Shown: in pieces, positions 1 through 64,000 of the stretch
How positions within the stretch are numbered: the stretch's first letter is position 1
Layout of the letters: each line of letters opens with the position of its first letter
NCBI RefSeq assembly: GCF_011386835.1
Contig: NC_088791.1
Location: forward strand, 255,378,001-255,442,000
From: Chrysemys picta bellii
Lineage: Eukaryota
Length of the DNA stretch: 64,000 nt
Direction of reading: 5' to 3'
Translations under genes and position numbers: made by a program
The notes under the pieces: model-generated
Seen by the model: only the letters and a program-made list of their open reading frames with translations
The model's database searches: none
What the model was told of the DNA's origin: nothing

Positions 1-229
1 GTAATGTTTTTGTGAAAACATCATTCTTGAATTCCAGGGAAGTCACTGATGCTTGGTTCCTTTTCCCCTCCCATCAAATTTTCCAGGATTAAGTTGAAAA
101 ACAATATCTGCTGCAGAGTTCTCATTTTAAACACTGAGCTTTTGCTGTATTATAGCAAATAATCAAATGGTGAATCTTACATTGAAATGAGCAAGGTCCA
201 AATGTTGGAGGATAACGAAGAACAAGAAA

Positions 230-1000
230 TGAATGGTTGAACCCCTGACATCTTAGAGATGATCAAATTACATTACCTTGCTGTTCTTTTTCTTCTGCTT
301 ACCCTCTCAATGAGCTTCCATGTTACTGAAGCATGCTTCTGTGACCCTGGCATTCATGCAGTTTTTCTTTCTACAATAGTTTGTCTAACATTCCCAGATG
401 GAAAATGGTGATATTATGTACTACCACTGAATTTAAGTGTTTTCCTTTTAACAAGGACACAAATTTAAAGTTTCCACTGAGGAAAAATTGCCTCTATTTT
501 GGATAGTGATTCTATTTGCCTGACACCTTGTGTCTAAGATCTTTCCTGTTCTCTAGGCACCCTACCGATATTTCTTTAAATCTTTATTTCTTCAGTGCAC
601 TAATGGTGGATTATTTCAAGAATTCCATTTATCTCTGGTGCTAATCTCTTCTTAACCTTCTCTACAGCTTCCATCACCACCTTCCAGCTGGATTTTGACA
701 GGTTAAGCAGCATCAACCTGTCAGTTCTCTTGATCTTCAAATACGTGCAATACCTTGCAGTTACATTCTGCTGCATGTATATTATTCTAGCATGGGTCTC
801 CAACTCCTCCTGGATTAAAACCAAAGGTTCTGATCTCTCCTCATTCAGGATACTCTTGGTATACCAGTATGAGTTCTTGTAAAAGTTGCTTTCTCTTCTT
901 TATACTCTTTCTGCTTTTCAAGTGAATTCAACACTACCTCAAGCTAAAAATACTTAAACTTAGTTTCCCCATATATGTTGCTCTTCTATAATGCCTTCAT
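230..1000 (-). mobile_element. Very old RTE-like LINE reverse transcriptase remnant
   Basis: Minus-strand fragments in the expected order: TFGFNPGG (cf. QFGFRPGR), VFEDQEN*QV (cf. FIDYEKAFDRV), LKFSGS (cf. FKYLGS), HASVTWKL (cf. YGSETWTL). Many stops and frameshifts; boundaries approximate. Confidence 0.35.
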
Positions 1001-1149
1001 GAATCCCTTCTTTCCATATGAATTAATATGCTTATAATTCCTAAATAAGTTTTTGAGACTTCTTCTCTCTGGCCTTTTTAAGGCTGCAAATTTATCATGG
1101 ATGTTGCTCATTGCACCTAGGTTTGCTATATTTGCGGTTGTGTGATCAA

Positions 1150-1230
1150 AAGGACTCAACTAGGAATCATGAAACGCCAGAGTTCTAATCCCAGTAACAT
1201 GGACTCACTCTATGGCCGTGGGCAAATAAC
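1150..1230 (+). mobile_element. MIR/CORE-SINE-like fragment
   Basis: ggactcaactaggaatcatgaaacgccagagttctaatcccag...ggccgtgggcaaataact resembles the MIR head and core (B-box-like agttctaatccc, tgggcaagt-like core). Confidence 0.35.
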
Positions 1231-3009
1231 TCTTTGGTGGTGAGGAGTGTAAATGCCTCTCTTAGAGAGGCCAGGTGGCCTAGTGCTTTGAGTGAAGGAT
1301 CAGTGCAGCCTCTGCTTCACAAAGCCATCATATGAGATTGATAATCTGGCCAACTATAGCTTGATTTCATATTTCTTTTTTTGAGTAAGATTATGGGCAA
1401 GCTGGCTGCAAGACACCCCTCAGAGTATCTACATGTCTCTGATCTCCTTCACCCTTGTCAGTATTTTTTGAGCATCAATTATGCTTGGTGTTTGCAAGAT
1501 ACAAACAAAAGTCCTATCCCGAGGATCTTAAGCACTGGGAGACCAACAACAGGATATTAACTTAGGTATTTTAAAATTCTAATATCACTCCCCCTGCCCT
1601 TTATATAACATTGGCACAAAGAAAGTGTTTTTCAGAGTTAGCGTGTGGGAGTATTGCAGAAAAAAATGACTCTTTCAGATGGATTGGAATGAAGTGGGGG
1701 GGGGAGGGGGAGAGAGAGGGGAGCCAGGTGTGCCAGGATGGCATTAGTAGAAACTGGACTTCGCAGCGCTGATGGAATCTTGCTGTACTCCAGCAAGATT
1801 TTACCATATCCTTTGCACTGAAGCACTTGGGCACCTGGGCAATTTGTTTTCACTGTTATTACGACAGTGTGGACTTTCCCCTTCCATCTCCATTGTCCTG
1901 ACCTCTCTCCTCCTCCCAAATCAAACCACCACCAGACACAGGAAGGACCTTGTTGTGGTTCTGTTGCTCATAACACAATTTGCTATGCTAATACTTCCTG
2001 TGCATGCTGCAAATATGGCATCTCGCCAAAACTAAGGACTGGAGTTTGAAAGACTGTCACACAAGTGTGATATTTCCTGTGCTCTACAGGACCTACCACA
2101 ACTGCTCTGCCCTTCACCTCTTCCGTAGCCATTTACTTCTGCCTACTTGTGCCAGTACTTATTTGCTGCAGGGTAGGCAGATTGGCTGCTCTTCGGAGAA
2201 ACAGAGGGTCCTGAGAGACCTGTTACAGCAATGAAAATGTAGTTTTAAATATATTTTGCTGTGGTGAAGAGAAAGTTTAGAGCAGTTAGTTTTGCTCATC
2301 TGTGTCCACAATTATATCACAAGGGCACACTGGCAATTTTACTGTCCAGTCCATTTCTCCACTCAGAACCATAGTGCCCTCTCCTTCTCCCTCCATACTG
2401 ACTCTCTCAATACATTTCAACAATAATTCCAAACATTTCTTTCTTTCTATTCCCCCCTCTACTCCACCCCCCAGATTTTCCGGCACTGATTATTTCTCAC
2501 CTTGATTACCACAAACTCCTCTCTGGCCTCTCACCTTGTCATTCCTTATGTTTACATTTCTCTTAAATGCTGCCACAGACGACTATCTACCTTACCATGT
2601 CCATTCCCTTCAAAGGCTTTCCTTCACCTTTTTACATCAAATCTATGCTCCTTGTCCATGCCTTCAATGTGCAGCCCAACCAAGTTCCTGCCTATTTCTC
2701 TGCCATCATCTTTTAATTCATTACTTTTGCTCCATCCAAGCTGCTCAATTTTTCATCCTCTCTTTATTGCATTTTTTTCCTGCTCCTTTTTTCACAGCCC
2801 CATCAGAGGGACCTGAGGGGGAATGATACAATGAGCACATAAGCCAGCTGGTGATGGTGTAAACTCAGATCAAAGACGATATCTTGGAGACCATCAGTGA
2901 TAACCCCTCTGAGAAAAAGTATGTTTCTAAAAAACTTGGAGGAAGAGAAAGAGGTTGACTGGCACACAAGAAAAGTGAGAGTCTGAGCACCGAAGTATGA
3001 TGGAACTAG

Positions 3010-3290
3010 CTGTGGAGACAAGCATGGAAGAAAGATTGAACAAAAGGACGTTTAGAAGTCAAACAGGTAAAGTAATGCAAGGCCTTGAACAGGAAGACAA
3101 AACTGAACTTCACATAGAAGGCAGTGAGCCAATTCAGAGAGAAGAGACATAAATCAGAGCAGCAGGAAGAGATTATTTTAGCAGCAGCACAGCTGAGATG
3201 AAACCAACAAAGGAGGAGGCAGCAGCGGCTGTAATAGTCAAGGTGAGAGACAACCAAGTATGGACAAGGGTTTGAACTGTAGAAATGGAT
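3010..3290 (-). mobile_element. L2 LINE ORF2 C-terminal fragment
   Basis: ORF 3006-3353(-) contains LVVSHLDYY, AAAKIIS, SLNWL and FLFKALH, matching the L2 motif series LVISRLDYC...NAAAKII...SLHWLP...LTFKALH. Confidence 0.65.
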
Positions 3291-3819
3291 GAATTTTAGA
3301 GCTGCTGTAAAGGAGTACACAGCCACATTACAGCAGTATTCAGAGTTCTGCACTGATTTCCCATCTGCTTCAAGGTGCGACGCAAGGTTTTCAGTTTGAT
3401 TTAAGATTTGGGATGTGGATACTTTAGAGATGGTCTCTCTTCCTATGTACCTTTCCTGATTGCAATGGCAGAGATCACTAGAGACAGTTCAGCTCATAGC
3501 CCCTTGATATACACACTATTGAGATGTGGAAGCAGAGTGTTTTCACAGAAAGGTTCCGGACTGTCTACTTCACTACCTCTAGTAGTCCACCAGAACCCAA
3601 GTCTACTGACCTTCGTGGCATATTGTTCAAGGTTAAGCTTTCTGGTCAAAGATTTGTCTGCCTATAGATGATCCCTTGGAAGATTCTCTTTATGATGGGC
3701 TAGTGAAATTGAGAAGTTAAGCTATTTGTGCTGTCTGTTATGACCGCTTTAATTTGGTGTCTTGTTTTCTGTCACATACCCAGACACTATGGCAATGGGA
3801 GCAAAAAATTCATTAAAGA

Positions 3820-4200
3820 AGTGTACAGGAATCACTTCACCCACACTTGAAATACAGCCACAGCACCTATTAACAATGCACAGCAGCACAACAACTGTTT
3901 AGGACAGGAAGTGTAGAATACCAAATACAGCTGAAACCGCGGTGAGAATTTATGTAGACAGAAGGTAATTACACAAAGTGGAATTTGGCCAAGACACTGA
4001 GAATGCAAAGTGCTATGGGGCTTGTGCAAATTGCCATGGGAACATTAATGATTGTAAGCGAGCTGGCTCTTCATTTACAGTCCCTCAAAAAGATGGCCCA
4101 TTCAATAGCACACTATCCCTTTGCTACATTGAGTTACAGCAAGCTGCACAGTGCTCCCTAACTTGATGGCATCTCCTGTGCCACAGCACCCACTAGTAAC
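3820..4200 (-). mobile_element. AmnSINE/Deu-domain SINE-like copy (degenerate)
   Basis: Plus strand cacccacacttgaaatacagccac...tttaggacaggaagtg...gtaattacacaaagtggaatttggccaagacact...gccatgggaacattaatga...aaagatggc matches the recalled antisense AmnSINE body. Confidence 0.45.
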
Positions 4201-5118
4201 AGTGTTATAAAAAACAGGATGAGACATCTCTTAAATCTTGGATGAATTTTTCATTCCCTATTGTGATTTACTTTAGACTTATAAGAGCTCCTTTATTTTA
4301 GGTCAGTATTATGACAATGGAAGTAAGCCAATGTAACCTTCATTTTTTTAATTAGCATTTAACAAGAAGTGTGTCTTGTTCTTAGAAATATTTTCCCTCC
4401 ATAAGGAAGAATAACCTTGAACAGAAGACAAAACTAAGCTAAGAGGAAAAGAAAATCAAATCAAAACTAAATATACTTATTTTATTTTAAATGCCTTTAA
4501 AACACACTGAATAAAAAGTTATTTCATTGCCCAGAAGCAAATACTGTATCATATCCTTATTTATAATCAAGCCCAAAGAGAATCTCTTTTCTCACACATG
4601 CTACCAACTATACCATGTGTCATGTAAATTCATTGTCTATCCAGAGGGGGAATAAAAATACAACTAAAAAGCTGGCACAAGACAGATGGCCAGTTTCACT
4701 AATCTGACCTTATTTCTTCCAGACTAAATCTAGTGAACTGTTACTACAATGATCCACTATTCCTATAATTCTTAGACTTGAATATTTAGGTTAGAAATGC
4801 AAGCAAATCTGAATTACAAATTCCCACTTCTAGTACATCAATGCTTTGTCATAAATTCTATTCCTAGACTCCAAGGGTGAAGCAGTTCTTAAATCATAAA
4901 AATCATAAGATAAAGCTTTAAATTCATAAAACATTCAAACTTTGCCTCTGCAGAAAAGTGCATTTGGAACTTTTCATTAAGTATACTTACACCTGACAAA
5001 TGCAAAGAATTCTTTCTGTAGCTGCCCCCATGATATCAGAAGACAAGATGGAGCACAAGCTTCATCTCTTGCTAATTAAACAAATCAATTAACAGACTAT
5101 TGTTGCAACTGTGTAACT

Positions 5119-5555
5119 NNNNNNNNNNNNNNNNNNNNNNNNNNNNNNNNNNNNNNNNNNNNNNNNNNNNNNNNNNNNNNNNNNNNNNNNNNNNNNNNNN
5201 NNNNNNNNNNNNNNNNNNNNNNNNNNNNNNNNNNNNNNNNNNNNNNNNNNNNNNNNNNNNNNNNNNNNNNNNNNNNNNNNNNNNNNNNNNNNNNNNNNNN
5301 NNNNNNNNNNNNNNNNNNNNNNNNNNNNNNNNNNNNNNNNNNNNNNNNNNNNNNNNNNNNNNNNNNNNNNNNNNNNNNNNNNNNNNNNNNNNNNNNNNNN
5401 NNNNNNNNNNCACANNNNNNNNNNNNNNNNNNNNNNNNNNNNNNNNNNNNNNNNNNNNNNNNNNNNNNNNNNNNNNNNNNNNNNNNNNNNNNNNNNNNNN
5501 NNNNNNNNNNNNNNNNNNNNNNNNNNNNNNNNNNNNNNNNNNNNNNNNNNNNNNA
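5119..5555. other. Assembly gap (N run) with a 4-nt island 'caca' at 5411-5414
   Basis: Directly visible: N 5119-5410 and N 5415-5555. Confidence 0.99.
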
Positions 5556-6286
5556 CTTTGAAATCTAATTGTGCTGCTGTACCAAGGGTCATATTAATAG
5601 CATTCTTAATGTTAAATCTTGGTAAAACATGTTTATTTTACAGATATTATCACTGAAGCTTAGAAGACTAATGAGAAACAAAGTATATTTATTATCAATA
5701 AAAACTTAATTTAAAATGTACATTCTGAGACTTAAATTAGCTTTACTAACTTCATCATGCCTTTGTTTCATTAAGATCCCTAGTTAAGCTTCTCAGCCAT
5801 ATAAATTAATATCTCCTAAACAGCTCCTGGGTAAATGCCAAAACTGCAGCCATCAAAAAGCTGTTTAAAAAACGCAGGCTACACATATGTTTGGTTTTTT
5901 GGCAGCAGGAATCTTCCTCAGAAAAGAAAGGCTCAACATTCACCATGATGTAATCATCTTAAGATGGCAGTATTCAATCTCTACTTGTAGGTCTTAATCC
6001 ACCCACAGGAAAATAATTGAACTACCTTTGGTAACCTGTTAACCTATTCTTCAAGCAGCCACCAAGTCCAAACCCTTGTCCTTGCCGCAGAAAATATCAA
6101 CAAGCTGAATAAGAGGCAGTCTAAATTTTTCAAGCAAAATACAGAGGAAGTTGCAAAGTCCTGTTCATTTTTCTGGAAGGCAAATGGTATCATCTGAGAT
6201 ATTCAAGTACTACAGTGCAATCCACCCTACAAATGCCATCATTGCATATTCTCATTGGAAATGTTAAGCTTTCATTTAAAAACATT

Positions 6287-6517
6287 GGCCAAGATTTAAA
6301 TAATTGGGTTCTACTTAGGTTCTTAAGCCCTTATTTAGGTACCTAAGCAAGTGGCCTGATTTTCAAAGAGCACTGGGCACCCAGCAGCTCCACACAACTG
6401 AAACCAATGGGAGCTAATCAGTGCTCAGCACTTTTAAAAGTCAGGCCACTTATTCAGCAGCCTAAATAAGACTTTAGCTACCTAACTGCAGTAAACCCAT
6501 TTATTAAAATCTTGGCC
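6287..6517. mobile_element. Palindromic non-autonomous DNA element (hairpin MITE, probably Harbinger-like)
   Basis: Termini ggccaagattt...aaaatcttggcc, and inner arms aagtggcctgattttcaaagagcactgggcac / gtgctcagcacttttaaaagtcaggccactt. Followed by taa. Confidence 0.7.
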
Positions 6518-8212
6518 TAAAATTTTATTTATTTAGGCCACTACAGAAAATAGTCATCCCAATCCAAAGAGACGTACTGCTTTGCATGGGTAACCTAACT
6601 TTTCAGGAGTCAACTGCAACAACAAACCTGGGAACCTGCCCATCTCTGAAAGCATGAACTTCAAGGACTAACTGGGACTATTTAAATGTTACAGCTGATA
6701 AACAGAAATAATTTCTTGTGGATTTTTTTTTGTTTTTTGTTTTTAAAACAGAGACAACTAAATGTGCACACACACAAAAAGACATTATTTTTTATTTACT
6801 ATTTTATTTGAGATTCCAGCCGGGATTTTTAAAAGTGTCTAAGTGGCTTAGAAACAAAGTCCAATTGACATTCAGGGAGACTTGTATTCTGAAATTACTT
6901 AAGCACATTTAGAAATCCCAACTCCAACGTATATCTTAATATATTATTACACTTTAAAACTACTTAACGTGACTGAAAGGGAAATCTCTGTGTGGAGATC
7001 ACTCCCTGCCCTCGGCAGCATCCAGGGTCATTTTGTGGAGAGACAGTAGGCCAGAGGATGCTCACCATCATATTCAAAAGGAATGCACAAAAAAATAATG
7101 TTTCCTGAGGCAATTGTTAACTTTTCCCTGGAGTCCCTTCTGCACTGTGTAACTCCCCTGCCAGAAGTCACACTGGAGCAATGCTGCCAGGTGCTCTGGA
7201 GCCAGGGTAAAGAAAAAGGGTGATTCCCATGATTGCTATGACTTCAGAGAAATTCAATTCAGATTAGCAAGGATCCTGAGTGATCTTCAGACTCTAGAGA
7301 CCATACCCACTGCTTACTCTGGAAGAGCAAACTTTGACTCTTGATGGGGGCAAAACTCAATGAGAGGTACTTTGTGAAAACAAACAAACATAAAAAGAAC
7401 TGTGGAGTTCTCAGACTCAGACTAGAGTTTGCAAGATTAAAATGTGAGAGATATTTTTTTCCTTGCTATTAATACTGTCTCCACATCCCATTAGATATAA
7501 TATCTGTATCTTTTACAGGTTTCAAAATCGCTTTTGAAAGTCCACAGAGGCCTTCATATCTAAAGTTTCAGTAGTGCTATATATTGAAAAACAAGCATGT
7601 TCAGAATTGGACTTATCTGTAATGGTGAAAGAAGCAGGTTATTAAACATTTGCCATTGCAACCTGAGTCTCAGTGTCATACAGTAGAAGCTTCACATTCT
7701 CTACCGCTATTTAATTGGACCATGCAAGGATGCAAGAAGGAGAAGACAGAGGAAAGAAACTGACTACACATTGCTTGAAAATTCTAAAGTCAACAATTTA
7801 TAAATATTGGCAATGGTACAGGAAGGGTGTCTGAAAAGTGAGCACATATTAATGCAAGTCCATTACCAGGAAAAACAAACTGAAGAGAATGTTCTTTTAT
7901 TCCTAGCTGTAATCTATAACTAGTTCACAAAGGTCCACAAAATGGAACTTTGTGTAGGTCCACAAAATTACAAAGTATTCAATAAACCTGGTAACAGGAT
8001 TTGATGGTTTGGTGAATTTGTCTATGTAAAACTTATGAATTCTGATAGAGTTACACATAGAGTTTGTAAAATCAAACCAGCAATGTGTATTGAAGCAGCT
8101 ATTTGCTAGCAAAAATTGATCTGGTATATCACAAACCCTGTCTGGAAGTCAGTACAAGACAATCGAAAAATTGCTAACATTGAACAACTCAGCCCTGATA
8201 GAGCAATCGGGA

Positions 8213-9176
8213 TGTTAAAGGAAGCTGGTTCTCCCAGATTGCCTGCAGGGGATAGGGTTGGAGCAATGGAAACTCCCTAGTAGAAAAGAAGGAACAGAGA
8301 AAACAGCTGTTAGGAGCTGCTGTTAAAAACAGACATGTGGGGAAACCTTGTTACCGCTGGTTCTGAACAATCTCAGGGGAGCTTGTTGCAGGGGAGACAG
8401 AGAGATCCTGAGGCTGAACAGGAGGGAGGGATGGTACAGGAGAGGGTACTGGGACCCCTAAAAGGACAGCCAACCCCCAAAGGTGGTGAGACACCGAAGA
8501 AGGGATTTGTGTGCCAGTTGTGTTCTTTTTCCACAGATCTGTAGATTTCGCTCTTGTGCTTTCTGTATGAGCAAGGCTGGGTCTACACTACCCGCCTGAA
8601 TCGGTGGGTAGAAATCGACCTCTCGGGGATCGATTTATCGCGTCCCAATGGGACGCGACAATTGATCCCCGAATCGACGCTCTTACTCCACCAGCGGAGG
8701 TGGGAGTAAGCGCCATCGACTGGAAGCCGCAGAGGTCGATTTTGCCGCCGTCCTCACAGTGGGGTAAGTCGGCTGCGATACGTCGAATTCAGCTATGCTA
8801 TTCACGTAGCTGAATTTGCGTATCTTAAATCAACTCCCCCCTGTAGTGTAGATGTAGCCTAAGAGTACCTGTGTTTAAAAATTCCTCTACAGAGTCTCTG
8901 TGTTACTTGTTTACCCTGTCCCATCGTCCCAGAAGAAAGAAACAGTAAACCAGAGGGTCAACAGCTTTAGTGGAACTCTGGGAGAGTGCACCAGCTGCCA
9001 GGGAGGCTTGGGCAACTGGATTGCCTCTGCCAAGAAGGGTATCAGACACAGTGTCTGCACCTGGAGTATGTGCTTAGAGGTCAAGAGACAGAGAGATGAT
9101 GCCTAAACTCTGCCCAGCCCCAAGAGCATGTGGGATACAAGGTTTGGGTCCAGAAGGACTCACCAGGGTTGTAACA
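8213..9176. mobile_element. Putative solo LTR interrupted by a MITE
   Basis: TGTTA...TAACA inverted termini; flanks cggga / tagga are at best a degraded 5-bp TSD; LTR-like composition. Confidence 0.35.
8575..8859. mobile_element. Harbinger/PIF-type MITE, young (CpG-rich)
   Basis: TIRs ggctgggtctacacta / tagtgtagatgtagcc, 3-bp flanks caa/taa, internal hairpins (ttcagctatg...cgtagctgaa). Same family as 39414-39698. Confidence 0.8.
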
Positions 9177-9224
9177 TAGGATATCAAAAGTTATGTGAGG
9201 TAATAATCTTTGCCATGATTTTCA

Positions 9225-9418
9225 ATAAGAAGAACTTAAAGCTAGGCACCTATATCTGTATTTATGTCCCTGCCTGATTTCAAAAGTACTCAGAAGCCAA
9301 CAGCTCTGACTCAGGTCAGCAGAAGATAATGGGTGCTCAACACTTTTTGATTTCAGGCACATGCCTAAATAAGGGGTTAGGAGCCTAACTTTAGATCTCC
9401 TATTTTTGAAAATCTTCA
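9225..9418. mobile_element. Degenerate palindromic MITE, same family as 6287-6517
   Basis: Shares taggcacc, cctgatttcaaaagtactcag / gtgctcaacactttttgatttcagg arms and the ttttgaaaatctt end. Confidence 0.5.
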
Positions 9419-11551
9419 ACTTATTGGATAAAGAGTAAAAACAATGTCTTGTGAGACAATTGAGAAAGAGTTGTCTCCTGGTTTCCTTGTACTCCCTCCA
9501 TCTGTCTGTATCCATCTATTGTTTCTTGTTTTATACTTATATTTTAAGCTTTTCAGGCCTTTTTCATTCTGTGTTTGTACAGCACCTAGCACAATGGGGC
9601 CTCCTCAGTGTTCCTGTTATACTACTCCTGCTAGTAACTACAGCAACGCATAAACTGTCTAATGCCACTATGAATTAACAGAAGAGAGAATCCCAAATAG
9701 CAAAGAATTTCTAGTCATGTGCAGCAACAGGAAACATTACTAAAGACCCACGTAGAACCTCTGAATTATGTCAACACTGTGGAATTTAAACTCATGATCC
9801 CTACTTTATTTGGAAACAGTGGCATGGCTTTTTCCATTTTCATTTTAAAACAGCAGAAACAAATACCTTTGCTGCTACTTAACAGAAAATCTTCACAAGT
9901 TTACTATACATTATGCTTTAATATTCATATTAAAGATTTTTATTTAATTGCAAGTCTTTCTGTTGAAGTGTACATTCCCCTGTCTGTTAACTAACTACAT
10001 GGGATGCCAATGAGGTTTCTAATAAAGACGCATTCTCTGCTTCTCTTCAATGTCTGTCAGCCGGCTCAATCAAGTTGAGACTCATCTCTTTTCAAAAACC
10101 AGTAGAAAAACTGCTTTTGCTGTCTAATGTCAGGAAATCAAGTGAATTATTTTATCTAAGCTGATGCCCTCATGACAAGTTGGATGACTGTGCTCCCAAT
10201 CAGCTGGTTCTAAAAACATGTGCTGATGAAAAGGTATATGGGGCATGTGCTAAGTAGCACCACGCTGCTTGTTAGCATTGAAACTCATGATGAATTTGCA
10301 TACGTATGAAACTGAGAATGCTTGAAGCTAGTTTTTCTTCTCTCAATAGAAAATATTAAAATCAATAAATTGTTTTTCTAACCAATTTCTACAGTGATGT
10401 ATAGCATATGCAAGCAGAATACTGAGAAATCTAAATATCATATCACCAAATATTTCTTTCAAGCATTTAGTGTTATGAGGGGAAAATCCCCACTGCCAAC
10501 CTTATAATGCATTGATTAGCCTTCTGTCTGTTAGTAATGGGCATAGTAGTGCATACATACTGGAGTTCCCCAAAAGAGGTTCTAAGAGTGGAGAAAAGGG
10601 TCCTCTTTTCTGGCTTTGGAGTTATATTTTTATTAGTTATTATTATTGATATGACAGCAATGCCCCAAAATCACTAATCCATATCAGCCCTTCCCCCTGT
10701 GCTAGATGCTGCATCAATACACAGGAAGATGCTGTTCTTGGCCCAAAGCTTGTAATCTGAAGAAAAACTCAGATACATTGGTAGAGGAAAGGGATGAAAT
10801 ATAGCTCAGAGTGACAGCTGACAAACATCATGGCAGTTCTGATTTTTTTTAATCTCTCCCCCTCTATTGAGTAGTAGGTTGGGGTGCAGGGGAGGCAGGA
10901 GGGGATTAGTTAATAAGAGCAAAGGAGTGGGGAAGGAAGGTGATAAGGAGAGCAGAATGGAGAGGAGCATAGGGAGAGTGAGACAAGCAATGGGGAGGAC
11001 TTTGAGGGAGAAGGGAAGTCAGAGCAAAGAGCCAATCTGAAAAGGGGAGAATATCCAGAATTCTCTTACCTAACCCTGCATCCCTTCAACTTTTACCTAC
11101 TGTACCTCAGGGATGCTAACCTCTTCTGTTGCAAGGAATTATCAATTCTGCTTCCAAATACTGAAAAGATCTTACACGTAGCTAAGAAAGCAGACTTCGG
11201 AAAAGGTTTGTCTCCATTACCATTTTTCTAATCTACTGATTAAAATTCTCTCTTTAGGTTCAACCAACAAGAAACATGTTAAGACTAGTCTGTATTACAT
11301 CATCTACATTAAGTGCCTGATAGTGTGCACTAAGTGCTCCTCTTCTCTTCTCCCCCTCTCCAAAAACATATTCTGGTATTTTTTCCCCGTTTTCATTAAA
11401 TAATTATTAGGTTTTCTGAATAGATGATAAAGCAGTGTGAGATAATCAATATTAGTTTTAGTTAAGATGGTAATAATCAGCACTAGAGAATTAAACGACT
11501 GTAATATCCTTTTGTTTTACTCTCAATGTCTTAAAGCTAAAAGCGCATCAA

Positions 11552-11690
11552 GACTGTAAGCTTTCTAGGATACAGACTGCCTTTTTCTTGTGTGTTTGTA
11601 CAGCCCATAGCACAATGAGGTACTGTTGTAACACTGGGGTTCCTGGAATTACCGCAATACAAATTAATAATAATAGTAATTAATAATAAA
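11552..11690 (+). mobile_element. L2-type 3' tail fragment (LINE or L2-tailed SINE)
   Basis: gactgtaagctttctagg...tgtgtttgtacagcccatagcacaatgagg...aatacaaattaataataat. The same tail occurs at about 9540-9605(+), 28400-28546(+), 57100-57175(-) and 62395-62480(+). Confidence 0.65.
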
Positions 11691-11940
11691 AACACATACT
11701 TGCATCCCACTTAAAAAAAAAAAAGAATGTCACTAGTCGTAGAATTGACCAATACCTTCCAAAGTTTGGTGATGCTCAGAAATAGGGTTTTGATTAAAGC
11801 CCATTCTGACTTTGTACTATTAACTGACCAAGATGTGTTAGTATTCTTATGCAACAGTCTCAATAATTATTTTTTCCTGCTGTGAGTCTATCAAACCAGC
11901 CATGTAGCAACATCCTTTCCTGCAAAGCAAGTGACCAGTG

Positions 11941-12063
11941 TAAGGTGACCAGACAGCAAATTTGAAAAATTGGGACGGGGTGGGGGGATAATAGGAGCCT
12001 ATACAAGAGAAAGACCCCAAAATCGGGACTGTCCCTATAAAATCGGGACATCTGGTCACCCTA
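11941..12063. mobile_element. hAT-type MITE (123 bp)
   Basis: TIRs taaggtgaccaga / tctggtcacccta; perfect 8-bp TSD gaccagtg (11933-11940, 12064-12071). Confidence 0.9.
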
Positions 12064-13127
12064 GACCAGTGCCAAAGCCCAACATCATAAATAGGACAGT
12101 GTTCACTGATTGTTAAGCACCAATAATGTGGTTGGTAATGAATGAGACCTAAGTAAAAGCACAATTCTTGAGCAGAAGTTATTACAGCAGTTTACTTTTT
12201 TTTTAATCTGTTCAAAGCTTTAAGTTTAGAATTAACTTGGAAAAATACAATTAGAGCACTTCAAGTATCACTTTAACCACATGACTGACAGAATTAAGAT
12301 ACCATTTCAATAAGAATTAAGATACCATTTTGATATAGAGTATGTTAGACTTAGAAGCATCTATCACTTAACACACAATTTTGTTTTTCCATCTTACACA
12401 TGAGTACCCAAGATACACGAAAGAGGCAAAAGATCTGTCCGATTGCTTAGTTCTCCCATGGTAGAGACTGGTCATGATTCTTAGTCTATTATTCTGCAGG
12501 CCAGCAAGAACTGAGGGAGAGCTGTGGAAACAGCTCTCAGCGCCTCAGGGTAGAGTGAGACAATGATGATGGAGGCAATGCTTTGAATCGCCCATTAAAA
12601 GTGCTATTCTCATCTAGTTCTCCTTAGCTGAGAGGATGGCTACTACAATGCCTTGAGGATGAGGAGTATAGAGTGAAAGAAATTGGCCCTGGGCTCGGAC
12701 AAAGATGTACAGAACACCAATGGATGAGCAGGGAGGGGGGAGGAGAGAAATCAGATGAAATGGACTGAAATCTGAATATATTCTAATAGATTACAAGCTT
12801 AAAATCTCCTATTTCTTACAAGTGTACCTTCAATTATACCTTACCCTTTTAGGGGCCAAAAAGTTATAGGCTCATATCAAGTGAAATGTGGAATGTAAAC
12901 ATTTTGTAGCATTCACTTAAGGATAGCTCTGCTTCCATCCAGTTTGAAATACCTGGAATGGGGGGTTTTATGTATCCTATACTTTGAAGCAAACACACGC
13001 TAAAACAGATACTGACAAAATTCATGAACACAGGCGTGTGTGTGCAGTCATTATCAACTGCCTATTTTTTTGTTAAGTTATATTTCAATACAAGCATAAT
13101 GTAGTATAGTAGATCTTGAATACTTAC

Positions 13128-25972: not shown

Positions 25973-26061
25973 GTTTCAGAGTAGCAGCCGTGTTAGTCTG
26001 TATCCGCAAAAAGAACAGGAGTACTTGTGGCACCTTAGAGACTAACAAATGTATTAGAGCA
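25973..26061 (+). mobile_element. Penelope pLTR fragment
   Basis: gtttcagagtagcagccgtgttagtctgtatccgcaaaaagaacaggagtacttgtggcaccttagagactaacaaat; nearly identical to the inverted copy at 53572-53637. Confidence 0.8.
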
Positions 26062-26152
26062 CAAATTTAGTATCCATACAGATATATAGCGCTTTTAGAT
26101 CTGAAGGGGTGCAGTCATTTGAGTTCCACAAATAATGTGTCAGTGAATTTAC

Positions 26153-26251
26153 CTGTATAGTCCTCTGAGTGCCATCAATGGTGACAGACGATAAGGGTGA
26201 AGCCAGGTTCCACTCACTGGTCACATTTAGTTTCATCCCATCAACTTCCAC
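26153..26251 (-). CDS. PCCA: PCCA internal coding exon (human exon 20 equivalent), 99 bp, phase 0/0
   Basis: Minus strand tcacaacag|GTGGAAGTT...ACTATACAG|gtaaat = [33 protein letters not shown], versus recalled human [33 protein letters not shown]. Joins in frame to the 13128-13181 exon (QRTIQ-CLSRD). Confidence 0.97.
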
Positions 26252-27510
26252 CTGTTGTGACACCAAACAAGACTGTTACCATGAAGACGGACAGAACACT
26301 GATCTCAAGTTCATTGCTGCATACCAAGCAGAAACCATTTTAAAACAGATGGCTCCCAAACAACCTGTCATGTTTACTGCTTCTGCCATAAAAGACAGGG
26401 TCCAACAACAGAGTCTTCTAGGCATCTCTGGGGAGAGGTGAAGGACCTGTGAACAGCTGCCTCTGAGTAGTGAGGTTTCAAGTGATTTCCAGCAAGTAAC
26501 GAACACCCATCCAACTTTTAAATCTATCTGGACATGCTACATTTACTGCAATTAGACAAGTAATGCATATAAATTCCAGTGACACTTTGCAACCCACACC
26601 ACAGGGCTTGCATATAATATCCTCTCCAAGGACCAAGGAAGAACTTTCCCTGTGCTCTTAATGAAGGGTTTTGCATTGTTATCTTGATTAATATGAAGCA
26701 GTAATTAATTCTTTGGTGTTACATCTCAAAGTCCAGTCAAACTTTGCAAGTTCTGTCATGTTTTCCCTCAATCTACTACTAATCAGAGGACTGATTTCAC
26801 ACTTACATTCCACTGTGGTTATCCTGAAAGACTTAAGGGAAAAAAATCATCACCGCGTTTTTTTAATAAGAGAATTTTTCTACATAAGGACAAACAAGCT
26901 GAGTTATGAAACAAACAAAGTTAGTAACAGGAATAATGCTGACTGTGCTCTCTTACATTCACTCTAATTGGGCTATCAGCCCCTCTTAAAAAAAAATTAC
27001 CACAAACTGCTGAATGTTGTATTATGCTACAAGGACCTCAGAGTTTAACAACAGTAGAGTTTAATAAAAAGGAAGTAAAAATACCATTTATACAATAATA
27101 TTATATTGATTAACATTTGTAGAGTGCTTTGAACATGTAAAATGCTATTTATGCAAGGCAAAGGTAAGTACAAACGATCTCAACTATACATTATATTTTA
27201 AATAAAAGGAAAACAATAATTTTGTTATCTTGCATCCAGTCATACCCTCAAAAGCCCCAGAATATGTCCAATCAATAAATCACACACAATAACATCAAGT
27301 TTATCAAAATCCCTTATATTTCATGCCACTGAAATTATCTCAGTAAACTGGAAGAAAACACCGCTTCAGCAAAACTGTATTTACAATAAGTGCTGTGCCC
27401 TTCTTTGGTAACATAGTAAAGACATCTAAAAATTAGCCTTTTTAAATTTTAACATTTAATAATTTCATTTAATATATTTGACAATAGGGTAAGGCAGCAA
27501 AAATTATATT

Positions 27511-27607
27511 AAAAAGCAACAGAGGGTCCTGTGGCACCTTTAAGACTAACAGAAGTATTGGAACATAAGCTTTCGTGGGTGAATGCCCACTTCATCAGAC
27601 GCAAGTG
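27511..27607 (+). mobile_element. Penelope pLTR fragment carrying a hammerhead motif
   Basis: aaaaagcaacagagggtcctgtggcacctttaagactaacagaagtattggaacataagctttcgtgggtgaatgcccacttcatcagacgcaag; 8-bp direct repeat attatatt at 27503-27510 and 27608-27615. Confidence 0.8.
27563..27602 (-). ncRNA. Minimal type-I hammerhead ribozyme motif (PLE-associated)
   Basis: Minus strand 5'-GCGU CUGAUGA A GUGGG CAUUCA CCCAC GAAA GCU U AUGU-3': full CUGAnGA and GAAA core, 5-bp stem II, palindromic AGCU stem III, 4-bp stem I (two G.U pairs). Confidence 0.75.
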
Positions 27608-27852
27608 ATTATATTGTATCTAAAGGAGTTCCATATAACCAAACGTATATGGCTAATATGCATCATTTCATTTTACCTTGGAAAACCTTTAGCCCAAGAA
27701 ACCTCTAATTCCACAGATGCTTATTTTAGAATATAAACGTTTTCTTTAATGGATATGATCCACTCAATATTCCTACAGGTTTTGACTTCAAATACAGTCA
27801 TGTATAGAGATCATGAATAAAACAAGTAATTTATAATGGTTCACCAAAAGGC

Positions 27853-27995
27853 TAGATCAGCTGGCATGATCCAGCTGCTTTGCGCTGTTCCAGTGATATA
27901 AAACAGCCATCAACCTGGCTTAAGTTAAACCAGGTTTACAGCTGCTTTGCATCACAGGAGCAGCACAAAGCAGCCGGAGCATACCAGTGAATCTG
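27853..27995. mobile_element. Short foldback MITE (about 143 bp hairpin)
   Basis: tagatcagctggcatgatccagctgctttgcgctgttccagtgat pairs with atcacaggagcagcacaaagcagccggagcataccagtgaatctg; inner aacctgg/ccaggtt. Confidence 0.65.
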
Positions 27996-28204
27996 TCCCA
28001 ATGTCAATAAAAGTGAATTGGCAAATATTATCTCTGCTGAGAATAGTATCAACTTGTGAAAGAGACTCCACTAAGAGCAGAACAAGCCTGGTGCCCTGTC
28101 TTCACACTCTGGAAGGACAGCTATCAGTCAAAAACTAAAGTTGATAGAAAAGCCAATCCTTTTCTGATGACATAATTAAGAACACTACTAAGAAAAAATC
28201 AGTT

Positions 28205-28546
28205 GTGCTAAAACAATCACCACCTTCAAATCCTTCCTCAAAAAATTCTCCTTTGATGTGATGCCTACAAAAAACTTGGCAACAGCTAAGCTGCTGGTGT
28301 GCTGAGACTACTCTCTATCATGCTGACCAGTACGGTCTCATTCTTTCCTTGTACTTCCCTGTCTGTCGGCAGCCATCTGTTGTCTCTTATCTTATATACA
28401 GATTGTAAGATCTCTGGGGGCAGGGACCATCTTTTGTTCTGTGTTTGTACAGTGCCTAACACGATGGAGTTCTGGTATATGACTAGGGCTCCTTGGCTTT
28501 ATGGTAAATAAATAATAATAATTTATGGTAAATAAATAATAATAAT
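28205..28546 (+). mobile_element. L2 LINE 3' end with duplicated 24-bp tail
   Basis: ccttcaaatccttcctcaaaa...acagattgtaagatctctgggggcagggacc...tgtttgtacagtgcctaacac; tail ttatggtaaataaataataataat x2 (28499-28546). Confidence 0.75.
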
Positions 28547-29503
28547 TAATAAACTTGCAATGTTTCTCAGGAACAAGAAAACAAAGGAGCAGCTGCCAGA
28601 GCAGATCAGAATACTGGCCAACAAGCAACTGAGACTGCACTCTGGGGCTGTACTTCTGCAAGATTTACATATAGTTTGGTAGAAGCTACAGCTGACATCT
28701 AAGTACTAATCAAAGGTGAAGGGTGCCATTCAAACACCTCAACTCTGCAACCAATTCCATTATTAGTCCCTCTATCACTGTAAAAAGATATTTTAAAAAA
28801 AGTGTCATACTGGCAAGTTACCAGACTCTGAGCCCTCACAAGAATACATACAAGTCTAGTCATCTGTGATTCAGATGAAGTTAGCATCCAGGAAATGGGG
28901 CAGAATGCACTGTGAGGGTGACCATGATGCAAGTTGGAGGCTCTGGAGGAGCAGGTTTGATTAGTGAAGCATGGTTCAAACACTGCAGCATTTATTGTGG
29001 ACTGTGTGGAAAATGCAGGCAATGCATTGCTTCTACCATATATTCACCATTCAGCAAGACATGTAGGACCAAATGAGGGAATTGAATATGCAGTTTGTAC
29101 CAAAGAGAGTCCAGAGAAAATTTTGCAAATGTGGCAGAGACAGCAAAAGCCCTAATGCTTAAAGTGGCAGGGCAGGGAGGGGAAAATATATCACACCATA
29201 GGAAAAATGAGGCAAGGTCTGAGGATAAGAGCAGAGTGGCCTTGCAGGAAGCAGGTTAATTGCGCTATGTAGCAAGAAGCTTCTATACAAGCCAAAAACA
29301 AAGAAAAAACAGTTATTTGTGGGATTAATTAGACTTTTACTTGTTTAAGTAATGAGACTGTCCCTTCCAGAAATGAGCCAAGTAAAGTAAGAGCAGAACC
29401 GCAAGTCCAAAAGCCAAGCTAGCTAATGGGATGGAAGCAGAAAGCCAAATATAATGGTCAGAGAACGGTCTGACTCAGTAGGAATGTCACAAACCTCTAT
29501 AAC

Positions 29504-29972
29504 TTTGCATGGAAGGATTCGATTTTTAATCAGTAAATGTCACTAAACATCAATTTCACTGTACATACAAACCAGTGAAAAAATATTTCCATCAATGATA
29601 ATCAAAAGGCAAAGTAAGAAAAATAGTGCTTGAGAACTTATTAGAGTTTGATTTACGGATATTTATTTGTATATTTTGACATGTGACGGTGACAATTTCT
29701 GTTTTAACCGTTAGATAGCGTCAACTTTTTGAACCTCAATATCTACTGTCAATAAATTATTTGATCCCCCCAATATCTGACTCCCCCATAATTTCCTGAA
29801 ACTGTGAAAATTAACAGATAAAATTGAAATGTTTCAAAGCCATTTCACACAACAGTGAAAAATGTAAATAAATATAAAAAACAAGCTTAAAAATAAACAT
29901 ATCCATCAAAATTATAAAATATATATATAATTATATATAAATATATATATAAATCGAATTCTGCCAAGCCTG
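29504..29972. mobile_element. Non-autonomous DNA transposon (AT-rich interior)
   Basis: Imperfect TIRs gcatggaaggattcgattt / aaatcgaattctgccaagcc. Confidence 0.55.
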
Positions 29973-30080
29973 TCCATGCTGTTGTTTTAAACAGAAATCA
30001 GCGTCGGTAGCTTGTTGAGATTTGAAGATACCTCTCTCTAGACAGCGGCCATTCAGACACTACAGGATTACACACTAGGA

Positions 30081-30390
30081 CAAGGGTTGGCAACCTTTCA
30101 GAAGTGGTGTGCCGAGACTTCATTTATTCATTTTAATTTAAGGTTTCGTGTGCCAGTAATACATTTTAACGTTTTTAGAAGGTCTCTTTTATAAGTCTAG
30201 AATATATAACTAAACTATTGTTGTATGTAAAGTAAATAAGGTTTTTAAAATGTTTAAGAAGCTTCATTTAAAATTAAATTAAAATGCAGAGCCCCCCGGA
30301 CTGGTGGCCAGGACCCGGGCAGTGAGAGTGCCACTGAAAATCAGCTCGTGTGCCACCTTCGGCACGCGTGCCATAGGTTGCCTACCCCTG
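30081..30390. mobile_element. hAT MITE (310 bp)
   Basis: TIRs caagggttggcaacct / aggttgcctacccctg; perfect 8-bp TSD cactagga (30073-30080, 30391-30398). Confidence 0.9.
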
Positions 30391-33300
30391 CACTAGGACA
30401 ACAGTACAGTTGAGTGATTTATAGACACTAAGTAGTAAACAGATGAGCAAATTTTGCAGCATTAATCTTTTGTTTAATTTTTGTCCTGGGCTAACGAGAC
30501 TACAACCACCAACCAGGAAACTCCAACGACCCCTGTGGGCACATGGCAGGTTTTGAATGTGCAAGATCATTTGTTTGGTTGGTTTGGCTGTAAGACAAAG
30601 TGAGAGAAAGAAGAGGGTTTGGACTCAAGACTTTCAGCTGCTTAGGTTCAATTGGAAAATAACCTTTCCTCCTTAGAAATAACTGACGCTGGAAAGATCA
30701 TGAAAACAGATGCCTCTTTGTAGTATTTCTGAAGAGTCTTATTTACCATATTCACTACTGACAAGACATTTTGGTGGATGTATTCATACCAGAGTATAAC
30801 TTACAGCCTTATTTAGGCTAGATCCAGAACATCACTCAACACAATCCCAGCAATGATTTAAAATAAATATATCTAAGAGGAGCTGCAGAAAAGGTGAATG
30901 AAACAGCAAACAGGACAGGCAGGGCCTTTGGGGAACAGAAGAGCGCAGCACAAAGCAAGGGCAAATTGGGAAAGGCAACAAAAGGGGACAGCTCGCATTA
31001 AGCCGGCTAGCAGTGGCTTTCAAATAAAAGCTGGACACGCTAAAGCATATATGATAGGAACATCCTTGATACAAATTCACTAGTCAGTGATAAGGTGAGA
31101 TTATCTGTGTGTATCTATTGACAAAAGTATATTCACATCAGTTTAACAGAAATCTGCTCCCCTCCCCCTTTCTTTTTTTCAAACAAATGCAAGGTCAGCA
31201 TTAAATACCTTTGAAGTGGTTGTTCCTGTACTCTCAAAAAAAGAAGTTAAAATGTGTGAGGTTTCAATCTCATTAGAAGAATCCCTTTTTACAAACTTTT
31301 CTTTTGTTCATATTTGCACTTACTTCTAAAAAAGACCCCAAGAGAGAGTTCCAGCCTATACATCACTTGTCCTGAAGAAAGCTCAGTTAACTATTTATAG
31401 ATCCTGCCCTTTTGTACCAAACCAGATCAAGCGATTTATTCAGTGCATGACTGCAGGAGAGAAATTCATTTGCTCTAAGTGTCATCAAGGCAGCCTTTTA
31501 CCTGCTATGAATGAGACCAGAAGATTTTGAATTGCTGGGCTCTGACTTCAAATGCACATTTCTATGTTGTATGGAGTGCAATGATTTCTTTCAGATTTTC
31601 AAAGCATTTTAGCACATTTATAGAATGGACAGCCTATAACTGCAAGATCATTTTCCTTCCCAATAACTCAAACACACACACAGTCAGCTCCATATTAGAT
31701 TTCTTTTCTGTAAGGTAGCAGATTCATGTAAATTGTCAGTAGAGGCTTGGTATATCTCACTTTGGAAATGGGAGCATGCCAGTCTAGGAGGTAATGGAGA
31801 AAGATAGTAATGAATATCAACTCTTCAGCTCGGTGGCAATGGAATAAAAAGCAAAACAAAGAGAGAGAAAAGTGATGGCATTTATCACTCTGATCAGCAA
31901 GACCCTACTTTTGGCATTTACTAGGGTAAAAGTTCCCTTAGAAAAGCCTAACAGAGACACTATATCCTCCAAATGAATTTTACTATGGCAAATGCTTTGT
32001 TGTTCGGCGACTTCAGACTTTCTTGTAGAGTCATTAGTGAGAAAATAGCTTATATTTGTAAGATAACTGCATCCACATAGCTCAAAGCCACACTAATGCA
32101 AAGAGTTAAAGAAATTAGTTGTTGAGAAATTGACATTTATAAGGATAATATTTTGTAACAGCCATTGTGCCTTTAGCCTGACCACGTACAGTGGGTTTGG
32201 GAAGCATGGTTCATGTTTTCATAGGATCATTACAGAACAGAAAAAGATAGCCGGATTCTCTTCCCGGCTACATCCCGTTTGCACCAACCTGGCAGCACAA
32301 AGAGCACAGAAACTACTCAGCGCTGCCCTGCTAGGGTTTGTCCTAGCATGGAGTCCCCAGAGTACAGAACTGGTGTTGTTAGCTCATATGTCGCTCCCTT
32401 CAGGCTATGCATAGAGGTGTGGCCAAAGTGCACCATTTTCTGTCTTTCCTCAGCTTGTGGATAGTGCATTGGGGATAGTCACCAAGTGACAGAGTTTTGA
32501 GCAGAGCCTCGGCTTCACTAAATGATGTTAGGGAGAGGTCTCAAGTAGGGCCAGCCAGAAAATGGCAGAATAGTTCAGACATTCCCCTGTCTTTTCTGGA
32601 GATTCAGAGCCAAAACTCATGTCTATGTACTGCAAGCGCTAAGCAAGTCTGATCTTTAACTGCCTTTCAGTTGCAAAGGTTCCATTCGTTCACCTCAGAG
32701 GCAGACCATGATCCCAACTCTTTTCCCACTTAACCGTGGAAATCTGAAAAGAATAGGTAATGGCCTTATTGTACAGCTGTGCTACCATGAGTAAAAGATA
32801 GATTTAAACTGCTTCTATTTTAGACAACAATCAGATTTTAGAACAGAAATGAATTTTTAAAATTCTTTATTTAGTAGCGACCTTCACTAAACCTTATGAT
32901 AAGTTTCACAATAAGAAATGATGGACAGGCCAAAAATAAATAATTTTTAATATAGAGACAATATCCCTAACCATTAGCTCATAGGCCGAGCACCAAGAAT
33001 TCCTGAATTCCTATTCTGGCTCTTTTATAGGCAACTCTTGTGCCTTTAATTTTTGGTGTCTTATTTATGGGAAGTCAACTTTAGACATCTGGTAGTTATA
33101 GGTATCACTGCATGGATACCTACTGGGAGAGAGGATATGTGAAAAATTAAAAAGTACACACACCCACACCGCTAATTCATGGGAAAAAATATCTGGATTT
33201 ATTTGGAAATGGCCTTCTTTTCAAGATGAGAATTATGTACTTAATGGGCTTCTGTGTCTGGTCTAAGCTAAATACTGTGCTACAGCAAACTGCTGAGCAC

Positions 33301-33459
33301 TGACAACAGTTCCCCAATAGATCAGAAACGTTTTATTTCATACATCTAGAACTTGGTGCATAGATCCAACAAGATCAGCAGGCTTCAAAATAGCTAATGA
33401 GAAAGAAAAGTGTTCCTTGGATACAACTTTCAAGTATAACAACACAAGACACTATAGAG

Positions 33460-33790
33460 CAGTGGTTCATAACCAGGGGGACGGCGAGCAGGGCCAGCGT
33501 TAGACTCGCTGAGGCCCAGGGCAGAAAGCCAAAGCCCCTCCGCACTGGGCTGAAACCCAGATCCCTGAGCCCTGCCACCCGCGGCTGAAGCCAAAGCCTG
33601 AGCAACTTAGCTTCACAGGAGGCCCTGTGGCGTGGGGCCCCAGGCAATTGCCCTGCTTGCTACCCCATAATGCCAGCCCTGGATTTTATATGCAGAAAAC
33701 CAGTTGTTGTGGCACAGGTGGGCCGTGGAGTTTTTATAACATGTTGGGGGGCAGGAGGGGCCTCAGAAAGAAAAAGGTTGAAAACCTCTG
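33460..33790. mobile_element. hAT MITE (331 bp)
   Basis: TIRs cagtggttcataacc / ggttgaaaacctctg; degraded TSD ctatagag / ctatacat. Confidence 0.8.
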
Positions 33791-34099
33791 CTATACATCA
33801 CCTAGGTGGTCATATTGGACATAATCAGCCACTAGTTTCAATGATTTTTCCCATTACACTGCACTGGGAGCAATGCTATTTCTCATTAAATTAGTACATT
33901 ATAAAGAAAAGGACTGACAGAACAATACTTTTGATTTGAATACTTTGTATTGACAAAAGCTAGGTTTACTGGACCCTTGGGTACTGATTTCACTTAGTAG
34001 TTCCAATCCTACTGACCTCAGTTGACATAACAGGACACAAGGCTGCATTAGTACCTAAAGGTAGGTCTATACTGATGGGGCCAGACTCCCAACCCAGGT

Positions 34100-34307
34100 A
34101 AAAATAAAAATAAAAATAAATAAAATATATGGAGATATACCTATCTCATAGAACTGGAAGGGACCCTGAAAGATCATCGAGTCCAGCCCCCTGCCTTCAC
34201 TAGCAGGACCAAGTACTGATTTTGTCCCCGATCCCTAGGTGGCCCCCATCAAGGATTGAACTCACAACCCTGGGTTTAGCAGGGAAATGCTCAAACCACT
34301 GAGCTAT
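34100..34307 (-). mobile_element. Tortoise-type tRNA-derived PolIII SINE with CR1-derived tail
   Basis: Minus strand A box tagctcagtgg, B box gagttcaatcc, CR1-like tail gactcgatgatctttcagggtcccttccagttctatgag, then T-rich tail. Confidence 0.85.
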
Positions 34308-34448
34308 TATGCTAGTGGGGCTCTGGCTAGTGCGCTAAAAATAGTGGTGTGGACGTTGCAGCTTTGGCTGAGACTCAGGCTAGCCACCTGAGCTCAGACT
34401 CGGGGCCTTGGGTGAGCCTGAGCGCCTGAGCTGCAGCATCCACACGGC

Positions 34449-34551
34449 TAGGGTGACCAGACAGCAAGTGTGAAAAATCGGGACGGGGGTGGGGGGTAAT
34501 AGGAGCCTATATAAGAAAAAGACCCAAAAATCGGGACACCTGGTCACCCTA
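34449..34551. mobile_element. hAT MITE (103 bp), same family as 11941-12063
   Basis: TIRs tagggtgaccaga / cctggtcacccta; TSD cacacggc / cacacagc. Confidence 0.9.
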
Positions 34552-34654
34552 CACACAGCTATCGTTAGCAAGCTAGCTCGAGTCCTGCTAGCACAAGTTT
34601 GTCTATCTGAGCTGGGAAGCTCATTCCCAACTGCAGTGTAGAAGTACCCTAAGA

Positions 34655-35218
34655 CAGACAGCAGCTTATGTCGATCTAATTATGTCAGTGTCTACACTAC
34701 AGCCTTGCTCCAGTTGATGTAAATGTCTCCAGGGGAGGCATAGGGCTTATGTCAGTGTAGTTAGGGCGACGCAGTGTCTGTGTAGACACTGCTTTACTTA
34801 TATCGGCTGTCACTCTTGTCAATTTCACAGCTCTGCGCTGGAGCTGTGAAATTGACAAGAAAGGCTGGTAGGGTCCCTGCTGTGAATGCCACACCCGGCT
34901 AAAGAGCTGTGACTGTCACCCTAGGGCGGCTGGGGAGCTCCAGCTGTGAGCCCAGATACTGTCTGGGCTCCAGGCCCCCCACTGCGCCCAAGCGCTGTCC
35001 AGGCTCTGGATGCAGAGCTTTGTGCCCAGAGCCTGGGCGGCTGCTGGGCTCCCACTAGGGCTGGGTTCTCTGCAGGGAGTGGAGCTGATAGCCCAGGTGG
35101 CAGTTGGGCTCCCAGTAGCCCACCAACAGAAGAAGGGTAGTGTGTGTGTACATGAAAAAAACCCAGTAAATACTGCGGTAACTGTAAGTCAACTTAATTT
35201 TGTAGTGTAGACATGCCC
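34655..35218. mobile_element. Harbinger-type MITE (left end degraded)
   Basis: Right end ttaattttgtagtgtagacatgccc; internal gtgtctacac/gtgtagacac motifs and a perfect 20-bp hairpin. Confidence 0.6.
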
Positions 35219-35282
35219 TCAGTTATCACCTCTCATACCGAGACTGAATTGGAGCTGGCCCTTGGGTTTCAAGGTAACTGTG

Positions 35283-35530
35283 GAATCACAGAATCATAGA
35301 ACTATAGGGTTAGAAGGCACTGCAAAGGTCATCTAGTCTAACCCTCTCCCAAGATGCAGGATTTGTTGTGTCTAAACCACCCAAGACAGGTGGCTATATC
35401 CAGCCTCTTTCTGAAAACCACTCGTGAAGGAGATTCCATGACTTCCCTAGGCGTTTTGTTCCATTGTCCTACTGTGCTTATAGTTTAAATGTCAGGAAAA
35501 GCCTTCTATCTAAATCTGCTGTGCTGTAGC
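35283..35530 (-). mobile_element. CR1 LINE 3' end fragment
   Basis: Plus strand gaatcacagaatcatagaactatagggttagaaggc...ggtcatctagtctaaccc is an antisense CR1 tail; same subfamily as 13509-13678. Confidence 0.85.
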
Positions 35531-35993
35531 TTGTAAATACATTATAGAATTAAAGCAGGTTCTTTCTTAACTCCCTCCTAATTTGTCATTGGCCACTTCG
35601 GCTCTAACTTATGCCTCTCATCCAAAAAAACATAGTGAACACATCTGTACTCCGCTTTAACCAACCTGGGTAAAAACAACTTTTTACCAGCTGTACCAGT
35701 TATCAGAGTGAAGTGGCCCTTGGAGGTCTTTTCTTTTCTACTTCCAGATGTAAAAAGCAACTGGCTCACTCTTTAAGATTTAGGCAAGAGAAGAGAATAG
35801 ATAAAGGAAAATGTAACCAGGAGGCTCTTTATTGTGGCTTTTTATGAGCATGCTAACTTTGAAAACACAAGCTCATACGCTAAAAGTGAAGCAGGTATTT
35901 TAACTGCAGGTCTGCAAAGAGCAACAGTAAGTGAGAGGAGAACATCTACATTACACCACACTTTTGGTAGTGTGAACTTTACCCCCCCCCCAG

Positions 35994-36013
35994 CACACAC
36001 ACACACACACACA
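35994..36013. repeat. (CA)10 microsatellite next to a C run
   Basis: cccccccccc-ag-cacacacacacacacacaca. Confidence 0.95.
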
Positions 36014-38164
36014 CTTCACAACTGTTTTTGTCCTGAGCACTCTTGGCTTGAAACAAATACAGATTTCTCACCAAATGAACCAACATGACTTTTAGAAAGT
36101 AGAGACTGTGTGAAAGCATGCAGAGTAATAGTAAGTTTATTCTCACTGTAGAAACAGCCTGAGTCAGGCTTTAAAATAAAGACAGGCAAGAGAAGGAGAA
36201 TGTCAATGACTCTAGAGGCTTCAACAATAGACAGAGGTGAGACGAATTCAGCCACATAAGATAGTTCAGCCTAACGTATAGGAGTTAAGGAGAGGAGGAA
36301 AAGCTAATGCAACAAGGAGACATAAGGAGGGGGGAAGCTATTAGTGCTATTCTCACAAAAGGAATGGAGATTAAAAAGTTTGGAAATGGCTCCAGTTTTG
36401 AAACAAGATGGATACCACAGGAGATGACTCATTATGTGGAAACAAACAATAAATTTTTACATTTATTCCTATTTATTTGAGCATATAATGGCTTTGCATT
36501 GTTTACCATGCACTCATTGATAGAAACAGAGATGTCTTGTGCAAATAAATGCTGTATGAATTCTGTGAGTTTTGGTATCCTCAATAAGTTTAATTAGGTG
36601 CCACTGATTTTTTACCAGGGTTAATTTCAAATTTGCCATGTTAAATCTATCAGCTAAAAACAAATCAACAGTATTTAAAAAAAAAATTATTTCCCACATT
36701 AATTAATTCTAGCCCTTTTTATGTATTTAGCTGAACACATTTAATTGCATTTTTAGTACATTAAAGTTGATGTGGAAAAGTTTCCACAAGTTGTTTGGAA
36801 CATTCAGTTTTCCGATCTACGCAAATGTAGGGGAAAAAGTAAAGTGCACACCCTGAAATACTTTGGCATTAGAGGCAGATTACCTACATCCTTTGAAATT
36901 ATTTTTGTTTAATTCTCTCACCAGAGAAACCTCATGATACGACAGCAATATTGTAACTACAAATTGAAGTCAGCACCTGCTAAACAACCTCACTATTTTA
37001 ATCACCTATAAATATTCAAAACTTTTTTTTGCAAATCAAAGATGCAGGTCTTTATAATGGTTGTGAACAACAATGGAATGAGTCTTACAGTTCACTAAAT
37101 AAAACATGCATTCCATAAAATGAAGTCAGAAAGACATGTTTACTGCAACAATTAGGAATTCTGGAGGCACCCTCCAGAATTAAAGAAAAGACTGTTAAAT
37201 TTGTACAGGCTGCAGTACAACAACATACTCTATCTACATCTAAGTCACCAAAATCTAAGGTAGGAACACACCACAAATATTATCCTTGCTTGTTTAAATA
37301 ACATAAAATTGTGTGGGTCTCTTAAATGCAAATGCATTCATTTTTTATTGTTTCTATTGCCATGAAAACAGAAGTTTATTTCCTAAAGAATACTTACATA
37401 GAGCTACCTTAGACCTGTCTCTAAATAATGCTGGTTTGCTTTGGGATCTCTCAGTAACACCATTATCATTACTTATATTTGAGTGGTTAAAACATAGGTT
37501 CTTGTGTTGTGCACTTTTTTAAAACTCAAAAGAAATAACCAATAACCCCTCCTACCCTAGAATCAAGACTGGTTTTAGATTTTCCACAGGAGCCACAAGA
37601 TTCCAGTAAAACTCCAATGATGGGAAAATAATGGAAACTTTAACTATGAATGCTAATATTTTTTACTTTTAAACCTCTCTTAGTCCCCAGAGATACTAAC
37701 ATTTTTTCCTACTTTCTCCTAACACTTCATTTAAGCACAAAGGCACAAATCCTGAGCTAATGCCCAGCCCACGTAACCCAGCTGAGTTTTGGCCAACTGT
37801 GCAGGGGAGAAACCATGTCACCTAGGAGGCAGAGAGCCTACAGAGTCACTCCACAAAGACTACTCTAGCCTAGAGGGCTGAAATCGTAGCCACAGCAAAT
37901 ATGGAGATTCCTTAGAGGAGGAGTCAAAGACTGGTGGATCTGCATAGTAGTGGGTCTTCTGGCCTCTCCCCATTGGAGCTGTGAGCCTCTTTCAAGCAGA
38001 GCTCTACACAAGGGGTGCTAAACGCCCGAACAACCTCCCCAACTCTTGCTCCCATTTGCACAACAGATCCCCACCAGCTCCACTGCCAGTGACCCACCAC
38101 AGACAAAGAGGCAGCTTTTGCCCTAAAATGACTTTCCATAAGGGAAACAAAACAAAACAAGGGC

Positions 38165-38775
38165 CAACTCCCTTTTTGAAAGTGGTGATGATGTTAGTAT
38201 TAAGTAAGTCAGCAAGGATTTCTTCGGTGCTCCAGATTTTGAGGAACAGCAAGTGAAGCTTGTTAGTCAGTGTTTCTCCCCCACTTTCGTACTTCAGCTG
38301 GTATGCCATCAGAGCCTGGTGCTTTATTGTACTTCATTTGTTTAATTGCTTTGCAGACCTCCTCAGGTGTTGGTGGGTTGGCAAGAGTTTCCCAGACTGG
38401 GAGTTGAGGGATGGAGTTGATGGTGTCGTCAATCACAGTTGATTCTTGATTTAGAAGCTTTTGGTACTGTTCCTTCCAGTGCTCTTTGATGGATTCATTA
38501 CCTTTCAGAAGAGTACTACCATCTTCGGATTTCAGAGGTGTGTGAGGCCACATGAGCTTGGTCTGTACAGGGTCTTTGTCTCACAAAGTAACTCCGCATA
38601 TCACGTCCGTCAGCGAATGTTTGGATTTCATTTGCTTTGTTTTCCCACCATTCGTTTTTGAATTCTCTGATCCTCCTTTGAACTTCAGCTTTGAGCTGAT
38701 GGAAAGAAGTCTGCTTCTGACTGGATAGAATGCATGCCTGAAAATGCAGGGCTAGAGTAAAAGGGGACTGGGCTT
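38165..38775 (-). mobile_element. RTE-clade LINE ORF fragment (EN-RT linker and start of RT), pseudogenised
   Basis: LKAEVQRRIREFKNEWWENKANEIQTFAD; PLKSEDGSTLLKGNESIKEHWKEQYQKLLNQES; PPTPEEVCKAIKQMKYNKAPGSDGIPAEV; IWSTEEILADLLNTNIITTFKKG, spread over three frames. Confidence 0.85.
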
Positions 38776-38779
38776 TCAC

Positions 38780-39093
38780 TGTTAGACCCTCTGGGAGATG
38801 AAAGATCTGAACTGTTCACAGACAGTTGTTATCCTCTACTTCCCTCATGGGCAGGAGAGGGCGAGAGAGAGGATTCAGAAGTGAGCTGAGTGCTAAGGGT
38901 AGGCTAAGGAGGGTCCACTCTGAGTTACAGGTTATATGGCAGGTAGCCCTGGATCCTCCAGTGGACCTAGTTAAATGTATGGTATACAGGAGACCAAGGG
39001 GGAAGGTGGCATATTGCCCCCAGTCTTAATAAAGTAGCAGGCTGCGCCAAATCCCTGTATATCATTCATCTGTGTCTCCTGATCAATATGACA
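38780..39093 (+). mobile_element. Solo LTR (314 bp)
   Basis: TG...CA termini (tgttag...atgaca), aataaa at about 39028, 5-bp flanks ttcac / ttcat. Confidence 0.55.
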
Positions 39094-39107
39094 TTCATGT
39101 ATTAGGC

Positions 39108-39260
39108 CATGGAATAACTTCCCAAAGGTAGAGAAGTTAGGGACATTTAAAACTAGATTGGATTAAAAAACAGAAAATATACTATAGAAAACTTTTTTAT
39201 ATTGGCAGATACATGGACTAGATGACCTAACAGGACTATTCCATCTCAACTTCTAGGATT
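39108..39260 (+). mobile_element. Old CR1 3' fragment
   Basis: tggaataacttccc...tttaaaactagattgga...tggactagatgacctaacaggactattccatctcaacttctaggatt. Confidence 0.6.
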
Positions 39261-39413
39261 TTAAAGGAAATAAAGTTTCATTTTCAGAGTCATTACAGAC
39301 TTCCCAGAAAACACAAAATTGACTTGTCACTTGTCACAAAATAGTTTGTCATTTTTGGACACTTTCAGGGACATCATGAGATATGGATGTGACTGAGGGA
39401 CTGATCTCATATA

Positions 39414-39698
39414 GGGTAGGTCTATACTTACCTCCGGGTCCGGCGGTAAGCAATCGATCTTCTGGGATCGATTTATCGCATCTTGTCTGGACGCGATAAA
39501 TCGATCCCGGAAGTGCTCGCCGTCGACACCGGTACTCCTGCTCCGCGAGAGGAGTACGTGGAGTCGACGGGGGAGCCTGCCTGTCGCGTCTGGACCCGCG
39601 GTAAGTTCGAACTAAGGTACTTCGACTTCAGCTACGTTATTCACGTAGCTGAAGTTGCGTATCTTAGTTCGAAGTGGGGGGTTAGTGTGGACCAGGCC
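39414..39698. mobile_element. Harbinger/PIF-type MITE, young (CpG-rich)
   Basis: TIRs gggtaggtctatact / agtgtggaccaggcc, flanks ata/tta; perfect 16-bp stem 39464-39479/39493-39508 and a 12-bp stem cttcagctacgt/acgtagctgaag. Confidence 0.85.
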
Positions 39699-42267
39699 TT
39701 AGAGACATGGTGAAGTGTATTTAACAGGAAAGGGCTAAGTCTTGAAACCACAGTACTCACAGTAGAAAGGGGAGAAACAAAAAACACACAGAACTTTAAA
39801 AATGGAGGGGGAGGGGTGATTCTCCCAAAGAAAATAACAGTGGTCTCTCAGAAGTGAAACACTTTCTTCCAAAATCCTATGTTTGCTTTTATCTCTTCAT
39901 CTGCTGCACTCAGCAGTCTAACATGCAGACTCAGGTCCTTGTTTCAGATGATGGGGACGATGTTCAAAAGTAGAGGAAAGGAGGGGAAAAAAAATAAACA
40001 GGGAAAAAATGGCCTTCCACCTCCTAGAGGAATACAGTACTATTAACATATGGAGGGAACACATTCAATTCTTCACTCCCCATCCCAACTGAATGGGTTG
40101 CTCCCATCAGAGCAGGCAGATTCTGGAGATCCTGCTTTCCCTAAAGTAGCCACTTCTGGAAACAAGCCTGGCAGATTTGAATGTAAGAGTTCTCATACTG
40201 TAAGATGTAATATTTCTGCCAGATTTGAATACATGTTGCATGAAAGCAGAATTTGTCACTGTTTAATGACAGCTTGTTTTGCATCTCAAAGGGTCAGATC
40301 ATCACTGGTCCCAATGCAGCGATGCAAGGAAATATGGTTCCTCTTGATCTCCTTATGTGATAAGGACTGGTGTAAGCACTAAGCAGGTTTTGCAGGGCTG
40401 CTGCTCCCACCTATAAGCAAGTGGACTGAGCCTAAACACTGATGAAATGGGGATGGAGAATAAGCTGCACCCTGTAAAGAACTGCATAAATTACTTCTCC
40501 ACTGGAGCAAGGGGAACCAGAGAAAAACAATTCCTGAGAGTCTCAATTCCTTCCAAGGGCTCCTACTAAGATGGTGTAGCTTTGTGCCACCTCTTATTCA
40601 GGGCTTCGGTGCAAAGGCTCAATCTAGCTCTAACTGATCAGTAACAATGTTTAGTACTTTTTGAAAATGAAGACACTATTTTGCCTAATAGCAGCTCTGG
40701 TTTATTCTGCATTGCGGCAAATTCCCACTTACTAAAACAAATACTAAATATTGGAAATTGTAGCAACATGACTGCTATTTCTGTAAAAACATCTTTAAAC
40801 AGACTAGTTAACCTAACACTGCACATACAAATTGGCAGAAGTCAAATGGAATTATGCCTATATACATCAATTGAGGATCTGGCCCCATATATTTAAAATA
40901 AAATAGTTACCACTAACTATTTAATGCTGAATAACGCTTTCTTGATATTTTAACTTCTGATAGAGCTAAATAGGCTTTTATGAGTGTCACAGTGAAGGTG
41001 GTACACTTTACTAAGAGAGCTATTAGGAAGCTACTCTGGGGAAAATGAATGATAGCGCAAATCGTGGACAAGTCCTGACTTTCATATGGCCATTAAATAC
41101 ACGTCATTTTCAACTTGATGTCACTACTTGCCCTCCTGTAACAATTATTCTCAATGTCTTTTCATCTGTCCCACACAAAAAATGATTGCTTCTGCTTTAT
41201 TTAATCCTCCACTTACATCTACTCTATTGTTTGCCTGTTTCCCTTTCATCTTCTCCACATTAATTCCCCACATTGCTTTTGATCTAGCTTTTTTGTTTCC
41301 TTTTTCCCCTACAGATTCTTCCTGATGAAGAATTTGCAACCATAGTGTTGCAGCTAATGTGCAGGGTGCTATTTTATTGATTTTCTACCACCTACACCTA
41401 TTTGTTCTGTATAATGACTAACATTACACAATAACCACAGTACTGGTTGTCTATGGATACTTCTTGGAAAATAACCACACAGTCAAAAAAAAAAAAAAGT
41501 TCAATTTTGTAGGTAAATATTCATGCTTAATTAAAATTAAAAACAGCATATGCAAACAGCCAGGAAAAACAAACATTTTTTCTCTACCATCCTGATAATT
41601 TTTCTTTGGCATAGTGACACTTACTGGCAAGCCAAGTTAACAGAATAATTCGCAATTTTCACTGCTGCTAAATAAGAAATAGGAATCCTCTCTGGGAACA
41701 TATCTATATTGTTGTAATAAATGTCCATAGAAGCAAACTAAAAACTAAATTATTTATCTCCATGCAGAAAGTCTGATATTGGTGGAACTAGAGAGGCTGA
41801 TCTTTGTGGCTATAATCCTACAGATACAACCCTTGGCATTTGACTCTACTGGAACAGGTTTTAACCTCTTCAGAAGCACCGGAACATTTGTTTAAAATGC
41901 CACTTTTCAGGTTTAAATAATTTAATATTATAAAGTTTTATACCCCTGCTTGTAATGCATCTGATCTTTATTACAGACAACTTTAAAACTTACTCAAGCA
42001 CATGTTAATACCTAAAAGAAAAGGATATTGCAGGTTTTATGTAGGTATCCTAAACAATATTAAGTATACCATTATTTGAAGTAGTACAGGAAGCTAGTTT
42101 TTGCCAAAAGCATTGAATAACTGTTCACACCCATCCAAAAAGAAAACCCCTACCTGATTCATTGTTCAGTTTTGAAGTTAAAGAGGGAAAAAACCTCACA
42201 AACCTATTCCCATGGAAAATATAGTTCTACTTACTATACAAGTTTGTAACCCAAGTTAAATCATATA

Positions 42268-43371
42268 CACCTCTACCCCGATATAACGCGACCCGATAAA
42301 ATGCTGGTTCGCATACAACACGGTAAAGCTCTGACACGCTGCTCTGAACAGCGTGTTAAGGGTGCCGGGCGGGCCGGGGCCAAGGGTTGGATAAGGGGCA
42401 GAGGGTCTCAGAGGCGGTCAGGGGCTCCCCCCCCCCCCCAGGGTCTAGGAGGCAGGAACTGTGGGGGGCACTTTGGGGGGCCCCGCAGTCCCAGAGTGGC
42501 CTGGGGGATTAGCGGGGGGCTGGGAGCAGCCCGCACCGCTTCCCTCGCCCGGGCCCCAGCCGTGTTGCTCAGGGGAGGGGGTTGGGGGAAGGGATCCCCC
42601 CTGCACTCACCAGCGGTGGAAGCGGAGCAGCCTGGCCCCAGCCCACTCCACTCCGCCAGCTCCCAGCCGCGACACTCCGCTTCCCACCGCAGGTGAGTGC
42701 GGGACCTTTCCCCAACCCTCCCCTTCCCCCAGCGACACGGCTGGGGCCAGGGCAAGGAAAGTGGAGCAGGCTGGGGCCACGTCGCTCCACTTCCCACCGC
42801 TGGTGAGTCTGGAGGGCATCCTTTCCCCCGCCTCCCTGCACTCACTGGCGGCGGGAAGCGGAGCACTGCGGCTGGGAGGTGGCGGAGTGGAGCAGGCTGG
42901 GGCCGCAACGCTCCGCTTCCCACTGCTGGTGAGTGCGGAGCGCGTCCTTTCCCCAATCTCCCCGGACTCACCGGTGGCGGGAAGTGGAGCAGCCCGGCCC
43001 CAGCCCGCTCCACTCCGCCAGCTCCCAGTGAATAAGGGGGGGGGCATCCTTTCTGCACTCTCCGGCGGCAGGAAGCGGAGCGCCGCGGCTGGGAGGTGGT
43101 CGAATGGAGCGGGCTGGGGCCGGGCTACGCTGCTTTCTGCAGCTGCTAGTGAGTGCCTGTCGGGGGTGTGGGTGGTGTGGATAGGGGTCGGAGCCGTCAG
43201 GGTACAGGGAGGTTGGGTAGGGGGTGATTAGGGACGGGGGTCTCTGGAGGGGGCGGTCAGGGAACAAGGAACGGGGGAGGGTCAAAGCAAGTTCGATATA
43301 ACGCAGTCTCACCTATAATGTGGTGAGATTTTTTTGTCTCCCGAGGACCGCGTTATATCGGGGTAGAGGTG
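42268..43371. mobile_element. Tc1/mariner (Tigger-like) non-autonomous element, 1104 bp, GC-rich repetitive interior
   Basis: Perfect 23-bp TIR cacctctaccccgatataacgcg; TA on both sides (42266-42267, 43372-43373). Confidence 0.9.
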
Positions 43372-44628
43372 TATTTAAAAATCTATAGCCCACACTTTGT
43401 CAGCTTACAAGAATAAATAATATTCAATACATCTCTATCTTTCTGAATGACATATGGACTGTGAGGCCTAAAGCAGCTGGATGCATAGGTTTAAATCATT
43501 CGGTTTAAAACTACTGCCTTGTAACTCTTGTTATTTTCTGTTAGATGCTGTGGGGGAATTTACCAGGGACTAAAGAACATACAGATATTTCTACTATATG
43601 CATGATCTTTACAAACACTTGTTTCACTTTTTAAAAAAAGTTTCCTTTCATTACTAGTGCTAGCAGTATTTCCTATTGTAAGTGCACTATCTTTCAAACA
43701 GAAGAACATTTATGAATACCCACTGTAGTGAAATATTCCTGTACCTATGAATGCAGATTCTTATATGGCTCTTAATTTGTACTTCCAAAACTCTAATAAA
43801 AAATGAAATTTTTAAAACTAGATTATTCTTGCAAATTATGTACTCTCTATAAATATTAGCAACTACATATAATAATTTCACCACAAACAAGATAGAAATC
43901 TGTTGTATACCTGTGCACCAGTTCCTATAAAAATATGCTTTGATGTAACAGTGGCTTCAAATCAATATATTCTATTTACTATAAGATTTCATAAATGATT
44001 ACACTGACTACAGAACAATTACTGACAGAAAATACAATTTTAAAAGGCCTCGCTTGTCTTTCGCATACAAAATTATGTAAAGTAACATTAAAATAGACAT
44101 TCACAGTTAATTCAGACACCTAACTCTTTCTGCATTTGTACTGCAGAATAAGTGACACATTATCATACTCTGCAGGTAAAACTTGATAAATTGTGGGAAA
44201 TAGGCAACAACAACAAAAAAGTTGTTAATTTGTATTACAATCTTAAAATCCATAGACTCTTCACAGAAAACTGTAAAATATTCTATTAGGAAAAAATCCA
44301 GATTACAGGTCCCAGGTTCTGTATTTCTCTTTGCCTGTTCTTTGTTGTTAGGGACATCCGCATGCAAACAGGACCTTTCCTCTACATGTTGTGGAGATTA
44401 TTATGATGTCACAAACAGGATTATGACTTCAGATGGAAAAAAGCAGTAGGAGCAGTTTATCTTCTAAAAACTAAGAACCTGTTTTCATGCAAACATCCTC
44501 GGTAAATAAAAAACAGGAAACAGAAATTCAATAAATATGAAACAGCAAGAGTTGTTTCAATACAGAATGTTTTCCTAAAAAGTTTTCTCTGAGAAGTAAG
44601 CATGTCTAATATTATTATTTGTATTGCA

Positions 44629-44704
44629 GTAGTGCCCAATGTAATGACCAGGGCATGGAGATCATGGTAGTGCCCAATGTAAGGACCAGGGCATGGCGGT
44701 CATG
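44629..44704. repeat. 38-bp tandem duplication at the left edge of an LTR-like element
   Basis: gtagtgcccaatgtaatgaccagggcatggagatcatg / gtagtgcccaatgtaaggaccagggcatggcggtcatg (35/38 identical). Confidence 0.9.
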
Positions 44705-45111
44705 CCTAATGGTTAGAGTCAGATGCCTAGCCGAAGGTCAGAGTTAGAGAGAGAGCGTCAGAGGTGAGGCATACGAACAGGGAGCTGGAGTGAAGCAGGA
44801 AAACAGAAATTGGGGAAACAGATGTGGGGTCTGGGATAAGGAGGACAGGAACCAGGAGCAGGTGGGAATACAGGCCGCAGAAGTCAGGTAAGCAGGAGGG
44901 GTCCATAGAAGCACCCAGCCAGGGAATCCTCTGTTGCTGGAACAACTTTGTGTGCCTTTTCCTTCTTTAAACAGAGCTCCTCACAGCCAGCCATGGTACC
45001 GGATGTTTCCTCCAATCAGGGGCAGGGCCCTCTGCAACCTAGCACTTCGCTGTTTCCCTTCTCTTTTTTTCAAAATTCTTTGGTTCTTTTGAGGTATAGC
45101 CTAATATTACA
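44640..45111. mobile_element. Putative LTR remnant (Gypsy/ERV-like)
   Basis: TGTAAT...ATTACA inverted termini and purine-rich cagga/gtcag repeats; no convincing TSD. Confidence 0.35.
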
Positions 45112-46427
45112 CCTCACATCTAATTTGTGCCCTTTTTTTCTTCCTCTTATATTTTGTCTCTTGACAAAAGAAGGCAGAACTGTTTCATACCAATGATAAA
45201 AATCTGATCATATTTTTGGAATGAAGGCACGAACACAGTTTGCCGAACCACTGCATCTTGTAGTTTGGTTTATCTGTTCATAAAGATCCTAACTACAAAA
45301 TGCTCCTTGTTGACATAATTGCTATTTGTTTAGCAATCTTAAATTTTAGAATGTTTCATAAGACTGACTGAGGAGGCTCAGATGGATGGAAAACTGAAAT
45401 TTGAAGAACTTTATTTAGATTCCACAATGGATAACTGTTAACATAACTCTTATTTAGGAGGGAACATTGCAATATAAGGCTGTGCCAAAATGAATCCTAG
45501 TTTAATGCTTGCGAGGTATAGCAATCATGACTTCCTCTTTTAGGAAACCGGCTGAATCTATTGAAAAATCTATAATTTTAACAATTCCAGTATGTGCTGG
45601 CTTTTTGCCTACATTGTCTTGATCCCATGTCTTTACACCAAAGTCTGCTTCTGAGTCACATTCTAACACAGACCCTGTTGACTGAGTTCTTCTTGGAGGA
45701 CATCATGGTTTCAGTCACTCTATAAAATAAACCTATGTTATACTTAGTTGCCTCATCTCAAGAGCCATGCAGACAGGAACATCTTGGAGACTCAGATGTA
45801 GAATTGAATTTTGTGTCAAGAGGTCTCTTCTTGGAGGCAGAGGAAGTGAAAACTCCACCTCAAGTTTAGGAAACTACAGAACTAAAGTCTTCCTAGCCAT
45901 TCAGGAGCAATTGGAATTACCAGAACTTCACCTCAAGCTTCTGAACTGTTATTTGAACTAGTCCAATGACTAAAGAAGCAGAAAGTAGTGCCTTTTTCAT
46001 TTCTGTGCTGTGATTTTTCAGGTAGCAAGTACTGTAACAGCTTGATTTTCACTGATGCTGAGTATCACAATACCACTTCAAATAAATGGGAACCGCTGGT
46101 GCTCAGCAGCATTGGAATCAGGTACCAGGGACTGAATGCTCAAAAAGAGATAGAAATCAATGCAAGTTAGGAGCCTAATTCCTTTTAAGCATTCAGCCCC
46201 AAGGCTATAATCAATTTCCCAAAAACTTATGGTTTTCATGAATGTGTCTACATAAAGATTAGAGTCCCCTTAATCCAGCCTCTCCATGCAGAGTCCAATT
46301 TGCCTGGGAGTTCTGCATGCCATTCATGAGAATAGCTCATAGACAAAGAAGATTTCTCTGCACATAGAAAACTACCATTTGTATTTCCTTGGAGTGACTG
46401 GATGATTGTGACTCTTCTTGCCTGTTT

Positions 46428-47010
46428 ACAGAAGGTTCTGGAACAGCCTCCCAATAGGAGTTTTTTGGGAAAACAACCTAATTAGTTTTAAGGTACAGCT
46501 TGATAAATTTATGAGTGGGACTGTAAGATGGGGTTGCCTAAAGTAGCAAGGGGCTTACGTTCAGCAGCCCTGGAAATCCTTTCTGGTCCTATGTCTTTAT
46601 TTCCTTTATTCACTTTCTCAGATGCTTTGCTGGTGGGTCTTGCTCACAAGCTCAGAGTTTAACTAGTCACCATTATCAGGGTCCTGAAGCAATTTCCCCC
46701 CAGGTCAGACTGCCAGAGAGCCTGTTTTTTTGTGTTGCCTTCCTCTGCAGCATGGCGCATGGGTTGCTTCCTAGGATCATATGGGTATATCTCACCATAT
46801 CAATTCTCTGCCACTGTGGGGGGCCTTGGGCATTGGTATACCTCAGTTGTCCTTTTTCTCTGCCTGTGGCATACAATAGCTTAGTCTTCTAAAGGCTATA
46901 ACGCTTATTTAATCCAGGTTATTGGGCTCCATACAGAGGTACCTGAGTGGAATTTAGTGGCCTGTGATGCGAGGGAGATCATACTAGACACATTGGTGAT
47001 TTCTTCTGAC
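46428..47010 (+). mobile_element. CR1 3' end with long 3'UTR
   Basis: tggaacagcctcccaatagg...cttgataaatttatgagtggg...; ends tactagacacattggtgatttcttctgaccttagactccctgactctat. Confidence 0.65.
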
Positions 47011-47389
47011 CTTAGACTCCCTGACTCTATAAGGTGCTCCCTTTGTGATCTGGCACAGGTCATATTCCTTGTGTAAGACTGGCTGCTGTTGGGCTCCCCA
47101 ACATAAAAAGCTGGCAACTGTGATTACAGATATTCTCTGCGGTTCCAGCAGCAGACGACTCAAGAGAATCTCCAAGAAACTTGTTAATAAGAAATCAAAG
47201 GAGGAATAGAAGGGGTTTTCAGCGTACCACTACTTTGATAGAACCTGCTTGTCCTTGTTCCTTGGACGAAAGCCAGAGAGTGATTCACTCTCCACACTGG
47301 TCAATGGATGGAGCCAGAGACTGATGCATTCTTTTCAATCAATCAAGATATTTGGCTTCAGGAAGGCTGGGAAAGGTATCGACTCTGAA

Positions 47390-50180
47390 ATTAGGCAGAG
47401 TGATTTAGTCTTAAGTGGCACACCGGATCTGGTCCAAGAAGTGAATATAACTGAACCACTCAGTAATGGCGACCATAATGTGATTAAATTAAATCCTCGT
47501 GGGGGGAAAATATCAAAGAAACCCCGCACAGTAGCATTTAACTTCAAAAAGGGGAACTACACAAAAATGAGGCGACTAGTTACATGAAAATTAAAAGGAA
47601 CACTCACAAGGGTGAAATGCCTGCAACCTGCATGGAAACTTTTTAAACACACTTTTATAGAGGCTCAAACTAGATGTAAACCCCAAATTAAATAAACCCA
47701 AAACACTAAGAGGACCAAAAGAACACCACAATGGCTAAACAGAGTAAAAGAGGCAGTTAGAGACAAAAATGCATCCTTTCAAAATTGGAAGTCAAATCCC
47801 AATGAGGAAAATAAAAAGGAGCATAAATTCTGGCAAGTCAAGTATAAAAGTATAGTTAGGCAGGCCAAAAAAGAATTTGAAGAGCAGCTAGCAAAAACTA
47901 ACAGCAAAAAAACTTTTAAAGTATATCAGAAGCAGGAAGCCTGCCAAACAATCAGTAGGGTCACTGGATGATTGGGGTGCTAAGGGAGCACTCTTGGAAG
48001 ACAAGGCCTCTGCAGAGAAGCTAAATGAATTCTTTGCATTGGTCTTCACTGCAGAGGATGTGAGAGGGATTCCCACACCTGAGTCATTCTTTTTAGGTGA
48101 CAAATCTGAGGAACTGTCCCAGATTGAGGTGTTGATAGAGGAGGTTTTGGAACAAACTGATAAATTAAACAGTAATAAGTTACCGGGACCAGATGGTATT
48201 CACTCAAGAGTTCTGAAGGAACTCAAATATGAAATTGCAGAACTACTAACCTATGGTATGTAACCTATCACTTAAATCACCCTCTGTATCAGATGACTGG
48301 AGGATATCCAATGTGACACTGATTTCTTTAAAAAAAAAAAACACTCCAGAGGCAATCCTGGCAATTTCAGGCTGGTAATTACCAGGCAAATTGATTGAAA
48401 CTATAAGTAAAGAACAGTATTATCAGACACACAGATAAACACGATATGCAGGGGAAGAGTCAACACAGATTCTCTAAAGGGAAATCATGCCTCACCAATC
48501 TATTAGAATTCTTTGAAGGTGTCAACAAACACGTGGACAAGGATGATCCAGTGGATATAGTGTACCCAGACTTTCACAAAGCCTTTGACAACATCCTGCA
48601 CCAGCGGTTCTCAAACTGTGGGTCGGGACCCCAAAGTGGGTCACAACACACTTTTAATGGGGTTGCCAGGGCTGGCCTTAAACTTGTTGGGACCAGGGGC
48701 CAAAGCCTGAGCCCAAACCTGAGCTCTGGGTGGCAGGGTTCAGGCTTTGGCTTCAGACCTAGGTAGCATGGCTCAGGTTACAGACACACACACCCTCCAC
48801 CCCCCGCCCAGGGCTGAAGCCCTTGGGCTTCGACTTTGATCCCCCTCCGGCCCGGCATAGTGGGGCTTGGGTGGGCTCAGGCTTTGATTTCCCCTCCTGG
48901 GGCCATGTAATCCTTTTTATTGTCAGAGGGGGGTCGCAATACAATCAAGTTAGAGCACCACTGTCCTACACCAAAGGCTTTTAAGCAAAGTAAGGAGTCA
49001 TGGGGTAAGAGGAAAGGTCCTCTCATGGATCAGTAACCGGTTAAAAGTCAGGAAACAAAGGATAGGAATACATGGTCAGTTTTCACACTGGAGAGAGATA
49101 AATAGCAGGGCTTCCAGGGATCTGTACTGGGACCTTTGTAATTCAACATATTCATAAATGATTTGGAAAAAGGGGTAAACATCAAGGTGGCAAAGTATCC
49201 ACACATACAAAATTACTCCGCTAAATCCAAAACAGACTGCAAAGATTTACAAAGGGATCTCACGAAACTGGTTGACTGGGAAACAAAATGGCAGATGAAA
49301 TTGAGCATTGATAAATGCAAAGTAATGCACATTGGAAAATATAATCCCAACTGTACACACAAAATGATGAGGTTTAAATTAGCTGTTACCACTCAAGAAA
49401 GATCCTGGCGTCATTGTGGATAGTTCTCTGAAATCATCTGGTCAATGTGCAGCATGTTAGGAACCATCAGGAAGGGGATAGATAATAAAACAGATAATAT
49501 CATAACGCCACTATATAAATCCATGGTATGCCCAAATCTTGAATACTACACGCAATTCTGGTTGGCCCATCTCAAAAAAGATACATGAGAATTGGATGTA
49601 CAGAGAAGGTTGGGGGGAGAATTTGGGGTATGGAACAGCTTTCATGTGAGGAGAGGTTAAAGAGACTGGGACTGTACATCTTGGAAAAGAGACGACTAAG
49701 GGGGCATATGATAGAGGTCTATAAAATCATGACGGGTGTGGAGAAAGTAAGAGTTATTTACCCATTCACATAATACAAGGACTAGGGGTCACCCAATGAA
49801 ATTAATAGCCTGCAGGTTTAAAAACAAACAAAAGAAAATACTTCTTCACACAACACACAGCCAGCCTATGGAACTCGTTGCCAGGGATGTTGTGAAGGCC
49901 AAAAGTATAACTGGGTTCAAAAAAGAATTAGATGAGTTCATGGAGGGCAGGTCCATCAATGATTACTAGCCAAGATGGTAAGCGATGCAACCTTATGCTC
50001 TGGGTGTCCCTAAACCTCTGATTGCTAGAAGCTGGGACTGGATGACGGGATGAATCAGTCAATAAAATTGTGCCTCTGCTCACTTCCTCTGAAGCATCAG
50101 GCACTGGCCACTGTCAGAAGCCAGGATATCGGGCTACCTGGACCATTGGTCTGACCCAGCATGGCCATTCTTGTGTTCTT
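47390..50180 (+). mobile_element. 5'-truncated CR1 LINE (turtle PsCR1-like), ORF2 disrupted
   Basis: Endonuclease end DLVLSG...EPLSNGDHNVI; EKLNEFFALVFT; KLPGPDGIHSRVLKELK; SQHRFSKGKSCLTNLLEFFE; DFHKAFD; IDKCKVMHIG; EERLKRLGL..LEKRRLRG; 3' tail ggccattcttgtgttctt. Many frameshifts and stops. Confidence 0.95.
48602..48963. mobile_element. hAT MITE (362 bp) inserted in the CR1 RT domain
   Basis: TIRs cagcggttctcaaact / agttagagcaccactg; TSD tcctgcac / tcctacac; the CR1 resumes (caaaggc) after the TSD. Confidence 0.9.
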
Positions 50181-50883
50181 GGTGATCTTGCCAGCCGATA
50201 AGATACCTGAACTGTCCCTGCAGTCAGCTGGGAGTCCTTTCTGCAATTCATAGCTCATGTTTAGCATGAAGATGGAAGTTTACTGCCCATGAGGCAAATT
50301 TCAAAACACTTTTGTGTATTCCTTTGCATCCAGCCTTTGCAGCCTTAGGGACTGTGAGATAAGTGAAGTGTATTAGGCCAGATACTAACTGATTAAGGCT
50401 TTCTAAAGTATTTTGTATTACAGCATTACTGAGTTATTAAAAGAATATAATCTGTAGATTTTTTTAAACACTCTTTGGAAAAAAATGTAGTCTGAAATTA
50501 TTGTTGTGACTGTTCTTGAGACAGAAACCTCAGGCAGGCTTTTCCTATGAGACAAGCCTTTGCGTCCTGGCCTGTGAAATAACAAGTCTGAGTCTGCCCC
50601 CAGTTGCCATGGAATTAGAAAATCCTCACAGTGAGTGGAGGTGAACAAAGGTGTATTTAGAATACCTTTTCCAGTCAAGAGTTGGTAATCCATTTCACCA
50701 TATAAATAAAAAATATGGATTGACTATTTCCTGTAAAGTGACTCCAAAGGAAATGATGTCCCACTGACAGGTTTGGTAAGTTTCAATAGAACAACTTTAG
50801 AGCAGAAATTTCTTAAATTAAAGAGTTTGCTAAAGTTCTTAATAAGCACTGTCACATTAGATTGGAGCAATTACTACCTAAAC

Positions 50884-51069
50884 CAGCAGTGGGCAACCTG
50901 CGGCCTGCACGCAGACTGTCAGGGTAATCTGATGGTGGGCGGCGAGACAGCCACTGAGAACTACGGTGGCCGTGCCTGCGGATGGTCAATGTAAACAAAC
51001 TGTCTCCCTGCCAGCAGATTACTGTGACGGGCTGCGTGAGGCCCAGAGGCCACAGAATGCCCATCGCTG
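50884..51069. mobile_element. hAT MITE (186 bp)
   Basis: TIRs cagcagtgggca / tgcccatcgctg; perfect TSD acctaaac (50876-50883, 51070-51077). Confidence 0.9.
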
Positions 51070-51288
51070 ACCTAAACTGTCAAGTCTGGTTCTGCCACCA
51101 TTTGCCAAAAGGTCTTTGAAACAGAGTACAGTATCACAGAATGATCAAGAACCTTAAAAAAAAAAAAAAAAAACCAGCCTGTAAAACCAAATGAAGAAAA
51201 AACCCACAGATAATAAAAATATAATATTTACATTCCATTTCCAGAGTTGCCAAATTACTTCTACAAAAGATGAGATCTATTCAAACTA

Positions 51289-51476
51289 CATCGCTACCTC
51301 GATATAACGCGACCCGATATAATACGAATTCGGATATAACGCAGTAAAGCAGTGCTCCGGGGGGGTAGGGCTGTGCACTCTGGTGGATCAAAGCAAGTTC
51401 AATATAACGTAGTTTCACCTATAACGCGGTAAGATTTTTTGGCTCCCGAGGACAGCGTTATATCGAGGTAGAGGTG
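51289..51476. mobile_element. Tc1/mariner MITE (188 bp), short relative of 42268-43371
   Basis: TIR catcgctacctcgatataacgc / gcgttatatcgaggtagaggtg, TA flanks, shared subterminal caaagcaagttc..tataacg and ttttggctcccgaggac. Confidence 0.9.
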
Positions 51477-52342
51477 TATTAGGAAAAGGTTCTTTAGTTT
51501 TGGGGGTCTGCGAGCAAAATTAAGATTCCTTGTTACTCTTAAAACTGAACTCTCGTATTCCAACATGGGGGAAACAACTCTGCCAATTTTTCATGGCTCG
51601 CTAGCTAAGGATAACGTTAACATATCAGTAAAAGGGAAATAGGTGACTGTGGTGGCATTCCTACAGTATTGAAGCTCAAGGTTATCTAAACCTGTGGATT
51701 TGTTTATATTGTATATATATGTTTATAAAGGTGTAACTAGAGAGAGGAAGACAGTGCCAAATTATGATTCATACTGCTTGAGGCTACATTTGAACATGAC
51801 AGCTATTAAGGCTGGCTTTAAAGTACAATATTTGTCCATATTCTTGTATTTAAGACCAAATAAATGTATCATGATAGATCAGATTACCATGCATTGCAGA
51901 AGAAAGAGGTACATACACTACTCACTCCTGCATAACTCAGGATCAGGTTTTAGACCTATATCCAAAACGATTCTGTCTGAATGTTTATATTAATAATATA
52001 CAGAGAACAACTGAAAATTTTGTTTTTTCCACTGTCTAATTTAACTGTGGGGAGGTTTTGCTCACTTTCAAAGGGAAGAGACACTCCATTTTTTAAAAGA
52101 CAAAAGTATAGGAGCACTCTGAGAAGAATCAGTGTATACTACTAGCTCACATTCAACACTGCTTAGTTGTAAAGGTTTGTTTGCTTGTTTTTGTGGCGGG
52201 TTTTGTTACAAAACAAATGTTTCCTAGCTGATCGCCCCTAATTCAAATTACTTGTTAGAACAATTTACAAAATTCCATAAACTGCTCATTCACTAATGGC
52301 TGTCTGATACCAAACACTGACCCTTATGCAAGCTGTCTCAAA

Positions 52343-52850
52343 TGCACAAAGGGACTAAGGTGCCTAAGCCCTAGATTTAGGCACCTAAATAGCAGATTTG
52401 AGCATTACTGTGATCCACAAAAACCCTGCTCAACTGCTGCCTAACCCTGGAGGCACTTAAACTCAGCTGGTGCTTACATTTCTGCAGGTACCTATGTTTC
52501 TGCCCCTGGGCATATGCACTGCTGCTTCCCTCAGGGTGCCTGGGTATCTCTGTCACACTTAAGCCCCAACGTAATGATCAAACCAAGTGGAGACAAGGGT
52601 GGAGGGAATCCTTTCTTGGGACCTGGTCTGGTAGGTGTGCTCAGAGCATGCCCACTGCCATATAAAAAAGCCAGGAGGAAGAGGAGGCCTGCCTTATAAC
52701 CTTCAGCCCAGTGGCTTGGGTCTCAGCCAGGATGTGGAAGACCCTAGTTCAATACCTCCCCCACACACACGCCTGGTGAGGAGCAGGAATTTAAATGGGG
52801 GTCTTCTGAGCATTGAAACACCTACCTCCTTTTCTAGATCTGGGCACACA
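52343..52850. mobile_element. Turtle-type non-autonomous repeat with taggcacctaa motifs and a tRNA-like segment
   Basis: Repeated ggtgcctaa/taggcacctaa; cagcccagtggcttgg...ggatgtggaagaccctagttcaatacc (A-box and B-box-like). Confidence 0.5.
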
Positions 52851-53571
52851 AACAGTCCCAGTCATTGAAATCATACAGCTGAAGCCACTGTTACTATTTG
52901 TGTGGGTAAGGATTCACATGAGGGTTGCAATATCAGACAATTCAATAGTATATACACAAACATATTAAATGCATATACAGGAAGTTATGTCACGATTATG
53001 AATTGAATACTGTCTTCCTCAACCACAAATTACAGATAGAATCTAAAAGTATTTCCATTATCAAAATCATTTGTAAGGTCTCCCTCTGATAAGCCTTAAA
53101 CATTCCATCTGGGTTGGCACTTTCTTATATAAAACATTTCTCCAGAGAGGTGGAAATTAGTCAAGGGAAAGTGAGGAAAGAAAGTCCATTTGTTTATTGT
53201 ATTACTGAGAACTTGTCTATATGAACAATTCGTTTGCAGCAAGCTAGAGTGTGAATCTGCCCCACACTAGTCAACTGTGGACTAGATCAAAGTACATTAA
53301 TGAACTGTTAATGTGCGTGAGTAGGGTCCACATGGACAATTAGTCCACGGCAGACTAAAGCTGTTGTAAATCAGCATAGCTCCATTGAAGTCGATGGAGC
53401 GCTCTCAATTTATACAAGCTGAGGATATGTCCTAGGAAGTTTAGCATTCATTACATTTGCCAAAGTAAGTAGAAAGAACTACTGGAAAATGAATTGCAAT
53501 TATGAAAGTGGCAATAGGATGAGCGTGTCTTGTATACAGTTCTAGCATTTTTGGAATTGTCAGATCTGTTC

Positions 53572-53637
53572 ATGAAAGCTTATGCTCAAATAAATTTGTT
53601 AGTCTCTAAGGTGCCACAAGTTCTCCTGTTCTTTTTA
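53572..53637 (-). mobile_element. Penelope pLTR fragment (66 bp)
   Basis: tgaaagcttatgctcaaataaatttgttagtctctaaggtgccacaagttctcctgttcttttt; 11-bp direct repeat cagatctgttc at 53561-53571 and 53638-53648. Confidence 0.8.
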
Positions 53638-54099
53638 CAGATCTGTTCTATGTTATACTGTATTTGCCGTTCTGTAACTGGTTCTTTTACCTGAAGCTTC
53701 TTTCACAGGGTACGTACTATTCTGCTTTTTCATAATTTGCTTATATTTTTACAGAGTTCAACTCTAAAGAAGTCAGTTGGAGTGAAACTTTAATTCATCC
53801 ATGAATCACTCCCTTGCTCTCAGCAAATATCTGCACAAGCCACTGGCAAAGTGTCTCATTCTCCTCTAGAGCTGATCCACATAGAGTATAATTATCTACT
53901 ACTGCAATGAGTTATTCAATTAGCTCAAGTGGCAGAGGTCTGTGCGGGTGGATCTAAAGGTTCTAACCCTATTGATGATCCATATGGGTGTCAATATGAT
54001 GCCACATGATAGAGTTTCTGGGAGGGTTTCAGATTGCTTTATAAAATCTCGGCAAATATACACAAAAAACTAATAGAAACAATATTTTTAAGTTGAAAA

Positions 54100-55125
54100 A
54101 TAAAACTCAAAAATTAGGAAATGCCATAATTAAGATGTTTGTGCAACCATAATTCGGCCCCCTTCTATGCATGCATTATGATACTCTCTTTAATTACATG
54201 ACCACATATTTTCTCCACTGGACCCCTGCCCATTCAGTGTACAAAATGGAGATCCTCACTTATGAGCAGCTATGCAATATTTTGTTGTCTTCTCAGTGTT
54301 CAATGTGTGGCCACACACCTTATTTACTGAACACTATTCAAACCCTGTTCTGAAGACACAATTATTAATTTCTTCATGGGCTTTTTATGGCACTCATCAC
54401 TATTGTATCTGAGTGCTTCATAAACACTAATTTATTTTACAACACTCCTGTGGAATGAAGGGATATTAATGCCCACATTTTAGAGAAGGGGAACTAACCC
54501 ACAAAAAGATTAAGGTCAGAAGTATTCAATCATTTTGGATGCCAAACCTGAGACACCCAGCACCTGATTTTTCACATTACTTAGCATTGAATAGCACTTT
54601 ATATGATAAAAGAACAGATCTCATTGACTTGAATTGCAGCTATGAGTGCTCAGTGCTTCTGCAAATCAGACCTCAGGGTCTCAAGTCAAGCACCAGAAAA
54701 ATGAGGAATAAACAATTAGTGACCACCTGTAAAACAAACAGGTTTAAGTGACTCATCTAGCATCTCACAGAAAATCTGTAGCAGAGGCAGGGATATAATC
54801 CAATTTTCCAGGGAAGCATTCAACTGCTGTAACCATAAAACCATCCTTTTTTCTTCCTGCAATCTCCTGTCTCATTCACTACACACCTGCCAACTTCTGG
54901 AATAAATGAAGTAGTGAGCCAACAGACAACATTCTCCTTCTCTGCACAACCCTGATTCATCCCCACAGGTCCACTTTGTGCACTGAATGAGACAGGGGAT
55001 CTGTGAAAAAAATATTATCATGTAATCCAGACCATATCACAATGCATACACACAAGTGGGATGAATTCAGGTTGGGCAGGCACAACTTTAAATCTGACAT
55101 TTCCTAACTTCTGAATGCTTCACTT
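54100..55125. repeat. Long imperfect inverted repeat (foldback DNA element), arms about 54100-54250 and 54965-55125
   Basis: attacatgaccacatattttctccactggacccctgcccattcagtgtacaaaatgga is the reverse complement of tccactttgtgcactgaatgagacaggggatctgtgaaaaaatattatcatgtaat; the similarity continues outward. Confidence 0.65.
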
Positions 55126-58100
55126 TGCAACCTTAATAATGGTCTTTTAACAGTTTTTTGTGTCTACTATTCTATAAAATACTACATACATTTAGAATTG
55201 TGGAGGTATAATTCCATTTCATCTTTCCGGTGACTACATAAACCATTTGTGATTTGGCCCGGTGGTTAGCATACTTTCACCAGGAGTCCTGACACTGAAA
55301 TATCATTCCATAATCTGTTTGATATTCTATATATGAATCACATACAGTGACCCAGGTCAGTTTTGCTATTTTAGACAAATATTTCCCTTTGCTTGTATGT
55401 CTAGCAAATTCACTCTCCTCCTTCAACCCACTCCACAAAAATCACTTATTTTAGCTAGATTTACTCAGGCACTTCCCATTGCTACTCTCCAGTCTGACTA
55501 TGACTAAAGTTTAAAAACAGTTTAAAATAATGTAATCATCAAGAACCTAGAATTGTTCTCCCAACATTACAGCCCTGTGTACTGCCACATTCTACCCTCC
55601 AATGAGTCAATATTTATTTACAGCAAATACAACATCACCACACTACAATGTCAGTGCTGCACAGCAGGTACCTTGGTTTCCTGGTATGGGAGATACACTC
55701 TCACACCATACTGCCACAGATTTGATCCACCGGTCATTGAGAAACACTGCTCTTGGGGAATATCCTGATAGCTGATTATGTCACTGGCAAAAGCAGCAAA
55801 ATGGGGATGGGAGTAGGCTGAGAATCTGACCCCTTTTCTTAGGTATTATACTTAGGATGTATCTAACTATCATCTACTGAATAATTATAGATTAATTCAA
55901 ACATTTACCACCCAGAGTATTTGCAATATTTCTCATTTTAAGATAGGGAATGCTGTAATAAAGGTAAATATAGCTGTAGAGAAAATGCTCTTTTTTGGCA
56001 GCAATTGTACTTAAATAATAAATATGATTACTCTTTACTGATGAATCCCATAACTGATAGTCCTTCATCTTTATTTTCATCCTGTTACAAAAAGTGTTTC
56101 CTGTTTTATTAATACATTCTGTTTGCATTAATATCTTTCTTCAGTGAGCTTAATAGTCAGACATATAGCCGTCCTACTAGTCTGGTATAGCAAGATCTAT
56201 TAAACAGATCTCTGACTTCTACCAATAGCCAACATTGATACAGAATGAACTCTCATGAACAAAGCTATGTTTTCTTAATAGTAACAGTTGTATAAACATA
56301 AGGTCTTCTCAGTTAAAGGGAAACCAACATCAAAAAGCAGTAAAACATGGAATCCTAAACCCCTCTTTCTTTGAAGAAACACGTTTGAAGAGAGGTGTTT
56401 CTAGTTATGGGTGAATGAAATGAGAATTCAGCTGCAACAAATGGACATCCAGTTCTATGAAAGACTAATTAGATCCATCTGAGAAGCTGTGTCTAAAACT
56501 GCTTCACATATTTCAAAGGAAAGCTCTAGTCTGTCTTTTGAGAAGACTACATCAAAACATTTAGTCACAGCTGACGCACATCTAGCCATTACAACAGCAT
56601 TATTTTTATCAACCATGAAAACTACATTAAAGTAATGTTAATAGTCTTCCTTACATTAAAAAAGCAAGGAAATTTAGAGCTAAGAAAACAACTCTAGGCT
56701 GAAATTACCCTACACTTCTCTCCCCCCACTCCACTCCCTCCCCCCCCCCCCCCATGTGCCTAGGAGTCAGAGATCCCGGACCTGAAGTGTGATGCTGCAT
56801 ATCAAATGTGCTCTTATATACTGAGACAACAGAATTAAAGTTGAAGCTTCAGCCAGGAGTTGCAGAGTTAATGCTGCTTTTGTGGATTTAAGCCAGGCTC
56901 TTAGTTTCGCCTGTAACTGCTGCTGCTGCTAAACCAGCAGGAGGAGCTCACAACATTTTTCATCTATTCATTTTACAAATCATGGGCTCTTTTTTAAAAT
57001 AGTCTTGGGTATGATTCTGTCATGAAAAGAGAAACCAAGAAATATTTTACTTATGATTTGTTTTAGGAATCCTTAATTAATTATGTATGCTTTTTAATAC
57101 AGAATCATAGTTGTACATGGTACATAAATAAATAAAAAAGACAATGCCTTGGCCCACAAGGAGTTTACAATCTAATAACAAAAGACCATGAAAGGGAAAG
57201 GAAGAGGGTGGAGAGACAAACATTGCTCTACCAAAAGATAGGATTTCTGAAGAAAACAAATGGTATGTTATAGTTTCACATGTATTTTATTTAGATTTTA
57301 CTTTACTTTTAATAATTTAAACACCTGTCATTATGGGTTGTAAACCATATAGAATAGAGTTAATAGTACCTGTTATATCATAGAAACTCACCCTACAAGC
57401 CACCAAGATGGTAACTAAGTATATCAGCAGTAGCCAGCTTTCATTGGCTAAAAACTGACAATTGGTAAGCTTATTCAACCTTATAAAATACTATGCTTCC
57501 AAATTTCATTAAAAAAGTTGATTCTAAGTTATGAAAGGAAAATAAGTGCCCCAAACTGAAATATTCTCTATATTGCTAAAGTATAAGCCATTCTAACATT
57601 TTTCAGACCTTTTTTCCCGTGTCTTTGTTGTCCTTATTTTTAAACTTGTTCACAGGATGAGAGCTTGTGTGCCAGACTTTAGCTCACAGCAAGTTTTACA
57701 GCAGAGTTACAACTCCTTGAAAAATAGGATTTATTGTAGAACTACAGTAATCATTGTTACAAAACTACTCTAAAATGGAGAACAAAATCTGTTACCAAAA
57801 ATTATCAGATACACTAACACATTTTTCTTGATTATCAACATTAACAGGTATTTCTTCTCATCCATTTATAAGGTATATAACTAGTAGAGCAAATGTAAAT
57901 AAGCGTGTATGGACAAACATCATCTACATAATAAAAATGTATGTCTTGTACCCAATGCCTTAATGTACCAATTTTACAAACTGGCATGTTGTTTAAAACA
58001 ACCATGTAGCTCACGTACATAATAGCAAAACAGCACCTGATGCCCAAAGAAAGTCAGTATATAGAATATAAGACGTGTTCTTTATATAAAATATTCTTCC

Positions 58101-58929
58101 TTAAAATGCTGTATAAGAAGTTAATTCTGATGTTTTTACTCCTCACTAGGGAAAAAAAGGAACTTGCTTCAGGAAAGGAAAAAAATAATCTGATACCAAT
58201 ATTTAACATGTTTTATTGCCTTATTGAGGAATACTCTAGAGGCATTGTTTAAAGACAAAGTAGAATAAGTACAGATTTTTTCCAAAACTGGACATGTATA
58301 GATTGGTCCAGAACAATCAGAAGCAACTGCTAAAGTGGAAGTCATGTTTAACAAATTCTAACTACATTACGGTGACAGAGTCTTGCTGATGGTGAACAAA
58401 TAGTCTTATTGCCTTTCTTGAAATACTCAATATACTAAAAGAATTAAGTATATAGCTGTGGTGCTAATGGTACAATTCTGAGATGCACTTGAGCAACCAG
58501 TACTGAGAGGAGTGGGAAATGGTACTAGGATCAGCCTTAAGTTTGTCTTATTTACACCACAAATGGATGACAAAGAAGAAGGAAAATTAAGAAAGCATTA
58601 AAATAGTTCAAAATATTGAAAGCTGGATGTTCAGAAGGTCAAAAGAGAAATTCTAGAGAAATTAGAGGGGAAAAAACATGACAACAGTTCCCTCCCCCAC
58701 AAAATGCCACCCCTTCTTCAAACTCTGTCCCTCCATAAACAAAACGGTGGAGAGCAGATAAGAATAACCTCTGCTTACATTGACTTCAATGAAATTCAAT
58801 TTCATTCTTTTTAATTCCATCCCTCCTTTAAGCCATCCCCAAATGGCTGCAGGTGGGGGTAAGCAAACAGCTATATAAGAAAGCAGTATAACAAAAGATC
58901 CTCATAGCTATTACACAAAGGGCATCCAA

Positions 58930-59200
58930 GAACATTGCGCTTCCAAGCTGAGCCACTGTGCATAATTTTGGACACAATATATAACAAGAATGCTGTTGAA
59001 GCAATGTACGAGGTACATAAGACCACAATGAATTTGTTACTAGATAACAGGTTTTATTGTGTGGTGAAAAGTAAAGTTAGGCTTGTACCCATTAGAAAAA
59101 CAAGGAGAATTAAGGATAGGATTGAAATGTATACAATTCAAGAAGGTGGAGAGAACTCAAGAGGACATCAGATTTTTTAAAAAGTTAAGATAAAGTTTAG
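58930..59200 (+). mobile_element. Old CR1 ORF2 C-terminal remnant
   Basis: LSHCA*FW...; KVRLVPIRKTRRIKDRIEMYTI...NSRGHQ, compared with CR1 LEYCVQFW...LGLFSLEKRRLRGDLIEVYKI...TRGH. Confidence 0.55.
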
Positions 59201-61011
59201 TGGGCCATTTCCGAACACAACAGATTTTTTTATGTGGGATGGAACTTTTACAAATTACTAAAGATAAAATAAATAAATACACAAACTTTGCAATCTTATA
59301 TACATACAAAAAAGGAGTCAGGTACTTTCAAGAAAAAACTCCTACAAACATTATACAGGCAGAAGACCAGGATGGTCAATTTTCATGCCAACAGAGGTGC
59401 ATGACTGTTCAAGTAAATTATCAACGTTTTGTAAAATTCAGGGAAAGTTTTTCTCCTTACAGTTGTAAACTGATCAGTTCTCCCTTGTGAAATGTACCTG
59501 ACCCCTTCTATTTGTGCCCTCAAATGTGCTGTTTCCCTTCATTCAAACTAACAAAGAACTCTGTAATCAAAAAGAAAATTAGTGACAGGCAAAAACTTAT
59601 TTTTATGTAAAGAACATATGTTAATTACCTTAAATTAACATTTTTTCCTTAAAATTATTTTTTAACCCTTACAGATTTTTGCCTATCACACCTACTGGTA
59701 CTGCCCTAACATTTTGCCATTGTGCCCTATTCACTGTGTATTACTATACGACTAATGCACACCTACCACATTGGCATTAATTATAAATTATATTATTAAT
59801 AATAATACAGTCTAATTTCTTTTTATTTATTCTCTTAAATTAAATAATTTATTTTATAGCAGTGATGGGCAAACTGCAGCCCGTGGGCTCCACTGTTTTA
59901 GAGAGACAGGTCTGGGAAACCTGTTACATATTTACGTAAATAGGAGATGGACATGGAGGAAGCCATTTGTTATCTGAATATTTTACTGCACATATACTTG
60001 TATTTAATATATTACATGTGGACTGGGGTACATTTAACTAGTTTATGTATAATTTACCTTTTATATTATACTATACCATTTTTTCATTTTTATAATAAAT
60101 ATTTTACAAATTTTGTAACAGTTGATATGATTTTTGGTAATTTTCAAGTATTTTTTCTTTCCTTCTTAAAGGATATTTTAAACAAAGGAAATATTTTCAA
60201 AATAATTTAAAAATCAATTATATCCCTTAGTAACTGGATTTGCAGCAAATGAACATAGAATTACATCATGCTTTTAATTAATTACATTTTTAAATTGAAA
60301 CTTAACCATAATTAGTTACACATGCATACATTAACTAAATTCAGGCATACAGCTACTTAATTACAGTATATTGACAATATAGGATATAGTCAATTAATGA
60401 CAACAGCACGTTGTCTACAGAATTGTATATTTTAATAATGACCATGCCTCTAGTTCACAAGACCAAATTCATCCACTTATTTTTATGCTCTCAATTAGGT
60501 CCACAGTAATAGCTTTGCTCTTGAAAATGTTAATGTGCATGCAAATGCAACTGTCCACCCAACTAGACATGTAACACATGAACATCTTGTTGAAAGATGT
60601 AAGCTGTTCCTCCTAAAAAACCATGCATTTAACATATTCATTAATAAATCTGTCATTGTGCTGAACAAGTCCACCTACTTCCCACAGATATTCATTTCTA
60701 TATCAATTTGCTTTTCTTAAATGTAGGAAATCATACAATACAATGGAAAAATGTTAGCCTATTTTAACAGTGATCGAAAAAGTAATCTGAACTGCTGTTA
60801 GCCATTTTATTGAGTGTTTTGATTTACACAGCTCCCCACTGCAAATAGATCAAGTTTCCATTTGCTAGAAGTGACTCCCAAACTACTTCACCTTGTTCAT
60901 GCCACTTTGTTTTATAGCTTACATTCGACAGAACTACAGTGATAAGAAGCTACTCTGTAAATGAAAACATCTGGAAATTCTGTCAACTAAATGGAGAAGG
61001 TGACGTTAATT

Positions 61012-62076
61012 CAGGGGTGGGGAACCTACGGCTCGTGGGCAGGATCCGGTCTGCTGCTTCATTTCATCCAGCACACAGCAAGTCTCCGCACCGTGGGCCA
61101 AAAGCCCTGAGCCTCGGCATCCCCCTGGGGAGCTGGAGCTGCGAGCGCCAGCTCGCTCCACTGCAGGGAGAAGCTGGGGTTGCCAGGTTATTAAAAGTCC
61201 GGTCAGCTCCATGCAGCTGCCAGAAGCGATCAGCATGTCCCTGCGGCCCCTAAGAGCGGGGGGCTATCAGGGAAGCTCCATGCACTGCCACTGCCCCTTC
61301 CCCCAGTGCCAGATCCACAGCTCCCATTGGCCAGGAACTATGGCCAATGGGAGCTGCAGAGGCGGCGCACGCACCGCACAGAGCCCCTTGGCTCCTCCGA
61401 CTAGGGGCTGTACATGGTGGCCGCTTCTGGGAGCAGTGCAGAGTCAGGGCAGGCAGGGAGCCTACCTTAGCCCTGCTGCACCGCCAACCAGGAACTGCCT
61501 GAGGTAAGCGCCGCCCGGCCGAAGCCCGCACCCCGAAACACCTGCCCCATGTCAGAACCCCTTCCCGCACCCTAACTCCCTCCCAGACCCTGCACCCACA
61601 CACACACCACATCCCCCTTCCCGAGGTTGGAGCCCTCTTCTGCACCCAAACTTCCTCCTGGAGCTCGTACCCCGAACCTCCTCTCACACCCCAACCCTCT
61701 GCCACAGCCCTGAGCCTGTTCCTGCACTCCAAATCCCTTGGCCCCAGCCTGGAGCCCCCTCCTATACCTCAAATCTCCCATCCCCAGCCCCACCCCAGAT
61801 CCCACAGCCAGAACCCTCACTCTCTCTTGTACCCCAACACCCTGCCCCAGCCCGAAGGCCCTCCCACACCCTGAACCCCTCATTTCTGGCCCCACCCCAG
61901 AGCCTAGGAGAAGCCCCGAGCCCCCACATCCTCCCGTGGGACTGGAGCCACGAGCACTGTGGGGGGAAGCCCTGAGCCTCCATGCTCCCCAGCCCCCCAT
62001 GGGACTGTGTGTGGCCCGGGACTCATTTTTTCTGTGGGTCAGTGACCCCTCATAGAAAAAAGGTTCCCCACCCCTG
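61012..62076. mobile_element. hAT non-autonomous element (1065 bp), GC-rich
   Basis: Perfect 16-bp TIR caggggtggggaacct / aggttccccacccctg; degraded TSD cgttaatt / ggttaagt; C-rich low-complexity interior. Confidence 0.85.
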
Positions 62077-64000
62077 GGTTAAGTGGTGAGTAAGGTACCC
62101 ACTATAGCAATGAAGAGCCCTAGAGGGAAGGGGTAAATGTTCAAATATGATAAAGGAGAAAAATTATTGCTAAGCTCAGAGAAATGCTGCAGGTTCTCAA
62201 ATGCACTTTGAACACAGAGAATTTGAAAGATTATAACAGAGAATCAGACACAAATTTTATATAAAATTGCCTTACCAAAAGAGATTTTAAAAATATCCAT
62301 TATAGCATACAGCATAGCTTCAAATCCTTTGTTGATATGACACAAGAATCTCAACCTACATAGCAAGAAATGAACTGTAAATAGGGAAGAAGGACTGTAC
62401 ACTCTTTTGGGCAGGGCCATATCTTTTAATCTGTTCTCTAAAGCACCTGGCATATTTCTGGGCACTGTAAAATACTAAACAACAAAAACGAGAAAGCAGC
62501 ATGCTTTCTAACATGTCATTCCGTACTGCTGATGTCCAACATTGAATTCACCCTTCATTTTTGTGAAGGCAGTGAGTGTAGCCAAAAATAAGAAGAATAA
62601 AATCCTCCCCACCCTGCCAACATCTTTACCATAACAAAGATACTAATTCAGCCTGCTCTCTCGTTTTCTAGTTCTGGAGATATTCATAACAGAAAGAAAG
62701 AAATACTGAAAACTATTGAGGGAAGAAAAGAGGGTGGGTGGTAGAAGTGAAATGAGGACACTTACAATCATGTAATTATTTATCTTTCACTCTTTTGTTC
62801 ATCACCAAACCCTTTACTTTGCAACAGGCAAATTACAGGGTGGTGAATTCAATAAATTAAAGCTCAGAAGATCCTGGACCACTGTATTTAAATTCTCCCT
62901 TGTTTATCTCTCTTAAATTTCTCTACCACTCTGCTATTACTTTTTATTATAAAATTTAACTAAATTATTTCACTCCACAAAGATTTCTGAGATGAAAGAT
63001 TCTCACTAGATATGACATTCACCCATAGTGCAAAGGGTCAGCCCAAGGACCTCCACATCACTTATGCCCTACACAGCACCTATGCGGAAGGTCTCTTGGC
63101 AAAATGGCTGAATAGGGCACTCCCTATTCGCAGCTTCACAACAAAAGGATCTTCACATTAGCTCTAAATAGTCTGGAGTTGAAGACCATGATAAAGGTGG
63201 CCCAGAGGCAGGCCACAGACCATTAGCCTCTGAAATACCCTGTGAAACTGGCTAGGAGAGACTGCTGACACTATTCCAAACCATGGCTTAAAACAGCTGC
63301 AGTGGTAGAGAGAAACCACACAGCAGCCAGGCCTACTGAATCTGGATTCGGGGTGGATTTAGTCTTTCAAACCATTCTATGATGCATGGGGAGTGGATTT
63401 CACCCCTCACCAATAAAGCTGCATTGTTTCTTGGACTTGGTATGCTTCGTGCCTAGATTGTTTCATACATCAGAAGGAATAATATTTGAGTCCAAACTGA
63501 ATAAACAAAAAGACTAGTTTTATTACACTATGCTGGTGTATGGAAGTTTTTAAAACTGATGTTGGTAATCATGATGATAGGACAATTTCTTGATAATGAA
63601 AAATATACATAATTGATAGGAAAACTAAGAGCTGGAGTATAAAGATTTTGTCTTTCAAAGATCAAAGTATGATGAGCAGCCAATTCATAGATTCTTCTGG
63701 CAATCAATACAAAAGGATAAAGCAATAAAGTGAAGAAAACAGAAACACTGATGTTTTCATGAGTTAAGTTAGTGAGTTCATGTTGTACAAGACAACAGAT
63801 CTCATTAAGGTAGCCAAGATTTTAAACAAACCAACTTGTGTATAACATTTCTGAACAATTAAAGTGCATGTAGATGAACTGACATTGGGGTAATGCCTGA
63901 TACCATAAAATTAAACTAAATGTATTTTGCACAAATTGGTTAAGTACTGGAGTGGCTGCAGGATAATGCGGGAGAGGGAGTTTCATTTATTTGTAAAACA

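What the first reader, a model, noticed from the sequence alone, without database searches (positions are those of the whole stretch)
27563..27602. Intact minimal hammerhead ribozyme core on the PCCA sense strand, 1.3 kb upstream of exon 20
Seen in sequence: the minus strand reads GCGU-CUGAUGA-A-GUGGG-CAUUCA-CCCAC-GAAA-GCU-U-AUGU, with all catalytic core bases, stem II, a palindromic AGCU stem III, stem I with two G.U pairs, and predicted cleavage after CUU (between 27567 and 27566). Established: Penelope-like elements carry minimal type-I hammerheads that cleave mainly as dimers, and intronic hammerheads are known in amniotes. Inference: because it is transcribed within PCCA intron 19, it could cut the nascent pre-mRNA, alone weakly or in trans with abundant PLE transcripts. 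That would affect splicing or output of a core metabolic gene.
Basis: partly seen in the sequence, partly recalled or inferred. Interest (0 to 1): 0.7.

Follow-up and report, generated by a model that had tools for sequence, protein, structure and literature searches.

The report
Dead Penelope retroelement hammerhead motif in intron
The hammerhead-ribozyme motif is really there, but it belongs to a 97-base dead fragment of a Penelope-like jumping gene in a PCCA intron, lacks what it needs to cut RNA alone, and is an ordinary, already described kind of sequence.

Summary
Window 27563-27602 (minus strand) carries every hammerhead core base, a 5-bp helix II, a 4-bp helix I with two G.U pairs, and the palindrome AGCU where helix III should be. 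The predicted cut lies between 27567 and 27566. A descriptor scan finds no other such site in the 64 kb, and random sequence gives about 0.03 per window.

It lies on the sense strand of PCCA, 1,312 nt upstream of an exon matching human PCCA residues 583-615.

The motif is the 5' part of a 97-bp insertion (27511-27607) flanked by an 8-bp target-site duplication. Its 3' tail recurs in two other short insertions in the window. It has the signature features of the minimal hammerheads of Penelope-like elements (PLEs), described in 2014 with turtles mentioned.

The functional inference is not supported:
- Helix III cannot form in a monomer.
- Helix I probability falls to about 0 with 200 nt of context on each side.
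- No partner copy exists in the window.
- The productive dimer is predicted to be unfavourable.
- Published monomers do not cleave.
- Introns cut by a hammerhead still splice.

No Rfam hammerhead model matches.

This scan has already noted the same kind of motif many times elsewhere in this genome. Verdict: real, ordinary, most likely inert.

The parts
27563..27602 (-). Minimal type-I hammerhead motif: 4-bp helix I, CUGAUGA box, unpaired A, 5-bp helix II with 6-nt loop, GAAA, palindrome AGCU instead of helix III, and U17. Predicted cut between 27567 and 27566.
   Evidence: Read directly. Only descriptor hit in the window, with 0.03 expected by chance. Box pattern unique.
27511..27607 (-). 97-bp insertion: the 3'-terminal fragment of a Penelope-like element. 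It has 5 nt, then the hammerhead motif, then a 52-nt tail ending in a T run. There is no tail extension.
   Evidence: Bounded by the 8-bp direct repeat. The tail is 84% identical over 45 nt to the insertion at 53574-53637 and 91% over 22 nt to the one at about 26008-26061. Insert GC is 0.45 against 0.33 for the surrounding intron.
27608..27615 (-). Upstream copy of the target-site duplication AATATAAT.
   Evidence: An exact match of 8 bp or more between 28-nt flanks occurs in 1.5% of random placements in this window. The AT-rich target fits the cleavage preference reported for the PLE endonuclease (PMC11167929).
27503..27510 (-). Downstream copy of the target-site duplication AATATAAT, directly abutting the T run that ends the insertion.
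26153..26251 (-). PCCA exon (33 codons, BT domain) with AG acceptor and GT donor. It sets the gene's strand and the 1,312-nt distance.
   Evidence: Pfam PCC_BT at E 4.8e-6. Human PCCA residues 583-615 at E 1.8e-11. Splice dinucleotides read.

Best explanation
The motif is a passenger. A Penelope-like retroelement (PLE) inserted by target-primed reverse transcription into AT-rich DNA of a PCCA intron. Only the last 97 nt of its RNA were copied: the hammerhead motif of the pseudo-LTR/ORF junction plus the about 50-nt stretch down to the internal start site of reverse transcription. An 8-bp target-site duplication was left behind.

In a tandem, full-length PLE transcript, two such motifs can pair through the AGCU palindrome to build helix III, and may cleave with help from the PLE protein. 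Here the motif is a single copy inside a long intron. It has no helix III, no partner, a marginal helix I, and lacks whatever lies 3' of the reverse-transcription start. It therefore does not cleave to any meaningful extent and is a neutral intronic fragment.

Shown: the anatomy, the strand, the insertion boundaries, the non-chance nature of the motif, and the predicted instability. Inferred: the insertion mechanism, the lack of activity in vivo, and neutrality. Whether the 5' end reflects random truncation or a fixed RNA 5' end at the hammerhead edge cannot be told from one copy.
For: - Motif and coordinates.
- Not chance.
- 97-bp insert with 8-bp duplication and higher GC than the intron.
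- Shared tail with two other short insertions, one of which has an 11-bp duplication (P about 4e-4).
- Turtles are named among genomes carrying such motifs.
- Architecture (hammerhead, then under 100 nt to the insertion's 3' end, AT-rich target) fits the anole PLE, where reverse transcription starts about 90 nt past the cut site.
- Helix III pair probability 0; helix I probability 0.04 with 100 nt of flank each side and 0 with 200 nt.
- Productive dimer +4.2 kcal/mol relative to free monomers.
- No partner copy in the window.
- Single min-HHR uncleaved in vitro; anole PLE hammerhead inactive without PLE protein.
Against:
- No orthologous or paralogous copies could be fetched (closed; searches gave nothing). 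The age of the insertion and the substitution rate of the core are therefore unknown.
- Both CpG sites of the motif are intact. That fits a young copy but would also fit constraint.
- No PLE reverse-transcriptase ORF lies in the window. The link to a PLE rests on motif signature, tail, duplication and literature, plus unchecked notes of this scan.
- Nearest-neighbour energies ignore hammerhead tertiary contacts and protein chaperones.
Confidence: 0.85

Rival explanations
1. Low-level collateral cleavage. Where PLEs are expressed, PLE protein or PLE transcripts carrying the same AGCU palindrome assist this copy. A small fraction of PCCA pre-mRNA is then cut at 27567/27566.
For: The core is intact. 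The palindrome allows pairing with any copy of the same kind (structure). The anole PLE hammerhead is protein-assisted. A preprint reports that retrozyme-type hammerhead repeats are under-represented in introns of Xenopus.
Against: The trans dimer needs three separate 4-bp helices and is predicted unfavourable, with a better non-productive dimer competing. In the anole element the RNA needed by the protein extends to +172 of the ORF, beyond the reverse-transcription start at +111 to +118. Inserted copies therefore end before that point (transfer to this family is inference). No RNA-seq ends were found at the cut site even for the active anole element. An intron cut by a hammerhead is still spliced. 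Intron depletion is common to transposons in general.
Confidence: 0.08
2. Exapted regulatory ribozyme: a domesticated intronic hammerhead, like those in RECK, CTCL or DTNB introns of amniotes, kept by selection to modulate PCCA mRNA biogenesis.
For: Sense orientation in an intron of a conserved gene. Intact core with two unmutated CpGs. Intronic hammerheads derived from retroelements are known in amniotes.
Against: No match to any Rfam hammerhead family, even at E up to 10 on a 76-nt stretch. No helix III and no loop 1 for tertiary contacts. A clean target-site duplication marks an ordinary insertion. The scan's notes list many like it in this genome (a lead only).
Confidence: 0.02
3. Chance occurrence of the hammerhead boxes in intronic sequence, unrelated to any mobile element.
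For: The catalytic boxes are short, and the folding energy of the 56-nt stretch is no better than its shuffles (z = -0.5).
Against: The full descriptor is expected 0.03 times per window, and 0 of 300 random windows gave full helix I. The motif sits in a duplication-flanked insert whose tail recurs twice in the window. It shows the PLE-specific extra features that were not part of the descriptor's core.
Confidence: 0.01

Closest known systems
Minimal hammerhead motifs (min-HHR) of Penelope-like elements, Cervera and de la Pena 2014 (PMC4209133)
   Same: [quoted passage not shown] Most copies are solitary motifs in truncated elements, and reptiles including turtle are named.
   Different: Nothing of substance. 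Helix II is 5 bp, against the 7-8 bp described for the Schistosoma families. This copy is 5'-truncated to 97 bp and lies in an intron on the sense strand.
Poseidon PLE of Anolis carolinensis (PAc), Frangieh et al. 2024 (PMC11167929)
   Same: The hammerhead lies shortly upstream of the internal reverse-transcription start that defines the 3' end of inserted copies. The target is AT-rich. An optional 30-40 bp tail extension exists: absent in this copy, and possibly present in the neighbouring copy at about 25972-26061.
   Different: A different family and host. The distance from cut site to insertion end is 56 nt here, against about 90 nt. Activity and protein dependence were not tested for this family.
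[quoted passage not shown]
   Same: Type-I topology, intronic location, sense strand, and likely retroelement ancestry.
   Different: Those have a stable helix III and loop 1-loop 2 tertiary contacts, cleave efficiently as monomers, and are conserved at orthologous sites. This motif has none of the structural features, and no Rfam hammerhead model matches it.
Animal non-LTR retrozymes (tandem type-I hammerhead repeats; PMC7229834 and bioRxiv 10.64898/2026.07.22.740005)
   Same: A PLE-related hammerhead carried by short non-coding units. Monomeric derivatives are scattered across chromosomes.
   Different: Retrozymes are defined by tandem repeats that give circular RNAs. Here there is a single unit with a target-site duplication and no tandem array.

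Membership tests
PLE minimal hammerhead (min-HHR) | Catalytic boxes CUGANGA and GAAA, with U16.1 and H17 in the right order for type-I topology | tested here: met
PLE minimal hammerhead (min-HHR) | [quoted passage not shown] | tested here: met
   A at 27591. The feature is listed in PMC4209133.
PLE minimal hammerhead (min-HHR) | G10.1-C11.1 closing pair of helix II | tested here: met
   G27590 pairs with C27575. Helix II pair probability is 0.84-0.99 with up to 100 nt of flank on each side.
PLE minimal hammerhead (min-HHR) | Helix III absent or 1-2 bp, with palindromic 15.2-16.2 allowing a dimeric helix III | tested here: met
   AGCU at 27571-27568. Intramolecular pair probability is 0. The dimer structure can be drawn without crossings.
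PLE minimal hammerhead (min-HHR) | Short helix I (4-5 bp) | tested here: met
   4 bp, two of them G.U.
PLE minimal hammerhead (min-HHR) | Family of copies in the genome showing covariation in helices I and II | not testable with these tools
   There is only one hammerhead-bearing copy in the window. Scan notes claim covariation elsewhere, but I did not check them.
PLE minimal hammerhead (min-HHR) | Physical link to a PLE (pseudo-LTR next to an RT/GIY-YIG ORF), or at least PLE-type insertion marks | tested here: inconclusive
   Insertion marks are met: 8-bp duplication, AT-rich target, and a tail shared with two other duplication-flanked or tail-extended fragments. However, no PLE ORF lies in the window.
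PLE minimal hammerhead (min-HHR) | Self-cleavage as a dimer | not testable with these tools
   Needs in vitro transcription. The energy model predicts the productive dimer to be unfavourable.
Canonical type-I hammerhead (Rfam Hammerhead_1, HH9, HH10) | Score at or above the covariance model's gathering threshold | tested here: not met
   No hammerhead family is listed at gathering on the whole window. None is listed at E up to 10 on 601 nt or on 76 nt.
Canonical type-I hammerhead (Rfam Hammerhead_1, HH9, HH10) | Stable helix III, and loop 1-loop 2 tertiary interaction | tested here: not met
   No helix III. Helix I is an open 4-bp stem that cannot be extended because the next pair would be U-U.
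Canonical type-I hammerhead (Rfam Hammerhead_1, HH9, HH10) | Conservation at the orthologous intron across species | not tested
Animal non-LTR retrozyme | Head-to-tail tandem repeats of the hammerhead-bearing unit | tested here: not met
   Single copy. Tandem Repeats Finder shows nothing at the site, and pattern searches find one copy.

The most novel reading that the evidence does not exclude
Sense-oriented solitary PLE hammerheads in host introns, this one included, are cut at a low rate when PLE protein or PLE RNA is abundant (for example in the germ line). Bursts of PLE expression would then nick many host pre-mRNAs. Selection would leave a genome-wide deficit of intact sense-intronic copies.
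Probability: 0.04. Interest if true: 0.55.

Novelty: already known. Interest (0 to 1): 0.12.

Why it matters
It matters little as it stands. It is one of very many solitary Penelope-derived hammerhead motifs, a class described in 2014 with turtles mentioned, and its anatomy argues against activity. It could serve as a convenient negative or test case, because it is a complete core on the sense strand of a well-expressed housekeeping gene. End-specific RNA sequencing at one defined phosphodiester (27567/27566) would show whether solitary min-HHRs ever cleave in vivo. That remains open for PLE hammerheads in general.

Tried and rejected
1. Rfam at gathering on the whole window, and at E up to 10 on 601 nt and on 76 nt. 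No hammerhead family matched; only weak chance hits to snoRNA and sRNA models appeared.

2. A metagenome-contig scan with the box pattern returned 120 loci. None has a helix II of 4 bp or more, and none has the PLE tail. All are chance matches in microbial contigs. Some came from gut metagenomes; they were only pattern-filtered in a script and not pursued.

3. A viral-contig scan with a tail pattern found 0 loci.

There is therefore no RNA or read evidence.

6. The supplement of PMC4209133 with the turtle motifs is not held.

7. An alternative register for helix III (A15.1 closing a 3-nt loop, with cleavage after A27566) was rejected, because helix I would then start with a U-U mismatch.

8. 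A search for a PLE ORF among the long ORFs of the window gave no Pfam hits.

9. Findings look-up by sequence was blank.

The N runs at 5119-5410 and 5415-5554 were left untouched.

Full report
**What is there.**
- Helix I 5' strand: 27602-27599.
- CUGAUGA box: 27598-27592.
- One unpaired A: 27591.
- Helix II: a 5-bp stem (27590-27586 with 27579-27575) closing a 6-nt loop.
- GAAA: 27574-27571.
- G, C, U16.1: 27570-27568.
- U17: 27567.
- Helix I 3' strand: 27566-27563.

Helix I has four pairs, two of them G.U. It cannot be extended, because the next pair would be U-U. The predicted scissile bond lies between 27567 and 27566.

**Is it more than chance?** A descriptor of my own required the core boxes, 0-1 bulged nucleotide, a helix II of 4 bp or more, a palindromic helix III substitute, U16.1 and H17. 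It finds this site and no other on either strand of the 64 kb. In 300 first-order Markov random windows it gave 0.03 hits per window, and none with a fully paired helix I. The pattern tool's own shuffles give 0.03 expected for the two boxes plus GCT. So the motif is not a chance match. It is, however, inherited from a repeat rather than evolved in place, as shown below.

**Gene context.** The stretch 26153-26251 (minus) is an exon with an AG acceptor and a GT donor. Its 33 codons hit the Pfam PCC_BT domain above the family cut-off (E 4.8e-6). They align end to end with human propionyl-CoA carboxylase alpha chain residues 583-615 of 728 (E 1.8e-11). The motif is therefore on the PCCA sense strand, 1,312 nt upstream of that exon, as claimed. 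The number 'exon 20' fits my memory of the human gene but was not tested.

**The motif is part of a short insertion.**
- The 8-mer AATATAAT occurs at 27608-27615 and again at 27503-27510, directly after the T run that ends the repeat. It brackets 97 bp (27511-27607).
- An exact flank match of 8 bp or more occurs in 1.5% of random placements in this window.
- The insert has GC 0.45 in an intron stretch of GC 0.33.
- Its 3' half recurs in two other short elements in the window.
- The first is 53574-53637 on the plus strand. It begins inside the hammerhead at the GAAA box and is flanked by an 11-bp duplication (P about 4e-4).
- The second is about 26008-26061 on the minus strand. It is 94% identical to the first over 54 nt and continues into a further stretch of about 35 bp.

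These marks fit what is published for Penelope-like elements (PLEs):
- Short 5'-truncated copies, target-site duplications and AT-rich targets.
- A hammerhead a few tens of nucleotides upstream of the element's 3' end, and an optional extension of 30-40 bp.
- Hammerheads in the pseudo-LTRs, with most genomic motifs solitary and probably from truncated elements (PMC4209133).
- Reverse transcription that starts internally, about 90 nt past the hammerhead cut site, at AT-rich cleaved DNA, with a 30-40 bp 'tail' (PMC11167929; PMC8557442).

**Membership.** The 2014 paper lists features that emerged beyond its search descriptor:
- the G10.1-C11.1 pair;
- palindromic 15.2-16.2;
- families with covariation.

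It also describes a short helix I. All features that a single copy can show are met here. The paper also states that similar motifs are conserved in reptiles, naming turtle and snakes.

Two tests could not be completed. Covariation within a family needs more copies, which I could not reach. A physical link to a PLE ORF fails because no long ORF in the window has a Pfam hit.

No Rfam hammerhead model matches. This holds at gathering thresholds on the whole window and at E up to 10 on 601 nt or 76 nt around the site. The motif is therefore not a member of the canonical type-I families, including the conserved intronic hammerheads of amniotes. It is not a tandem retrozyme either.

**Can it cut?**
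- *Helix III.* The AGCU palindrome cannot fold on itself, and the pair probability is 0. The monomer therefore lacks helix III, which the literature gives as the reason such motifs do not cleave as monomers.
- *Helix I.* Its pair probability is 0.7-0.9 for the isolated 40-mer. It falls to 0.36 with 30 nt of flank on each side, 0.04 with 100 nt and 0 with 200 nt. Helix II falls to about 0.2 with 200 nt or more.
- *Folding energy.* The 56-nt stretch folds no better than its shuffles (z = -0.5).
- *Partner in cis.* No second copy with both boxes exists in the 64 kb. The copy at 53574 is on the other strand and lacks the CUGAUGA box.
- *Partner in trans.* The double-hammerhead structure of two 40-mers scores -16.3 kcal/mol, against -20.5 for two free monomers. 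The best dimer, at -24.5, pairs the quasi-palindromic stretch that contains the CUGAUGA box, so it is non-productive. These energies ignore tertiary contacts and proteins, so they are only indicative.
- *Experiments in the literature.* A single Schistosoma min-HHR showed no detectable cleavage, and dimers and trimers cleaved poorly. The anole PLE hammerhead cleaved only when the PLE protein was added. No RNA-seq reads began or ended at its cut site.
- *RNA needed by the protein.* In the anole element this extends to +172 of the ORF, beyond the reverse-transcription start at +111 to +118. Inserted copies would then lack part of it. Applying this to the family here is inference.

**Would a cut matter?** Transcripts cleaved co-transcriptionally inside an intron by a hammerhead were spliced about as efficiently as intact ones. 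Only a much faster ribozyme abolished splicing (Dye et al. 2006 and Bentley and co-workers, as summarised in PMC2995048). A slow, rare cut 1.3 kb upstream of the acceptor would thus be unlikely to change PCCA output.

**What could not be done.**
- The metagenome scan returned only chance matches in microbial contigs. Some of these came from gut metagenomes and were not examined beyond a pattern filter.
- The viral scan returned nothing.

As a result there is no RNA-end evidence, no orthologue comparison and no family alignment. Inertness in vivo and neutrality are inferences from anatomy and literature.

**Earlier notes of this scan.** 187 notes in this genome mention hammerhead and Penelope together. 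Several follow-ups reached the same verdict on other pieces. One first-stage note makes the same kind of claim for a GRB2 intron. I treat these as leads about abundance only.

**Verdict.** This is a real, complete minimal hammerhead motif of the known Penelope-like-element kind. It lies in a 97-bp dead insertion in a PCCA intron and is most likely inert (confidence 0.85). Residual possibilities are rare assisted cleavage (0.08), exaptation (0.02) and chance (0.01).

Noticed in passing
window 53574-53637 (+), duplications at about 53561-53571 and 53639-53649: A second PLE 3' fragment of a related family. Its 5' end falls inside the hammerhead, at the GAAA box 7 nt before the predicted cut. It is flanked by the 11-bp duplication CAGATCTGTTC, with 2 extra nucleotides at the 5' junction. 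It is antisense to PCCA, so the pre-mRNA carries a stretch complementary (84% over 45 nt) to the 3' part of the motif at 27530-27574.
   Followed up: partly
window about 25972-26061 (-): A third PLE tail fragment, 94% identical to the 53574 copy. It lies about 90 nt downstream of the PCCA exon's donor site, on the sense strand. It continues past the T run into about 35 more bases, which may be the optional 30-40 bp PLE 'tail' extension. Its 5' end lies near the predicted hammerhead cut site but is ambiguous by several bases.
   Followed up: partly
window 27603-27607 (-): The 97-bp insertion starts only 5 nt upstream of helix I. A scan note (s1-322506) reports other insertions whose 5' end lies at the hammerhead edge. 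If this recurs, it would suggest a fixed RNA 5' end there (for example a transcription start in the pseudo-LTR) rather than random truncation. The two other copies in this window have different 5' ends.
   Followed up: no
window 27593-27601 (-): The stretch CGUCUGAUG, spanning helix I and the catalytic box, is quasi-self-complementary. It gives a predicted homodimer (-24.5 kcal/mol) more stable than the productive double hammerhead (-16.3).
   Followed up: partly
window 42300-43300, tandem repeat at 42760-42991: A GC-rich island (GC 0.51 in 42-44 kb) with long ORFs on both strands (up to 256 aa) and no Pfam hit. It also holds a 126-bp unit repeated 1.8 times at 83% identity.
   Followed up: partly
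window 28498-28547: A perfect 24-bp AT-rich tandem duplication (2.1 copies) in the same intron.
   Followed up: no
window 5119-5410 and 5415-5554: Two runs of N (432 bases in all).
   Followed up: no
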